Assembly (NCBI GenBank): GCA_017542475.1
Contig: JAFXXD010000024.1
Coordinates: forward strand, 1,097 to 65,096
From: Ruminococcus sp.
Lineage (GTDB): Bacteria; Bacillota; Clostridia; Oscillospirales; Ruminococcaceae
DNA length: 64,000 nt
Direction of reading: 5' to 3'
Shown here: in pieces, positions 1-64,000 of the stretch
How positions within the stretch are numbered: the first letter of the stretch is position 1
Layout of the letters: every line of letters starts with the position of its first letter
The notes under the pieces: model-generated
Told to the model about the DNA's origin: nothing
The model's database searches: none
Seen by the model: only the letters and a program-made list of their open reading frames with translations
Translations under genes and position numbers: made by a program

Positions 1-747
1 CTCGGCAAGCGCTCGCTCTCCGATACTATCTATAACGAGTCGGGGATCGGCACTGCTACGGACTGGCAGGTCAGCCAGTCGGATTTCAGGGCTTACCTCG
101 CAAAGACGAATCTTCTTGAGTATACGGGCTCTTTCGTCAAGGGCTACGCCGACTACTTCATCGAGGGCGATATCGCAGATCCGTCCGTGAATGCGAACGA
201 TATGGCTGAGTTCTTCATTCAGAACTCCGATGTTGCTGACGAGAGCTTCGACTATCAGCTCAGAACGTCAGATTACAATAAGATACGCACCACACTTGAG
301 CTCAAGGACACTGCTGACAACTTCTCCATCGAGAAGTGGAGCAAGAAGGCACACTTCGACCTCGCTAACCTCAACTTCGTGTTCTCGTATGTGACGCTCG
401 GCATTATCCTTGGTCTCGTCATAGTGCTGCTCGTCTGGATAGCGGTCATCGTTGACGGCAGAGGCAAGCACATCGTCGGTATGTACGGCAGTGTATTCTC
501 GTGCAGCGGCGGTATCGTCTTTGTTGTCGGACTTGCGGCTGTCGCAGGTACGGCTATCGCTCACATAGTTACAGGCTGGTTCATCTTCTACCTCTGCGCG
601 GCTCTGCTCCTGCCGTTCGGTGTTCTTGCACTCGGTGTGGGCGCGGTCGAGCTGCTGCTCGGATTCATCTTCAAGCGCATAAGACGCGGTATCAAGAATT
701 CCGACAAGAGGAACAAGGCTGTTGAAAAGGCGCTTATGGGCGTTTGA
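1..747 (+). CDS. Membrane protein, 5'-truncated by the window edge
   Basis: Frame 1 is open from base 1 (LGKRSLSDTIYNESG...) into the 187..747 ORF; the C-terminal half has about 3 hydrophobic segments; a terminator follows. Confidence 0.75.
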   Translation, partial: LGKRSLSDTIYNESGIGTATDWQVSQSDFRAYLAKTNLLEYTGSFVKGYADYFIEGDIADPSVNANDMAEFFIQNSDVADESFDYQLRTSDYNKIRTTLELKDTADNFSIEKWSKKAHFDLANLNFVFSYVTLGIILGLVIVLLVWIAVIVDGRGKHIVGMYGSVFSCSGGIVFVVGLAAVAGTAIAHIVTGWFIFYLCAALLLPFGVLALGVGAVELLLGFIFKRIRRGIKNSDKRNKAVEKALMGV

Positions 748-754
748 ACTACAT

Positions 755-783
755 AAAAAAGGACGGCGCTGCCGTCCTTTTTT
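755..783. terminator. Bidirectional intrinsic terminator
   Basis: aaaaaa-ggacggc-gct-gccgtcc-tttttt immediately after the stop at 747. Confidence 0.85.
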
Positions 784-798
784 GGTCGTAGAAAAATG

Positions 799-1079
799 TG
801 TAGGGGTCGATGCCTATATCGACCCGTCAAAACGACAAGGGCTGATGTGGGCATCAGCCCCTACACCAATCTAACCGTAGGGGCGAGTTCCGCTCGCCCG
901 TCTGTTTCCGAGGTCGTTCGGGCGCACGGAATGCGCCCCTACATATTCTTGTATGTGTAGGGACGACCATTGGTCGTCCGTTGATTAACTGCACGTTCGC
1001 GGACGCCCAAAGGGCGCCCCTACAAATCGTGTCAGGTGGTTTTTCACATATTGGCGGGCGGATAATATCCGCCACTACA
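799..1079. repeat. Cluster of 7 GTAG-type REP palindromes
   Basis: Units such as GTAGGGGCTGATGCCCACATCAGCCC, GTAGGGACGACCATTGGTCGTCCG and GTAGGGGCGCATTCCGTGCGCCCG, mostly arranged as inverted pairs (TGTAGGG...CCCTACA). Confidence 0.85.
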
Positions 1080-1082
1080 AAG

Positions 1083-1113
1083 AAAAGCAGGCTTTTGAAG
1101 CCTGCTTTTTTTT
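1083..1113 (-). terminator. Intrinsic terminator of secDF (bidirectional shape)
   Basis: aaaagcaggct-tttg-aagcctgctttttttt next to the secF stop. Confidence 0.8.
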
Positions 1114-1115
1114 GC

Positions 1116-2102
1116 TTATTCTTCGTTCTTCTTTTCCTTCTTGTCTTTCTTGTCTTTGCTCTCGCTGCCCTTCCACCATGACCATGTTACAGGTGCTACG
1201 AAGAGCGATGAGTAAGTACCCGAGATAAGACCTGCCATAAGCGGTACAGAGAAGCTGAGAAGCGAATTGTAGCCGCTTACGAGAACTACTATCGTTACTA
1301 CCAGCATTGTGCCGATAGTCGTGATAGATGTTCTTATCGAACGTGTGAGAGACTGCGAGCAGCCCGTATTGATGAGCTCGCTGAGCGAAGCCTTGGGCAT
1401 GAGCGTTCTGTTCTCACGGATTCTGTCGTAGATTACGATAGTGTTGTTGATCGAGTAACCGAGTATCGTGAGGATTACCGCTACGATGTTAGAGTTGAAC
1501 TCGAAGCCGCATATAATTGATACCGCAAGGGCAACCAGTATATCGTGGCAGAGTGCGAATATCGAGCATACACCCGCCGACCAGCCGCCTATCTTGCTGA
1601 ATCTGATAGCGATGTAGATGATTATGATGACAGCCGCAAATACCATTGCAAGCAGGCACTTCAGCAGGAACTCACGTCCCGATGAAGGGCTGACATCGTT
1701 CGAGTCGAAGAGCTCGAGCTCGTTGTCGGGGAATGCCTCGCGGAGCTTTTCGGTCAGCTCGTGCTGTCCGTCTGCGTTGAGACCCTCATTCGATGTGAAC
1801 GAGACGGTTATCTGGTAGCCGTCGGAATCGAGGCTCTCGCCGCGTCTTACGCTTACGTTTGAGTTAACGAGCTTCTCTACCTCTGCATCGACATCGTCGG
1901 TGCTGAGGTCGCCCGTGTAGGAGTAGGTCAGCATTGTGCCGCCCTTGAATTCGATAGCGAACTTTACGCCTCTGATGAGTGCTCCCGCGATGAGTGCGAC
2001 TACTACGCATACCGCGATGATGAGTATCATTTTCTTCTTTGAACAGAAGTCGTATACCTTTCCTGTCACTACAGGAGCTGTGTTTGTCTTTTTCTTGCTC
2101 AC
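1116..2102 (-). CDS. secF: Protein translocase subunit SecF
   Basis: IEFKGGT motif, GYSINNTIVIYDRIRE, LTRSIRTSITT; GTG start overlaps the secD stop. Confidence 0.95.
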   Translation of the reverse strand: MSKKKTNTAPVVTGKVYDFCSKKKMILIIAVCVVVALIAGALIRGVKFAIEFKGGTMLTYSYTGDLSTDDVDAEVEKLVNSNVSVRRGESLDSDGYQITVSFTSNEGLNADGQHELTEKLREAFPDNELELFDSNDVSPSSGREFLLKCLLAMVFAAVIIIIYIAIRFSKIGGWSAGVCSIFALCHDILVALAVSIICGFEFNSNIVAVILTILGYSINNTIVIYDRIRENRTLMPKASLSELINTGCSQSLTRSIRTSITTIGTMLVVTIVVLVSGYNSLLSFSVPLMAGLISGTYSSLFVAPVTWSWWKGSESKDKKDKKEKKNEE

Positions 2103-3508
2103 TTCTGATCACCTCCGTAAAGCTTTCTGTTTGTCACGAGCTTGGAAAGTGATGTGACCATAAGTCTCGAAGCGAATACTCCGAAGATGAAGTTGCAGAT
2201 AACGCCTGCGAGGAGCGTGAAGCCGAATGAGTAAACAACGCCCTCGGCTGTTGCGCCGAACATAAAGAATATCGTTCTGTTGAGTATCTTCGAGAAGAAG
2301 CTCGAAGGTACGCCGAACGCGCCCATAAGGATTATCGCGATGATAACGTTTGTGATGTTGCCGTCGAGGATAGCTGTGAACGCTCTCTTATAGGCTACGC
2401 TGATAGCGGAGTCGAGCGACTTGCCCGAGCGGAGCTCTTCCTTGATGCGCTCGCCTGTGATGATGTTGGCGTCAACGCCCATACCTACGGCGAGGATGAT
2501 ACCTGCGATACCGGGAATAGTCAGCGTCGAGCCGGGCTGGAATCCGAACCAGCCTGTTACAGCCGCGATAGAGCCTGCTACCTGTCCGATAAGAGCTATA
2601 ACAGCTACGAAGCCGGGGATACGGTAGAGAACTATCATATATACTGCGATGAGTGCGAATGCTATGTAAGCCGCAAGCAGGATAGCGTCGAGCGAGCCCT
2701 CACCCATTGTAGGCGAGATGGTCTTGAAGCTCTTGGTCTCTATCTTGAAGGGAAGCGCACCTGAATTGATCTGGTCGGCGAGCTTCTTTGCGCTCTCGCT
2801 GGTGAAATTGCCTGTGATGACAGCGTTTCCGTCCGAGATAGCGGAGCTTACCGTAGGAGCGGATATCATCGTGCTGTCCATCCATATCGAGATAGGTGTG
2901 GACGAGCCTGCAAGCTCGAGAGTAGCTGCTGCGAACTTGTCCTTGCCCTCGCTGTTGAGCTTGAGGGTAACTACCCACTCGTAGTTGCCTGTAGAATCGG
3001 GCTGCTGAGTGTATCCTGCGGACTCGATATCGGAACCGCTTATTACGAGCTCGCCCGAAGGAACAGCGTTGCCGTCCTCGTCGGTAGTGGTATCTGTGCC
3101 CTTTCTGAATGTGAGCTCTGCCATTTCACCGAGCTCCTTAACAGCGGCTTCGGGGTCGAAATTGCTCTCGCCCGCCTGCCACGGGAAACGTACTATGATT
3201 CTGTCGCTCTTGCCGTCGCTGTAGAGCTCGTTATCGTTGATTCCGAGCGATGCGAGACGAGTCTTGATTACCTCGGTAGCTGCGTCGAGCTGCTCATCGG
3301 TAGCGTCGTAGTCGCCCGCAGGAGCGAAGGTAACGTCAACGCCGCCCTTGATGTCGATACCGAGACGGATATCGTCCACGCCCTTTATCACCGTTGTCTT
3401 GTTGTCAGCATAGAGATAATCAAATCCTGTGACAGCCGAAACGGCGAACAGCGCGATCAAAGCAACGACGATGAAGAAAGTGGATTTACCTGTCTTTTTC
3501 ACGGTCAT
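2099..3508 (-). CDS. secD: Protein translocase subunit SecD
   Basis: LGIDIKGG, GALP, ISPTMG, GMGVDANIITGERIKEE and AILDGNIT motifs; GGAGG RBS. Confidence 0.95.
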   Translation of the reverse strand: MTVKKTGKSTFFIVVALIALFAVSAVTGFDYLYADNKTTVIKGVDDIRLGIDIKGGVDVTFAPAGDYDATDEQLDAATEVIKTRLASLGINDNELYSDGKSDRIIVRFPWQAGESNFDPEAAVKELGEMAELTFRKGTDTTTDEDGNAVPSGELVISGSDIESAGYTQQPDSTGNYEWVVTLKLNSEGKDKFAAATLELAGSSTPISIWMDSTMISAPTVSSAISDGNAVITGNFTSESAKKLADQINSGALPFKIETKSFKTISPTMGEGSLDAILLAAYIAFALIAVYMIVLYRIPGFVAVIALIGQVAGSIAAVTGWFGFQPGSTLTIPGIAGIILAVGMGVDANIITGERIKEELRSGKSLDSAISVAYKRAFTAILDGNITNVIIAIILMGAFGVPSSFFSKILNRTIFFMFGATAEGVVYSFGFTLLAGVICNFIFGVFASRLMVTSLSKLVTNRKLYGGDQK

Positions 3509-3635
3509 GTGCCTCCTATTACTTATGAACGTCCTGACACTGTTTCACAGCGTCCGACGCCTTGATATTTACACGGAAACAACTTTTCGGGGGCAGCCTG
3601 TGACCTCGGTGCGAGTCTCCGCGACAATTACAATT

Positions 3636-3664
3636 ATTGTACTATATTTCAAGAAAAAAGTCAA
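3636..3664 (-). promoter_or_regulatory. SigA promoter of secDF
   Basis: Minus strand TTGACT-17 bp-TACAAT, about 120 nt upstream of the secD start. Confidence 0.65.
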
Positions 3665-3763
3665 GTACATTGCAATATAAATGCCCATAATTCTTAAATA
3701 TGCACAAGTTGAGCCGCTCTCTGTAATGCATTATGCATAATTAAGAGCTGTTAGACTTTAGCT

Positions 3764-3890
3764 TGCAGGGGCGGCGTTGCGCCGCCCGTCGTGCTAAATA
3801 CGCAATGCGGGCGCCCAAAGGGCGCCCCTGCAATGGCTGAATGAAATCAATTTGTTTATTGGCGGGACGTCGAGGACGCCGTCCCCTACA
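3764..3890. repeat. Cluster of 3 REP palindromes (two have a GCAG tag)
   Basis: GCAGGGGCGGCGTTGCGCCGCCCG; reverse complement GCAGGGGCGCCCTTTGGGCGCCCGC; reverse complement GTAGGGGACGGCGTCCTCGACGTCCCGCC. Confidence 0.8.
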
Positions 3891-3897
3891 TAAGCTG

Positions 3898-4060
3898 CCC
3901 GCCGAAAGCAGACTGCACCTTTTGTAAGAAGTGAGCGAGTTTACGAGCGGCAACGAAATTCGGGTTCAAAGGGACTGTGTCCCTTTGCAGGGTTCGGGGC
4001 AGAGCCCTTGCAGAATCCAAGGACAGCGTCCTTGGCGGATTCCAAAGGCAGAGCCTTTGG
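3898..4060 (+). repeat. Head-plus-hairpin element, copy 1 (4 modules)
   Basis: 63-nt head cccgccgaaagcagactg...gagcgagtttacgagcgg followed by 4 short hairpins; the element abuts the atpC stop. Confidence 0.8.
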
Positions 4061-4471
4061 TTATTTGAAGTGCTTCTGTGATATTTTCAGACGGTTCATC
4101 GCACGGTTCAGTGCTGCCTGCGTCTCGTAATACTCGCGTATGCTCTGCTTCTGGCGCATCTGCTCCTCCGCACGCTCGCGGGCCTCCTCGGCGCGCTTGA
4201 TGTCTATCTCCTCGGGCAGCTCGCACGAATCTGCCAGTATTACCGCCCTGTCGGGCATTATCTGTATGAAGCCCTCGGATATCGCGGCATAGTGCCACTC
4301 GCCGTCTATCATATATTTCAGCTCGCCTGTCGGGAGCGACGTTACAAGCGGCTCGTGTCCGGGAAGTATTCCGAGAAGTCCGTCTATCGCGGTTATGACA
4401 AGGTGCTCAACATCGCCCTTGAAGAATACTCTGTCCGTGGCGATTATCTCAAGGTAGAAGGTCTTTGCCAT
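4061..4471 (-). CDS. atpC: F1Fo ATP synthase subunit epsilon
   Basis: LGILPGHEPLV, ISEGFIQI, EEIDIKRAEEARERAE; last gene of the atp operon. Confidence 0.97.
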   Translation of the reverse strand: MAKTFYLEIIATDRVFFKGDVEHLVITAIDGLLGILPGHEPLVTSLPTGELKYMIDGEWHYAAISEGFIQIMPDRAVILADSCELPEEIDIKRAEEARERAEEQMRQKQSIREYYETQAALNRAMNRLKISQKHFK

Positions 4472-4475
4472 AGGC

Positions 4476-5987
<1,512 letters not shown>

Positions 5988-6896
5988 TCATTTGTTAAGC
6001 GAAGCCGCGCCGCCGCAGACCTCCGTTATCTCCTGAGTTATTGCCGCCTGACGTGCGCGGTTGTACATCAGTGAGAGGTCGTGTATCATTTCCTTGGCGC
6101 TGTTCGTGGCGGCGTCCATTGCCGTCATTCGCGACTGCTGCTCGCAGCAGAACGCCTCGACCATTGCGCCGTAGATTATGCCCTTTGCATAGTTCGGGAT
6201 AAGGTACTCCATTACCTTCTCGGGCGACGGCAGGAATGCCGCCTTCGGCAGCTTCTTCATCGTGCCGTCGGGAGCCTTGCCGAAATGCCTTCTCTCGAAC
6301 GGCAGCAGGCGAACCGTGCGGGTCTCCTGAAGGTTCGAGTTTATCATATCCGTGTAGAGCACATATACCTCGTCGAGCTCGTGCTGCTCGAACTTTGCTA
6401 TCACGCGCTCGGCTATCTCCTTGGCGCGGTAGAGAGTCGGGTTCTGCGTGGTGTACAGGAACTCGCCGTCAACTGCCGCATTTCCGCCCGAATTCATACG
6501 GCGCTGGAAATACATACGTCCTACCTGTCCGATGACGAAGAGGTAGCAGTTGTCTATATCGGGAGCCTCCGCGAGGGTCTGCTCAGTGTATTTGAGGATA
6601 TTGTGGTTGTAGCTTCCGCACAGTCCCTTGTCCGCCGTTATGACGATATAGCCCTTCTTGCGCTTCTCGTCGGGTATGTCGGAGCGCCTGTCGAAGAAGA
6701 GCTGGCGCGTGTGCGGAGTGTGCTCGAGGACGTTCTCGATGGTCTCCTGTAATTTATAGAAGTAGGGCTCGGTGGAATCGAGCGCCGTTCTCGCCTTTTT
6801 CAGCTTTGACGAGGATATGAGATACATCGCGTTGGTTATCTTCAGTATCTGCTGTATGCTCGCTATCCTCTCGCGTATCTCTCTGATATTGGGCAT
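5988..6896 (-). CDS. atpG: F1Fo ATP synthase subunit gamma
   Basis: KITNAMYLIS, ITADKGLCGSYN, SRMTAMDAATNSA, YNRARQAAITQEITE. Confidence 0.98.
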   Translation of the reverse strand: MPNIREIRERIASIQQILKITNAMYLISSSKLKKARTALDSTEPYFYKLQETIENVLEHTPHTRQLFFDRRSDIPDEKRKKGYIVITADKGLCGSYNHNILKYTEQTLAEAPDIDNCYLFVIGQVGRMYFQRRMNSGGNAAVDGEFLYTTQNPTLYRAKEIAERVIAKFEQHELDEVYVLYTDMINSNLQETRTVRLLPFERRHFGKAPDGTMKKLPKAAFLPSPEKVMEYLIPNYAKGIIYGAMVEAFCCEQQSRMTAMDAATNSAKEMIHDLSLMYNRARQAAITQEITEVCGGAASLNK

Positions 6897-6907
6897 AGAC
6901 TCACCCC

Positions 6908-8935
6908 TTACTCCTCGAACGCGGTAACGATGCGCTCGATACGCTCGCCGAGGTCGTCGGTCATGACCTTGTTCTCCTCAATTTCGGAGATGATGTCCTG
7001 TCCGTAGGACTCGATGTACGTCATAAGGTCGTTCACGTACTCCCTCAGCTCTGAGAGCGGCGTGTACTCGAACAGCCCGTGCTGTGCCGCGTACAGCAGT
7101 ATTACCTGCTTATAGTGGGGCATCGGGTTGTAGAGCGGCTGCTTGAGCAGCTCCGTGAGCATACGTCCGTGAGCGAGGAGCTCTGCCGTGGACTGGTCGA
7201 GCTCGGACGAGAACTGCGTGAATATCTCCATTTCCTTGAACTGGGCAAGGTCGATACGGAGATTTCCCGCCGCCTTCTTCATAGCCTTGGTCTGAGCTGC
7301 ACCGCCGACACGCGATACGGAAAGTCCGTAGTTTACGGCGGGGCGCTGTCCCGAATTGAACAGCTCGCTTTCGAGGAATATCTGTCCGTCGGTTATGGAG
7401 ATCACGTTTGTCGGGATATATGCCGAAATATCGCCCGCAAGTGTCTCGATTATCGGGAGCGCGGTCAGCGAGCCGCCGCCGTGCTCGTCGTCGAGGCGGC
7501 TCGAGCGCTCGAGCAGTCTCGAATGGAGGTAGAATACGTCGCCGGGGTAGGCTTCACGTCCCGGGGGACGGTGCAGCAGCAGCGACATCGCGCGGTAGGC
7601 TACGGCGTGCTTGGAGAGGTCATCGTACACGATGAGGACGTCCTTGCCCTTCGACATAAAGTATTCAGCCATCGCCGTGCCCGAATAGGGGGCGATATAC
7701 TGGAAGGGAGCCTGATCGCTCGCAGAGGCGCAGACTACGACCGTATAGGGCATAGCTCCGAACTTCTTGAGCATATTCACTACCTGCGCCACTGTCGAGG
7801 ACTTCTGTCCGATAGCGACATAGACGCAGATGACGTCCTTGCCCTTCTGATTTATAATGGTATCAATGGCGATAGAGGTCTTGCCCGTCTGTCTGTCGCC
7901 GATTATGAGCTCACGCTGTCCTCTGCCTATTGGGAACATCGAGTCGATAGCGAGGATACCCGTCTGGAGCGGCACGCTTACGGGCTTGCGCTCGATAACG
8001 CCCGGAGCCTCGCGCTCTATCGGGAAGTAATCGTCAGCGCGGATAGGTCCGAGACCGTCGATAGGTGCCCCGAGCGCGTCAACTACTCTGCCGAGGAGCT
8101 CGTCGCTCACACCTATGCCTGCTCTCTTGCCTGTGCGGACTACCGTCGAGCCCTCGGAAAGTCCCGAATCGTCGCCGAGAAGTACGACTCCGACCGACTT
8201 TTCCTCAAGGTTCTGAACTATGCCGCGTATGCCCGTCTCGAACTCCACGAGCTCGCCGTACATAACGCCGCTCATGCCGTATACAGTGGCGATACCGTCG
8301 CCGAGCCTTGTTACGTAGCCCGTCTCGGTCGCACCGTTCTTGACCTCGAAGTCCCTGACCTCGGTCTTGAGCACGGATATGATGTCGCCCGAGGTGAGCT
8401 TCTCCTTGCCGCTCTCGGCGACCTCTGCCGCCTTGGTCTGCATAAGGTCGCGCATTGCGCGGAGGCTCGTGCGGTAGCTGCGGTCGTACTCGACGTCGCC
8501 CGCATTGAGGATAAAGCCGCCGATGATGTCGGGGTCTTTGCGGTATTCTATGTCAACGTCGTCCTTAATGAATTTCTCCATTATGAACTTGCGCAGGTCA
8601 GCCTGCTGAGACTCGGTAAGCGGCGTCACATAGCGCACTACCGCCTTTATGCTGCCCTGCTTTTCGAGGAGTATCTCCTCGTATTCCTCAAATATCTCGC
8701 CGAGCTCGCCTATCGCGCCGTCCCTTACTGCCGTAGACATAAAGCGTTCGAGGCTCGCGGGGAAGAGCTGCTTGATGATATTGTGCTTCTCGTCGTATGT
8801 AACGAGGGGATTCGAGAGCGTATCCGCCACGTCGGGACAGGTCTCGATGACCGTTCTTGCGGCATTGATGTCCTCGCGCTGTATGTCGAGGCGGACAAGC
8901 TCCTTCACAAGAGCCTTATCTGTATCCTTCATCAC
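6908..8935 (-). CDS. atpA: F1Fo ATP synthase delta-alpha fusion protein
   Basis: aa 1-165 are delta/OSCP-like ([34 protein letters not shown]); alpha begins at about aa 179 ([35 protein letters not shown]); there is no stop between them and no separate atpH. Confidence 0.93.
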
Positions 8936-9420
8936 TTGTCACCCTCCCTCTCGGAAAGGAACTCATCGACAAGCTTCCTGTTCTTTTCGTCGTCGAGGTT
9001 CGCGCCGACCACCTTTGAAGCCGCCTCGATAGCGAGGTCTGCTATCTGCGACTGTGCCTGCTGGAGCACACGTCTGCGCTCGTTCTCGATGGTCTCGCTC
9101 GCGGCGCTGACTATCTCGTCAGCCTCCTCGTGCGACTTCTGTATGATATTCGAGCGCTCGGTCTCGGCGTCGTCGTGAGCCTTCATTATGATGCGGCTCG
9201 CCTCCTCCTTCGCCTCGCTGATAGTGTCCGAATACTGCTGGCGGAGCGCCTCTGCCTCCTGCTTTGCCTTTTCGGCGTCGTCGATGTCCTTCTGGATCGA
9301 CTGCGTCCTCTCGTTCATCGCCTTTCTGACGGGCTTGAAGAGGAATATCCTGAGCAGTATGAAGAGTATGAGGACGTTTGCGACCGCCTCAAAAATGCTC
9401 CAGAATTCAAATTTAAGCAT
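8932..9420 (-). CDS. atpF: F1Fo ATP synthase subunit b
   Basis: N-terminal TM with FLFKPV followed by a long charged helix; its stop overlaps the next start (ATGA). Confidence 0.95.
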
Positions 9421-9456
9421 TGTATGCCCTCCTTATGTGAGTTTTGCTGCGGGTCC

Positions 9457-9684
9457 TTACTTGCTTCCGAGCATAATGATGATAAGGAGCGCTATAACGA
9501 AGCCGTATACAGCGGTAGCCTCTGCGAGCGCACAGCCGATGATGAGCGATGTTCTTATGTCGCCCTTAGCCTCGGGCTGGCGGGCAATGGACTCTGTAGC
9601 CTTTGCCGTCGCGATTCCTATGCCTATACCTGCGCCTATGCCCGTGAGTACGGCTACAGCGGCGCCCAGTGCGATGATTCCCAT
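9457..9684 (-). CDS. atpE: F1Fo ATP synthase subunit c, copy 2
   Basis: GIGAGIGIG, ARQPE loop and conserved Glu in LAEATAVY; own GGAGG RBS. Confidence 0.97.
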   Translation of the reverse strand: MGIIALGAAVAVLTGIGAGIGIGIATAKATESIARQPEAKGDIRTSLIIGCALAEATAVYGFVIALLIIIMLGSK

Positions 9685-9704
9685 ATTACTTTACCTCCGA
9701 GTTG

Positions 9705-9932
9705 TTACTTGCTTCCGAGCATTATGATGATGAGGAGCGCTATAACGAAGCCGTATACAGCGGTAGCCTCCGCGAGCGCACAGCCGATGATGAGCGATGT
9801 TCTTATGTCGCCCTTAGCCTCGGGCTGGCGGGCAATGGACTCTGTAGCCTTTGCCGTTGCGATACCTATACCTATTCCTGCGCCTATGCCCGTAAGTACG
9901 GCAACAGCGGCGCCCAGTGCGATGATTCCCAT
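9705..9932 (-). CDS. atpE: F1Fo ATP synthase subunit c, copy 1
   Basis: Protein identical to copy 2; 9 synonymous differences; own GGAGG RBS. Confidence 0.97.
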   Translation of the reverse strand: MGIIALGAAVAVLTGIGAGIGIGIATAKATESIARQPEAKGDIRTSLIIGCALAEATAVYGFVIALLIIIMLGSK

Positions 9933-9938
9933 ATGTAT

Positions 9939-10679
9939 TTACCTCCGTGAAGTTGCGGCTTTTTTAGCCTTTTTCAGTTTTTTTCCGCCGTGTTCCTCTT
10001 CCTCCATTGCCTCTGTCATATACAGTGTGGTGAGGAATACGAATATATAAGCTTGGAGAAGTCCGTCAAATATGTCGAAGTAGGCGCTGAATATAACGGG
10101 TACTCCGATAGCGGGGACTCCGATGACTGTCGTGAAGGCGAGCTTTATCAGCTCCATTACTACGAATGCGCCGAGGACGTTTCCGAAAAGTCGCATACAC
10201 AGCGACAGCGGACGCGTGACAAGGTCGAGCACGTTTATCGGGTTGAGGAAGCTCTTCAGCCATTTCAGCGGTCCCTTCTCTATGATGAATGACAGCTGCA
10301 CGAATATGATGGCTATCCCCGCAAGCGCCGCCGTGACGTTGATGTCCTTCGTCGGCGGTACGAAGCCGAACAAGCCCATAAGGTTCGCAAAGGCTATGTA
10401 GATTATCAGCGTTTCGAGGAAGGAAAGGTATTTCCTGCCCTTTTCTCCGAGTATGTCGAGGAAGAGCTTATCCAGCCAGCCGACGATACCCTCGATTATG
10501 CACTGCTTGCCCGTGGGCACCTTTTTCAGCCCGTGGGTGAATATTATCGACAGCAGTACGACCACTGCCATTATTATCCACGTTACCACACACGATTCGG
10601 CGATGGGTATGTCCAGACCGAACAGATGCAGCGTAAAGGCGGTATGGTTTTCGAGCCCTTCCATCAGCTCTTCTGCCAT
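9939..10679 (-). CDS. atpB: F1Fo ATP synthase subunit a
   Basis: PPTKDINVT, RPLSLCMRLFGN (essential Arg), LLQAYIFVFLT; start reassigned to MAEELMEG. Confidence 0.96.
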   Translation of the reverse strand: MAEELMEGLENHTAFTLHLFGLDIPIAESCVVTWIIMAVVVLLSIIFTHGLKKVPTGKQCIIEGIVGWLDKLFLDILGEKGRKYLSFLETLIIYIAFANLMGLFGFVPPTKDINVTAALAGIAIIFVQLSFIIEKGPLKWLKSFLNPINVLDLVTRPLSLCMRLFGNVLGAFVVMELIKLAFTTVIGVPAIGVPVIFSAYFDIFDGLLQAYIFVFLTTLYMTEAMEEEEHGGKKLKKAKKAATSRR

Positions 10680-10846
10680 TATAACACCCTCTTTCATCCT
10701 TAAAAATAATAAACGGAGACTGCGTGCGTGCATATCTCCGTTGATAAGTCAGCAATAGCGGTATGCAAAGTCTGTATCGGACCGCATATTCCGATACTTA
10801 TATAATATAACAAAACTTTAACAAAGTCAATACCTTTGTGGAAATT

Positions 10847-11185
10847 TTAGCCCTCGGTATCTCCCTGCGCAAGGCTGATGGCCTTGTTGAGGCGTTCAAC
10901 TGCGCTCGTGTTGAGCTTGTCCGACAGCCTCAGGCGGTCGAGCTCCTTTTTGAAGGCGGCGAGCTCGCCTGCGAGCTTACGCATCACCTCGGCGTTCTGT
11001 ATCTGCTTCTCCTCGAGAGCGCACACTCTCACGATGAGGTCGTTGATATTCGCCGCGAGAGCTTCGTTTGCGGCGTTCTGCTTCTCGCCGAAGTCGGTCA
11101 GCTTCTCGCCCGACTTGAACACCCCGACCTTTTCGTGTCCGTCGAAGGTGTGCATTTTCTCGTTTGTAAGCTTCATATCAGACAT
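10847..11185 (-). CDS. Hypothetical coiled-coil protein
   Basis: Host-like codon usage, GAGGGAG RBS before MSDMK, heptad-like C-terminal half; directly follows rmd. Confidence 0.6.
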   Translation of the reverse strand: MSDMKLTNEKMHTFDGHEKVGVFKSGEKLTDFGEKQNAANEALAANINDLIVRVCALEEKQIQNAEVMRKLAGELAAFKKELDRLRLSDKLNTSAVERLNKAISLAQGDTEG

Positions 11186-11212
11186 TTTGTTCACTCCCTC
11201 TTCTGCGGGTGT

Positions 11213-12175
11213 TTACACGCCCAATGATGTTCCGTAGTTGCTGAGCTTCTGTCTCCACCAGCCGAGCGTGTCGGAGATAGTTTGCTCCATTGTTATCGCT
11301 GCCTGCCAGCCCGTGTCGGCGTGTATCTGCGAGACATCGGGCTCGATTATCGGTATGTCCGAGGCTCTCATACGGGCGGGGTCCTGTGTGACGGTGATGT
11401 CGGCGTCCGAGAAGCCGAGCGCCGTGTCGAGGATGTACTGTATCTCCACGGCTTTTCCGCGCCCGATATTGTAGACCCTGCCGCCTATGCCCTTTTCCGC
11501 GAGCAGGCGGTATGCCCGCACGACGTCGCGGACGTCCGTGAAATCGCGCATTGCCGAGAGGTTGCCCACCTTCATCTCGGGCGGACGCATACCCTTCTCT
11601 ATCTCCGCGATCTGTCGGCAGAAGTCGGAGATAACGAAGATGTCGCTCTGCGCGGGTCCCGAGTGGTTGAAGGCGCGGACCATTACGATGTCCATTTTGT
11701 ACGCGCGGACATATATGCGGCTTATCATCTCCTGACAAGCCTTCGTCGCGGCGTAGATATTGCCGGGGTTGAGGGGCTCGTCCTCGCTGAGGGGGCACGC
11801 TCCCTCGCGAATGAAGCCGTATTCCTCGCCCGTGCCTATCATTATCAGGCGGATATCCTTCTTCTCGGCGGCTCTGACGGCTTCGAGCACGTTTATCGAG
11901 CCGATGACGTTTATCTCCGCGGTGAGCTGGGGCTTCTTCCACGACACCGCTACCGAGCTCTGCGCCGCGAGGTGGAATATCACGTCGGGAGCGACCTCCG
12001 CTATCAGCGCGGAGATGTCCTCGATTCGCAGTATATCGAGGGTGTGCGGCGTGCAGTCCGCTGTTATCTTCTCGGACGGCAGACAGGTGGCATGTACCTC
12101 CGCGCCCGCCGATGTCAGCTCGCGGATAAGGTAGCCTCCCACGAAGCCCGCTCCGCCGATTATCAAAGCTTTCAT
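11213..12175 (-). CDS. rmd: GDP-4-keto-6-deoxy-D-mannose reductase (Rmd-like extended SDR)
   Basis: GGAGFVG, HLAAQSSV, YAATK, RAFNHSGPAQS..FVISDFCRQIAEIE; sits beside gmd and manC. Confidence 0.75.
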   Translation of the reverse strand: MKALIIGGAGFVGGYLIRELTSAGAEVHATCLPSEKITADCTPHTLDILRIEDISALIAEVAPDVIFHLAAQSSVAVSWKKPQLTAEINVIGSINVLEAVRAAEKKDIRLIMIGTGEEYGFIREGACPLSEDEPLNPGNIYAATKACQEMISRIYVRAYKMDIVMVRAFNHSGPAQSDIFVISDFCRQIAEIEKGMRPPEMKVGNLSAMRDFTDVRDVVRAYRLLAEKGIGGRVYNIGRGKAVEIQYILDTALGFSDADITVTQDPARMRASDIPIIEPDVSQIHADTGWQAAITMEQTISDTLGWWRQKLSNYGTSLGV

Positions 12176-12188
12176 ATTGTGTCCTCGC

Positions 12189-13310
12189 TTATTCTGACAG
12201 GAAGTCATAGAGCTTCCTGATTATATCCTTTTCGTTGAAGTCGTGCTTTACGCGGTAGGCGGCGTTCTTGCCGAGCTTATCGCGCAGGGGCTTGTCCTCC
12301 GCGAGCCTGTTTATCGCCGCCGCCAGCGCCTTCGGGGACGAGGGCGGGACTGTCAGTCCCGTCACGCCGTGCAGGCTGACGTGCGGTACTCCCGACGGGA
12401 GCGACGTATTTATGACGGGCTTGCCGTAGACCATAGCTTCAAGCTGTACGATACCGAATGCCTCGCTCTTCACGACGGACGGCAGCACGAAGATGTCGCA
12501 GTCCGCATACGCCTGCTTCAGCTCGTCGTCGGGCAGGAAGCCGAGAAAATGCACCTTGTCCGAGAGCCCGTGCGTGTCGGCGTAGCGCCTGAGACCCGCC
12601 TCAAGCTGTCCCGTTCCCGCGATGAAGAGCTCGCAGCCGCGCACGTTGCGGAATGCACGCAGGAGCACGTCCACGCCCTTGTAGTAGACCAGCCTGCCCG
12701 TGAAGAATACCTTCACGGCGCTCTTGTCGGTGAGCTTTTCCGTGAGGAAGGGCTTGCGCTCTATGCTCAGGTACTGTGCAGGGTCGATACCGTAAGGGAG
12801 TATGCGGCACTTTTCGCGGAACTGCGGCAGCACGTCCGAGCCGTCGATGTGTCCCTGCGTAGCCACGAATATAATGTCTGCGCGGCGGAGCAGGTACATC
12901 ATAAAGGGCTTGTAGAAGAGCATGAGCTTCTTCTGCTTGACGATGTCGCTGTGCCACGACACCGCGACCTTTCCCCTGTAGCCCGACACCAGCAGAGCCG
13001 CGTCCGCAAGAGGGAAGGGCACGTTGATGTGCACCGCGTCGGAGCGCTTTGCCATCTTCCTGAACAGGTGCACGAACGACAGCGATATCGGGCAGGACAT
13101 AAGCGTCCCGAAGCTGCCTGCGCGTGTGAGCCCGACGCCGTTCATTTTCTCGTGAATGGTCGTGCCTGTGTCGTCGCGGCAGACGAGGGTCCTCACCTGT
13201 GCGCCGAACTGTCCGAGCTCCTCCGAATACTGTCTGACAAGGCTCTCAATGCCGCCGATATGCGGGTAATAAGCCTTGTTGACCTCCAGTACCCTGAACT
13301 GTCTTCCCAT
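12189..13310 (-). CDS. GT4 glycosyltransferase (WbpZ-like)
   Basis: GGIES, GRLVYYKG, SEAFGIVQLEAMVYGKPVI (EX7E motif). Confidence 0.9.
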   Translation of the reverse strand: MGRQFRVLEVNKAYYPHIGGIESLVRQYSEELGQFGAQVRTLVCRDDTGTTIHEKMNGVGLTRAGSFGTLMSCPISLSFVHLFRKMAKRSDAVHINVPFPLADAALLVSGYRGKVAVSWHSDIVKQKKLMLFYKPFMMYLLRRADIIFVATQGHIDGSDVLPQFREKCRILPYGIDPAQYLSIERKPFLTEKLTDKSAVKVFFTGRLVYYKGVDVLLRAFRNVRGCELFIAGTGQLEAGLRRYADTHGLSDKVHFLGFLPDDELKQAYADCDIFVLPSVVKSEAFGIVQLEAMVYGKPVINTSLPSGVPHVSLHGVTGLTVPPSSPKALAAAINRLAEDKPLRDKLGKNAAYRVKHDFNEKDIIRKLYDFLSE

Positions 13311-13573
13311 TACTTGACTATCCCGTTTTCGCGGCAGTAGTCCATAATGAACTTCTGCATATCTATGCCTGCCGCCTTGCCGAGATCCATCAGCTCAAGC
13401 GTGCGGTCGATGAAGTCCTGATCGGATTCGAGGGTGTCTGCAGCGAGGCGCTGTATGAATTCGGGGATATAGCTCTCCATCTCCATTCGGAACTCGTCCT
13501 CAGCCGTGAGGAAGCACGTGAAGTCCTGCTCCTTCGGCTTCTCAGCCTCGTTGTTCTTTATCTCTTCGCTCAT
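13310..13573 (-). CDS. Hypothetical acidic protein, 87 aa
   Basis: Translationally coupled on both sides within the operon; host-like codon usage. Confidence 0.7.
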   Translation of the reverse strand: MSEEIKNNEAEKPKEQDFTCFLTAEDEFRMEMESYIPEFIQRLAADTLESDQDFIDRTLELMDLGKAAGIDMQKFIMDYCRENGIVK

Positions 13574-14719
13574 TTATATCAGCTCCTTGTAAATATCGTA
13601 AAGCATTTCTGCCGAAGCGTCCCATGTGAACTGCTTTGCGCGTTCAAGTCCGCGGACGCTGAGCTCGCGGCGGAGCTCCTCATCGCTGTAGAGCCTTTCG
13701 AGCCCGTCAGCTATGCTCTCCTCGGAGTATGCGTCGCATATGACAGCGCAGTCGCCCGTTACCTCGGGGAGTGAAGCCGCATCGGACGCGAGCACGGGTA
13801 CTCCGCTCGCCATAGCTTCAAGCGGCGGCATACCGAAGCCCTCGTATATCGACGGAAACACGAATGCGAGCGCTCCGCACATGAGCGGGTTCATATCCTC
13901 GGCGGGGACGTATTTCGTGAAAATGACCTGCGCCGTCAGTCCGAGCTCGGTGACGCGCGCGAATATGCCGTCGTACAGCCAGCCCTTGCCGCCCGCGAGG
14001 ACGAGCTTGGGCGCGTCCTTGTGGTGCTGACAGAAGATGTGGTACGCGGAGATGAGCCTTTCGAGGTTCTTGCGGGGCTCTATCGTGCCGACGTAGAGGA
14101 AGTATTCGCCCTCTATGCCGAGCGATCCCTTCACCTGCGGGATACGCTCGGGCTCGGTGCAGGGCTTGAACTTTTCAAGGTCAACGCCGCACGGCACCAC
14201 GCGTATCTTTCCCTCGTGCATGGGGAAATACTTGATTATCTCGCTCTTCGAGAACTCCGAGTCCGTGACTATCATATCAGCCCGCTTCATCGACTGCTTC
14301 AGTCCCGTATTCAGCATTATCTTTGTGCGTCCGCGCACTGTCTCGGGGAAAGCCTTGTAGACCATATCGTGCACGGTGACTACCGTGCGCCCGTGGACTC
14401 CCGGCGGGACGATGTAGTTGAAAAAGTGCGAAACATCGGCGTCCCTGCCGAAGAAGAAGCTGTAGGGGAACGGCGCGAGAGTCGAAGCCGCGCGGTACAT
14501 ATAGCCCGAGAAGTGTACGAGCTTGGTGCCGATGTTATCGCCCGTGAAGGGAGCGATGCGCTCGAGCTTTATGTGGTCGTCCGTGCGCGAGAAGAAGTTG
14601 TAGGTGTAGGTGTTCTCGGGGTGGAGACGCGCCATAGCCATTGTCTGTCCCGCCTCGCACCAGCCTATGCCCGTGATACGGTCGCTGATGAGCGGTAATG
14701 CGTCAAATGCGATATTCAA
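13574..14719 (-). CDS. GT4 glycosyltransferase (MtfB/WbpY-like)
   Basis: TVHDM, YVGTIEPRKN, PSIYEGFGMPPLEAMASGVPV. Confidence 0.92.
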   Translation of the reverse strand: MNIAFDALPLISDRITGIGWCEAGQTMAMARLHPENTYTYNFFSRTDDHIKLERIAPFTGDNIGTKLVHFSGYMYRAASTLAPFPYSFFFGRDADVSHFFNYIVPPGVHGRTVVTVHDMVYKAFPETVRGRTKIMLNTGLKQSMKRADMIVTDSEFSKSEIIKYFPMHEGKIRVVPCGVDLEKFKPCTEPERIPQVKGSLGIEGEYFLYVGTIEPRKNLERLISAYHIFCQHHKDAPKLVLAGGKGWLYDGIFARVTELGLTAQVIFTKYVPAEDMNPLMCGALAFVFPSIYEGFGMPPLEAMASGVPVLASDAASLPEVTGDCAVICDAYSEESIADGLERLYSDEELRRELSVRGLERAKQFTWDASAEMLYDIYKELI

Positions 14720-14776
14720 TCAATTTCCTGCTTTCGTAAATGTAGCGCCGCCGCGTCTGCGGCGGCGTATGTGGCT

Positions 14777-15031
14777 TTATTCGGTCATATTCCGTATCTC
14801 GTCGCAGAGACTGCGGAAGTAGTTCTCGACGTCCTGCTTGTTGAAGCCGCCCGTGACTACCTTTTTGAATTTATGTCCCGCGATCTTGTCAGCTGTGCGT
14901 TTCAGCTCTGCGAGCGGGACAGCGCCCTCCTCATAGGAGAGCTTGGCGAGATTCAGCGCGTCGAGCGTCTCGATGACATCTGCCTTCTCGTAGCCGCCGA
15001 ACGCCGCGGAACGAAGTATGTCATTACCCAT
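14777..15031 (-). CDS. Small protein with two DivIVA N-terminal-like motifs
   Basis: LRSAAFGGYEKADVIETLD and FKKVVTGGFNKQDVENYF resemble the F..+..GY...EVD.FL motif; the ATG lies just after the gmd stop. Confidence 0.6.
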   Translation of the reverse strand: MGNDILRSAAFGGYEKADVIETLDALNLAKLSYEEGAVPLAELKRTADKIAGHKFKKVVTGGFNKQDVENYFRSLCDEIRNMTE

Positions 15032-15032
15032 A

Positions 15033-17148
<2,116 letters not shown>

Positions 17149-17152
<4 letters not shown>

Positions 17153-18531
17153 TTATTATCCTCTTCTCTCCTGCTCTCCGCCTGTATAAGCGCTCCGCCT
17201 GATTCGGCGTTGGACTTCGGCGGGAAGAGCATCGTTTTTATTGTCATAAGAATTATCTGCAGGTCCATACGGAACGAGTAATTCTCTATGTACATAAGGT
17301 CCATTTTGAGCTTGTCGTAGGGCACGGTGTCGTAGACGCCCGTCACCTGCGCATAGCCCGTAAGACCCGCTTTTACCTTTAATCTGTACTCGAACTCGGG
17401 CATCTCCTTCTTGTATTCCTCGGAGAGCTCGGGGCGCTCGGGACGCGGTCCGACTACCGACATATCGCCCTTCAGTATGTTGAAGAGCTGCGGCAGCTCA
17501 TCGAGCCTTACCTTGCGCAGGAATCTGCCTATCGGCGTTATGCGCGGGTCGTCCTCGGAGGCGAGCACGGGTCCGCTGAGCTTTTCTGCGTCAACTACCA
17601 TGCTGCGGAATTTCAGCACATCGAAGACCCTGCCGTCGATGGTGAGGCGCTTCTGTCTGAACAGAACGGGGCCGCCGTCGTGGAGCTTTATCGCTATCGC
17701 CGAGAATAACATAAGCGGCGAGAAGAACGCCAGCGCAAAAAGCGAGAATACGATGTCGAACAGGCGCTTGAACGTCCTCTGCTCGACGTCGAGCCCGTAG
17801 TTCCTGCACAGGAGCAGGGGCGTATCGAAGAGGCGTATGTCGTCTGCGCCCCTGACAATAATATCGGAAATTTTCGGCGCGATATACGCCCTCACCGACT
17901 TTTCATAGCAGAACTTCAGGTAGTCGTTGCGCTGCTCCGCGGGGATATCGCAGATTATCACGCCCTCGTACTTGAGTATCAGCTCGCGTATCTTGTCCTC
18001 GGGCTCGGTGATGCTCACAGACTCGCATATCATATACTTGTCCACGCGTCTGCTCATTTTCAGCACGAGAGCCGCCGCCTGATGGCTGCCGTACAGTATT
18101 ATCAGCTTGCGCGGGGGATATATCATAAAATATATCTTTCCGAAGATGAGCGTCCACAGGGCGATGAAGCCGAAATCGACGAACATCAGCGCAAGCATCG
18201 GCATTATCCGCATGAAATCGCGTCCGATAAGGCTTATCACGAGGTAGGACACCAAGTCCACCGCCGCGATGGATATGAGCTGTGAGTACAGCATATCCGT
18301 CTTTTTGAGGTAGCCGAGCTTGAACCCGCCGTAAACCCTGAAAAACAGCCACACCAGAAGCGCGTATATTCCTATCAGTGCCCAGTTTCCGCGCCTGTAG
18401 TAGGGCAGGATTATCTGCGTGCTGTAGTACGTGTACCACACATACGCGAAAACAGCCGTCAGTATCACTACCAGCACGGTCGCAGAACAAACGGAAATGA
18501 GCCTTTTGTATCTGTCTCTTTTACTAACCAT
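17149..18531 (-). CDS. Priming undecaprenyl-phosphate glycosyl-1-phosphate transferase (WcaJ/CpsE family)
   Basis: KRLFDI, KFRSM, DDPRITPIG..LR..RLDELPQL.NILKGDMSVVGPRPERP, KAGLTG.AQV; start reassigned to MVSKRD. Confidence 0.93.
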
Positions 18532-18610
18532 ATTTTTCGCCGCCGTTGTCTCTTTTTGTTTCTCTTTTCTGCGGGAAAGCGAAGCTGTCCCACAATACAT
18601 TATATAAAGT

Positions 18611-18639
18611 ATTATACCAAACTGCACAAAGGCTGTCAA
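18611..18639 (-). promoter_or_regulatory. SigA promoter of the glycan operon
   Basis: Minus strand TTGACA-17 bp-TATAAT with an extended -10 TG. Confidence 0.85.
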
Positions 18640-18710
18640 TAGAAAGCGGGTATAATAGCAAAAAACGGGGCATAATCCGTCGATTTTCACAAAAATTCGA
18701 GGAGAGGCGG

Positions 18711-18853
18711 TGTAGGGGCGCCCTTTGGGCGTCTGTTGCATACGAACGCAGCGGCGGTTTCGTAATTGACGGACCGCCAAAGGCGGTCCCTACGATATTC
18801 CGTCGATTCATACCGTTTCGGCAATTAGCAGGCGGCGGAACGCCGCCCCTACA
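18711..18853. repeat. Cluster of 3 REP palindromes
   Basis: GTAGGGGCGCCCTTTGGGCGTC; reverse complements GTAGGGACCGCCTTTGGCGGTCCG and GTAGGGGCGGCGTTCCGCCGCC. Confidence 0.85.
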
Positions 18854-18863
18854 GTACAGCAAC

Positions 18864-18892
18864 AAAAAAGAGGCGGGATATCCGCCTCTTTT
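18864..18892 (-). terminator. Intrinsic terminator
   Basis: aaaaaagaggcgg-gatat-ccgcctctttt after the sulfatase-like gene stop. Confidence 0.8.
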
Positions 18893-18896
18893 GGTA

Positions 18897-20999
18897 TTAG
18901 TTATCAGTCGGTACACCGAAACGCTCGATGACCTTCCAGTTGTTGAAATCGGAGGCGTCGCCCGTTACCTCGTATTTGAGGATATCGTCAACACGTCCAA
19001 TGCCCTTCCAGAAGTATACGTGAAGGATACGCTCGGGGATATCGTCCTCGTCCATTTCCTTTACGTCCATGAACGAAGGTCCGAAGCCGCTCTTGTCAAC
19101 GTCTGCGTATTCGAGCACTGTTGCTGCGAATTCGGAGCTCGAAAGCTCCGCGTCGTGGTCGATAACGAGGGGCTTGCGCTCTGCGCCTGCGGGCTTGATG
19201 AGGACTGTCGTTCTTATCTCGCCGTCAAGCTCTATCGTGGGGAGCTCGTCGTCCTCTGCGTACTCTATCTCTGCGGGCGGTCTGCCGTGGTCGCCGATGA
19301 AGATTATCGTGGAGTTGTCGTAAACTCCAGCTTCCTTCATCTTGTCGAGGTAGTAGTTGAGGAGTATGAAGCCTCCGCGCATATTCTTCTCGCGGTCGAT
19401 ATTGCCGTCGTAATCAGGGTCGAGAGCTGCGAGGTCTTCGCTGTAGTCGTGAGCGAAGTTGAGGTGTATGAAGGTGAAGGTCTTCTGGTCGCAGTCAGAT
19501 TTCATCTGATGTGTGCGCACGTAGTTGCAGAAGTCCATATCCGTGTCGTTGCCGACAATGCCCTTGAAGGCAGCGGCGTCCTGACCCGTGGCGGTGTAGA
19601 AATTGCTTGAGAAGTCGGAGGTCATATCGCCGAGGAAGTTGTTCTTGAGCAGATAGGGCGCGAGCTTTCCGAGCGAGAATTTGCCGATAGTTCTGAGGAT
19701 ACCGCCCGAGCCGAAGTAGTTGAAGTCAACGAGGTCCACGGACGAGTGGATATTGTCGCACTGGTTCCTGATATCGTCAAAATCAGAGTAGGTGACGAGG
19801 CTGTCGATGAGGAGGTTTACCTTGTAGCCGTTGTCGTGGAGACGCTTGGGAAGGGTCTCTCCCTGCCATGCGGCATCGAAGTAATCAGCCCAGTCCTGTC
19901 CGCTGTACTCATAGTTGGTGAGCATATTGCAGACTGACGGGAAGGTGTTAGTGAAGCGTCCGACGTTGTTGGAGTAGAAGGTGAAGCCTTCGAGCTCGTC
20001 GGCTATCTCGGGGTAGTAATCGAGCTCCATCTCCATCCAGTGCGCGTCAAGACGGTCAGTGAGGAATACCACGACATTGTTGTCCTTGCTGAGGTTCATG
20101 GTATCCTCCATCGAGAGGTAGTTATCGAGACCCGAGTCGTCCTTTCTGAGGATGCCTGTCTTGATAACTCTCGAGCCGAGACCTACGCACTGCATAAGGA
20201 ATATGATGGCGGATATATAGGTCAGTGCCGTGAAGAGGTAGCGCTTGCGCTTGCCCTTTTTCAGCTCGCCCGAGATTATGAGCACTATCAGCGGCAGGAG
20301 CATTATCGCGAAGAACAGCAGGAGATTGAGGTTGTTCGCGGAGCTCCTCTCGGAGTAGGTGGTGGGGTCGCCTGTTATCTGTACCATTTTGCCGTTTGCG
20401 AACATCACCTGCCAGTAGCCTGCGATGAGCACGCCGCCGAGCAGAGACTCGACTATTTTCCACAGCTTCACGTTTATCGCGAGGCAGGCGTTGAGAATGA
20501 GTATCAGTGCCGCGGAGGCTCCCAGTGCCACGCCGAGGATAGGCAGGAGCACACGCGGGGCGGATATGATGAAGTCGTTCTGATTCGCGATGAATGTATC
20601 TGCGGGGACGAAGAAGCATACCGTGAATGCCAGTGCGAGGCTGAGCGCGATTATCGCCAGCTCGCGCTTCTTCGTGAATCTCTTCTTCTTTTTCTTTGCG
20701 GGCTCGGCTTCGGCAGCCTTTTCCGCTGCTGTTTCAGCCTTTGCCGTTTCGGTGTGAGCGGGCTTTTTCTCGGTGTGCTCGCTGCTCTTGGACTGCGCGG
20801 GCTTCTTGTCAGCCGCCTTGGGCTGTGAAGTCTTCTTCCCGCCGTCAGAGCCGCTCTTGCCGCTCTTGTGCTGAGCGGGCTTTTTGCCGCTGCCCGACTG
20901 CTTGCCCGAGCTCTTGTGCTGCTGAGGCTTTTTTTCGGGATTTTCCGATTTTTCGGAGCTTTCCTTTACTTTTTCGGTGTCTTTTTCTTTATTTTCCAT
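18897..20999 (-). CDS. LTA-synthase/sulfatase-superfamily membrane protein
   Basis: K/S/E-rich N-terminus, about 5 TMs, then VVVFLTD, FTNTFPS, FIHLNFAH and IIFIGDHG (alkaline-phosphatase-fold motifs). Confidence 0.75.
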   Translation of the reverse strand: MENKEKDTEKVKESSEKSENPEKKPQQHKSSGKQSGSGKKPAQHKSGKSGSDGGKKTSQPKAADKKPAQSKSSEHTEKKPAHTETAKAETAAEKAAEAEPAKKKKKRFTKKRELAIIALSLALAFTVCFFVPADTFIANQNDFIISAPRVLLPILGVALGASAALILILNACLAINVKLWKIVESLLGGVLIAGYWQVMFANGKMVQITGDPTTYSERSSANNLNLLLFFAIMLLPLIVLIISGELKKGKRKRYLFTALTYISAIIFLMQCVGLGSRVIKTGILRKDDSGLDNYLSMEDTMNLSKDNNVVVFLTDRLDAHWMEMELDYYPEIADELEGFTFYSNNVGRFTNTFPSVCNMLTNYEYSGQDWADYFDAAWQGETLPKRLHDNGYKVNLLIDSLVTYSDFDDIRNQCDNIHSSVDLVDFNYFGSGGILRTIGKFSLGKLAPYLLKNNFLGDMTSDFSSNFYTATGQDAAAFKGIVGNDTDMDFCNYVRTHQMKSDCDQKTFTFIHLNFAHDYSEDLAALDPDYDGNIDREKNMRGGFILLNYYLDKMKEAGVYDNSTIIFIGDHGRPPAEIEYAEDDELPTIELDGEIRTTVLIKPAGAERKPLVIDHDAELSSSEFAATVLEYADVDKSGFGPSFMDVKEMDEDDIPERILHVYFWKGIGRVDDILKYEVTGDASDFNNWKVIERFGVPTDN

Positions 21000-21080
21000 A
21001 ATCTTCCCTTCTTTGGCGTGCAAAAATAAATGTACGTTAAAATAATATCACTTTTTCCCCAAAATGTCAACACTTTTTTG

Positions 21081-21108
21081 AGAGCTCAGAACTCAGAACT
21101 CAGAGCTC
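21081..21108. repeat. Heptamer tandem repeat AGA(A/G)CTC x4
   Basis: agagctc agaactc agaactc agagctc directly before a REP. Confidence 0.75.
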
Positions 21109-21111
21109 AGA

Positions 21112-21236
21112 CTGTAGGGGCGGCGTTCCGCCGCCCGCAATAAACCGACAAACTACCTGACCCAATTTGTAGGGGGGCGATGCCCGCATCGACCCGCAGA
21201 TAACAAACGGGCTGATGTGGGCATCAGCCCCTACAA
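21112..21236. repeat. Cluster of 3 REP palindromes
   Basis: GTAGGGGCGGCGTTCCGCCGCCCG, GTAGGGGGGCGATGCCCGCATCGACCC and reverse complement GTAGGGGCTGATGCCCACATCAGCCC. Confidence 0.85.
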
Positions 21237-21280
21237 CGCTCTCCAATTAGAAAGCCGCCCGATAGGGCGGCTTATGTACG

Positions 21281-21721
21281 TTATTTTCTTCTTGTACCGT
21301 TCTTTCTGTCGGTGCAGCGCTTGAGGTCGCTGATGCGCTCCTCGCTCGACTGCTTGAAGTGCGACATCATATCCTCAAATGTCATCTCCGACTGAGGTAC
21401 TACCTTCTTCGGCTCCCAGACATTGGGCTTGCTCCTGCGCTCCTTGGGCGGAGCGGGGCGGGACGGCTTATCCTGAGGTGCTCCCTCATCGACAGCCTTC
21501 TTTATCGAAAGGCTGACCTTTCCCGCTTCGTTTATGCCTATGACCTTCACGCGGACGTCCTGTCCCTCCGTGAGGTGGTCGCGTATCTCGTTTACGAAGG
21601 TGTTTGCGATCTCGGAAATATGCACCATACCGTTGCCGCCGCCGTCTATATCGACGAAAGCGCCGTACTGGGTGATACCCTTGACCTTGCCTGTGTATAT
21701 CTTACCAATCTCAAGCTGCAT
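21281..21721 (-). CDS. S1 RNA-binding domain protein (YabR/YugI-like)
   Basis: GKVKGITQYGAFVDI, GMVHISEI, V.VKVI...GKVSLSIK, FEDMMSHFKQSSE; position after divIC. Confidence 0.92.
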   Translation of the reverse strand: MQLEIGKIYTGKVKGITQYGAFVDIDGGGNGMVHISEIANTFVNEIRDHLTEGQDVRVKVIGINEAGKVSLSIKKAVDEGAPQDKPSRPAPPKERRSKPNVWEPKKVVPQSEMTFEDMMSHFKQSSEERISDLKRCTDRKNGTRRK

Positions 21722-21773
21722 ACTGCTTCAAAGCTCCTTGCTCATTTAATGGGATAACCGACCCGACGCTTCA

Positions 21774-22085
21774 TCAGTCTCTCGATGTGTCGTAGAAACG
21801 GCGTTCGTTGGGGTAAGCGTAGCCTCTCTCCTCGAGGGCTATCTTTTCCATATATGCGGAGAGGTCGTCGCTTTCGAGCGTTCTTCGCATATCCTCGTTC
21901 TCGATCTTATAAGCGTCTATCTTAGCCTGTATACGAGCAAGTTCTTTTTCCTTTTCGCTGCAGTCTCTTTCGGTAGTTATTATAAGCGCGGCACAGACTG
22001 TTATGACAACTGCTGCTGCAAGATTGAACAGTCCGCGGTTGAACAAGCCTTTCTTTTTGATTTTTGTTCTAATTTTTTTTGGCAA
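21774..22085 (-). CDS. Septum formation initiator family protein (DivIC/FtsB-like)
   Basis: Basic N-terminus, one TM, coiled coil, EKIALEERGYAYPNE; yabP-yabQ-divIC-yabR synteny. Confidence 0.8.
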   Translation of the reverse strand: MPKKIRTKIKKKGLFNRGLFNLAAAVVITVCAALIITTERDCSEKEKELARIQAKIDAYKIENEDMRRTLESDDLSAYMEKIALEERGYAYPNERRFYDTSRD

Positions 22086-22608
22086 CGTTATTCACGTTCT
22101 TTCTCTTTTTATTTTCCATTATATTATAGCGCAACTGCCGTCGGTTTGGCAATAGTAAATTTATCTTTTTAATAGATTTTATTAAATTTTTGGAACTTCC
22201 CACAAATTTAACACCCGCTTTTTTACATAAAAGTACATAGAGCCGCCTTATCGGAGCGGTGACAGCTCGGAAAACGGCGGCGAGAGCTCCGAAAATTTTG
22301 TTCAGCAGGCGTATGACTATGCTCCCGAGGGTGAAAAAGTAGAGCGTGAAGCCGAGCGCGTTGCCGACGACGTGGTAGAAGCGGAGCTCGCCGCGGGCTG
22401 CCGCCGAGGCAAATGCCGACAGGTAGACCGCGTACAGCGCGAGAAAGGCGACGTCCTCGAGAGCCGTCAGCCATATCCCGTGGCGGAATACCAGTCGGAA
22501 CGCCCGCAGAACGTCGTAGCACAGCCCTATCACGGCTCCCGCGAGGCACGACAGCCCGAACAGCGTCAGCTCCTCGCGGACGGAGAAGAACGTCTCGGGT
22601 ACGTTCAT
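22069..22608 (-). CDS. yabQ: Spore cortex biosynthesis protein YabQ
   Basis: GAVIGLCYDVLR, EDVAF, GELRFYHVVG; start MNVPET overlaps the yabP stop. Confidence 0.85.
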   Translation of the reverse strand: MNVPETFFSVREELTLFGLSCLAGAVIGLCYDVLRAFRLVFRHGIWLTALEDVAFLALYAVYLSAFASAAARGELRFYHVVGNALGFTLYFFTLGSIVIRLLNKIFGALAAVFRAVTAPIRRLYVLLCKKAGVKFVGSSKNLIKSIKKINLLLPNRRQLRYNIMENKKRKNVNNVAKKN

Positions 22609-22883
22609 CGGAAGAGCCTCCCGAGGGCGGAGAGCGGTCCTTTGCGGTCGCGGTCGCCGTAGACTACCGCCCATATGTCGCCTGTTATCGTCATTTCGCC
22701 CGTCTCGACGCTCATCGCGTCGATGTGGAGCTCGCGCCCCTGCACGGTCAGCTCGCCCAGCTGCGTGAACAGGCATATCGCCTTCTCGTCGAAGCTGTCA
22801 ACATCCGTAATGCCCGATACGCTCATACTTTTGCGGTTCTCGATGATGATATTGTGGTCTTTTTTGATGGTCTTGTCCTGCAT
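22605..22883 (-). CDS. yabP: Sporulation protein YabP
   Basis: HNIIIENRKSMSVSGITDVDSFDE, T.LGELTVQG.ELHI. Confidence 0.93.
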   Translation of the reverse strand: MQDKTIKKDHNIIIENRKSMSVSGITDVDSFDEKAICLFTQLGELTVQGRELHIDAMSVETGEMTITGDIWAVVYGDRDRKGPLSALGRLFR

Positions 22884-23001
22884 AGTCTGCCTCCCTGCCT
22901 TGATAATGCAAGTGTATTCGGCAGACGGCGGGATTATGCCTGTTGTGAAAAATCACCAAAAACAGCTGCGGTTCAGCCTTTGCGTTTTTGGGATTTGGCA
23001 A

Positions 23002-23030
23002 TTGCAAACGACGCATAATTGTGGTATAAT
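23002..23030 (+). promoter_or_regulatory. SigA promoter of secG
   Basis: TTGCAA-17 bp-TATAAT with an extended -10 TG. Confidence 0.75.
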
Positions 23031-23096
23031 GTTAAAGCTAATCGAAATATTCGGCAGATGCCGTTTTATACCAAGAATATTCGGAGGTCAACAAAT

Positions 23097-23354
23097 ATGG
23101 AAATATGGGAGATCATCGGCGGGGCAGTGCTCCTCGCTATCGCAGCTATCACGATCATTATCTGTCTCGCTCAGGAGCAGAAGTCGCAGGACAGCATGAC
23201 TGCCGCACTCACAGGTGCAAGCACCGATTCGTTCTACACCAAGAATGAGGGCAGATCGCGCGAGGCTATCCTCGCTAAGATAACAAGAGTGCTCGGAATA
23301 CTGATATTCATCATCACCCTCGCACTCAACATCGTGCCGATCTTCGTTAAATGA
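23097..23354 (+). CDS. secG: Preprotein translocase subunit SecG
   Basis: Two TMs with QEQKSQ..ALTGAS..F..K..LAKIT; GGAGG RBS; lies upstream of rnr. Confidence 0.9.
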   Translation: MEIWEIIGGAVLLAIAAITIIICLAQEQKSQDSMTAALTGASTDSFYTKNEGRSREAILAKITRVLGILIFIITLALNIVPIFVK

Positions 23355-23400
23355 TCATTCCGCCCTGTGACCCGCAGTCACGGGGCGATTTTATTATATT

Positions 23401-23534
23401 GAATTCAGAATGCGGAAATCGGAATTCGGAATTAGAGAGCTCAGATGTAGGGGCGCATTCCGTGCGCCCGTTCAATGCGTAATTGAATGTATCGCCTTCG
23501 GCGATGATTCTAAAACGGGATATCGTCCCCTACG
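23401..23534. repeat. Degenerate heptamers plus a REP pair
   Basis: gaattca gaatgcg gaaatcg gaattcg, then GTAGGGGCGCATTCCGTGCGCCCG, a gtatcgccttcggcgat hairpin and a degenerate inverted REP. Confidence 0.65.
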
Positions 23535-23542
23535 CATTGTTA

Positions 23543-23705
23543 CCCGCCGAAAGCAGACTGTGCCGTTTGTACAGAGTGAGCGAGCTTGCGAGCGGACTCG
23601 TAGTTAGGGGTTCGGGGAGTGCGCTCCCCGACGGATTGTCAAGGCAGAGCCTTGACCAGAGTCCAGAGACAGAGTCTCTGGCAGGGTGTGGGACGGAGTC
23701 CCACA
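23543..23705 (+). repeat. Head-plus-hairpin element, copy 2 (4 modules)
   Basis: Same 63-nt head, then hairpins tcggggag-tgcg-ctccccga, gtcaagg-cagag-ccttgac, ccagaga-cagag-tctctgg and tgtggga-cggag-tcccaca. Confidence 0.8.
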
Positions 23706-23732
23706 GGAAAAAGACAAAGACAAGGAGAAAAA

Positions 23733-25895
23733 ATGTCAGGAAAAACAAAGAAAAAAGCGCCTGAAAAAAAGGGCGCGGCGGTAAGCGTCGAGAGCTATAA
23801 GAACAAGATCGTCACCTTCCTGCGGCAGAATGACAAGAAAACTATGCCCGTGTCGCAGCTCGAGACCAAATGCCGCACCAAGAAGAATAACAGGGAAAAC
23901 TTCGTCACTGCGTTCGCGGAGCTCCGCGACGAGGGCGTTGTCACCGTCCGCAAGGGCGTGAAAGCCGCTCTCTGCGAGGACCTCAACCTCCACGTCGGCG
24001 AGGTGACGCGCCTCAGCCGCACCTTCGGCTTCGCTATGACCGACGACGGCGTCGAATACTTTATCCCGGGAAAGTGTATGCTCGGTGCTATGCCGCACGA
24101 CCGCGTGCTCATCGCCGATATCGCCTCGCGCACGGGAGAGCCTGAGGGCGAGGTCGTAGATATCCTCAGCTTCGGGAGCTCCACGCTCACGGGCAGGATA
24201 GTCCGCGAGGACGGCGAGCTCTACCTCGTGCCCGATATCGCTCAGCGCAACCATATGGTGATAGTCAGGGACGGCTCTGTCCCGTTCGCCGAGGGCGAAA
24301 AGGTGCTCGCGGAGATAGTCTTCCGCGGCAGACGCCATGCCGAGCATAAGGTGAAGATAGTCTCCGTTTTCGGCAGCAGCGAGCTCGCCGCGTCGTGCGC
24401 GCAGGCGATCCTCAGTACCCACGGCGCTCCCGAGGAGTTCCCCGCGGAGGCGCTCAGGGAGGCAAAGAAGATCTCGGAGGGCGGCGTGCAGGAGTTCAGC
24501 CTCAACAATCGTGAGGACCTGCGCGGACTGCCGATATTTACCATAGACAGCGCGGAATCGAAGGACCTCGACGACGCTGTGTCAGTCTCGCGGACGGAGA
24601 AGGGCTACCTGCTCGGAGTGCATATCGCCGACGTTTCGCACTATGTCAAGGCTAACAGCGAGCTCGACAAGGAGGCAATGCGCCGCGGTACAAGCATTTA
24701 CTATGCGGACAAGGTCATACCGATGCTCCCGAAGGAGCTCTCGAACGGCATATGCTCGCTCAATCCCGACGAGGACAGGCTCGCGCTGACCGCCTTCACA
24801 GAGCTCGACAAGGAGGGAAATATCCTCGGCTACCGCTTCTGCAAGAGCGTTATCCGCTCGCGCGTAAAGGGCGTATATTCGGAGATTAACGCCATTCTCG
24901 CGGGGACTGCCGACAGCTCCCTCGCCGAGAAATACAGTGCCGTTGCGGAGGAGCTCCCGCTGATGAACGAGCTCGCGGATATCCTCATCGCGAAGAAGCA
25001 GAGGAGGCACGCTCCCGAGCTCGAAACGACCGAGAGCAAGCTCATCATCGGCGAGGACGGCGTCTGCTGCGATGTCCAGCCGCGGGAGAGGGGCAAGTCC
25101 GAGCGAATTATCGAGGAATTTATGCTTACGGCGAACGAGTCCGCAGCGAAGCTCGCAAAGGAAAAGCACGTGCCGTTCGTGTACCGCGTGCACGAGACTC
25201 CGCCCGAGGAGAAGACTGCCGCGCTCTGCGAGGCGCTGACGAAGGCGGGGATAGAGTACCCGCATTTTCAGGAGTTCAAGCCCGCTCATGCCGCCGCTAT
25301 CCTTGATAACGTGCGGGGCACGGACAAGTTTGAAGCCGTCAATATGATGGTGCTCCGCTCGATGGCAAAGGCTAAGTATTCCGAGGAGCCGCTCGGTCAC
25401 TTCGGGCTCGTGCTCGACGACTATGCGCACTTCACCTCGCCGATACGCCGCTATCCCGACCTCGCGATACACCGCATTATCACGGACATACTCGCGGGCT
25501 ACAACGAGGAGTGGCTCAGCAAGCGCTACAGCGGCTTTGCAGTCAAGGCGGCTGATACAGCCACGAGCGCCGAGCTCCGTGCCGTTGCGATAGAGCGCGA
25601 GTGCGAGGACTGCTACAAGGCGGAATATATGAAGCAGCACATCGGCGAGAGCTTTACCGCGAAGATATCGGGCGTGACGGAATTCGGCTTCTATGCCGAG
25701 CTGCCGAACACGGTCGAGGGTCTTGTACATATACGTACCCTGCCCGAGGGCGAGTACGACTACACCGAGCCCGTCGCGCTCACCGAGAAGTTCAGCGGCG
25801 TGTCCTACAGGCTTGGCGACACGGTACAGGTGATATGCGCCGCTGTCAATGTCAGCGACGGCACGATAGACTTCAATCTCGACGACGAGGAATAG
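23733..25895 (+). CDS. rnr: Ribonuclease R
   Basis: FTIDSAESKDLDDA, VHIADVS, LSNGICSL.P, Y.HFTSPIRRYPDL and a C-terminal S1 domain; AAGGAG RBS. Confidence 0.96.
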   Translation: MSGKTKKKAPEKKGAAVSVESYKNKIVTFLRQNDKKTMPVSQLETKCRTKKNNRENFVTAFAELRDEGVVTVRKGVKAALCEDLNLHVGEVTRLSRTFGFAMTDDGVEYFIPGKCMLGAMPHDRVLIADIASRTGEPEGEVVDILSFGSSTLTGRIVREDGELYLVPDIAQRNHMVIVRDGSVPFAEGEKVLAEIVFRGRRHAEHKVKIVSVFGSSELAASCAQAILSTHGAPEEFPAEALREAKKISEGGVQEFSLNNREDLRGLPIFTIDSAESKDLDDAVSVSRTEKGYLLGVHIADVSHYVKANSELDKEAMRRGTSIYYADKVIPMLPKELSNGICSLNPDEDRLALTAFTELDKEGNILGYRFCKSVIRSRVKGVYSEINAILAGTADSSLAEKYSAVAEELPLMNELADILIAKKQRRHAPELETTESKLIIGEDGVCCDVQPRERGKSERIIEEFMLTANESAAKLAKEKHVPFVYRVHETPPEEKTAALCEALTKAGIEYPHFQEFKPAHAAAILDNVRGTDKFEAVNMMVLRSMAKAKYSEEPLGHFGLVLDDYAHFTSPIRRYPDLAIHRIITDILAGYNEEWLSKRYSGFAVKAADTATSAELRAVAIERECEDCYKAEYMKQHIGESFTAKISGVTEFGFYAELPNTVEGLVHIRTLPEGEYDYTEPVALTEKFSGVSYRLGDTVQVICAAVNVSDGTIDFNLDDEE

Positions 25896-25909
25896 AAAGG
25901 ATCACCGCT

Positions 25910-27181
25910 ATGAAGAAGTTCATTCTAACAGCAGTCGCGGCGGCTATGCTCTGCGGGCTGTGCTCGTGCGGACAGGATGCGGCGTCCGAGAGTACGGAGC
26001 AGACTTCGGCTGCGACAACGACAGAGGCTGAGGTCACAACGGAAGCCGTCCCGACGAATGAGGAGCTCATCGCGGCTGCGAAAAAGCTCTTCGCAGTGTA
26101 CAGCGATTACATTGATATGCAATGCGGAAAGCTTCTGACCGATGAGGATTCGGTCATCACAGTAGATACGGAGTTCGGAGAGCTGGAATTTGAGCGTGTG
26201 TTGAGGTATGATTCCGTCGAAGATCTCAGGGCGCATTTCAGGGAGTATTTCACCGAGAATGTGTTTGAGGATATCGACCTGCTTGATGAAGAAGACAGGT
26301 ATGAGTCGCTGCTGTTCCATGAGCAGGACGGAAAGCTTTATTATCACAGTTCACGCGACGAAAGCTGGTACGGCGACGGTTTTTTTGACGGATATACTAT
26401 ACTGAGTGCAGACGAAAGCCACTTCACATTCAGACGTCTGGGAGAATTCAGCAGTCAGTGCGCGGACGTGTCGTGCGTGAAGGAAGACGGAAAATGGAAG
26501 ATAGACCACGTCGAGGAGGCTGACATTGACGAGGAGGACTATGAAGCTCCCACAAGAAGCGATTTTGAAGAATTTTTTGACGATATCCCTGACGACGCTG
26601 ACCTCACCGCTATGCACATTGATTACGACAACGCCAATGTCGTGTTCGATAAGCCCGTAGATGAGCTGTCCGATGTCACGCTTATGACGGCGGCGAAGCC
26701 TCTTCATTATATCGCCTGCGGCGTTGGCTATGCTATAGACGCAGGGTGGTACCCGTGGGTGGCATATATGGACTATGATACCAGACTTCCCGAATCGGAA
26801 TATAATGTCTCCGATTATCCGAAGTCGATATATGAGGACGACCCGCCCGGCTTCTACCTTATCACGAACGTAAACACAAAGGAAGAAGCCATTGCCGAGT
26901 ATTACAAGACGTTCAGCGATAAATACCCGTATCCCGAAAAGCTTGACAGGCTGATGAAGGAATATGACGGCAGGCTCTACGGCAAGAACGGCGGCATTGA
27001 AAGATCCGAGGCTGAGGGCTACGAGGGCTCAGAAATGATCAGCTTCGACGGCAGGGACGGCGACGAGTTCCGCTTTACCGTCCGCGACCACTACGACGGT
27101 CACGACGAAGACCGCGAGTTCACGGCAGTTATGGGCGATGACGGCGTATGGCGCATCGGCAAATATACCCTTCCGTACTAA
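25910..27181 (+). CDS. Lipoprotein paralog 1 (two copies of the family domain)
   Basis: Lipobox LCGLCSC, T/E-rich linker; the C-terminal domain aligns with the next two genes; start reassigned to MKKFILT. Confidence 0.85.
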   Translation: MKKFILTAVAAAMLCGLCSCGQDAASESTEQTSAATTTEAEVTTEAVPTNEELIAAAKKLFAVYSDYIDMQCGKLLTDEDSVITVDTEFGELEFERVLRYDSVEDLRAHFREYFTENVFEDIDLLDEEDRYESLLFHEQDGKLYYHSSRDESWYGDGFFDGYTILSADESHFTFRRLGEFSSQCADVSCVKEDGKWKIDHVEEADIDEEDYEAPTRSDFEEFFDDIPDDADLTAMHIDYDNANVVFDKPVDELSDVTLMTAAKPLHYIACGVGYAIDAGWYPWVAYMDYDTRLPESEYNVSDYPKSIYEDDPPGFYLITNVNTKEEAIAEYYKTFSDKYPYPEKLDRLMKEYDGRLYGKNGGIERSEAEGYEGSEMISFDGRDGDEFRFTVRDHYDGHDEDREFTAVMGDDGVWRIGKYTLPY

Positions 27182-27214
27182 GCATACAAATCAACACAGG
27201 AAAGGACGATAAAT

Positions 27215-28030
27215 ATGAAAAAGTACATTCTCACTGTAATCGCGGCGGCTATGCTCTGCGGGCTCTGCTCGTGCGGAGACAAGGTGACGTCCGAGAGCGC
27301 GGGTCAGAAGCCCACCGAGTCTTCGACCGAAGCCGCTCTTACCACGGAAGCCGCTACAGACGCGGAGGTGGTATCGACTGCGGAGGCTACTACCGAGGCT
27401 GCCACAACTACGGCTGTTCAGCCCGCGTCTGCTCCCGAGGGCGCTGACCTCACCGCCTTCCACACCGACGAGTACGGCGCTGTCGTATTCGATAAGCCCG
27501 TCGAGGAGCAGAGCGAAGCCACGCTCAAAGCGGCGGCAAAGACTCTGTGGGCAAACGCGGCAAGGATAGCTTGGGCGTGCAGACTGTATGAGACTACATT
27601 GGACGACGGCTGCACGCTGCCCGACGACGTGGACAGCGAGCGCTTCATAGAGGCAAACGATTCGATATACGCATTGGTGAAGGACGAAAATGTAAAGTCC
27701 ATTGATGACGTGATAGCAGGCTATCACAGGCTGTTCAGCGACAAGTACCCATACGATTCCCGCCTTGACGACGAATTCTATTATACCGAATATAACGGAA
27801 GAATGTATTTTTCCGTGTATGCGGGACAGCGCGGCTCCAACATCGACTACGACGATTCGGAGATAGCAAGCTACGACGGCAGAGACGGAAACGAGATGCA
27901 TTTCACCGTTCACGATAACTACGACGCAACGCAGCTCGGCGGCGAGGCTTACACAAAAAACAACGAATTCACTATGGTTCTCGGCGACGACGGCGTATGG
28001 CGCGTAGGCAAATACACTCTTCCCTACTAA
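27215..28030 (+). CDS. Lipoprotein paralog 2
   Basis: Lipobox LCGLCSC; GAAAGGA RBS; ends GVWRVGKYTLPY. Confidence 0.88.
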   Translation: MKKYILTVIAAAMLCGLCSCGDKVTSESAGQKPTESSTEAALTTEAATDAEVVSTAEATTEAATTTAVQPASAPEGADLTAFHTDEYGAVVFDKPVEEQSEATLKAAAKTLWANAARIAWACRLYETTLDDGCTLPDDVDSERFIEANDSIYALVKDENVKSIDDVIAGYHRLFSDKYPYDSRLDDEFYYTEYNGRMYFSVYAGQRGSNIDYDDSEIASYDGRDGNEMHFTVHDNYDATQLGGEAYTKNNEFTMVLGDDGVWRVGKYTLPY

Positions 28031-28063
28031 GCATATATTTCAACACAAGAAAGGTGATACACA

Positions 28064-28837
28064 ATGAAAAAGTACATTTTAACTGCTATTTCAGCGGCTA
28101 TGCTCTGCGGGCTCTGCTCCTGCGGAGACAAGGTGACGTCGGAGAGCGCGGGTCAGAAGCCCACCGAGTCTTCGACCGAAGCCGCTCTCACCACGGAAGC
28201 CGCTACAGACGCGGAGGCAGTATCGACTGCGGAGGCTACTACCGAGGCTGCCACAACTACGGCTGTTCAGCCCGCGTCTGCTCCCGAGGGCGCTGATCTC
28301 GGCGTCTTCCACAACAACGGAAGCGGAGCTATCGTGTTTGACGCTCCCGCGGGCGACCAGTCCGAGGCGACGCTGATAGCGGCAGCTCAGGCTCTGTATG
28401 AGTCCGCCCACGCGACGAGCCTCAGCTTCTCTATCGGCTGTCCCTATTCCGTTGACACCGATACCTACGTGGAGGGCAGCTACGGCTGGCAGTATTACCT
28501 CGTAACACAGAGCGGTATCAACTCCGTTGCCGACGTCAAGGCTGACTACCACCGCGTGTTCAGCGATAAATACCCCGACTCTCTCGACCTGACCTACGTC
28601 GACAATGACGGCAGGGTGTACTGCCTGTGCGGCGAGCGCGGAACTAACATCGAATATATCAAGTCCGAGGTGATAAGCCTCGACGGCAAGACCGACGATG
28701 AGCTGTATTTCACCGTCCGCGACTACTACGACGCTTCGGCGTGGGGCGACGGTCCCTACACCGAGGACAGGACATTTTCGGCGGTCATCGACGCAGACGG
28801 CACATGGCGCGCTGGTGCATTTACACTTCCCGACTGA
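28064..28837 (+). CDS. Lipoprotein paralog 3
   Basis: N-terminal about 75 aa nearly identical to paralog 2; terminator at 28843-28871. Confidence 0.88.
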   Translation: MKKYILTAISAAMLCGLCSCGDKVTSESAGQKPTESSTEAALTTEAATDAEAVSTAEATTEAATTTAVQPASAPEGADLGVFHNNGSGAIVFDAPAGDQSEATLIAAAQALYESAHATSLSFSIGCPYSVDTDTYVEGSYGWQYYLVTQSGINSVADVKADYHRVFSDKYPDSLDLTYVDNDGRVYCLCGERGTNIEYIKSEVISLDGKTDDELYFTVRDYYDASAWGDGPYTEDRTFSAVIDADGTWRAGAFTLPD

Positions 28838-28909
28838 TATGATAAGGGCTGCCTTTGGCAGTCCTTTTTTTGCGGGTTTCGGCGGACGGCGATGTTTTTG
28901 TAATTGCTA

Positions 28910-29046
28910 CCCGCCGAAAGCAGACTGCGCCGTTTGTACAGAGTGAGCGAGCTTGCGAGCGGGCTCGTAGTTAGGGGTCAGGGGAACGTGTTCCCCTGCA
29001 GGGTCTGGGGCGGCGCCCCAGCGGATTGTCAAGGCAGAGCCTTGAC
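28910..29046 (+). repeat. Head-plus-hairpin element, copy 3 (3 modules)
   Basis: Same 63-nt head, then caggggaa-cgtg-ttcccctg, ctgggg-cggcg-ccccag and gtcaagg-cagag-ccttgac. Confidence 0.8.
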
Positions 29047-29116
29047 CAGCATTCCACTAAAGAAGAGTTCTTATATTCTCCATTTTCTCATAGAATAGAG
29101 GGAATGGAGTGATACT

Positions 29117-31156
29117 ATGGAAGAAAAAGGAGTGCTCGTCGCGCTGGCGGGGAATCCGAATGTCGGGAAATCCACCGTCTTCAACGCGCTGACGGGCTCG
29201 AAGCAGCACACTGGCAACTGGGCGGGCAAGACCGTCGGCTGCGCGGAGGGCAGCTGCACCTTCGAGGGGCGGAGGTACACACTCGCCGATATCCCGGGGA
29301 CGTACTCGCTGAGGGCAGGCTCTGCCGAGGAGACGACTGCCCGCGACTTCATCTGCTTCGGCGGTGCGGAGGCGGCGGTGGTGGTCTGCGACGCGTCGTG
29401 TCTTGAGCGCAACCTCAACCTCGCATTGCAGGTGATGTCCGTTATCCCGCGGACTGTCGTGTGCGTCAACCTCATCGACGAAGCCGCGGGCAAAGGTATC
29501 ACCGTCGATACCGCGAAGCTCGCCGAGCGGCTGGGAGTTCCCGTCGTGGCGGCGGCGGCTCGGAGCGGCATCGGGCTCGCGGAGCTGAAAGAGGCTTTGA
29601 AACAGGTCACGGAAGCCGAGATACCGCCCTCTCCCGTGCGTGTGGCTCTGCCCCCTGAGATAGAGTCCGCGGCGGCAGAGCTGGCGGGACTTATGGGCAC
29701 GGATATGGGGAAAGCGGCGGCTCTGCGCCTTATGGAGGGCGACACTGGCTTTATTTCCGAAGCCGAAAAGCACGGCGCTATCAGCATACAGGACGGCGAC
29801 AGGCTCGCGGAGATAATGGCTCGGCTGGAGGCTGCGGGCTACAGCGGCGAGCACATCGCGGATACGGTCATTGCGGCGTGTTCGCAGCTTGCTGCCGATA
29901 TTGCCGCGGAGGTGGTGACGTCTTCCTCCGCCGAGCCCTACAGGCGCGACCGCTTCCTCGACCGCATTTTCCTCAGCCGCACTACGGGCATACCCGTTAT
30001 GCTCGCGCTGTTTCTGCTGATAATGTGGCTGACCGTCGCGGGCGCGAACTACCCGTCGGAGCTTTTGTCCGCGCTCTTCGGCAGGGGCGGTGACTTTATC
30101 AGCGCAGGTATGCACAGGGCGGGAGCTCCCGCGTGGCTGGAGGGCGTGCTCGTGGACGGCATATACCGCACTCTCGCGTGGGTGGTGTCGGTGATGCTGC
30201 CGCCGATGGCGATATTCTTCCCGCTGTTCACGCTTATGGAGGATATGGGCTATCTGCCGCGTATCGCCTTCAACCTCGACGGCTGCTTCAGGTGCGCGGG
30301 AGCGTGCGGCAAGCAGGCGATAACGATGTCTATGGGGCTTGGCTGCAATGCGTGCGGAGTTACGGGCTGCCGTATCATAGACTCGCCGCGGGAGCGCCTC
30401 ATCGCCGTCATCACGAACAGCTTTGTCCCGTGCAACGGCAGATTCCCGACCATTATCGCCGTTATCACGATGTTCATAGCCGCCTCGCCCGTATTGCAGG
30501 GCAGTGTGCTCGGAGCGGTGCTGCTGCTCGGTGCGGCTATGACCCTGCTGATGTCGAAGCTCCTCTCCGCGACGGTTCTCCGCGGTGCGCCGTCGTCCTA
30601 CACGCTGGAGCTCCCGCCGTACCGCCGCCCGCAGGTCGGGAAGGTGCTCGTGCGCTCGCTGCTTGACCGCACTGTGTTCGTCCTCGGCAGAGCGTGCACA
30701 GCCGCCGCTCCGTGCGGACTGCTGATATGGCTGATGGCAAACGTCCGCATATCGGGTGAAACTCTGCTCGCCCTCGTCTCGGGAGCTCTCGACCCCGTCG
30801 GCAGACTTATGGGACTTGACGGGGTGATACTGCTCGCGTTCGTGCTCGGCTTCCCTGCGAATGAGATAGTCGTGCCGATAATCCTTATGGCGTACCTCGC
30901 GAACGGCAGCCTCGTCGATATCAGCGATACCGCGGAGCTCCGCGGTCTGCTCGCCGAGAACGGCTGGACGCTCAAGACTGCCGTCTGTATGCTGATATTC
31001 ACGCTGTTCCACTTCCCGTGCGCGACCACCTGTATGACGATACGGAAGGAGACGGGCAGTCTGCGGTGGACGGCTCTGAGCTTCGCGCTGCCGACTGCGG
31101 TCGGAGCGGCGCTGTGCATTGCCGTGAATCTGCTGTTTTCGGTGCTTGGCTATTGA
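29117..31156 (+). CDS. feoB: Ferrous iron transport protein B
   Basis: GNPNVGKS, GNWAGKT, DIPG, LERNL, EDMGYLPR, GLGCNA, FVPCNGR, ELPPYR, HFPC. Confidence 0.96.
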   Translation: MEEKGVLVALAGNPNVGKSTVFNALTGSKQHTGNWAGKTVGCAEGSCTFEGRRYTLADIPGTYSLRAGSAEETTARDFICFGGAEAAVVVCDASCLERNLNLALQVMSVIPRTVVCVNLIDEAAGKGITVDTAKLAERLGVPVVAAAARSGIGLAELKEALKQVTEAEIPPSPVRVALPPEIESAAAELAGLMGTDMGKAAALRLMEGDTGFISEAEKHGAISIQDGDRLAEIMARLEAAGYSGEHIADTVIAACSQLAADIAAEVVTSSSAEPYRRDRFLDRIFLSRTTGIPVMLALFLLIMWLTVAGANYPSELLSALFGRGGDFISAGMHRAGAPAWLEGVLVDGIYRTLAWVVSVMLPPMAIFFPLFTLMEDMGYLPRIAFNLDGCFRCAGACGKQAITMSMGLGCNACGVTGCRIIDSPRERLIAVITNSFVPCNGRFPTIIAVITMFIAASPVLQGSVLGAVLLLGAAMTLLMSKLLSATVLRGAPSSYTLELPPYRRPQVGKVLVRSLLDRTVFVLGRACTAAAPCGLLIWLMANVRISGETLLALVSGALDPVGRLMGLDGVILLAFVLGFPANEIVVPIILMAYLANGSLVDISDTAELRGLLAENGWTLKTAVCMLIFTLFHFPCATTCMTIRKETGSLRWTALSFALPTAVGAALCIAVNLLFSVLGY

Positions 31157-31226
31157 CAAAAGCGGAAATATGTGCTATAGTTTTAGGGCAGAAATGTAAA
31201 TCTTTAAAAATAAGGGGTTATATGAA

Positions 31227-32033
31227 ATGAAGAAAAACGCTTTAATAGCGGCTGTACTCGTGCTTTCTGCCGCTTTGACAACTGCCTGCGGAAGCTCCGA
31301 GCTCAACGACGAAAAGCTCAGCAAGCCCGAGCCTCCCGTGCTCTACACTCAGCCCGAGACCGCGGCAACAACAGAGCCTACCGAGCCCACCACAGAGAAC
31401 AAGAACAAGTCGCTCGAGGAGAGGGTAGTTGACAAGCTCAGCCCTGTGACATGGAAGTATGACAAATCCGAGATAAAGACGCAGATAGTCGGAAATGACG
31501 AGTTCGGCTACATCGAGATACCCGAGGACTGGTTCCTCGACGAGGACGTTGCGGCTCTCACGGACGATATCCTTACCTACGAGAACGATATGTATATCCT
31601 CAACGGCGACTACGCTATGGACTCGATGATAATGGATAAGTGCGACGCCGATTTTGCACATTCCGAGGTCGAGAGCATTCTCCGCGAGGCTGAGTCCGAC
31701 CAGCGCGTGACAGAGGTCGCTTACGAGTATCCCGAGGTTGACGGCAGAGAGGCTGTATTCATCGAATTCAAGTACAACGATATCAACAAGCTGAGATACA
31801 CCCTGCTCATCGGCAATGAGGAGCAGACCGAGATGCACATCATCACCTATGAGTCGAGCAACCCGAATATAGTTGACCTGCTCAGGACCTACACGAGGAA
31901 GGCTCCCGAGGGGATGTCCACGGATACGACATCTACAGGCGATTCCACCGAAACGACCGACGCAACGGGTACGGAGACGGGCTCCGAGACGGACACAACC
32001 ACCACAGCAACCACTACAACAGCTGCTGAATGA
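31227..32033 (+). CDS. Lipoprotein of unknown function
   Basis: Lipobox LTTAC; P/T-rich linker and Thr-rich tail; promoter TTGACA-17-TATAGT at 31153-31181; terminator at 32038-32070. Confidence 0.85.
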   Translation: MKKNALIAAVLVLSAALTTACGSSELNDEKLSKPEPPVLYTQPETAATTEPTEPTTENKNKSLEERVVDKLSPVTWKYDKSEIKTQIVGNDEFGYIEIPEDWFLDEDVAALTDDILTYENDMYILNGDYAMDSMIMDKCDADFAHSEVESILREAESDQRVTEVAYEYPEVDGREAVFIEFKYNDINKLRYTLLIGNEEQTEMHIITYESSNPNIVDLLRTYTRKAPEGMSTDTTSTGDSTETTDATGTETGSETDTTTTATTTTAAE

Positions 32034-32090
32034 GAACAAAACGGCTCTGCATTTTGCAGAGCCGTTTTTTACATATTCACATTTTCAGAA

Positions 32091-32172
32091 TGGCGGGCTG
32101 ATGTGGGCATCAGCCCCTACATCTTACGTGGTCGCAATCGTTGTGTAGGGGGCGATGCCCTCATCGCCCCGT
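32091..32172. repeat. 2 REP palindromes
   Basis: Reverse complement GTAGGGGCTGATGCCCACATCAGCCCGCC, and GTAGGGGGCGATGCCCTCATCGCCCCG. Confidence 0.85.
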
Positions 32173-32183
32173 CCACTTTTACA

Positions 32184-32960
32184 TTATTCGGCAATGCCCG
32201 AGATTGTGAAGTTGACCTCGACCGTTGTCCAGCCGTCGGCAAAGTCGTCGGGATTTACCGACTGCGGCGAGTAGTCGCCGATGAAGCCTGCGGGAGAAGC
32301 CTCGTCGCCCTCGCCCTCGTAGAGCTTGCCGTCAGCCGAGCGTGCGTCCTTGGGGATATTGTCCTTGGATACCCACTGGTTGTAGAGGTTAGCTCTTGTC
32401 TCCTGTCCGTCGTCGGAGGAGGTGTAGGGCTTGCCGTCGAGCGTGAGCTCCCTGCCGTCAACTGTTACGGAATTGACCGTGATGACAGCTCCGGGGAATT
32501 TGCTCTCGCCGTCCTTTATTATAACAGCCATAAACTGCAAGCCGCTGGGGGTGTACTGGTCGTCGGGCGAGCCCGTGGTGTCGTAGCGGAAGCCGACCGT
32601 GTCAGCCGTGACGCTTACTGTGTAGTCACCGTTGCCTGTGATAGTGGGTATGCCTGCATTGTATGCCATAAAGTTCTGAGTCGGGTCGTCGCCGCCCCAG
32701 TTCTGTATCCACCACTGACCGTCAACGATAGCGAGATAGGCGTCGCCCGACTGAGCAACGGACTTATCCTCGAAGTCGATGTCCTCGGCGCTGATAGCGG
32801 AGGGAGCCTCAACTGCCTCACCCGCAGTCGTTGCCTCGGTGGTCGCCTCGGTCGTGGGCTGGGTGGTAGCCTCCTCCTTGGAGCCTTCCTTGTCTCCGCA
32901 GGAAGCGAGAGCTCCGCAGACCATAGCCGAGAGAAGCATACAAGCGATAAACTTCTTCAT
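32184..32960 (-). CDS. Lipoprotein with a putative non-catalytic carbohydrate-binding-like module
   Basis: Lipobox ALASC, T/E linker, aromatic-rich beta domain (QWWIQNWG, TITGNGDYTVSV, YTSSDDG.ETRANLYNQW); the function is a guess. Confidence 0.8.
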   Translation of the reverse strand: MKKFIACMLLSAMVCGALASCGDKEGSKEEATTQPTTEATTEATTAGEAVEAPSAISAEDIDFEDKSVAQSGDAYLAIVDGQWWIQNWGGDDPTQNFMAYNAGIPTITGNGDYTVSVTADTVGFRYDTTGSPDDQYTPSGLQFMAVIIKDGESKFPGAVITVNSVTVDGRELTLDGKPYTSSDDGQETRANLYNQWVSKDNIPKDARSADGKLYEGEGDEASPAGFIGDYSPQSVNPDDFADGWTTVEVNFTISGIAE

Positions 32961-33114
32961 AGTGATTACCTCTTTCATTTCGGATTTTTCGCGGGCAGAC
33001 GCCGATACAGAGGGTGACGCCGCCTGCGGTCATTATAATGATACACAATTGCGGGTGAAATTGCAATGTGCTATATCCACAAATATGAGCCCGCGGGATT
33101 GTGAGTATTGCCCA

Positions 33115-35007
33115 TTAAGAGAGCTCGAACATTCCCGTGTAGAGCTGGTAGTATTTGCCGTGCATTGCGATGAGGGCGTTGTGGTCGCCGCGCTCGATTA
33201 TCTTTCCGTTTTCGAGCACCATTATCGCTTTCGCGTTCCTTACCGTGGACAGGCGGTGCGCGATTACGAATACCGTTCTGCCCTCCATGAGCGAGTCCAT
33301 ACCCTTTTCGATGTGAGCCTCCGTGCGGGTATCGATGGAGCTCGTCGCCTCGTCGAGTATCAGCACGGGCGGGTCTGCGACTGCCGCGCGCGCTATCGCG
33401 AGGAGCTGGCGCTGTCCCTGCGAGAGGTTCGCGCCGTCAGCGGTGAGCATGGTCTGATAGCCGTTTTCAAGATGGGTGATGAAGTAGTCGGCATTCGCGA
33501 GCTTCGCCGCTGCGTAGACCTCCTCGTCGGTCGCGTCGAGCTTGCCGTAGCGGATATTCTCCATTACCGTGCCTGTGAAGAGGTGGGTGTCCTGAAGGAC
33601 TATCGACTGCGAGCGGCGCAGATCGCTCTTCTTTATCTTGTTGATGTTGATGCCGTCGTAGCGTATCTTGCCGTCGGGCACGTCGTAGAAGCGGTTTATC
33701 AGGTTCGTTATCGTGGTCTTGCCCGCGCCCGTCGAGCCGACGAACGCTATCTTCTGTCCCGCCTTAGCGTAGAGGCTTATGCCGTTGAGGACGGTCTTGT
33801 TCGGCTCGTAGCCGAAGTATACGTCGTCGAGCTCAACGTTGCCGCGCACCTCGGTGTAGGTGACGGTGCCGTCAGCCTTGTGCGGGTGTCTCCAAGCCCA
33901 CTTGCCCGTGCGCGTGTCTGCCTCGGTGACAGAGCCGTCCGCGCCTATCTCGGCGGGTACGAGGGTAACGTAGCCCTCGTCAGCCTCGGGCTTTTCATCG
34001 ATGACATTGAATATCCTCTCAGCGCCCGCAAGAGCCGTGAGAATGGCGTTCATCTGCTGCGACACCTGTGTTATCGGCTGTGCGAACTGGCGCGTGAACT
34101 GGAGATAGGACACCAGCCGTCCGATAGTCATTCCGCCGAAGCCGTTCACCGTCATTATACCGCCGACTATAGCCGTTGCGGCGTAGTGGAGGTAGGAGAG
34201 GTTGTTCATTATCGGCATAAGGATATTCGCGAAGGTGTGCGCCTTCGTGGAGGCGGCGCAGAGCTCCTCGTTGAGCTTGTCAAATTCGGCATTTGCGGCG
34301 TCCTCGTGGCAGAAGACCTTGACCACCTTCTGTCCGTCGATGAACTCCTCGATGTAGCCGTTTGCCGCTCCGAGAGCCTTCTGCTGGGCAATGAAGCCCT
34401 TGCTGCTGTGCTTGCCGACCACTCCGATGACCATAATTATCAGCACGAGCATAACCACAACTATGATGGTGAGTATCCAGCTGTACCATATCATCATTGC
34501 AAATACGCCGATGATAGTGATTGCGGAGCTGATACAGTTGGCGATGCTGTTGCTGAGCATTTCGCGGAGAGTATCGGTGTCGTTGGTGTAGAGCGACATC
34601 AGCTCGCCGTGGGTATGCTTGTCGAAATAGCTTATCGGGAGCGATTCCATCTTGGTGAAGAGGTCGTCGCGGATACGCTTGAGGGTGGTTGTGGATATTT
34701 TCAGCATTATGCGCTGATAGGTGAACGTGGCGAGAGCTCCTGCCGCGTATATCGCTATCATCACGCCGAGCGTGAGAATGAATTTGTGCTTGTCCCAGTG
34801 TCCGCCCTTGAGGGCTTCCTTGAGGTTGTCGATTATCGGGCTGAGCAGGGCGTTGCCCGCGACTGCGGCTGCCGAGCTGAGAGCAACTCCGAGCACCACT
34901 ATCAGGAAATGGAGCTTGAAGCCGTACATATAGCTGAATATGCGCTTGACCGTCTTGCCTGTGTTTGCGGGCTTCTGAGCGGGCTTCATACTTTTCTTGG
35001 GCGGCAT
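33115..35007 (-). CDS. Heterodimeric ABC exporter, TM288-like half
   Basis: TMD plus NBD: GSTGAGKTT, LSQGQ, VLILDE, IAHR. Confidence 0.95.
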   Translation of the reverse strand: MPPKKSMKPAQKPANTGKTVKRIFSYMYGFKLHFLIVVLGVALSSAAAVAGNALLSPIIDNLKEALKGGHWDKHKFILTLGVMIAIYAAGALATFTYQRIMLKISTTTLKRIRDDLFTKMESLPISYFDKHTHGELMSLYTNDTDTLREMLSNSIANCISSAITIIGVFAMMIWYSWILTIIVVVMLVLIIMVIGVVGKHSSKGFIAQQKALGAANGYIEEFIDGQKVVKVFCHEDAANAEFDKLNEELCAASTKAHTFANILMPIMNNLSYLHYAATAIVGGIMTVNGFGGMTIGRLVSYLQFTRQFAQPITQVSQQMNAILTALAGAERIFNVIDEKPEADEGYVTLVPAEIGADGSVTEADTRTGKWAWRHPHKADGTVTYTEVRGNVELDDVYFGYEPNKTVLNGISLYAKAGQKIAFVGSTGAGKTTITNLINRFYDVPDGKIRYDGININKIKKSDLRRSQSIVLQDTHLFTGTVMENIRYGKLDATDEEVYAAAKLANADYFITHLENGYQTMLTADGANLSQGQRQLLAIARAAVADPPVLILDEATSSIDTRTEAHIEKGMDSLMEGRTVFVIAHRLSTVRNAKAIMVLENGKIIERGDHNALIAMHGKYYQLYTGMFELS

Positions 35008-36734
35008 TATTCATCAGCTCCTTTCTGCTGTGACTCGTATACCTCGCGGTATACCGAGCTGCTGACGAGCAGCTCGTCATGCGTGCCGATATCGGTTATC
35101 TTACCGTCGTCCATAACGATTATGCGGTCGGCGTCCTGCACTGAGGAGATACGCTGAGCGATGATGAAGGTCGTCGTATCGGCGAGCTTCTCGCGGAAAG
35201 CCTTGCGTATATTGCTGTCGGTCGCTGTATCAACGGCACTGGTGGAGTCGTCGAGAATGATTATCTTGGGCTTTTTCAGCAGAGCTCTCGCGATACAGAG
35301 CCTCTGCTTCTGTCCGCCCGAGACATTGACGCCGCCCTGTCCGAGGTCGGTGTCGTAGCCGTCGGGGAAGCCCATAATGAAGTCGTGGGCGCACGCCGAG
35401 CGGCACGCGTCCTGTATCTCCTCGTCGGTGGCGTCAGAGTCGCCCCATCTGAGGTTGTCGCGGATAGTGCCCGAGAAGAGCACGTTCTTCTGCAATACCA
35501 TAGCTACGCTGTCGCGGAGTACGGTGACGTCGTATTCGCGGACGTTCACTCCGCCGACGAGCACATCGCCCTCGGTGGTGTCATAGAGGCGGGGAATGAG
35601 CTGTACGAGCGAGGTCTTCGACGAGCCCGTACCGCCGATGATGCCGATAGTCTCGCCCGACTTTATGTCAAGGTCGATGTGGTCGAGGGCGAGGTTGTTC
35701 ATATCCCTGAAGTAGCTGAAGCTCACATTGCGGAAGCTGACAGAGCCGTCAGCCACCTCGGTCACTGCCTCCTTCGGCGACAGAATGTCGGGCTCCTCGG
35801 TGAGCACCTCGTATATACGCTGAATCGAAGCTCGCGAGATGACGAACATCATAAACAGGAACGACAGCATAAGCAGCGACATCAGTATCTGGCTGACGTA
35901 GGTGATGAAGCTGGTGAGGTCGCCTATCTCCATGGTTTCGCCGACTATCATATGGCTTCCGAACCACAGTATCGCGACTATGCTCGCATACATCACCATC
36001 TGCATCAGCGGCATGGAGAGGATAATCAGCTTCTCGGCGCGTACCTGTGCCGCACGGACGGCTTCGGTGTTGTCGGTGAACTTCTTCTTCTCGTAGTCCT
36101 CGCGCACGAAAGCCTTGACTGTGCGGATACCGATGAGGTTTTCCTGCACGCTTGCGTTCATATCGTCGTACTTCGTGAGCATTGCCTTGAAGCGCGGGTG
36201 GGCGTTCGTGAGTATGAGGGCGGCTCCGATGATTATCACGGGTATCGCGCAGAAGAACACTGTCGAGAGGCGGAGGTTCATCTTCAGCGCCATAACGAGC
36301 GCGAATATGAGCATTATCGGTGCGCGGAACGCCATACGTATGAACATCATATACGCGTTCTGCACGTTGGTGACGTCGGTGGTGAGACGGGTAGTCAGCG
36401 ACGCCGTCGAGAACCTATCCACGTTCGCGAACGAGAAGGACTGCACCTTCCTGAACAGTGCGCCGCGGAGGTTCTTCGCGAAGCCCACTGCCGCGACCGC
36501 GCTGAAGCGTCCCGCAACAGCTCCGAAGAAGAGCGAGACGAGCGCCATGCAGACCATAACTCCGCCCATTTTCGCGACGTAGCCGATGTCGCCGTTGTTG
36601 ATGCCCTTGTTGATAATCGCCGCCATTACATAGGGGATGAGCACCTCCATCGCGACCTCGCCCATAATGGTTATCGGCGAGAGCACCGACTGCTTCCAGT
36701 ATTTGCCGACGTGTGAGAGTATCTTTGTGAACAT
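35007..36734 (-). CDS. Heterodimeric ABC exporter, TM287-like half (degenerate site)
   Basis: GGTGSSKTS, VSGGQ, non-canonical Walker B IILDD and switch IAQR; promoter TTGACA-17-TAAAAT at 36908-36936. Confidence 0.95.
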   Translation of the reverse strand: MFTKILSHVGKYWKQSVLSPITIMGEVAMEVLIPYVMAAIINKGINNGDIGYVAKMGGVMVCMALVSLFFGAVAGRFSAVAAVGFAKNLRGALFRKVQSFSFANVDRFSTASLTTRLTTDVTNVQNAYMMFIRMAFRAPIMLIFALVMALKMNLRLSTVFFCAIPVIIIGAALILTNAHPRFKAMLTKYDDMNASVQENLIGIRTVKAFVREDYEKKKFTDNTEAVRAAQVRAEKLIILSMPLMQMVMYASIVAILWFGSHMIVGETMEIGDLTSFITYVSQILMSLLMLSFLFMMFVISRASIQRIYEVLTEEPDILSPKEAVTEVADGSVSFRNVSFSYFRDMNNLALDHIDLDIKSGETIGIIGGTGSSKTSLVQLIPRLYDTTEGDVLVGGVNVREYDVTVLRDSVAMVLQKNVLFSGTIRDNLRWGDSDATDEEIQDACRSACAHDFIMGFPDGYDTDLGQGGVNVSGGQKQRLCIARALLKKPKIIILDDSTSAVDTATDSNIRKAFREKLADTTTFIIAQRISSVQDADRIIVMDDGKITDIGTHDELLVSSSVYREVYESQQKGADE

Positions 36735-36769
36735 CAGGTTCTCCTTTCTGTGTCTCAATGTTAAAGCCA

Positions 36770-36890
36770 TTAGCCTTTAGCCTTTAGCCGTTAGCTAATG
36801 GTATCGCCTGACGGCGATATATTTCAAATAATGTCCGCGTAAGCGGACACCGCAAGCTAATGGCTAAAGGCTAACAGCTAACGGCTCTAA
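36770..36890. repeat. Inverted heptamer-arm element
   Basis: Left arm (TTAGCCT)n-like and right arm (GGCTAA[A/C])n-like, enclosing the hairpins tatcgcc-tgac-ggcgata and tccgc-gtaa-gcgga. Confidence 0.75.
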
Positions 36891-36999
36891 AATAACTGTC
36901 CTAACGCATTTTATCATATACTTTTTTTAATGTCAAGTGTATAGCACACAAATCTTCCGCGGCAGACGTCGAAGCGCGTCTGAACAACACGTTATTATC

Positions 37000-37069
37000 T
37001 GTAGGGACGCGCATTGCGCGTCCGCTGGTTTTCCGCACACCGCGCGGACGACCAATGGTCGTCCCTACA
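37000..37069. repeat. Inverted REP pair
   Basis: TGTAGGGACGCGCATTGCGCGTCCG...CGGACGACCAATGGTCGTCCCTACA. Confidence 0.85.
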
Positions 37070-37238
37070 TTTTGCTTCCTGCGTGCTAATTCAGCAAACA
37101 ATTACACAGACCGACTCTGTTGATTTTATACAAAATGCACTTACCGTCTCACTCCGCCTTGACTTTTTTGGCGAAATGCATTATAATGATAGAGTGTTTA
37201 GGTATCCGCATACACAAACAGAAAGGACGGCGACAAAA

Positions 37239-38606
37239 ATGGATTACAGATTTTCCAACATCACTCCCGAAATTACAAAGCTTGCAGAACGTTCAATAGA
37301 AAGCTACAAAATTGACCCCGAGCTGTACACGCAGTACGACGTCAAGCGCGGTCTGCGCGACATCAACGGCAACGGTGTTGTCGCAGGTCTTACAAATATA
37401 AGCACGATAAAGGTCCTCGATATGGGCGACGGTATGCCCAATCACGGCGACGGAAAGCTCTACTACCGCGGTATCGACGTCGAGGACATCGTCGAGGGCT
37501 TCATCAAGGAGAAGCGCTTCGGCTACGAGGAGACAGTATACCTCCTCCTCTTCGGCACTATGCCCAGCGAGCACGAGCTCGCGGAGTTCAGGCAGCTCCT
37601 CGCGGATTTCCGCTCGCTTCCGCCGACCTTCACCCGCGACGTCATTATGAAGGCTCCGAGCGACAATATGATGAATACCCTCGCAAAGAGCGTGCTCGCG
37701 CTGTATTCCTACGATGATATGGCGAATGATATATCTATCCCGAACGTGCTCCGCCAGTGCATAGAGCTGATAACGCTCTTCCCAGTGCTCGCGGTGTACG
37801 GCTACAACGCATACAAGTACAGCAGTGAGGGCGGAAGCCTCTTTATCCACGACCCCCGCCCCGAGCTCTCGATAGCGGAGAATCTGCTGTATATGCTCCG
37901 CCCCGACAAGAGCTTCACCGAGCTCGAAGCACGCATCCTCGACCTCGCGCTCGTGCTCCACGCCGAGCACGGCGGCGGCAACAACTCCTCCTTCACGGTG
38001 CACGTTGTTTCCTCGTCGGGCACCGACACCTACTCCGCGATAGCGGCGGCTCTCGGCTCGCTGAAGGGTCCGAAGCACGGCGGCGCGAATATCAAGGTGG
38101 CTATGATGTTCGACGATATGAAGCAGGCGGTCAGCGACTGGACGGACGAGGAGCAGGTACGCGCATATCTGCGGAAGCTCCTGCATAAGGAGGCGTTCGA
38201 CCACGCGGGACTTATCTACGGTATGGGTCACGCGGTATATTCGCAGTCCGACCCGCGTGCAAAGGTGTTCAAGGGCTTTGTTGAGAGCCTCAGCTCCGAG
38301 AAGGGCAGACACGACGAATTTGCGCTGTATTCGCTCGTTGAGAAGCTCGCTCCCGAGGTCATCGCCGAGGAGCGCCGCATATACAAGGGTGTGTGCGCGA
38401 ACGTGGACTTCTACAGCGGCTTCGTATACCGTATGCTCGGCATACCCGACGAGCTATTCACGCCTATATTTGCGGTATCGCGCATAGCAGGCTGGTCGGC
38501 GCACCGCATTGAGGAGCTCATCAACTCGAACAAGATAATACGTCCCGCGTACAAGGCGATATCTCCGATGAGGAAATATACCGATATGGAAAACCGAATG
38601 GATTAA
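37239..38606 (+). CDS. gltA: Citrate synthase
   Basis: LYYRGIDV, LHAEHGGGNNS, GPKHGGAN, GMGHAVY..SDPRA, ANVDFYSG; promoter TTGACT-17-TATAAT at 37159-37187. Confidence 0.95.
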   Translation: MDYRFSNITPEITKLAERSIESYKIDPELYTQYDVKRGLRDINGNGVVAGLTNISTIKVLDMGDGMPNHGDGKLYYRGIDVEDIVEGFIKEKRFGYEETVYLLLFGTMPSEHELAEFRQLLADFRSLPPTFTRDVIMKAPSDNMMNTLAKSVLALYSYDDMANDISIPNVLRQCIELITLFPVLAVYGYNAYKYSSEGGSLFIHDPRPELSIAENLLYMLRPDKSFTELEARILDLALVLHAEHGGGNNSSFTVHVVSSSGTDTYSAIAAALGSLKGPKHGGANIKVAMMFDDMKQAVSDWTDEEQVRAYLRKLLHKEAFDHAGLIYGMGHAVYSQSDPRAKVFKGFVESLSSEKGRHDEFALYSLVEKLAPEVIAEERRIYKGVCANVDFYSGFVYRMLGIPDELFTPIFAVSRIAGWSAHRIEELINSNKIIRPAYKAISPMRKYTDMENRMD

Positions 38607-38619
38607 ACAGAACTCAGAT

Positions 38620-38818
38620 TGTAGGGGCTGATGCCTACATCAGCCCGCCTGTTGTATGAGGGGCGATGTGGGCATCGCCCCCTACACAAAAATGTAGGGG
38701 CGGCGTTCCGCCGCCCGCCAATATACGGACAAACCACCCGACACAATGTGTAGGGACGACCATTGGTCGTCCGCAGCGATATGAATGATTCAACGGACGC
38801 GCAATGCGCGTCCCTACA
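38620..38818. repeat. Cluster of 5 REP palindromes
   Basis: Five GTAGGG-tagged hairpins belonging to five stem types. Confidence 0.85.
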
Positions 38819-38844
38819 AAGTAAACACACAGAAAGGCACAAAG

Positions 38845-39498
38845 ATGAAATGTAAACACTGCAATTACGATATACCCGACGGGGCGAAGTTCTGCCCGAT
38901 ATGCGGCGGGAAGCAGGACATTCCCGAGGGATGTGGAGCTTCCGCACCACCTCCTCCTCAGATGTACGGCTATCCGCCGCAGAATGAGAGCGTCACGGAC
39001 TCGCCCAAATTCGTCGGCTTCGGCGGTGCGATAGCGCTTTATTTCAAGAATTTTGTCAACTTCCGCGGACGCTCGACAAGAAGCGAATACTGGTTCGCCT
39101 TCCTCTTTGTGGAGCTGATAATGCTCTGCTGCTGGTTCATCGGCTTTGTTGTCCCGGGTATTTCCGTGATAGCAGAATTGGTATTCTTCGTACCGTCGCT
39201 TGCAATTGCGTTCAGACGCTTCCACGACGCGGGCAAAACAGGTATACTTCCGCTGGTAAGAACCATCGTCTCTCTTGTGTGGAAGATGGTTATGGGCGCT
39301 CTTATGATAATGCTGCTTATGTATGCCTTTGGAGTTACCTACGGCACTGATTTTAACGATAATCTCTTTTACCTGACACTTATCGGGGCTTCCGCCTTCG
39401 GTATCGTACCGTTCGGGCTGTACGTATGGCAAATTGTGGTATGCTGCTTCGACAGTGAGACCAAGCCGAATAAATACGGCAGAGAGCCGAGGTACTGA
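38845..39498 (+). CDS. Zinc-ribbon plus DUF805-like membrane protein
   Basis: CKHC...AKFCPICG; NFRGRSTRSEYW, RRFHDAGK, NKYG. Confidence 0.88.
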   Translation: MKCKHCNYDIPDGAKFCPICGGKQDIPEGCGASAPPPPQMYGYPPQNESVTDSPKFVGFGGAIALYFKNFVNFRGRSTRSEYWFAFLFVELIMLCCWFIGFVVPGISVIAELVFFVPSLAIAFRRFHDAGKTGILPLVRTIVSLVWKMVMGALMIMLLMYAFGVTYGTDFNDNLFYLTLIGASAFGIVPFGLYVWQIVVCCFDSETKPNKYGREPRY

Positions 39499-39499
39499 T

Positions 39500-40120
39500 A
39501 TGTGGAAGGATATTTCCGTTCCGTGGAGAGCGGCTTTTGAGGAGGCGTGGGAGGCATTCCGCGCGGGAAGCGTTCCCATTGGAGCGGCGCTCTGCGACGC
39601 AAGCGGCGAAATATTGCTCCGCGACCGCAACCGCTCGAACGAGGCGGCTACGGTGAACCGCCGCATATCGCACGCTGAGGCGAACCTGCTGAGACGGCTC
39701 GACACGACGGTCGGCGACCTCTACAGCCTCACGCTCTATACAACAATGGAGCCGTGCCCGATGTGTATGGGAACGGCAGTTATGGCGGGGATAAGGCATC
39801 TGCGCTCCGCCTCGCGCGACCCTTACTGCGGTATGGTGCACCTCGCCGAGAGCGAGCCTTATTACGCGGAAAAGCGCCTCGATTACACCTTCGAGGGCGG
39901 CGAGGTCGAGCTCGTGCAGATGACGGTTCAGAGCTACCGCGAGCTGAAATATGTTGACAGCGGCGCGAGCCCGAAGGTGCTCGATAAGTTTGAAGCGTAT
40001 ATGCCGCAGGCGGTCGCCGCCGCACGTGAGCTCTACGCGGCAGGGGAGCTCGAAAGGCTCGCCGAGGAAGGCACGCAAGCGGGCGAGGTCTTCGACCGCA
40101 TATTGTCTGCGGTCGGCTGA
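39500..40120 (+). CDS. Zn-dependent nucleoside/nucleotide deaminase
   Basis: VPIGA, HAE and LYTTMEPCPMC motifs; C-terminal extension beyond the TadA-like core. Confidence 0.88.
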   Translation: MWKDISVPWRAAFEEAWEAFRAGSVPIGAALCDASGEILLRDRNRSNEAATVNRRISHAEANLLRRLDTTVGDLYSLTLYTTMEPCPMCMGTAVMAGIRHLRSASRDPYCGMVHLAESEPYYAEKRLDYTFEGGEVELVQMTVQSYRELKYVDSGASPKVLDKFEAYMPQAVAAARELYAAGELERLAEEGTQAGEVFDRILSAVG

Positions 40121-40353
40121 AAATGTTTATTTTCCTGTCCCTTGATATTTCCCGCGGACAGATTTTAAAGGATTCGGTTTTTGTAAGGGATATGTACGGG
40201 ACTTCGAGCATAATTTTATCGAGGACAAGGCGAAGAGCCGCAGAAATACTTGGTGTATTCCAAGGCTGTTCAACGCAGTCATCGGTGAAATTTGCCGAAG
40301 GGCTGTGCGTATCATCTTGCAAAAACGAATCCAAAGAGAAAGGAATGATGTAT

Positions 40354-41364
40354 ATGGCAAATTCTACACAGCTCATCAACTGGGGGGGCATGACCTGCGT
40401 GAAGCTTTCAGCAGGCGGCTATGAGGCGCTTATCGCGTATGAGATAGGCTCGAATGTTATCCGTCTGCGCGATAACAAAAACGGTCTCGAATTCTTCCGC
40501 TGGTCCGACGACAACGACGCCGACGTTATAAGGCAGTCCGCAGAGGTATGGGGACTTCCCACCCTCTATCTGCCGAACCGTTTCGCGGACGGCGTGCTCA
40601 AGACCTCCGACGCTGTATATCAGCTCCCCGTGAATGAGAAGGCTCCCTACAACAACCACATTCACGGCTTTATCCACAAGCGCGTGCACGAGGTAGTCGA
40701 GCACAAGGCTGACGACAACTGCGCATGGGTCAAGACCCGCTACGTCTACGACGAAAACGACGAGTTCTTCAAGTATCTGCCGATACGCTTCGTCGCCGAG
40801 TACACCTTCACGCTCTCGGAGAACGGTCTTGAGCAGAATATCAGCTTCACCAACAATTCAAACGTTGTAATGCCTATTTCCATAGCCTCGCATACGGCGA
40901 TAAATGCTCCGTTCGTTGACGGCGCAAAGGAGGCGGATATCCGCCTGACAGTGCCGATAGGCAAGAAGTGCGAGCTCAACGAGCGCTGTCTCCCGACCGA
41001 GCAGCTTAAATCCCTGACGATGTGGGATCTCGAGTACAAGACGGGCAACAAGTGTCCCGTATTGCAGGTAGTTGACAACGATATGTACTTCGGCGAGTAT
41101 GCCGAGCTCGACCACGAGAAGTTCCACGGTGTCATCGCCGAGGACATCGCGAGCGGCAAGAAGCTCTGCTACGAGGTATCGGACGAGTACAGGTTCTGGA
41201 TAATCTGGAACGACCGCGGCTTCAATCATTACTTCTGTCCCGAGCCGATGACGGCGATGATAGACGCGCCGAATCTCAGCCTGCCTGCAGATGTTACGGG
41301 TTACCGCGAGATAAAGCCGGGCGAGACGTTCAAGTCGCACCAGCGCTTCTTCACAAAGCTGTAA
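40354..41364 (+). CDS. Aldose 1-epimerase family protein
   Basis: LYLPNRF..G, NHIHGF, HTAIN, FCPEPMT; the start could be the ATG at 40345, 40348 or 40354. Confidence 0.88.
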   Translation: MANSTQLINWGGMTCVKLSAGGYEALIAYEIGSNVIRLRDNKNGLEFFRWSDDNDADVIRQSAEVWGLPTLYLPNRFADGVLKTSDAVYQLPVNEKAPYNNHIHGFIHKRVHEVVEHKADDNCAWVKTRYVYDENDEFFKYLPIRFVAEYTFTLSENGLEQNISFTNNSNVVMPISIASHTAINAPFVDGAKEADIRLTVPIGKKCELNERCLPTEQLKSLTMWDLEYKTGNKCPVLQVVDNDMYFGEYAELDHEKFHGVIAEDIASGKKLCYEVSDEYRFWIIWNDRGFNHYFCPEPMTAMIDAPNLSLPADVTGYREIKPGETFKSHQRFFTKL

Positions 41365-41371
41365 AACAATG

Positions 41372-41404
41372 AAACGGACGACCAAAAAGGTCGTCCGTTT
41401 TTTT
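41372..41404 (+). terminator. Intrinsic terminator with a REP-like stem
   Basis: aaacggacgacc-aaaaa-ggtcgtccgttttttt. Confidence 0.8.
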
Positions 41405-41405
41405 G

Positions 41406-41543
41406 TGGGACGCCGAGAGCGGCATCCCCTACAATTCGTTGATCCGTGTCCGTTACACAAGACACGGACGCCCAATGGGCGTCCCTACATTGACTGCCGC
41501 AGGTTTATCGTTATAATGGCGGGCGGCGTCACACCGCGCCTAC
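41406..41543. repeat. 3 REP palindromes, all reverse-oriented and partly degenerate
   Basis: Each ends in CCTACA (GTAGG on the minus strand). Confidence 0.75.
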
Positions 41544-42454
41544 ATATCCGCCTTCTTCGTAGGGAATGTCATAGTCAGCGTGAGCGCGTTCTCCTCCGCG
41601 GAGGCAGCGACCCGCGCTCCCTGCTTCTCGGCAAGCAGCCGCACGATGAACAGCCCCAGCCCCGCGCTGCCGCCGCTGCGTGAAGCGTCCGCGCGGTAGC
41701 TCCGCTCGAACATCAGCTCCGTGTCGGGCATTTCGCCCGCCCGTACAGGATTCGAGAACGATATCGTGCACTGCTCCGCGCTTTCCGCTATTTCAAGGCG
41801 GAAGCTGTCGCGCGCGTACTTGATGATATTGTTGAGCACGTTCCCGAGCATTCGCGTGAGCATCTGCTCGTCAGCTCTGATGAACACCGTCTTTTCGGGG
41901 AAAACTATCTGCGGCTCGAGCCCGTGCAGACGTATCGCGGCTTCGCTGTCGGCGAGGAACTGCATCAGCACCTTCGCGAGGTTGACCTGTCTTATCTCCG
42001 CGGCGGTGTCGTCGCTCTCGAGGACGGACAGCTCGAAGAATGTGTCCGCCATATCCTTGAGCTTGTCAGCCTTTTCGCGGCAGGTCGCGAGGTATTCGCT
42101 CCCCTGTGACGAGAGGTTTTTCTCCTGCGAGAGAAGCTGTAAATTGCCGTTTATCACGGTCATCGGCGTGCGGAGGTCGTGTGCGATGTCGGATACCGAC
42201 TGCCTGAGATTGTTCTCCGCGCGGACGGCGTCGCGCTTCAGGCGGCGCTGGTGGTCGAGCGAGCGGTTTATCTCCGCGGCAAGCGAGTTGAGGCTCGGGT
42301 CGAACAGCGATAACGACAGCTGGCGGTCGTATGACGGGTCGAGGTTGAGGTGAAGCTCTCGGCGGACACTTCGCATCTGCACCTTCAGCGCGATGATATA
42401 GCCGAGCAGAGCCGCGCAAATCACCGCGAGGGCTATGAATACATACCGCTCCAT
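41540..42454 (-). CDS. Sensor histidine kinase with a single N-terminal TM
   Basis: IAHDLRTPMT H-box, NVLNNIIKYA, FERSYR, GLGLFIV; start overlaps the regulator stop. Confidence 0.93.
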   Translation of the reverse strand: MERYVFIALAVICAALLGYIIALKVQMRSVRRELHLNLDPSYDRQLSLSLFDPSLNSLAAEINRSLDHQRRLKRDAVRAENNLRQSVSDIAHDLRTPMTVINGNLQLLSQEKNLSSQGSEYLATCREKADKLKDMADTFFELSVLESDDTAAEIRQVNLAKVLMQFLADSEAAIRLHGLEPQIVFPEKTVFIRADEQMLTRMLGNVLNNIIKYARDSFRLEIAESAEQCTISFSNPVRAGEMPDTELMFERSYRADASRSGGSAGLGLFIVRLLAEKQGARVAASAEENALTLTMTFPTKKADM

Positions 42455-43134
42455 TACTGCTCCCCCTTCATCCTGTAGCCGATACCCCACACTGTCTCGA
42501 TGAGGTCCTGTCCCGAGGCTTTTTTCAGCTTCGAGCGGAGATTGCTCACGTGGACGCTGACGGTGTTGTCTTCGTAGCAGTATTCCTCGTTCCACACGGA
42601 TTCGTAGAGGTTTGCCTTCGAGTAGACCTTCTGCGGGTGCTCGATGAAAAGGAGCAGCAGACGGAACTCCTTCGCCGTCAGCGAGAGAGGCGTGTCGCCG
42701 AAGCAGGCTCGGTTCTCGGCGGGATATACCGTCAGACCGCCGAAGGACAGGGTATCGGGGAGCTCCGCCGCGCCCGTCCTGCGCAGCACGACCTCCATTC
42801 GCACGAGCACCTCGTTGAGGTCGAACGGCTTCAATATGTAGTCGTCAGCGCCGAGACGGAGCACCTCCAGCCGCGTTTCGAGCATTGAGCGCGCCGATAT
42901 GACGATGACGGGCGTATCAGAGTGTGTGCGGAGCTCCGCGATGAGGCGTTCGCCGCTTATATTAGGGAGCATAAGGTCCATCAGTATCAGGTCGAACTGC
43001 TCCTGCGCGAGGAGCTTCGACGCGGCAAGACCGTCGGCGGCTTCGCTGACCGCGCACCCGTTCTTCGTGAGGAAGTCGGCGAGGATACGGCGTATATCGG
43101 GCTCGTCCTCGACTATTGCTATCCTTGCGTTCAT
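42454..43134 (-). CDS. OmpR/PhoB-family response regulator
   Basis: IVEDE, LMDLMLP, GADDYILKPF, ETVWGIGYR; promoter TTGATT-17-TATAAT at 43163-43191. Confidence 0.95.
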   Translation of the reverse strand: MNARIAIVEDEPDIRRILADFLTKNGCAVSEAADGLAASKLLAQEQFDLILMDLMLPNISGERLIAELRTHSDTPVIVISARSMLETRLEVLRLGADDYILKPFDLNEVLVRMEVVLRRTGAAELPDTLSFGGLTVYPAENRACFGDTPLSLTAKEFRLLLLFIEHPQKVYSKANLYESVWNEEYCYEDNTVSVHVSNLRSKLKKASGQDLIETVWGIGYRMKGEQ

Positions 43135-43416
43135 AATATCACCTGCCTGAATTAATGTAACAATTATAACACAAAGCTCCGCGAAAATCAACACAGCTTT
43201 GCGGTACGTAGACAGTTTCCGTTCCAAATGCATTACAGCACGAGCCGACGGCGGAGCTCCACGCCGCCGATATCGCGGCATAAATGAACAAAACGGAAAT
43301 TTATTCCCGCGCCTGTTGCTTTTTTCACAATTATGTGGTATAATGTATGTGACACTAACAGGAGCGCGGCTGACGGCTCCGAAATCTGCCTCCCGCGAGG
43401 CAAGAAAGGACAGAAT

Positions 43417-43830
43417 ATGCTTCACGAAAAATCATGCGGAGCTATTGTTTATCGTAAATACCACGGCAACACCGAGATACTGCTGATAAAGCATATCAAC
43501 AGCGGACACTGGTCGTTCCCGAAGGGTCACGTCGAAGCAGGCGAGACCGAGGTCGAGACGGCTATGCGCGAGATAAAGGAAGAGACCGACATCGACGTCA
43601 TCATCGACCCCACCTTCCGCGAGACTGTCACCTACTCGCCGAAGAAGGATACTATGAAGGTGGTCGTATACTTCCTCGCAAGGGCGCGGAATGTTGACTA
43701 CCACCCGCAGGAGGACGAGATAGCGGAGGTACGCTGGGTCGATATCTCATACGCGTCGAATATCCTCTCCTACGAAAACGATAAGACCATAGTTACCAAG
43801 GCTAAATCGGCTATCAAAGAAGCTCTTTGA
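43417..43830 (+). CDS. Nudix hydrolase (Ap4A-hydrolase-like)
   Basis: SCGAIV, HWSFPKGHVEAGETEVETAMREIKEETDI Nudix box. Confidence 0.92.
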   Translation: MLHEKSCGAIVYRKYHGNTEILLIKHINSGHWSFPKGHVEAGETEVETAMREIKEETDIDVIIDPTFRETVTYSPKKDTMKVVVYFLARARNVDYHPQEDEIAEVRWVDISYASNILSYENDKTIVTKAKSAIKEAL

Positions 43831-43964
43831 GATATACCGCAGGAACGGGCGACCCTCCTGCGGTTTTTTCTGCGCCTTGCATATGATAAATATATCCGTG
43901 GTATTTGATTAATTGATATAAACAATAAATATGCCAATCATATATGCTGATAAAAATTATATAT

Positions 43965-43993
43965 TTGATTCTCTGTCTATCGTGTGCTATAAT
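43965..43993 (+). promoter_or_regulatory. Orphan SigA promoter
   Basis: TTGATT-17 bp-TATAAT with an extended TG; no ORF lies downstream before a terminator. Confidence 0.7.
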
Positions 43994-43999
43994 AAAAGC

Positions 44000-44111
44000 A
44001 TAGAAAGAGCGGATACATCATAACACACGCTTTCTTTAAAGTTTTTCTCTAATTTCATCCTTTATAAAAAAGAACGAGAAACTGTCCCCCAAGAGTTTCT
44101 CGTTCTTTTTT
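44000..44111 (+). ncRNA. Candidate small RNA, about 110 nt
   Basis: Bracketed by the promoter above and the terminator aaaaaagaacgagaaact...agtttctcgttctttttt; has a 5' hairpin and a CU-rich unpaired middle. Confidence 0.5.
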
Positions 44112-44139
44112 GTCTTAAAATTCGGAAAACAGCGGTGTT

Positions 44140-44215
44140 TGTAGGGGCTGATGCTCACATCAGCCCGCATAGCTGACCGAAATTCGACGGGGCGATGTGG
44201 GCATCGCCCCCTACA
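44140..44215. repeat. Inverted REP pair
   Basis: TGTAGGGGCTGATGCTCACATCAGCCCG...CGGGGCGATGTGGGCATCGCCCCCTACA. Confidence 0.85.
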
Positions 44216-44271
44216 CTTTTATCTGAAAATATGCAACAAAAAAGGCGGACACACGTGTCCGCCCGTAATTA

Positions 44272-45210
44272 TCATTCTTCCTCCGTACCGATAGACTGCT
44301 CAACGAAGTTCGCGAGGAACTCGATGAACTCCTTTATCAGGCGGTTGTTTTCGTTGCTCTTCTTACAGACAACAAGGTCGCGCATACGTATATTCGCATA
44401 CGAGCACTTCTTCAGGACTATGCCGCCTGTCACGAATGCCTGCTTCGGCATCGGCGAGACCCACATAAATGTGTTCTTTACCGTGTTCATAAGGCTCATC
44501 TTGCTTCCGCGGTCGTAGACGTAGAGGAGGCGGTTCTGCATATCGTCGGGGTACTCGGGATTTACGCAGTTCTTTCCGAAGACGCTCAGCTCGTCGTCGC
44601 CGTGGATTATCTGCACGTAGTTCTTGAGCTCCTCGAACGGCACGTCGTCGTACTGGGCGAGCGGGTGGGTGTCACGCATAAGGAGCTTCATCGTGTACTC
44701 CGTAATGGTGCGGCAGCTGAGCTTGCGGCTCTTGAGCTGCTCCGCATACACGCCGAGCTGGCTCGACGGGATACGGATAACGCCGATGTCGGCGCGTCCT
44801 CCGCTGACGTCCTCTATGATTTTATTTGTAACTGTCTCCGCGAGGTGTATACCTATCTTATCCGTGTCGGGGAAGGAGTTTATCCATAATCCTACAGCGG
44901 GCGCGATATAGCCTGACATAGTAGATTCTATCCTGAGTGAAACGGTATCGTCGGCTCTGTTGGAGTAGTCCTCCTCGAGGCTGTGCATACTCTCAACTAT
45001 CTCCTTTGCTCTGAGGAGAAAGTCCTCGCCCTCGGGGGTGAGCACCATACCGTTGGGGGTACGCCAGAATATCTGCATACCTATCTCGGATTCGAGCTCC
45101 TTGAGCGCGATACTTATATTAGGCTGAGCCTGATAGAGCTTTTTCGCAGCGGCAGTGATACTGCCCTCCTGTGCGATAGCGATGACATATTCCAGTTGCT
45201 GGAGTTTCAT
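44272..45210 (-). CDS. LysR-family transcriptional regulator
   Basis: MKLQQLEYVIAIAQEGSITAAAKKLYQAQPNIS..LKELE.EIG..IF.RT..GM.LT.EG. Confidence 0.95.
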   Translation of the reverse strand: MKLQQLEYVIAIAQEGSITAAAKKLYQAQPNISIALKELESEIGMQIFWRTPNGMVLTPEGEDFLLRAKEIVESMHSLEEDYSNRADDTVSLRIESTMSGYIAPAVGLWINSFPDTDKIGIHLAETVTNKIIEDVSGGRADIGVIRIPSSQLGVYAEQLKSRKLSCRTITEYTMKLLMRDTHPLAQYDDVPFEELKNYVQIIHGDDELSVFGKNCVNPEYPDDMQNRLLYVYDRGSKMSLMNTVKNTFMWVSPMPKQAFVTGGIVLKKCSYANIRMRDLVVCKKSNENNRLIKEFIEFLANFVEQSIGTEEE

Positions 45211-45439
45211 ATTTCTGCCCTCACTTATGATATATTCGACTTATATTATATCATATATAAAACTTATATTCAAGTAATTATTTATGTAATTTCAACAATT
45301 TGTAAACTCTCACAAGAATGATATGCGTTATCGCGGCTTCGATGTAGAAATTGTCCCGAAAAAACCTCTTTCCGCAAAAATCCGCCTCGGCAGGGAGCCT
45401 GCACTTTTCGGCGGGGCACCACTCGGGCGGATAGTTGTA

Positions 45440-45673
45440 TCATTCGATTGTAACAGAGACCTTGAGGTCGCTCTTTGCGGCGCCTGCTCTCATAATGGTC
45501 CTGAGAGCCTTGGCTATTCTGCCCTGCTTTCCGATAACACGTCCCATATCATCGGGAGCAACGGAAAGGTGGAAAACGATAACGCCTTCCGCATCGGGCT
45601 CGTCCTCGACGATCTTTATAGCCGACTTGTCCTCAACGAGACCTGCCGCGATCGCATACAGTAAATCTTTCAT
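45440..45673 (-). CDS. khpA: KH-domain RNA-binding protein KhpA (YlqC)
   Basis: DDMGRVIGKQGRIAKALRTI; lies downstream of rpsP. Confidence 0.95.
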   Translation of the reverse strand: MKDLLYAIAAGLVEDKSAIKIVEDEPDAEGVIVFHLSVAPDDMGRVIGKQGRIAKALRTIMRAGAAKSDLKVSVTIE

Positions 45674-45741
45674 AGTAACCTCCGAAAGCTCCCGGAACAG
45701 AGGCTGAGACGGATAGTCTCACCTCCTCCGCAGCTATTGCA

Positions 45742-45984
45742 TTAAAGAATGCCTTCCTTCTTAAGGATGACCTTTACAGTGTCTGTAGGCTGAGCACCCT
45801 TTGCGATCCACTCCTTAGCCTTATCAGCGTCGATCTTGACAACCGAGGGCTCCTTAGTGGGATCATAGTAACCGATCTCCTCAACGAAACGACCGTCTCT
45901 GGGGTATCTGGAATCAGCTACGACTACGCGATAGAAAGGAGCCTTCTTAGCGCCCATTCTTCTGAGTCTGATCTTTACTGCCAT
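45742..45984 (-). CDS. rpsP: 30S ribosomal protein S16
   Basis: [42 protein letters not shown]. Confidence 0.99.
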
Positions 45985-46045
45985 TGTATATTCACCTCCG
46001 TATGGTTAATGTATATTCAAGCGGCGGGAGACGTCGCATTGAAAG

Positions 46046-46261
46046 CTATTTTGAGAAAACAAATTCCGCAACATAGGACAGGAGCACGCACACCACGGCT
46101 ATTGCGCGTATGATATTGCGTGTCTGCTTGTTTGCGTCCTTGAGCACGAAGCCCAAAATGATAAGTACGACCAGCGGCACATAGAACAGTATGTTGCCGA
46201 CGAGCGTCTTATGGTGATATCTCGACCTTGCCGCGAGCGCGGTGAAATACTGCGCACCCAT
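46046..46261 (-). CDS. Small two-TM membrane protein
   Basis: TGATG overlap with the ffh stop; two hydrophobic segments. Confidence 0.6.
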   Translation of the reverse strand: MGAQYFTALAARSRYHHKTLVGNILFYVPLVVLIILGFVLKDANKQTRNIIRAIAVVCVLLSYVAEFVFSK

Positions 46262-47643
46262 CAGAACGGAAGGTCTCCGCCGCCCTTGCCCGTCATCTTG
46301 TCGAAGTTCATACCTGCGAGCTGCTTGCGGGCTTTGCGGAGGTTCATCTTGCTGTTTTTGCCTGTGAACTGCTTCATCATCTTCTGCATCTGCTCGAACT
46401 GCTTGAGCAGGCGGTTGACGTCCTCTACCTTATTGCCCGAGCCCGCGGCGATACGCCTCTTGCGGGACGGATTTATGATAGAGGGCTTGGCTCTTTCAGC
46501 CTTGGTCATTGATGTTATCATAGCCTCGATGCGGTCGAGCTGGCTGTCGTCCACATCGACGTCCTTGAGCTTGTCGCCTACGCCGGGGAGCATACCGATT
46601 ATGGACTTCATCGAGCCCATTTTCTTTATCTGCTTCATCTGGTCGAGCAGGTCGTCCATATCGAACTTGTTTTCCTTGAATTTCTGGGTGAGCTTTTCCG
46701 CGTCCTTCTGGGACATAACGTTCTCAGCCTTCTCGATGAGGGTGAGGACATCGCCCATGCCGAGGATACGCGAAGCCATACGCTCGGGGTGGAACTGCTC
46801 GAAGTCGTCGAGCTTCTCGCCCATACCGACGTACTTGATAGGCTTACCTGTTACCGCGAGTACGGACAGCGCCGCACCGCCTCTTGTATCGGAATCGAGC
46901 TTCGACATCAGCACGCTCGTTATGCCTACGGCTTCATCGAAAGCCTTGGCAACGTTTACGGCGTCCTGACCTGTCATAGCATCGACAACGAGCATTATCT
47001 CGTCGGGAGCAGTGAGCTCCTTTATCTTCTTGAGCTCGTCCATAAGCGCCTCATCAACGTGGAGACGTCCCGCTGTGTCTATGATGAGCACGTCGTGACC
47101 GTAGTCCTTGGCGTGCTTGAGAGCTTCCTGCGCGATGATGACGGGGTCTGTCTGACCCATTTCAAATACCTTTACGTCAGCCTTCTGACCTACTATCTGT
47201 AGCTGGTTTATAGCCGCAGGACGGTAGATATCGCAGGCTGCGAGCAGGGGGCGGTGACCCTCCTTCTTCAGCATTTTCGCGAGCTTTGCGGCGTGGGTGG
47301 TCTTACCCGAGCCCTGAAGTCCGCACATCATAATTACCGTGGGCGGCTTCGACGCGAAATTTATCCTTGCGTTGCTGTTACCCATAAGGGCAACGAGCTC
47401 GTCGTTAACTATTTTTATTACCTGCTGAGCAGGAGTGAGGCTCGAAAGGACCTCCTCGCCGACGGCTCTCTCCGAGACCTTTTTGACGAAGTCCTTCACG
47501 ACCTTGTAGCTTACGTCAGCCTCGAGGAGTGCGAGCTTTACCTCGCGCATAGCCTCGTTGACGTCGCTCTCTGAGAGCTTTCCCCTTGATTTCAGCTTTT
47601 TGAACACGTTATTCAGTTTCTCGGAAAGTCCTTCAAATGCCAT
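46261..47643 (-). CDS. ffh: Signal recognition particle protein Ffh
   Basis: GLQGSGKTT, DIYRPAA, DTAGR, SKLDSDTRGGAALS, RILGMGD and a Met-rich M domain. Confidence 0.99.
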   Translation of the reverse strand: MAFEGLSEKLNNVFKKLKSRGKLSESDVNEAMREVKLALLEADVSYKVVKDFVKKVSERAVGEEVLSSLTPAQQVIKIVNDELVALMGNSNARINFASKPPTVIMMCGLQGSGKTTHAAKLAKMLKKEGHRPLLAACDIYRPAAINQLQIVGQKADVKVFEMGQTDPVIIAQEALKHAKDYGHDVLIIDTAGRLHVDEALMDELKKIKELTAPDEIMLVVDAMTGQDAVNVAKAFDEAVGITSVLMSKLDSDTRGGAALSVLAVTGKPIKYVGMGEKLDDFEQFHPERMASRILGMGDVLTLIEKAENVMSQKDAEKLTQKFKENKFDMDDLLDQMKQIKKMGSMKSIIGMLPGVGDKLKDVDVDDSQLDRIEAMITSMTKAERAKPSIINPSRKRRIAAGSGNKVEDVNRLLKQFEQMQKMMKQFTGKNSKMNLRKARKQLAGMNFDKMTGKGGGDLPF

Positions 47644-47674
47644 GGGGACAAGCCTCCTTCATTCTATGTTTATG

Positions 47675-48010
47675 TCAGAGGAGCTCCTCGCTCCGTCTGA
47701 CGTGTGAAAGTATCGCGTTTCTGAGCTCCTCGTCGGGTATCTGCTCTGCCTCGTCGGCGATAGCGGCGAAGCACTCGCGCATTTTCCCGAGCCTCTCGGC
47801 GAATCCGAGCCGCTCCTCGTACCCGAGCAGTATGCTCTCGGTGCGCTTTATGAGGCTTCTCACTGCCTGACGCGTTATCCCGAGGGGAGCGCCTATCTCG
47901 GCGAGCGAGAGATCCTCGCAGTAGTAGAGCTCCATCACGCTGCGCTGGTGCTCGGTGAGGAGGTCGCCGTAGCAGTCGAGGAGCATCACGAATTTAAGTT
48001 CCTTAGCCAT
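47675..48010 (-). CDS. ylxM: YlxM/UPF0122 DNA-binding protein
   Basis: LLDCYGDLLTEHQ..MELYY.EDLSLAEI...GITRQAV; upstream of ffh; promoter TTGACA-17-TATAAT at 48054-48082. Confidence 0.93.
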   Translation of the reverse strand: MAKELKFVMLLDCYGDLLTEHQRSVMELYYCEDLSLAEIGAPLGITRQAVRSLIKRTESILLGYEERLGFAERLGKMRECFAAIADEAEQIPDEELRNAILSHVRRSEELL

Positions 48011-48121
48011 TTTCTATCTCCCGCAAAGGGTGTAACCTAAAATCACTTTACACATTATACACTATGCCGCCGCATTTGTCAAGTACTTTTTTGATTTTTT
48101 TCAAGGGCAGAGCCCTTGTCT

Positions 48122-48149
48122 GAGCTCTTAGTTCTTAGCTCTTAGTTCT
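48122..48149. repeat. Heptamer tandem repeat x4
   Basis: gagctct tagttct tagctct tagttct, whose reverse complement AGA(A/G)CT(A/C) is the same family as 21081. Confidence 0.7.
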
Positions 48150-48272
48150 CTTTCCGCCGTTGAATTATTCCTTGACATCTCACCTATAAAGTTATATAAT
48201 AATTGTGTACAGATTGTTGACGCCGTTGTGCGTTATTTCATAAATTATGCTATCAGCAGAATGGAGACAGTT

Positions 48273-50555
48273 ATGGAATATCTCGAAAACAGAGAGCTCT
48301 CATGGCTTAAATTCAACAAGCGCGTGCTTGAGGAGGCGGTATGTCCCGAGACACCCGTGCTCGAGCGTATTTCCTTCTCGGCTATATATCAGAGCAACCT
48401 CGACGAATTCTTTATGGTCCGCGTAGGCTCTATCTCCGAGGACGAAAAGGACGAGAAGGAGAAGAAAAAGAAAAAGAGCAAGGCTGACAAGAACTCGGGT
48501 ATGTCGGCTTCCGAGCAGCTCGACGCCGTATTCACCGCAGTCCGCAGATTACAGCCCTCGGTCGAGGAGGCTTACCGCAGGAATATGGCGGAGCTCGCGC
48601 CCTTCGGCTTCGAGCACGTCAGCTTCGAGACAGCCTCGCCCGAGGAGCTCAATTTCCTCGAGCTCTACTTCAAGCGCGAGATAAAGCCCTTCATATCGGG
48701 ACTTGTCATCAACGACGCCCTGCCGTTCCCGTTCCTTCGCAATAAGGAGCTCTACGTGGCGGTACTGCTCGGCGCGAAAAAGGGTATGACCATTGGTATG
48801 ATACCTGCCACCAGCAAGGAGAGGGAGCGTATGATACCTCTCGGAAACGGCGGCAGACGCTTCATCCTTGAGGAGGAGGTCATTCTCCACTTCGCGCACC
48901 TGATGTTCAAGGGCTATAAGGTTCAGGACAGAGCCGTTATGCGCGTGACGAGAAGCGCCGATATAATGGTCGATAACAAGGGCGCGGACTTCCGCGACCG
49001 TATGGAGGAGCTCGTGTTCAAGCGCACAAAGCTCGCTCCCGTGCGCCTTGAAATAACCGATGAATTCAGCCGCGACGGTCTCGACTACATATGCAAAAAG
49101 CTGAAGCTGAAGAACGGGCGCGTGTTCAACTCGCATATCCCGCTCGACCTCTCGTACCTCTATCAGCTTCAGGACCTCGACGAGGACCCCAAGCACCACT
49201 ACCACAAGCTCTCGCCGCGCAAGGCGGCTATGCTTGCGGATAACCGCCCTGTCTTCGCACAGGTAAAGGCTAAGGACATACTCCTCAGCTACCCCTTCGA
49301 GGCTATGACGACCTCGTTTATCCGTCTGCTTGAGGAATCCGCGGCAGACCCGAAGGTCGTATCCATAAAGATAACGCTCTACCGCGTCGCCCGCAACAGC
49401 AAGGTGATAAGCGCTCTGTGCGCCGCCGCCGAGAACGGCAAGGACGTCACGGTGATGATAGAGCTCCGTGCACGCTTCGACGAGGCGAACAACATCGAGT
49501 GGTCGAAGGTGCTGCAAAAGGCGGGCATAAAGGTCTACTACGGACCGAAGGAGTTCAAGGCGCACTCGAAGCTCCTTCTCATCACGAGGAAGGCTGTGGG
49601 CGGCGGCTTCGACTACGTTACGCAGGTCGGAACAGGCAACTACAACGAAAAAACTGCCGCTCTGTACACGGATATGATGCTCCTTACAGCTGACAGGGAC
49701 ATCGCCGCGGACGCGGAGGCAGTGTTCGATTCGCTCATAAACGGCACATTCGTTGAGGCTCCGAGGAAGCTCCTCGTGTCGCCTCTCGCGCTCAGACCGC
49801 AGGTGCTCGCGATGATGGACGAGCAGATAGGCATCGCAAGAAGCGGCGGCGACGGCTACATAGCCGCGAAGGTCAACTCCCTCAACGACAGCGCCATCAT
49901 CGAGAAGCTCATTGAGGCTTCACGTGCGGGCGTAAGGATAGAGCTCGTGGTGAGAGGCATATGCTGTATCATCGCGGGAGTACCCGGCTTCACCGAGAAT
50001 GTGAAGGTGCGCAGTATCGTGGGACGCTTCCTTGAGCACAGCCGCATATTCATCTTCGGCAGCGAGAACAGGGAGCAGAAGATATACCTCGGCAGCGCCG
50101 ACTGGATGAGCAGGAATACCGTAAAGCGCGTAGAGGTGGCGGCTCCCGTGGAGGACGAGCGCCTGAAAAAGCGTATCAGGGATATGTTCCGCGTGCTGAT
50201 GAGCGACAACGTAAAAGCCCGCGAGATGCAGAGCGACGGCTCATACGTCCGTGCCGAGCGCAGGGACGGCGAGGAGGCTGTAAACTCGCAGGAATATTTC
50301 TACGCTGAGGCATATAAGCGCCTTGAAGAGAAGAGCGCGAAGCAGGCACGTATGAAGAACGCCCGCGAGCACATAGCTTCGGCTAAGACAGCGGCAAAGT
50401 CCGCGGCGAAGAAGTCTGCTCCCGCGAAGGCTGAGACTACAGCGAAAAAAGCCGCGGCTCCCAAGAAGTCGGCAGGTGTGAAGAGATCCGCGGCGGCGAA
50501 GAAGACCACTGCGGCAAAGAGGACGACCTCGCGCCCGAAGAAAAAGGATTCGTGA
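48273..50555 (+). CDS. ppk1: Polyphosphate kinase 1 with a K/A-rich C-terminal tail
   Basis: NRELSWL.FN.RVL, SNLDEFFMVRV, IKITLYR, ELRARFDEANN, KAHSK (phospho-His), GTGNYN, VGRFLEHSR, GSADWM.RN; promoter TTGACA-17-TATAAT at 48172-48200. Confidence 0.96.
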   Translation: MEYLENRELSWLKFNKRVLEEAVCPETPVLERISFSAIYQSNLDEFFMVRVGSISEDEKDEKEKKKKKSKADKNSGMSASEQLDAVFTAVRRLQPSVEEAYRRNMAELAPFGFEHVSFETASPEELNFLELYFKREIKPFISGLVINDALPFPFLRNKELYVAVLLGAKKGMTIGMIPATSKERERMIPLGNGGRRFILEEEVILHFAHLMFKGYKVQDRAVMRVTRSADIMVDNKGADFRDRMEELVFKRTKLAPVRLEITDEFSRDGLDYICKKLKLKNGRVFNSHIPLDLSYLYQLQDLDEDPKHHYHKLSPRKAAMLADNRPVFAQVKAKDILLSYPFEAMTTSFIRLLEESAADPKVVSIKITLYRVARNSKVISALCAAAENGKDVTVMIELRARFDEANNIEWSKVLQKAGIKVYYGPKEFKAHSKLLLITRKAVGGGFDYVTQVGTGNYNEKTAALYTDMMLLTADRDIAADAEAVFDSLINGTFVEAPRKLLVSPLALRPQVLAMMDEQIGIARSGGDGYIAAKVNSLNDSAIIEKLIEASRAGVRIELVVRGICCIIAGVPGFTENVKVRSIVGRFLEHSRIFIFGSENREQKIYLGSADWMSRNTVKRVEVAAPVEDERLKKRIRDMFRVLMSDNVKAREMQSDGSYVRAERRDGEEAVNSQEYFYAEAYKRLEEKSAKQARMKNAREHIASAKTAAKSAAKKSAPAKAETTAKKAAAPKKSAGVKRSAAAKKTTAAKRTTSRPKKKDS

Positions 50556-50687
50556 CGCGTCACAGAATTTACCGAAAAAATAAGTCGAAAAAGCTTGCAG
50601 TTTTGCCGAAGATATGTTATAATAGTATCTATATCGGTATCACACTTTATACCGAACGGATAAACTGACCTTTTAGAGGATGAAATA

Positions 50688-51332
50688 ATGATAGGTTTTT
50701 ACAACTATACGGTCATTCTGACGTATCTCAGCCTCGTCTCGTCCATAATCGGCATTATGCTCGCGTGCGGGCTCTGCGGCGGCGAGCCGCGTCCCACCTA
50801 TGCGATAATCTGCCTTATGATATCGGGACTCTGCGATATGTTCGACGGCAAAATTGCCCGCACCAAGAAGGACCGTACCGACGACGAAAAGAAATTCGGC
50901 ATACAGATAGATTCGCTCTGCGACGCGATTTGCTTCGGTGTACTGCCTGCCGTTATCGGCTATTCTGTGGGACTTGACAGCTGGGTGGACGTGCCTGTGC
51001 TGGCTCTGTTCCCGCTGTGCGCGGTGATAAGGCTCGCGTACTTCAACGTCACCGAGGAGTCCCGACAGAAGAAGACCGCCGAGGTGCGCAAGGTCTATGA
51101 GGGTCTGCCCGTGACGAGCGTGTCGCTGATACTGCCGCTGCTGTACAGCTTCCACAAGGACATCGGCGAGCGGTGCTTCCCCGCGGTGTACGGCTCGGCT
51201 ATGCTGATAATCGCCATCGCGTTCATCACGCGCGTGAAGGTCAAGAAGCCGAGTATGAAGACGATGTTCATATTCATCGGTATCGGCGTACTGGAGTTCA
51301 TCTGGCTGATGTACAAGACCAAGACTAAATAA
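50688..51332 (+). CDS. pssA: CDP-diacylglycerol--serine O-phosphatidyltransferase-like protein
   Basis: DMFDGKIAR...FGIQIDSLCDAICFG CDP-alcohol motif, RLAYFNV, YEGLPV; terminator at 51330-51360. Confidence 0.8.
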   Translation: MIGFYNYTVILTYLSLVSSIIGIMLACGLCGGEPRPTYAIICLMISGLCDMFDGKIARTKKDRTDDEKKFGIQIDSLCDAICFGVLPAVIGYSVGLDSWVDVPVLALFPLCAVIRLAYFNVTEESRQKKTAEVRKVYEGLPVTSVSLILPLLYSFHKDIGERCFPAVYGSAMLIIAIAFITRVKVKKPSMKTMFIFIGIGVLEFIWLMYKTKTK

Positions 51333-51580
51333 AAAAAACGGGCATATTGCCCGTTTTTTGTTATGCCGACAGTTAAATCAACAGTGTTTAAGTCCCGCGA
51401 TTGGTGAATTTCTCTAAAAATCGCGGGATTAATTCTACGTTCAGGCATATACAAAATGCACAAATGTTGTTGACTTGATTTTGACATTGTGTTAGAATAT
51501 AATCAGCGCAGTGTGTGCAGACACTGTAACAGGGAGATTTTACCACACACCATCGAATCCGAAAAAGGAGGTAGATCACG

Positions 51581-54466
51581 ATGAAGTCATTCATCAGAAG
51601 GGCGGTAAGTACCGCCGCAGCGGCAGCGTGCCTGCTGACGAGCTTCCGCTTCACGTTCATCACTGACGTGACAGAGGCGGACGCAGCAAGCGGCATGAGC
51701 GCCTTCGACATCACGCGTGAAATGAAGATAGGCTGGAATATAGGCAACAGCCTCGACGCAACAGGCGGCAACGGCAACTACGGTCTCAATACCGAGATAA
51801 GCTGGGGCAACCCCAAGACCACGCAGGCAATGATCGACACAGTAAAGAAAAAGGGCTTCAACACGGTAAGAATACCTACCACATGGTATCCTCACCTCGA
51901 CGGCAGCAACAACATCGACAGCGCGTGGATGTCACGCGTAAAGGAGGTCGTTGACTACTGCATCAAGAATGATATGTACGTTATCCTCAACGTCCACCAC
52001 GAGGAGTGGGTGAACGTCAGCCAGTTCAATGACAGCACCTACCAGAACGCCGAGACTAAGCTAACTGCGATATGGAAGCAGGTTGCGACGACGTTCAAGG
52101 ACTACGACCAGCACCTCGTTTTCGAGGGCATGAACGAGCCGCGCCAGACAAACAACCCGTCCGTGAGCGAGTGGGGCAACGGCAGCGGCGATAACGGTTA
52201 TACATGGAACTACATCAACAAGCTCAACGCCAAGTTCGTTGAGACGGTCCGCGGACAGGGCTCTGCCGCTAACAAGGAGCGCCTCCTCATGCTCCCCGGC
52301 TACTGCGCTTCGTCCGATATGGACGCCATCAAGGCTGTGACCTTCCCGTCGGGCGGCGGAAATATGGCTTATTCGGTACACGCCTATCTGCCGTACTACT
52401 TCACAATGGCGGATGACAGCTACGCAAATCACAACTATCCCGGCAAGAGCGGCTGGGGCGAGGACTATACGGGAGCTATCAACAGCTTCTTCAGCAACCT
52501 CAAGCAGCTTGAGGACCAGAAGAATATCCCCGTTGTTATCGGCGAATTCAGCGCCTCGAACTTCAACAACCTCAGCGCACGTCAGGCGTGGGCTAAGGAC
52601 TACATCACCGCAGCCAAGAAGGCTGGCATACCCTGCATACTATGGGACAACAACGTAGAGGGCGGCAACGGCGGCGAGTCGCACGGCTACCTCAACAGGT
52701 CGGCTAATTCGTGGTACTCGGCTTCCGAGCCCGTGCTCAACACGATGATGTCCGTTATCAACGACGACTCTATCCTCTGGGCTGGCAAGCAGGCTCCCAC
52801 AACTCAGGCTCCTGTGACAACTACCCAGCCTCAGCAGACAACTCCCGCAAATCCGACAGTTCAGCCCGACAGCAGCGGCGACTACTTCACCTGCTCGTTC
52901 GAGACAGGCTCCGACGGCTGGGAGACCCGCGGCGGTGCGACTATATCCACCGATTCCGCCAACTACTACGACGGCAGCAAGTCCATTCTCATCTCCGACA
53001 GAAGCAAGGAGTGGAACGGTGCAGCTATCAAGCTCGACCCTGATGCCTTCGTGCAGGGCGGCACCTACAGCTTCTCGCTGGGCGTGCTCCAGAAGTCGGG
53101 CAGCAGCGCTTCGATGCAGCTCTCGCTCCAGCAGAGCGACGGCAGCAATACGAGCTACAACAAGATAGCTACCTGCACAGCCGAGAGCGGCGTGTGGACA
53201 AAGCTCGAGAACGCAGAGTACACTATCCCCAATGACGGCAGCGACCTCGTGCTCTACATCGAGACGGTAGACGGCTCGGGCGACCTCTGCGACTTCTACA
53301 TCGACGCAGTACAGGTGTCCAAGTCAGGCAAGGCTTCACCCGTCGTTACGGGACAGGGCACAGTTTCCGCGGCGGCTACCACCCCGAGCTCGGGCTCAGG
53401 CAGCACCGCAGGCAAGAACGACCCCATAAAGATAATGCCCATCGGCGATTCGATAACCTTCGGCTACGGTCACACGGGCGGCTACAGAAAGTACCTCGAC
53501 TACTACCTCAAGGAGAAGGGCTTCTCCAAGGTGGATATGGTAGGTCCCGAGGGAAGCGGCAGCGCGAGCTTCAGCTTCAACGGGCAGAACGTACAGTACG
53601 ACGACAACCACGCAGGCTACAGCGGCTACACTATCGTGCAGAAGTACCCGATACCCAGCTGGGGCGAGAACGGTCTGCTCGAAAAGCTCAAGGCAAAGAA
53701 CGCTATCAAGAGCGCTCAGCCCGATATCGTGCTCCTTATGATAGGTACGAACGATATGACGGCTAACCGCGACCTGAGCGAGTGCGAGACTGACCTCCAC
53801 TCACTGCTCGACTACATCCTCGCGGATATGCCCTCCGACGGAATGGTATTCCTCGCGTCTATCCCCGAGTTCACGGCTTACGGCGGCAACGCTCAGAGAG
53901 TCGCAAACTACAACAACACCGTCAAGAAGGTAGCTTCCGATTACCAGAGCTCGGGCAAGAACGTGCAGTTCGCTGACGTTCACGGCTGCCTCGACGGTAT
54001 GAACGATATGGACTCCGATCAGCTCCACCCGACAGATAAGGGCTACGAGAAGATAGGCAAGTTCTGGGCGGGCATCGTGGAGGACTACGCAGCGGCTTCC
54101 GCTCCTCCCGAGACTACGACCACAACTATCACGACCACAACAACGACCACGACTACCACAATTACTACGTACTACGTATCACCTCCCGTAACATCGACGG
54201 AGGAGGAGACGACTACCACGACAACTACCGCCACCGAGCCCGACAAGTCGAATCTCGGCGACGCCAACTGCGACGGCAGGGTAACGATAGCGGACGCGGT
54301 TGCGATACTCCAGTCCATAGCAAATCAGGACAAGTACGCGCTCAGCGCACAGGCAAAGAAGAACGCCGACGTTGACGGCGAGGCGGGCGTTACCGCGAAT
54401 GACGCTCTGGTCATACAGAAGTACGACGCGGGCGTTATCGATATAACCGCATTCAGAACAGCATAA
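51581..54466 (+). CDS. Cellulosomal GH5 endoglucanase - CBM22-like - CE3/SGNH esterase - dockerin
   Basis: Signal peptide; GWNIGNSLD, VRIPTTW, NEP and GEF catalytic motifs; FETGSDGWE.RG module; GDSIT/GYSG/GTND/DQLHP; GDANCDGRVTIADAV...ADVDG dockerin. Confidence 0.92.
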   Translation: MKSFIRRAVSTAAAAACLLTSFRFTFITDVTEADAASGMSAFDITREMKIGWNIGNSLDATGGNGNYGLNTEISWGNPKTTQAMIDTVKKKGFNTVRIPTTWYPHLDGSNNIDSAWMSRVKEVVDYCIKNDMYVILNVHHEEWVNVSQFNDSTYQNAETKLTAIWKQVATTFKDYDQHLVFEGMNEPRQTNNPSVSEWGNGSGDNGYTWNYINKLNAKFVETVRGQGSAANKERLLMLPGYCASSDMDAIKAVTFPSGGGNMAYSVHAYLPYYFTMADDSYANHNYPGKSGWGEDYTGAINSFFSNLKQLEDQKNIPVVIGEFSASNFNNLSARQAWAKDYITAAKKAGIPCILWDNNVEGGNGGESHGYLNRSANSWYSASEPVLNTMMSVINDDSILWAGKQAPTTQAPVTTTQPQQTTPANPTVQPDSSGDYFTCSFETGSDGWETRGGATISTDSANYYDGSKSILISDRSKEWNGAAIKLDPDAFVQGGTYSFSLGVLQKSGSSASMQLSLQQSDGSNTSYNKIATCTAESGVWTKLENAEYTIPNDGSDLVLYIETVDGSGDLCDFYIDAVQVSKSGKASPVVTGQGTVSAAATTPSSGSGSTAGKNDPIKIMPIGDSITFGYGHTGGYRKYLDYYLKEKGFSKVDMVGPEGSGSASFSFNGQNVQYDDNHAGYSGYTIVQKYPIPSWGENGLLEKLKAKNAIKSAQPDIVLLMIGTNDMTANRDLSECETDLHSLLDYILADMPSDGMVFLASIPEFTAYGGNAQRVANYNNTVKKVASDYQSSGKNVQFADVHGCLDGMNDMDSDQLHPTDKGYEKIGKFWAGIVEDYAAASAPPETTTTTITTTTTTTTTTITTYYVSPPVTSTEEETTTTTTTATEPDKSNLGDANCDGRVTIADAVAILQSIANQDKYALSAQAKKNADVDGEAGVTANDALVIQKYDAGVIDITAFRTA

Positions 54467-54471
54467 CACCG

Positions 54472-54613
54472 CAAAACGGGACAGGTAAAACTGTCCCGTT
54501 TTTTGCGTACAGTTGTTTTTTGCGGGGCGATGTGGGCATCGCCCCCTACAAATCAATGAATAATATCGATATAACAAGAAACGGGACAGACCGAAGTCTG
54601 TCCCGTTTCTTTT
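54472..54613. terminator. Two convergent terminators flanking one REP
   Basis: aaacgggacag...ctgtcccgttt occurs at 54473-54504 and 54575-54613; a REP lies at 54522-54550. Confidence 0.8.
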
Positions 54614-54645
54614 CTATATGAGGAACTATTATGGAAGAAAACTGC

Positions 54646-57366
54646 TTATTTGTCAGTGCCGTCGAATACGTAGATGAACTTGACGCTTCCGTCCATATCG
54701 TCGGACTTGCCCGAGAATGTGCCGTATTCCTTAGCCGCGTCGCGTACAGCCCTGAACCGCTCGGTGATGTCGGGCAGAGCCTCGTCGATGACCTCGCTCA
54801 GCTTGCTGATGCCCTCCTTGTCGAACCTGTTCATACCGTCGCTGAGCTCCTTTGCACCCGATTTCAGCTGCCCGATACCGCTTGTGAGAGCGGGGACGCT
54901 GTCGTGGAGAGTGCCTATGCCTGTATAGAGAGCTCCCGCGCCGCTGTTGAGCTGGTCTGCACCGCTGCTGAGCTTGAGCATATTCTGATATATCGTATCA
55001 GCGCCGCTTCCGAGCTGACCGCTCGCCGTCACGAGCTGTCCGAGCCCGCTGTCGAGGGCATAAGAGCCCGCGTAAGCCTGACCGATACCCTCGTTGAGAG
55101 CTCCCGCGCCTGTGTAGAGCTGCGCTGTGCCGCCCTTTAAGTCGTATGCGCCCGCTGAGAGCTGCGCAAGTCCGCTGTTGAGGGAGGTATTGCCCGCAGA
55201 GAGCTGTGCAATGCCCGCGATGAGCTGTTCAAGTCCGCCCGTTAGACTGCCGCTGCCCGCAGAGAGCTGCGAGATGCCGCCGTCGAGCTGAGCCGCGCCG
55301 TCTGATACCGACTTAGCGCCTGCCGCAAGCTGTGCCGACGAGCCCGAGAGCTTGTCTGCGCCCGCCGCGAGAGCCTTGCCGCCCTCGTCGAGCTGCGCCA
55401 TACCCTGCCGGAGCTGTGCTGAGCCTGTCTCAGCTGTGCCGAGACCTGCGGAGAGCTTGTCAAGTCCGCCGCCTATCTCCTTTGCGCCCGCTGAGAGCTG
55501 TCCCGCGCCTGCGTTGAGCTCTCCCGCGCCTGCGGAGACTGCCGCCGCGCCCGCCGCGAGCTGTCCGCCGTCCTTCATCGAGGCGGCTATCTGCTTCTGA
55601 GAGTCTATGGTCTGCTGCAATGTGCCGACCGCGACCGCGAGCTCCTGCGAGGGCGAAGCCTGATACAGTGCCTGCAATGCCGCGAGAGCCTGTTCATTTG
55701 CAGCGATAGTGGTGTCAAGTCCTGTGCCTGCCGTGGTTATTCCTGCGGCGAGCTGGTCTGCGCCCTGTGTGAGCTGTGAAGCTCCAGCCGCGAGAGAATC
55801 CGCGCCTGCTGTGAGCTGCGAAGCTCCCGCGCTGAGAGTGTCAGCACCCGATTTAGCGGAGCTTATGCCCGCTGTGAGGGAATCCGCGCCCGTCTTAGCC
55901 GAGCTTATGCCCTCTGAGAGCTGTCCCGCGGAGCTGCTGAGAGTTGCCGCGCCCTCCGAGAGAGCGTCCGCGCCCGCTGTTACCTGAGCCGAGCCGTCCC
56001 TGAGCTTGGAGCTTCCGTCGCTCAGAGTGCCGATACCGCCGCCGAGCTGTGCCGCTCCCTCCGAGAGAGCCGCCGAACCCTTATTCACCTCTGCGAAACC
56101 TTTTACCAGCTCATCAGAGCCTGTTTTTGCCTCAGAGAGACCTTTTTCCAGTGCTTCGGCACCGTTATTCACCTTTTCAGCTCCGCTGACGAGTTCGCCC
56201 GAGCCGTCCTTCACCTGTCCGAGACCGCTCACGAGCTTGCCCGAGCCGTCCTTCGCGGAGCTCACGCCCTCGCCGAACTTAGCCGTCGAATCCGAGAGGG
56301 TCTTGGTACCGTCTGCGAGCTGCTTTGCACCGCTTGCGAGGTCGCCTGTACCCTTCTGAAGTGCCTGCGAACCGTCGTAGAGCTTGTCGATACCGCTCGT
56401 GAGGTCGCCTGACTTGTCGGAGAGCTCGCAGATACCGTCATAGAGCTTGGCTGTGCCGTCCGTGAGCTGTGCCGCACCGTCGCTGAGCTCACGGAGCTTC
56501 TCTTCGAGGTCACCCATATCGAAGCTGTCGTCGAGGTCGAGCTGCGAGAATATCTCGTTCGATACGACCGTAACGGAGGTGTTCATCTCGAAATCCCTGA
56601 CGTCCGCAGAGAGCTCGAAGCTCTCGGGTAGCTCGATATCCATAGCCTTTATCTCGTCGAGCGCAAGGCTCTCGGTGAGACCGGGGAATGCTGCTCCGAC
56701 CACGATGAGCCTGTTGCCGTCGGAGATGACCTTGCCGTTGGTGACCTCAACATTCAGGAACCTGCCCGTGTCGAGGACAGCAGCGCTCGCCGCCATAAAG
56801 GGTACGTATATCTCTGTCTTTTTGCCGTTTATTTCCTTGGTTACCTTCTGCTTGTTCTTATAGTCCCAGCGGATAGTGACGTGACCGCTTTTGCCTGCGA
56901 GGTCAGCGGGAGCTATCTCCCTGCCGTCGAGGTAGTAGGTGATGTTTACATCCACAGGCAGCTCCTTATTGGTAGTGCCCTTGTAGTAGATGTCGCTGCC
57001 GTTGGCTGTCCAGTCGAGGGACTCGCCGTTCTGCGCGAACTCCTCATTGCCCTTGACATTGACGATGTCCTCAAGGTCGGAGATGTCGCTGATACTGCTC
57101 AGCGCGGGAGCATTCTTCAGCCAGTCGCTGACAACGACATTCTTCACTGACGAGTCGGTGTTGCAGAGAACGTACACTGTCTCGTCCTTGTAAGCCGCGC
57201 TGTCGGAAGCCGCTCTTGCCGACTTATCCCCGCTCGTGCTCTTGGACTCAGCCGCGCTCGTCTCCTCGGACTTGCTTCCGCTCTTTGCATAAGCGATAGA
57301 GCCTGTAGCCGCCGCCGATACTGCCACTGCCAGTACCGCAGCTATTATCCTCTTGTAATTTCTCAT
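54646..57366 (-). CDS. Secreted or anchored protein with long X-X-X-Leu-X-X-Gly heptad repeats (YhgE/Pip-like, no C-terminal TMs)
   Basis: Signal peptide, KDETVYV, G.EIAP.DLAGKSG.V.I, about 500 aa of GA.QL..G repeats, C-terminal VKFIY; AGAAAGGA RBS. Confidence 0.85.
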   Translation of the reverse strand: MRNYKRIIAAVLAVAVSAAATGSIAYAKSGSKSEETSAAESKSTSGDKSARAASDSAAYKDETVYVLCNTDSSVKNVVVSDWLKNAPALSSISDISDLEDIVNVKGNEEFAQNGESLDWTANGSDIYYKGTTNKELPVDVNITYYLDGREIAPADLAGKSGHVTIRWDYKNKQKVTKEINGKKTEIYVPFMAASAAVLDTGRFLNVEVTNGKVISDGNRLIVVGAAFPGLTESLALDEIKAMDIELPESFELSADVRDFEMNTSVTVVSNEIFSQLDLDDSFDMGDLEEKLRELSDGAAQLTDGTAKLYDGICELSDKSGDLTSGIDKLYDGSQALQKGTGDLASGAKQLADGTKTLSDSTAKFGEGVSSAKDGSGKLVSGLGQVKDGSGELVSGAEKVNNGAEALEKGLSEAKTGSDELVKGFAEVNKGSAALSEGAAQLGGGIGTLSDGSSKLRDGSAQVTAGADALSEGAATLSSSAGQLSEGISSAKTGADSLTAGISSAKSGADTLSAGASQLTAGADSLAAGASQLTQGADQLAAGITTAGTGLDTTIAANEQALAALQALYQASPSQELAVAVGTLQQTIDSQKQIAASMKDGGQLAAGAAAVSAGAGELNAGAGQLSAGAKEIGGGLDKLSAGLGTAETGSAQLRQGMAQLDEGGKALAAGADKLSGSSAQLAAGAKSVSDGAAQLDGGISQLSAGSGSLTGGLEQLIAGIAQLSAGNTSLNSGLAQLSAGAYDLKGGTAQLYTGAGALNEGIGQAYAGSYALDSGLGQLVTASGQLGSGADTIYQNMLKLSSGADQLNSGAGALYTGIGTLHDSVPALTSGIGQLKSGAKELSDGMNRFDKEGISKLSEVIDEALPDITERFRAVRDAAKEYGTFSGKSDDMDGSVKFIYVFDGTDK

Positions 57367-57411
57367 ATAGGTCATCCTTTCTAAATGAACGATGTTATAT
57401 TCTCATTGTTA

Positions 57412-57526
57412 CCCGCCGAAAGCAGACTGTGTCTTTTGTACAGACTGAGCGAGCTTGCGAGCGGCAACGTAGTTAGGGGTCAGGGGAACTGTGTTCCCCT
57501 GCGGAGTCCAGAGGCAGCGCCTCTGG
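57412..57526 (+). repeat. Head-plus-hairpin element, copy 4 (2 modules)
   Basis: Same 63-nt head, then caggggaa-ctgtg-ttcccctg and ccagagg-cagcg-cctctgg; abuts the MMPL gene stop. Confidence 0.8.
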
Positions 57527-59638
57527 TTAGTGACTGAATACGTGCAGGTGCTTGCGCGAGGTGTGCCCGCTGTCCTTGGGCAGGAAGCCCGCGCTCGTCT
57601 TGCATATCACGCTGTCGAATACTATGAACATCGACGGCAGCACCGTTACTACGACCACCATCGAGATGAGAGCTCCGCGCGAGAGCAGTACGCACAGTGA
57701 GGATATCATTCCTATCTTCGAGTAGAGCGCCACTCCTACCGTAGCCGCGAAGAATCCGAGCGCCGAGGTGATGACCGAGCGTATCGAGGTCGCGAGCGCT
57801 ATTCCGACCGCTTCCTTCTTGTCCCTGCCGCCCGAACGCTCCGTGCGGTATCTCGTCGTCATAAGTATCGCGTAATCGACCGTCGCGCCGAGCTGTATCG
57901 TTCCGATAACGACCGAGGCTATGAACGGGAGCGAGGTGTTCGTGTAGTAGGAGATACCGAGGTTTATCATTATCGCGAGCTCTATCACCGCTACCAGTAT
58001 CACGGGGAGCGATACCGACTTGAAGGTGAAGGCAATGATGAGGAATATCGCCGCTATCGAGAGCACGCTGACCACCTTGAAGTCGCGGTTGGTGATGTCA
58101 ATGAGGTCCTTTGTCGCGGGAGCTTCGCCGATGAGCATACCGCTCGCGTCGTACTTCTGTACGATGTCGTTGAGCTGTGCCACCTGAGCGTTGACATCGT
58201 CGGAGGCTACCTCGTACTCGGAGCCTATCAGCATAAGCTGCTTGTTCTCGCTCTTGAGCTTGCTCCTTATCGAATCGGGTACGACCTCGTCGGGAATGGC
58301 GGGTCCTATCAGTGTATTGTAGCCGAGGGTGAACTGCACGCCGTCAACGCCGTCCATCTCATTGAGCATTGCCGTTGCTGTCTTGGCGTCCATATCGGAG
58401 TCAACGAGGAGGATATGCGTGCTGTTCATATGGTACTCTTCCTCGAGCTTCGTGTTCGCCGTTATGCTTGCGAGCTCCTTGGGGAGGGTGCTGTCGAGCT
58501 TGTAGTAAACATCATAGTGGAGATATCCGAACACCGCGGGTATCACCAGCACCACCGCAAGCGTGAGGAAGGCTCCCGAATGCTTGACGATGAATGACGA
58601 TGTCCTTGAAAAGCTCGGCATAAAGTCGCGGTGCGAGGTCTTTGCTATCGCCTTGTCGAATATGAGTATCATCGCGGGGAGCACCGTTATGCAGGCGATA
58701 ACGCCGCAGATAACGCCCTTTGCCATTACTATGCCGAGGTCAAGTCCGAGCGTGAAGCTCATAAAGCACATCGCGAGGAAGCCCGCGACCGTCGTGAACG
58801 AGCTGCTGACAACGGCTGTTACCGTGTTAGCTATCGCGTGAGCCATAGCCTCGACCTTGCTGTCGGGGAAGAGCTCCTGCTGCTCCTTGTAGCTGTGCCA
58901 CAGGAAGATGGAGTAGTCCATAGTCACGCCGAGCTGGAGCACCAGCGCCAGCGCCTGAGTGATGAAGGATATCTCGCCCATCGCGAAGTTTGTACCGAGG
59001 TTCCACGCTATTGCGATACCGATACTGAGCATAAAGAATATCGGTATGAGGAAGCTGTCCATAGTCAGCACGAGTACCGCGCTCGTGAGTATTACCGCGA
59101 TTATCGCGTAGATTACCGACTCGCTGTCGGAGAGGTGCTTCATATCGGCTGTAACAGCGCTCATACCGCTGATGAAGCACTGCTCGGAGGTTATCTCCCT
59201 CATCTCGTCGACAGCATTGAGCGTCCTGTCCGCGGAGGTAGACTCCTCGAAGAATACCGCCATTAATGTGGTGTCGCCCTTGTTGAAGAAGTCGCGCACC
59301 TTAGAGGGGAGTATCTCCTTCGGGACGTTTAAATCTGTGAGCGTCTCGTAGCAGACCACATTGGATACGCCGTCCACCTCCGATATCTTATCGGCGGTGT
59401 CGGCAATTTCCTTTTCGGTCATACCGTCCACCATCACGAACGAGAAGCCGCCCTGCCCGAACTCGTCTATCAGTATGTCCTGACCGACCATTGTGTTTAT
59501 GTCCTTTGGCAGGTATGAGAGTATGTCGTAGTTGACGCGTGTGTTGATATAGCCGAAAGCCGACGGTATCAGAAGCAGTATGCCTGCCGCCAGTATCAGC
59601 ACTCGGTGCTTTGCGATGAATTCACCGAACCTTAGCAT
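57527..59638 (-). CDS. MMPL/RND-family membrane transporter
   Basis: Two repeated TM bundles with LQLGVTMDYSIFL and IQLGATVDYAIL motifs. Confidence 0.92.
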   Translation of the reverse strand: MLRFGEFIAKHRVLILAAGILLLIPSAFGYINTRVNYDILSYLPKDINTMVGQDILIDEFGQGGFSFVMVDGMTEKEIADTADKISEVDGVSNVVCYETLTDLNVPKEILPSKVRDFFNKGDTTLMAVFFEESTSADRTLNAVDEMREITSEQCFISGMSAVTADMKHLSDSESVIYAIIAVILTSAVLVLTMDSFLIPIFFMLSIGIAIAWNLGTNFAMGEISFITQALALVLQLGVTMDYSIFLWHSYKEQQELFPDSKVEAMAHAIANTVTAVVSSSFTTVAGFLAMCFMSFTLGLDLGIVMAKGVICGVIACITVLPAMILIFDKAIAKTSHRDFMPSFSRTSSFIVKHSGAFLTLAVVLVIPAVFGYLHYDVYYKLDSTLPKELASITANTKLEEEYHMNSTHILLVDSDMDAKTATAMLNEMDGVDGVQFTLGYNTLIGPAIPDEVVPDSIRSKLKSENKQLMLIGSEYEVASDDVNAQVAQLNDIVQKYDASGMLIGEAPATKDLIDITNRDFKVVSVLSIAAIFLIIAFTFKSVSLPVILVAVIELAIMINLGISYYTNTSLPFIASVVIGTIQLGATVDYAILMTTRYRTERSGGRDKKEAVGIALATSIRSVITSALGFFAATVGVALYSKIGMISSLCVLLSRGALISMVVVVTVLPSMFIVFDSVICKTSAGFLPKDSGHTSRKHLHVFSH

Positions 59639-59697
59639 ATTATCGTCCCCCTAATACAGAATGTGCCGCAAGCGGCTGTGGATCGCTTTCTGTAGAT

Positions 59698-59851
59698 AGT
59701 ATATTCCAAAACTGACCGAAAGTCAATATCGAGGCGTGAGAAAATTGACTTGCGGTCATAATTTTGTAGACTTGCACAAATACAGCTCGTCTCCATTATG
59801 ACTAATGGTCAATTTTACAAGCTTGACACTGTGGGAAATATGCGATATAAT
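59698..59851. promoter_or_regulatory. Divergent promoters with three TGAC-N5-GTCA operator boxes
   Basis: Boxes at 59713-59725, 59746-59758 and 59799-59811; minus-strand TTGACT-17-TATACT (59698-59726); plus-strand TTGACA-17-TATAAT (59823-59851). Confidence 0.75.
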
Positions 59852-59894
59852 GAGTGTGACACATAAAATCGCGCTCGGTATGCGGGAGGTTAAA

Positions 59895-60506
59895 ATGGGA
59901 AAAGTTGATGTCAACAAACAACAGAAGGAATCTTCCCTGCTAAAGACAGCTTTTGAGTTCTTCACAACGAAGGGGTTCAGCAAGACCTCTATCTCCGACA
60001 TCGCAGGAAAAGCAGGCGTGGCAAAGGGGACGTTCTACCTCTACTTTAAAGATAAATACGATATACGCAACAGGCTCGTGGCGCATAAGTCGAGCCAGCT
60101 TTTTATGAATGCTATGAAGGAGCTCGGTCCCGAGCTGAAAAACGCCACCTTCGAGGAGAAGATGATACGCATAGTCGATAATATCATCAATCAGCTCAAC
60201 GACAACCAGTCTCTGCTGACGTTCATCTCCAAGAATCTCAGCTGGGGCGTGTTCAAGTCGGCGCTGACGTCGCCAGCCTCCGAGAACGATGTTGACTTCA
60301 ACCGCGTGTATGACCTTATGCTCGCGGAGGCTCCGTACAAGCTCCGTGACCCCGAGATAATGGTGTTTATGATAATCGAGCTCGTGTCCTCGACGTGCTA
60401 CTCGGCGATACTTTATAAAGACCCGTGCACGCTCGCGGAGCTAAAGCCTTATCTGTATGATACGATAAAGCTGATAATCGCCCAGCACAAGGTGGACGAA
60501 AAATAA
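59895..60506 (+). CDS. TetR/AcrR-family regulator
   Basis: AFEFFTTKGFSKTSISDIAGKAGVAKGTFYLYFKDK; GGAGG RBS. Confidence 0.95.
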   Translation: MGKVDVNKQQKESSLLKTAFEFFTTKGFSKTSISDIAGKAGVAKGTFYLYFKDKYDIRNRLVAHKSSQLFMNAMKELGPELKNATFEEKMIRIVDNIINQLNDNQSLLTFISKNLSWGVFKSALTSPASENDVDFNRVYDLMLAEAPYKLRDPEIMVFMIIELVSSTCYSAILYKDPCTLAELKPYLYDTIKLIIAQHKVDEK

Positions 60507-60553
60507 GTCGGTAAGCAGCTGTCAGGGAAGAGCCTTGGCAGCTGATTTTTTAT

Positions 60554-60569
60554 TGTTCCACGTGAAACA
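60554..60569. promoter_or_regulatory. parS centromere-like site
   Basis: TGTTCCACGTGAAACA, an exact match to the Firmicutes parS consensus TGTTNCACGTGAAACA, in intergenic DNA. Confidence 0.85.
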
Positions 60570-60686
60570 TACGTTCTTTTGCAAAAAAGAAAAGCGGGCG
60601 GCTTGTGCCGCCCATAAATAGATCTGTCAGAGAATAATGAGAACTCATTGGTAAAGTATATGCGCCCGCTTTTGAGAATATTACTC

Positions 60687-60869
60687 CTATCCCTTTTGGT
60701 CGCTTTTTTTGTCGAGTTTGAGGTCTTTCAGTGCATACTCACAGCACTGTATCACAAGCTGATTGAACGAAATGTCATTTTGTGCGGCAAGCTTCTCCAG
60801 ACGGTCAATTAACTCATCAGGCATTCGGATGGTCTTATTCGAGGCGGAGGGTTTCTTTATTTCAAACAT
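60687..60869 (-). CDS. Ribbon-helix-helix (Arc/CopG-like) small DNA-binding protein
   Basis: NKTIRMPDELIDRLEKLAAQNDISFNQLVIQCCEYAL; AGGAG RBS before MFEIKK. Confidence 0.8.
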   Translation of the reverse strand: MFEIKKPSASNKTIRMPDELIDRLEKLAAQNDISFNQLVIQCCEYALKDLKLDKKSDQKG

Positions 60870-61024
60870 TTTACTATTCACTCCTGTAATATCTGTATAA
60901 TTACATATTACATTATATTCTTTGTGAATAATACACTTAAATATGCAAGTAAATTTTACTTGCATATTGCATTAATATATGTTATAATATGGTTAAAGCA
61001 ATTACTGGAAGGAGGAGATGTGTT

Positions 61025-61443
61025 ATGAAGAATAGACTTATTTGCGCCGCATTCTCTGATTTTTTCTGATACTCGGAATAAGCGTTTATTTACTGTTCAA
61101 TCATAAGCCCTATTTCATTAACGCGCTCCTGTTCTTGGGAATCAATTTTCCCTTAATGTCTTCTGACAGCTTTTTGGGGCGTTTGACCGTCTGTTATGGC
61201 GCGGATATATCTTGGGCGGCTTCGTTCTGCTTCGCTATCCAAGCAATTTATTGTTTCAAAAGCAATAAAACATACCGTTTGCTGCTTTGTACCCTATTGG
61301 GGATAGGTTATGAAATCCTGCAAATGGTCAATGTTGTTGACGGAACTTTTGACCCCTTTGACATAGCGGCTTACACGACAGGAACAGTCTTTGCAATTAT
61401 TATTATAAATCTGATATGGAGGGAAAAAGATGAAAAACAATAA
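61025..61443 (+). pseudogene. Frameshifted multi-TM membrane protein gene
   Basis: Strong GGAGG RBS and ATG at 61025; this frame stops at 61067-61069; one extra T in the T6 run (61060-61065) joins it to the hydrophobic frame ending at 61443. Confidence 0.65.
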
Positions 61444-61966
61444 GATAATAAACATAATCGCAACAGTATTCGTTGCTTCTACTTTCTTTGCTATGGCTGT
61501 CGGAAGCGGAACAAGCTCCGATACGGCAAGCAAGGTCGGCGAGGTTTCGGGTTCTTCAAAATCCGATTCTTCTGCTGAGGCAAATACCAAAACTCAATAT
61601 GTTGCAGGTGATGTAATCGAAACAAAGAGCCTGAGAATATCCTATTTATCATGCGGTGTATATTCGGGCTATGACCAATTCACTGCTCCAAAAGACGGGA
61701 ATAAAATCATTTACTGTGAATTTGAGTTTGAAAACACTTCGAATTCAGACAAATTTGTAAGCTCCTTTGATTTTAACTGTTTTGCAGACGATAACAGCTG
61801 TGATGAATACATCTGGGCGAATGATAATCTGAGCGCCACAATTTCAGCAGGAAGAAAAGCAAAAGGAAAGGTTTATTACGAGGTACCTGCAAATGCGGGA
61901 AATGTTGAAATAGAATTTGATAGCAGTCTGCTTTCATCAAATAAAATAATATTCTTGTATAAATAA
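61430..61966 (+). CDS. Exported Ser-rich protein with an Ig-like (DUF4352/DUF5067-like) domain
   Basis: N-terminal hydrophobic helix, Ser-rich linker, EFEFENTS, F.CFADD, ATISAGRKAKG.VYYEVP; family call is tentative. Confidence 0.8.
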   Translation: MKNNKIINIIATVFVASTFFAMAVGSGTSSDTASKVGEVSGSSKSDSSAEANTKTQYVAGDVIETKSLRISYLSCGVYSGYDQFTAPKDGNKIIYCEFEFENTSNSDKFVSSFDFNCFADDNSCDEYIWANDNLSATISAGRKAKGKVYYEVPANAGNVEIEFDSSLLSSNKIIFLYK

Positions 61967-62374
61967 CATTAAAGGGGTGGATTAAGGGGAGCCCCCTTTG
62001 GCGGATTCGCAGGTTACCGATTATGTGCCGTTAGTTTACGGCACGGTAGCCCGCATTTTCCGCTAAGGGAAGCAACCTAAATCCGCCCCTTTTTGCTAAA
62101 CGTCGCGGAATTGGCGGAATACTGCGGGCGGCGGAATTCCGCCCCCCGCATCAGAGTGCCGAGCTCTCATTCGCTATTATCGCCAAAACACCCGTTCTAT
62201 TTTTGTGTAATTGCGGGATTTTCGCAGTCAGGCGAACTCTTTTTTTGTTCGCGGTTTGACATTCGGGGCGAAATATGGTATCATACTACTTGTAGTGACT
62301 GACGCGGATACACATAAAACAGGCTGTCAGTCACCGACAAAGGGGAAAATACCTACTGTCAGGAGTTATATATA

Positions 62375-63928
62375 ATGAACAGGATAATAAAAAAAGCGGC
62401 GGCTATGCTGCTTGCCGCGGTTATGATAGCTGCAGTCCCGAGCTGCGTAAAGCCCCGCACGTCAAGTGCGGAGGGAGCTGTATCGGCGGTATGGCCCGTC
62501 GATAAGTCGTATCAGAAGATCACCACCTATTTCGACCCGCTGAGAAACGAAAGCGACGCCTCGGGCTACCACAACGCCATCGACATCGAAGCCGCCTACG
62601 GCACAAATGTGTTCGCGGCTTATCCCGGAAAGTGCATTTCCTCGGACTGGATGGATGCCTACGGCAATATGGTGATCCTCTATCACGAGGAATTGGGCGT
62701 CTACACCTTCTACGCGCACTGCTCGTCCGTGGAGGTATCCGCGGGACAGGCTGTTTCGGGCGGCGACATCATAGGTCACGTCGGCAGTACGGGTCAGTCA
62801 AGCGGCAATCATCTCCACTTCGGCATATGCGACAAGCTCCTCAGCGGCTGGCCGTGCAGGACTTATTACGACCCGCTCACCTACTTCACGTATGACAGCG
62901 TAGCTATCGCGAATCCGAACGCTACACCCGCAGAGGCGGCTCCTGCGTGCAGCTGTACCGCGGAATATGCGGGAACATACACCACCAAGGGCGTCACCAC
63001 CTACCTCAACATAAGAGCGGGACACGGTGCTGATACCGCTGCCCGCGGACAGATACCCGCAAACGCGCAGTTCACCGTCACCAAGGCGGACGGCAAGTGG
63101 GCTCACGTTGAGTACAACGGCGTAAGCGGCTGTGTTTCTATGGAGTACATCCAGAAGGTGGAGAGCGCTCCTGCGGGCTGTGACTGCTCTGAGAGCTATG
63201 CGGGCACATACACTACCAAGGGCGTTACCACCTACCTCAACATAAGAGAGGGTCACAGCGCGGACACCGCCGCAGTCGGACAGATACCCCCCGATGCCAG
63301 ATTCGAGGTCTCCAAGGCAGACGGCAAGTGGGCGCACGTCGCATATAACGGTGTAAGCGGCTGCGTTTCCATGGATTACATCCAGAAGGTCGAGACGGTC
63401 GAATCGAAAATGACTATCGCAGACCAGACTGCTCCCGCCGCCTCTGTAACGGTCGGCTCAAAGTTCGAGATAAAGGGCGTTATCACGTCGAATCTCACCA
63501 TTGCGAAGGTTCGCGGCGGCGTGTACAAGAAGGCTGATATGAGCGAGGTGCAGGTCACTGAGGCTGCTCCGAATTCGGTCAGGTACGACCTTTCGAGCGG
63601 ATTCGGCGGCAAGATAGATATCAGCAAGCTCGCCGAGGAGGTCTACATATACAAGATTGAAGCCGAGGATACAAGCGGCGGCAAGTATACGCTCATCAAC
63701 TCGGAATTCACCGTAGTCAAGGCAGCAGTCACCACAGGCGACCTCAACTCCGATACGAAGATCACTATTTCCGACGCGGTACTGCTCCAGAATTATCTGC
63801 TCGGCGCGGGCAAATTCACCGAGCAGCAGTTCAATGCTGCGGATATGAACGGCGACAAGTCCGTGGATATGTTCGATATGATACTGATGCGCAGGAAGCT
63901 CGTAGAGGCGGGCGAAAAGAGCGCGTAA
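62375..63928 (+). CDS. M23 peptidase - 2x SH3b - dockerin lipoprotein
   Basis: Lipobox-like AAVPSC; HNAID and GNHLHF Zn motifs; two LNIR.GH...GKW.HV.YNG repeats; GDLNSDTKITISDAV...ADMNGD dockerin; promoter TTGACA-17-TATCAT at 62256-62284. Confidence 0.88.
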   Translation: MNRIIKKAAAMLLAAVMIAAVPSCVKPRTSSAEGAVSAVWPVDKSYQKITTYFDPLRNESDASGYHNAIDIEAAYGTNVFAAYPGKCISSDWMDAYGNMVILYHEELGVYTFYAHCSSVEVSAGQAVSGGDIIGHVGSTGQSSGNHLHFGICDKLLSGWPCRTYYDPLTYFTYDSVAIANPNATPAEAAPACSCTAEYAGTYTTKGVTTYLNIRAGHGADTAARGQIPANAQFTVTKADGKWAHVEYNGVSGCVSMEYIQKVESAPAGCDCSESYAGTYTTKGVTTYLNIREGHSADTAAVGQIPPDARFEVSKADGKWAHVAYNGVSGCVSMDYIQKVETVESKMTIADQTAPAASVTVGSKFEIKGVITSNLTIAKVRGGVYKKADMSEVQVTEAAPNSVRYDLSSGFGGKIDISKLAEEVYIYKIEAEDTSGGKYTLINSEFTVVKAAVTTGDLNSDTKITISDAVLLQNYLLGAGKFTEQQFNAADMNGDKSVDMFDMILMRRKLVEAGEKSA

Positions 63929-63958
63929 TGCTTTCGCTGCGAAAATACGAAAAATAAC

Positions 63959-63999
63959 CGCGGAAAGGACATTTTCTGAAGAAATGTTCCTTTCCGCGG
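63959..63999 (+). terminator. Hairpin after the M23 gene
   Basis: ccgcggaaaggacattt...aaatgttcctttccgcgg; cut off by the window end. Confidence 0.6.
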
Positions 64000-64000
64000 T

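Follow-up and report, generated by a model that had tools for sequence, protein, structure and literature searches.

Headed arrays of hairpin modules, a probable family of mosaic DNA repeats in the Ruminococcus flavefaciens group

Scattered through the intergenic regions of a Ruminococcus genome is a repeat unit, here termed H1, in which a head of ∼65 nt is followed by a same-direction array of zero to seven short, GC-rich hairpin modules. These units are a repeated DNA whose presence varies from species to species and in some cases among strains; they lie in any intergenic context, and their arrays change length by slippage, that is, by deletions and duplications between the near-identical loops of neighboring modules. 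We place them, with reasonable confidence, among the mosaic DNA repeats of which REP/BIME and BOX are examples, and regard them as lineage-specific, non-coding, non-autonomous and either selfish or neutral. Among the genomes searched, only those of the Ruminococcus flavefaciens group contained the family. It is unpublished as far as could be found, a literature search having returned no paper on Ruminococcus repeats or headed arrays.

Head and hairpin modules of the H1 unit

The window, by which we mean the entire 64,000-nt stretch analyzed here (G000:C43:1097-65096; the assembly, G000, comprises 2.66 Mb in 57 contigs with 53% G+C), holds four H1 copies. All four are on the + strand, with heads that begin at 3898, 23543, 28910 and 57412 and align without indels; the numbers of modules that follow are four, four, three and two. 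In these points, as in the presence of a lone module at 48103-48119, our results agree with the preliminary description of this DNA. The arrays end at 4060, 23705, 29046 and 57526, and the first and last of them indeed abut a stop codon (TTA, a TAA on the reverse strand) at 4061 and 57527. With a 17-mer from the head and up to three mismatches allowed, four matches were obtained in the window against 0.21 expected, a number reached in none of 100 shuffles. The features are as follows.

3863-3889, − strand: GTAG-tagged REP hairpin in reverse orientation, ending 8 to 10 nt before the head of copy 1
3898-4060, + strand: H1 copy 1, head (∼3898-3965) plus four modules, the second of which is a half-module fused through the loss of 22 nt; directly abuts the atpC stop codon (TTA, 4061-4063)
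23543-23705, + strand: H1 copy 2, head plus four modules; orthologous site empty in four relatives; flanked by the upstream gene's terminator (23361-23387) and a few REPs on one side and a start codon (23734) on the other
28910-29046, + strand: H1 copy 3, head plus three modules; terminator (28844-28866) upstream, gene start (29117) downstream
48103-48119, + strand: lone, headless module of the commonest array-ending type, with a 7-bp stem and AGA loop
57412-57526, + strand: H1 copy 4, head plus two modules between two minus-strand genes; ends flush with a stop codon (TTA, 57527-57529)

A genome-wide search with a head profile, as the preliminary description had proposed, yielded 78 matches in G000, 57 of them full length (H1) and about 20 divergent. 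The divergent heads keep two conserved boxes (...GCGAAAGCAGACT... and ...GTGAGCGAGCTTGCGAGCG...), while their 5′ flanks and hairpins differ. Some of them, together with one GC-rich hairpin, lie directly next to the 3′ end of a tRNA gene encoded on the other strand; examples come from several species and include G000:C32 near 78318 and C36 near 11230, along with loci L055, L099, L052, L075 and L008.

Each module consists of a linker of 4 to 6 nt (CAGGGT, CGGGT, CGGATT or CGGAGT) and a 7- to 8-bp stem topped by an NGN triloop that is closed by a C:G pair. Across the 57 arrays we counted 184 triloop hairpins, a mean of 3.2 per array; note that these counts cover triloops only, so that first modules with 4-nt loops are slightly underrepresented. 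The closing pair is C:G in 176 of the 184, and the loop conforms to NGN in 157. Stem positions in these hairpins are paired in 98.1% of cases, compared with 66% (maximum, 70%) after shuffling of the 3′ arms, and this pairing extends over 58 distinct 7-bp stems; apart from the closing pair, each position is occupied by three or four types of Watson-Crick pair. The modules nevertheless belong to a limited set of recurring types. The hairpin next to the head is of a longer type, in which the loop is usually TGT. At the other end, CAAGGGC-AGA-GCCCTTG is the commonest last module, occupying that place in 15 of the 54 arrays for which a hairpin was scored. Within H1 arrays, all 74 modules that could be oriented face the same way as the head. 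At least 60 further modules lie free of any head, all of them intergenic. Where a stem carries a single mismatch, reading the top strand gives G-T more often than A-C (12 versus 3), an excess that fits selection on top-strand folding and also fits a strand-biased C-to-T mutation.

The head behaves differently. Most of its columns are at least 90% identical among 80 distinct heads from several species, a consensus fold of the same 80 heads by alifold reaches only about −3 kcal/mol, and mutual information picks up block variants of adjacent bases and no paired covariation. We therefore regard the head as conserved in sequence and reject a conserved head structure. Accordingly, the earlier notion that structure, not sequence, is under selection holds for the modules and fails for the head. 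Conservation this strong could mean that the head has a host function. Of the whole unit, only the end of the head carries G[T/A]AG, ahead of the first hairpin, and TTAC-like bases are favored just before its start, although these are indistinguishable from part of the element itself.

At the few junctions inspected by eye, the 5′ and 3′ ends of the arrays showed no complementarity that would amount to a terminal inverted repeat, nor were direct repeats indicative of a target duplication seen at the few junctions and empty sites examined in the same way. Two further readings were discarded. A coding function of the arrays was rejected on unit lengths alone, which are 21, 22 and 25 nt by hand count from our parse. 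A CRISPR array was rejected because the units differ from one another and are joined by linkers of 4 to 6 nt, as opposed to identical repeats with unique spacers of 25 to 50 nt.

Transcriptional context and strand of the arrays

Arrays are found in all arrangements of neighboring genes. Tandem genes flank the array in the same direction in 23 cases and in the opposite direction in 10; the neighbors are convergent in 11 cases and divergent in 10. Of 55 arrays, 22 oppose the gene downstream. Among 22 convergent cases, about 13 have an array that stops 0 to 13 nt from the opposing gene's stop codon. A strong promoter-like site (TTGnnn, 16 to 18 nt, TAnnnT) reading away from the array was seen in 17 of the 57, beginning inside the array or at most 90 nt past its tail and in most cases with an extended −10 element; on the opposite strand of the same stretches, the pattern was absent. 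A terminal ...CCCTTG supplies the TTG of the −35 box in a few arrays. We found no promoter or terminator belonging to the arrays themselves.

These data bear on the structured RNA already raised as an alternative in the preliminary description. Such a repeated RNA, be it a small RNA, a sponge for proteins or part of a UTR, would be read from the top strand and would work through its hairpins. The pairing kept through so many sequence changes is what such an RNA would show, as is the excess of G-T over A-C, although the latter can also stem from strand-biased C-to-T mutation; moreover, some copies must be cotranscribed with their neighbors, such as the one at 57412 within an operon and the one at 23543, which ends 28 nt before a start codon. 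However, operon copies such as 57412 would be transcribed as the reverse complement, and the 22 of 55 arrays noted above oppose the downstream gene. For the 17 arrays described above, the promoter of the next gene is located downstream of the array, no fold is conserved in the head, and a family of 57 copies with anywhere from zero to seven modules is unlike a scaffold RNA. At its gathering threshold, Rfam gave no hit on the window and seven other loci, and relaxing E to 10 added only chance matches to snoRNAs. Since the arrays are spread over all intergenic contexts, a dedicated RNA gene or 5′-UTR regulator is disfavored, and with no fixed transcriptional context to point to, we find the RNA reading unsupported and quite improbable. 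A mosaic DNA repeat remains the reading that we prefer, with effects on neighboring genes, such as an mRNA-stabilizing 3′ hairpin or a donated −35 box, being presumably secondary. Even so, by sitting flush with stop codons or −35 boxes, the arrays may affect the ends of mRNAs and the strength of promoters in a bacterium that is important for fiber degradation in the rumen.

All four window copies face the same way, as had been pointed out before; genome-wide, this common orientation is a bias, not a rule. Calling the locally G-rich (leading) strand from flanking windows with the element itself excluded, we found the head-to-array top strand on it for 38 of 45 arrays in G000 (p = 3e-6). Gene direction does not account for this, as only 67% of genes lie on the same strand compared with 71 to 85% of arrays (flanking windows of 5 to 40 kb), and the bias is visible both where the two flanking genes oppose the array (5/7) and in mixed contexts (15/18). 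Free modules, oriented by their loops, show no strand preference (31/63), whereas H2, a second conserved unit described below, matches the polarity of H1 (21/28). The bias was not reproduced in G010 (8/14, five copies coming from one larger repeat) or in 8-kb loci from other genomes (12/21), both small and noisy samples. It is solid for G000 and unproven for the family.

A strand preference of this type might be expected of a host-selected polar DNA signal, with the head as a directional binding site (comparable to Chi, to the motifs that orient FtsK/SpoIIIE or to a nucleoid-protein site) and the hairpins as accessories. Such a signal would be consistent with a head kept in sequence, not in structure, across copies and species; with 80 to 85% of G000 arrays being co-oriented with the G-rich strand independently of gene direction; and with the bias extending to H2 and sparing free modules. 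On the other hand, many species of the genus lack the family, its copy number ranges from 0 to 57, the copies do not occupy conserved sites, the bias was not reproduced in other genomes, and 57 sites would be sparse for an orienting signal. We consider a polar signal quite unlikely.

Spacers upstream of the heads (positions 23400-23540 of the window and also 3760-3890) are packed with GTAG REPs of several stem types and a CGGAATTCGGAAT-type repeat. In close relatives, the repeats in these spacers are exchanged for different families.

Turnover and distribution among strains and species

The suggestion of the preliminary description that H1 is a non-autonomous element gaining and losing modules is supported by differences between relatives, both in the presence of copies and in their length. 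G006, G010, G011 and G056 all lack the 23543 copy at the orthologous site, where in G010 only ∼25 nt separate the terminator from the start codon. In place of the 57412 copy, G011 and G056 have short unique spacers with the array missing, while G010 and G006 carry reverse-oriented modules and an H2 unit ending at the same stop codon. None of these was a clean empty site.

An example of variation between strains is given by the atpC site. Public metagenome contigs encoding an identical AtpC protein show it in four states: (i) the array as in the window; (ii) the window array plus one extra module, the window copy having lost 22 nt between two GGGCAGAGCCC repeats; (iii) the array missing, with GTAG REPs in its place; and (iv) a head with an H2 extension on its 5′ side and a single fused module. 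The first two states thus differ by one 22-nt module. Arrays contain half-modules that begin exactly at the loop, as well as fused modules, from which we conclude that arrays shrink and grow by events between near-identical loops. Across metagenome strains, three other sites were invariant, which argues that activity is low and change at the strain level slow. No new insertion with clean junctions was found; at every polymorphic site, members of several repeat families have replaced one another in a complex manner. Because repeats run exactly up to stop codons whatever fills the spacer, we read the turnover of these spacers as bounded by selection on the coding sequences.

A whole array, used as query, matched 12 of 18 genomes of the same genus, whereas 12 genomes representing other families of the order gave no match. 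The head was also searched for as an exact 20-mer, which is present in R. flavefaciens MC2020, MA2007 and SAb67 as well as many rumen Ruminococcus MAGs; its hits in GC-rich Actinobacteria we read as probable chance matches. Head copies number 57 in G000, at least 30 in G006 and 16 in G010, with fragments or none in most others. Collections of phages, plasmids and IMG/VR viral contigs gave no match to the arrays. Strain MC2020, which is in culture, carries 16 copies, making the question accessible to bench testing.

These properties have practical sides. Small mosaic repeats break metagenome assemblies, and several public contigs end within H1 arrays. Since the arrays differ between close species and between some strains, they could also serve as markers for strain typing. 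A stretch at G000:C20:320-1265 is 81% identical to the atpC/atpD region of the window; a paralogous ATP synthase operon would explain this, as would a contig of a related strain that was binned into the assembly.

Associated repeat families, candidate enzymes and known systems

H1 is one component of a larger mosaic. The second conserved unit, H2 (...CAAGCCTTTGAAAAGGCTTGAGCGAAACTTTCGG..., with a GGCTTGAGCGAAACTTTCGG core), is present in about 36 copies and is usually preceded by reverse-oriented modules; examples are seen at G000:C24 near 38830 and C57:201 and, in G010 and G006, at the site orthologous to window position 57412. About eight H2 copies lie 57 to 59 nt upstream of a head, which in four cases is a full-length H1. 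This arrangement invites the idea that H1 is the right half of a MITE-like element (reverse modules, H2, H1, forward modules) moved by a DDE transposase, with lone halves as deletion products; the reverse modules before H2 would then give the composite inverted module arrays at its two ends. But the eight composites are outnumbered by about 50 H1-only and 28 H2-only occurrences, the module arrays on the two sides are unequal in length and content, and the inspected junctions show no target duplication. No partner transposase was noticed in the course of the analysis. A MITE-like origin thus has little probability in our estimation, and we continue to treat H1 as a repeat in its own right.

GTAG-tagged REP families are another frequent component, with many in G000. 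In 6 of the 57 arrays, a reverse REP ends exactly 9 to 10 nt before the head, compared with ∼0.1 expected.

The Pfam domain Y1_Tnp (PF01797) was not detected in G000, G006 or G010. Using weak hits from relatives, however, tblastn located two single-copy RAYT-like HUH genes in G000.

G000:C4:52591-53109 (locus L162:1592-2113): RAYT-like gene 1, between remB/recF and gyrB
G000:C57:29304-29831 (locus L163:1505-2053): RAYT-like gene 2, just before thrS

Both match the NCBIfam model REP_Tyr_transpos (NF047646), with E = 7e-20 and 2e-11 and scores below its cut-off, and in both, the HUH motif and the tyrosine are intact when aligned with ISDra2 TnpA. Inside its ORF and in frame, each gene contains two REPs of a single GTAG family that are inverted relative to each other, the two families having 77 and 27 genomic copies; the REP at 3863-3889 in the window is of the type found inside the gene on contig C4. 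Orthologues in other Ruminococcus species have other REP types at the same two places, a layout unlike the usual REPtron. No H1 array flanks either gene. Carrying GTAG REPs and not H1 modules, the two genes are tied to the REPs and not to the headed arrays. Co-occurrence does not speak for a connection with H1 either: among 18 genomes, seven have both arrays and a RAYT-like gene, five the array only, two the gene only and four neither, which is not significant, and G011 (99% complete) has modules and lacks the gene. The RAYT-like HUH proteins are candidates, the only trans-acting enzymes of this sort that we saw, and their link to the arrays is unproven. The idea of an HUH nuclease acting on ssDNA hairpins, put forward in the preliminary description, has in its favor these two genes and the strand bias of G000; against it stand the type of REP that the genes carry, the untidy co-occurrence and the failure to reproduce the bias elsewhere.

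As to how H1 might spread, we infer that copies move as DNA, most likely via single-stranded hairpin intermediates at the replication fork, and presumably with the help of a trans-acting enzyme, for which the RAYT-like HUH proteins are the sole candidates in sight. The potential to form hairpins would be kept because the mechanism of spreading or maintenance, or tolerance by the host, needs hairpins. Spread through single-stranded hairpins by an HUH enzyme is a tentative proposal, one that we would not put forward as the expected outcome. Still more doubtful is a stronger version, in which the arrays would represent a new class of replication-polarized single-strand hairpin elements: a trans-acting enzyme, be it one of the REP-carrying RAYT-like HUH proteins or another, would recognize the head and copy or move the unit on the lagging-strand template, the hairpin array being built and trimmed in the process. 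If true, a Gram-positive gut anaerobe would join the hosts of REP/RAYT-type biology, with a different substrate architecture. To our knowledge, REP/RAYT-type repeat dynamics have been studied almost only in Proteobacteria, and with its arrays, GTAG REPs and REP-carrying RAYT-like genes, R. flavefaciens is a candidate Gram-positive model for such dynamics.

The closest analogues of H1 are BIMEs and the pneumococcal BOX element, although H1 has neither the GT[AG]G tags and alternating orientation of the former nor the terminal inverted repeats of the latter. H1 arrays share several traits with REPs and BIMEs and their RAYTs (PMC2817692, PMC3733652, PMC6006769): the building blocks are short, GC-rich palindromes that lie outside genes in high copy, conserved motifs that are not palindromic connect them into mosaic clusters, and a genome contains several such families. 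In both cases, close strains differ from each other, copies directly follow stop codons, and single-copy RAYT-type HUH genes are present in the same genome. The H1 modules also fall within the range of 20- to 40-nt extragenic imperfect palindromes in high copy by which REPs are recognized. In contrast with REPs, which carry the GT[AG]G (or CGTC) tag at the foot of the palindrome and alternate in orientation within BIMEs, H1 modules are untagged, have CRGRNT linkers and are all codirectional within an array. Every array, moreover, starts from one 65-nt head, and the host is a Gram-positive rumen Ruminococcus. In a REPtron, the cognate RAYT is flanked by the same repeats, whereas the RAYT-like genes here have no H1 units at their sides.

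The BOX element of Streptococcus pneumoniae (PMC3049150) is composed of boxA, a variable number of boxB and boxC. With it, H1 shares a first module that is fixed, an internal number of modules that varies from copy to copy, a preference for a certain module at the end, an intergenic copy number of about 100 in a Firmicute host and the lack of coding capacity; the pattern of fixed ends around a variable interior is seen here as a fixed head with zero to seven modules. The two differ in that BOX modules measure 45 to 59 nt compared with 21 to 25 nt for the H1 hairpin modules, their sequences are unrelated, and boxA and boxC pair as terminal inverted repeats, whereas the H1 head and tail are not complementary. 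In addition, the first H1 hairpin is of the longer type with its usual TGT loop, and the preferred last module closes no more than the 15 of 54 arrays given above.

A third group, the PATEs derived from IS200/IS605 and the REPINs, moves as single strands at the replication fork (PMC6006769). H1 arrays resemble these in being hairpin based, in showing no target duplication and no terminal inverted repeats and, for G000 only, in an orientation bias relative to replication. PATEs go with a Y1 HUH transposase of the IS type and have left-end and right-end hairpins with a fixed cleavage tetranucleotide. For H1, no IS200/IS605 TnpA or TnpB partner was identified and no pair of end hairpins is defined, and the arrays vary in length.

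Two further repeats are associated with the arrays. The first is a three-hairpin unit of ∼62 nt that is nested in module loops in either orientation, as seen at G000:C51 near 19219, C57 near 9221 and, on the reverse strand, C4 near 29719. Its 5′ half recurs at three more intergenic sites (two on C21 and one on C26) in a different setting; no IS was found at its other copies that might indicate its source. The second is a multicopy stretch of at least 110 nt (...GCCGTCCTTCGACGGCTG..AAACGGCATAGTTTT) that precedes some heads, often at contig ends: C14:77, C14:47132, C15:26381, C2:88 and C8:1333904 in G010, and C32:2642, C4, C16 and C51 in G000. The stretch is therefore part of a larger repeat. 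An rRNA operon as its context was rejected, as there is no rRNA nearby and the upstream gene encodes a surface protein; on C32, the stretch follows the gene of an LPXTG-type surface protein.

Follow-up and report, generated by a model that had tools for sequence, protein, structure and literature searches.

The number of peripheral stalks of an ATP synthase, and hence the number of proton paths, sets its H+/ATP ratio, which is a basic bioenergetic constant. In the stretch of DNA analysed here (64,000 nucleotides from a rumen/gut Ruminococcus whose genome assembly of 2.66 Mb is 94% complete; hereafter, the window), the delta subunit, whose C-terminal domain is the b2-binding part in known enzymes, appears in one open reading frame with the alpha subunit. 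The question that this locus raises is whether such a fused gene is real and, if so, how many deltas and how many stalks an F1 head built from it would have.

The minus-strand ORF 6908..8935 has 675 codons without any stop and encodes a complete delta/OSCP subunit, a linker and a complete alpha subunit (Table 1). Regarding the delta part, the OSCP profile (PF00213) matched aa 16-163 over its full length (positions 19-170 of the 172 in the profile) with a score of 94.7 bits (gathering cut-off 22.3), and the fused protein aligned with residues 20-173 of the delta of Bacillus PS3. In the alpha part, ATP-synt_ab_N (PF02874, aa 204-269), ATP-synt_ab (PF00006, aa 326-541) and ATP-synt_ab_C (PF00306, aa 548-673) were each above their cut-off, the Walker A motif GDRQTGKT was found at residues 346-353, and solved alpha chains were matched with E-values down to 3.5e-202 (9nvl_A). 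The start of the gene is likely ATG 8932 rather than GTG 8935, which gives a protein of 674 aa, because this ATG overlaps the stop of atpF (TGATG), has GGAGG upstream and agrees with the homologues, which begin with MKD or MRD. Instead of being a separate polypeptide present once per F1, the OSCP delta is fused in frame to the sole F-type alpha of the genome, and no second OSCP match was found in this 94% complete genome. The original prediction of a delta-alpha fusion in one 675-codon frame without a stop was therefore borne out by the ORF reading and the Pfam matches; the linker translates as it had been described, and a separate atpH is indeed absent.

Table 1. Features of the atp operon in the window, from the upstream promoter-like site to the last gene, with the fused gene divided into its parts (aa numbers are those of the 675-codon frame).
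Feature	Position	Strand	Evidence and remarks
Promoter-like site TTGACT-17-TATTAT upstream of atpB	10802..10830	-	10/12 consensus matches; pattern match only
atpB, Fo subunit a	9939..10733	-	Pfam ATP-synt_A, 3.2e-40
atpE copy 1, c subunit, 75 aa	9705..9932	-	Pfam ATP-synt_C, 2e-19
atpE copy 2, c subunit, 75 aa	9457..9684	-	Pfam ATP-synt_C
atpF, single b subunit, 162 aa	8932..9420	-	Pfam ATP-synt_B, 1.8e-25
Delta N-terminal domain, aa 2-93	8657..8932	-	OSCP profile from 19; AF2 six-helix bundle
Delta C-terminal domain, aa 94-165	8441..8656	-	OSCP profile to 170; AF2 four strands and helices
Linker, aa 166-181 (16 residues)	8393..8440	-	Relic of the old SD/stop/start; low pLDDT
Alpha proper, aa 182-675 and stop	6908..8392	-	Three alpha/beta Pfam domains; N-terminal helix 182-195
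atpG, gamma	5988..6896	-	Pfam ATP-synt, 5.6e-93
atpD, beta	4476..5945	-	Pfam match
atpC, epsilon with C-terminal helical domain	4061..4471	-	Pfam ATP-synt_DE_N and ATP-synt_DE

For the structure of the fused chain we used an AF2 monomer model of moderate confidence built from a diverse alignment (mean pLDDT 72, pTM 0.59), which replaced a poor earlier model obtained from 117 close homologues (mean pLDDT 47.9). It predicts the two-domain fold of delta (pLDDT 64-86), that is, six helices in the N-terminal domain (residues 4-16, 20-32, 34-41, 47-57, 60-71 and 75-92; pLDDT 70-86) followed by four strands and two helices. The packing of three deltas is outside the scope of such a monomer model.

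The operon has the order a-c-c-b-(delta-alpha)-gamma-beta-epsilon (atpB-E-E-F-(HA)-G-D-C), with alpha in its expected position between atpF/atpH and atpG, and GGAG(G) is found upstream of the starts of c, b, the fused gene, gamma and epsilon. For atpD, the true start is probably located around 24 codons inside ORF 4476-5945, because the alignments with homologues begin at residue 25 and GTG 5945 has no SD in front of it. The two c genes encode identical proteins, differ by 8 synonymous bases and have a GGAGGT ribosome-binding site each. One congener (L002) and the unfused sisters L033 and L040 likewise have c genes in tandem, and this duplication is thus found with or without the fusion. The motif for Na+ coupling, as in Ilyobacter tartaricus (Q32, E65 and S66), is a Gln in helix 1 and a Ser/Thr beside the carboxylate in helix 2. 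The c subunit of the window has Ile and Ala at the positions that we align to Q32 and S66 and keeps Glu, Thr and Tyr, which hints that it may be H+-coupled.

Regarding the surroundings, the operon is flanked downstream by SecDF (2099-3508, minus strand) and upstream by a NAD-dependent sugar epimerase/dehydratase and two GT4 glycosyltransferases (11213-14719, minus strand), all of them apparently unrelated to it. Elsewhere in the genome we found a V/A-type ATPase operon (C55:52472-58957, outside the window) with an I subunit of 658 aa, an A-like frame of 601 aa and a B-like frame of 461 aa, which means that the fused F1Fo is not the only rotary ATPase encoded. RnfD/E-type genes are present on contigs C2 and C37, and a search for an H+-pyrophosphatase in the same genome found none.

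A fused frame such as this one could result from a frameshift introduced in sequencing or assembly, or could be a decaying pseudogene. The original prediction had proposed a search of related genomes for the same fusion, and we found the same fused frame, with OSCP inside an open frame of at least 660 aa, in around 70 of the 81 species genomes of the genus (a count taken from the tabulated frames), together with 3-4 further fused frames that end at contig edges. A homologue search with the delta domain as the sole query gave close fragments only. With the fused protein, 1789 database relatives were obtained, and the best 120 of them include 117 full-length proteins (673-676 aa, with all four Pfam domains) that are named Ruminococcus flavefaciens or Ruminococcus sp., some of them appearing as 'Multifunctional fusion protein' in UniRef. 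These genomes and proteins come from independent assemblies and therefore refute an artefact. Furthermore, dN/dS is 0.03-0.14 across all the domains of the fused gene, and its alpha is the only F-type alpha of the genome, which argues against a pseudogene. We leave practically no probability to an artefact or a pseudogene, and the fusion is confirmed as a genuine, old, constitutive and genus-wide trait.

In eight species of the genus (loci L041-L048) the fused operon coexists with a second one of canonical type, whose delta (179 aa) and alpha (497 aa) are separate. These species offer a natural comparison of both enzyme types within one cell.

Beyond the genus, most of the 201 genomes sampled in the family have a separate delta of around 180 aa, and a second type of operon has a delta of 167-168 aa with deletions of 7 and 4 residues in the N-terminal domain. 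In the same sample, full-length fusions were found in two further lineages, and there are many frames of 582-608 aa, often in a second operon, in which a delta devoid of its N-terminal domain is fused to alpha (deltaDeltaN-alpha). One intermediate form of fusion and one b-deltaDeltaN-alpha complete the family sample. Among the 399 sampled genomes of the class we found at least 8 other fusions of full-length size and around 21 of deltaDeltaN size, with no stop at the junction. Most deltaDeltaN-alpha fusions form a separate clade on the alpha tree, and thus the fusion of the window is an independent event. To judge from this tree, delta-alpha fusions need to have arisen independently at least two to three times.

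Other rearrangements of the same genes were also observed. A 742-aa frame (L013:4548-6776, minus strand, genome G160) comprises around 160 N-terminal residues, OSCP positions 100-172 and a full alpha, and looks like a b-deltaDeltaN-alpha triple fusion. In a sister genus (G173; L040:6039-6806, minus strand) there is a separate delta of 255 aa with one N-terminal and two C-terminal domains, seen as two OSCP stretches, which is another route to more b2-binding domains. In L033, from the other genome of this genus, delta is a normal one of 167 aa. The c ORFs of 125-160 aa in deltaDeltaN operons were considered as possible double-hairpin c subunits, and this was rejected because Pfam detects a single ATP-synt_C domain in them; an over-called start probably accounts for the extension.

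The origin of the fusion can be followed on the alpha tree, where the window and two congeners (support 100) adjoin the unfused L033 and L040 (support 97), and where the fused clade is nested in a 97-supported clade of operons with mostly short deltas (167-168 aa). These unfused short-delta operons (L033-L037 and L040) have the alpha, beta and delta sequences closest to those of the window, share with it the 7- and 4-residue N-terminal deletions with respect to the usual 180-aa delta and, in some cases, have tandem c genes as well. However, their delta ends in GGAGGTGA, an element that holds both the SD and the stop, and a separate alpha starts with ATG or TTG 5-12 nt downstream. In the fused genes the linker starts with AAEV, and these four residues are what the GGAGGTGA element gives in the frame of alpha (the window has GCG GCA GAG GTC), which means that delta joined this frame immediately before the old SD. 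Both the core of that SD and the former start codon of alpha have decayed in the fused genes, and across the genus the linker has 8-22 residues, is hydrophilic and varies in both length and sequence.

We therefore suggest, on the basis of this comparison, that an indel at the 3'-end of atpH may have brought delta into the atpA frame, upstream of GGAGGTGA. Translation would then cross the old SD/stop element and the former alpha start, giving one delta-linker-alpha chain of 74 kDa. With respect to alpha, the delta of one unfused sister is in the +1 frame and that of another is in the same frame with two stops; the comparison does not single out the mutation behind the fusion.

A genuine fused frame could still lead to a canonical mature enzyme if, once translated, internal initiation or proteolysis of the linker yielded free alpha (and delta). 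A flexible, hydrophilic and variable linker would indeed be accessible to proteases, and the window has two in-frame candidates for an internal start, Met161 and Met165. However, neither of them is preceded by an SD, as had already been pointed out in the original prediction, and both are ancestral delta residues that are not conserved. That prediction had also raised the production of a normal alpha from an internal start as an objection to itself. In the 11 fused genes that we inspected, the region from 30 codons before to 12 codons after the point where alpha homology begins has no in-frame ATG, GTG or TTG with an SD-like sequence in front of it, and 2 of the 11 have no start codon at all in this region. 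Therefore, with no SD or start codon near the junction, internal initiation was rejected. The decay of the old SD and the old start codon after fusion points in the same direction, and no conserved cleavage motif was found in the linker. All in all, a release of free alpha by either route seems to us improbable.

Since the fused delta-alpha is the only F-type alpha and the only delta, and has no conserved internal start, we strongly infer that each F1 head would carry three complete delta domains instead of one, as had been proposed from the window, so that the head would be (delta-alpha)3 beta3 gamma epsilon. The evidence base for the fused chain and this stoichiometry is sequence and predicted structure; in the literature that we searched there were no proteome or structure data from Ruminococcus for the fused subunit, nor a later structure of any natural fused enzyme.

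Among the known systems that come closest there is an engineered one, the Bacillus PS3 delta-alpha fusion with extra stalks that the original prediction had mentioned. Ueno et al. (Nat Commun 2025; PMC12229609; PDB 9JC1) fused residues 105-178 of PS3 delta to alpha and, with the other subunits wild-type, obtained enzymes that had between one and three stalks and a subunits. H+/ATP was 5.8 vs 3.0 in the wild type, and the threshold pmf was halved. [quoted passage not shown]

9JC1 was the top Foldseek match of our AF2 model and one of the top sequence matches, and residues 94-669 of the window protein are colinear with residues 2-572 of 9jc1_I in a single alignment (3.8e-188). The two chains share the succession of delta C-terminus, short linker and alpha N-terminus, and both place the b2-binding C-terminal domain of delta on every alpha. 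Nevertheless, the engineered chain is without delta residues 2-104, whereas the window protein keeps the N-terminal domain and differs in this from the deltaDeltaN class. Furthermore, the natural linker is 7 residues longer than that of 9JC1, and epsilon is full length in the window while it is truncated in the construct. The natural deltaDeltaN-alpha fusions (D2RLW6, G4Q3K6, A0A1I2C5T3 and many that we found in Clostridia) are joined in the same way and at the same place in the operon, and the family to which the window belongs has them too, often in an additional atp operon; however, they have no N-terminal domain, their frames have 582-611 aa and OSCP is matched from around position 96-112. 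Natural delta-alpha fusions are anticipated in the literature, but only in the form that lacks the N-terminal domain.

Two other natural enzymes are relevant for the comparison. The F1Fo of Chloroflexus aurantiacus (PMC12002316; PDB 9ITJ) has two stalks and two deltas, each with an N- and a C-terminal domain, these deltas being separate 157-aa proteins whose four-helix N-terminal domains dimerise. It resembles our case in being natural, of F-type and provided with more than one two-domain delta per head, and its delta was among the sequence matches. In contrast, the window delta is fused instead of free and its N-terminal domain is predicted to have six helices; on this AF2 prediction a Chloroflexus-like four-helix domain was rejected. 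On the other hand, the mycobacterial b-delta fusion (9vkp_d), also a sequence match, is a natural fusion of delta with the product of a neighbouring atp gene, but it keeps one delta per enzyme, whereas the delta-alpha fusion changes one to three.

In order to know how selection acts on each domain, we calculated dN/dS pairwise, taking for the fused clade the three closest pairs, in which dS is not saturated. In this clade the N-terminal domain had a dN/dS of 0.13-0.14, the C-terminal domain one of 0.03-0.05 and alpha one of 0.03-0.04; for the unfused canonical operons of the same genus the respective values were 0.07-0.17, 0.07-0.28 and 0.01-0.07. The ratio of the C-terminal domain dN to the alpha dN was 1.3-1.6 in the fused genes vs 3-5 in the unfused ones, and the rate of the N-terminal domain relative to alpha was similar in both sets. 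A decaying N-terminal domain was therefore rejected, given its dN/dS of around 0.14 and its unfused-like rate relative to alpha. Judged by these substitution rates, the constraint on the C-terminal domain is now alpha-like, after a roughly threefold tightening that followed the fusion, which fits a fixed, cis-docked part of every alpha. The shift in constraint alone is silent on how many C-terminal domains hold a stalk.

Regarding the assembled enzyme, each C-terminal domain of delta would most likely be docked in cis, on the N-terminal helix of the alpha to which it is fused, in the manner of 9JC1; this is suggested by the colinearity with that chain and by the alpha-like constraint. The unchanged purifying selection argues that the N-terminal domain keeps a function, and the simplest would be the canonical one, with one copy capping the crown on the symmetry axis. 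The enzyme would then be mainly an H+-coupled F1Fo with one canonical stalk, and the two remaining deltas would stay tethered as spare anchors. This is the explanation that we prefer, namely a genuine genus-wide fusion with three deltas per head and mainly one canonical stalk, and we see the chances for and against it as roughly balanced. Some observations speak against a single stalk. The PS3 deltaDeltaN-alpha recruited extra b2 and a with otherwise wild-type subunits, and by analogy the spare C-terminal domains might do likewise here; with two idle copies, the roughly threefold tightening of the C-terminal domain would not be expected; and Chloroflexus has two deltas on one head that bear N-terminal domains.

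The same observations support a natural multi-stalk F1Fo, in which all three tethered C-terminal domains would bind b2 and have an a subunit each, and the three N-terminal domains would pack as a new crown cap or swing aside. The window protein is colinear with the engineered chain, whose H+/ATP is raised, from residue 94 on; the C-terminal domain is alpha-like in constraint in the fused clade only; and architectures that multiply this domain recur in the family and class, as deltaDeltaN-alpha, as b-deltaDeltaN-alpha and as a delta with two C-terminal domains. Two deltas go together with two stalks in Chloroflexus, and the presence of Rnf fits low-energy ion cycling. However, the domain that the engineers removed for its axial position is retained and conserved here, and its predicted six-helix form is not the dimerising four-helix form of Chloroflexus. 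Furthermore, the operon has one a gene and one b gene, the same as the unfused operons, and a V/A-type ATPase is also encoded. We regard an enzyme with several stalks, including the rearranged N-terminal domains, as a possibility that is rather doubtful. As for the original prediction, the engineered precedent to which it referred does exist, but neither this precedent nor the cited Acidaminococcus fusions have the N-terminal domain that the window keeps. The further step, by which the fusion leads to extra stalks and a raised H+/ATP, cannot be taken from the sequence, and the conserved N-terminal domain is the published limiter to one stalk.

To what was already known of delta-alpha fusions we can now add, for this one, its origin at an SD/stop element, a sister group without the fusion, a check of possible internal starts and a shift in constraint that is specific to one domain. 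The genus is a natural test of the one-stalk rule, because it has the same fusion with the N-terminal domain kept; close relatives that are unfused or without this domain can be used as controls, and several members of the genus are culturable, including Ruminococcus flavefaciens strains. If the enzyme has one stalk, the N-terminal rule of Ueno et al. would be confirmed. If it has more, the published inference that the N-terminal domain fixes the stalk number at one would be contradicted, and H+/ATP would rise two- to threefold, well above the known range of 2.7-5 and in a culturable bacterium, allowing ATP synthesis at a low pmf or proton pumping against it. Several stalks would be a new way for fermenters to fit their ATP synthase to weak ion gradients.
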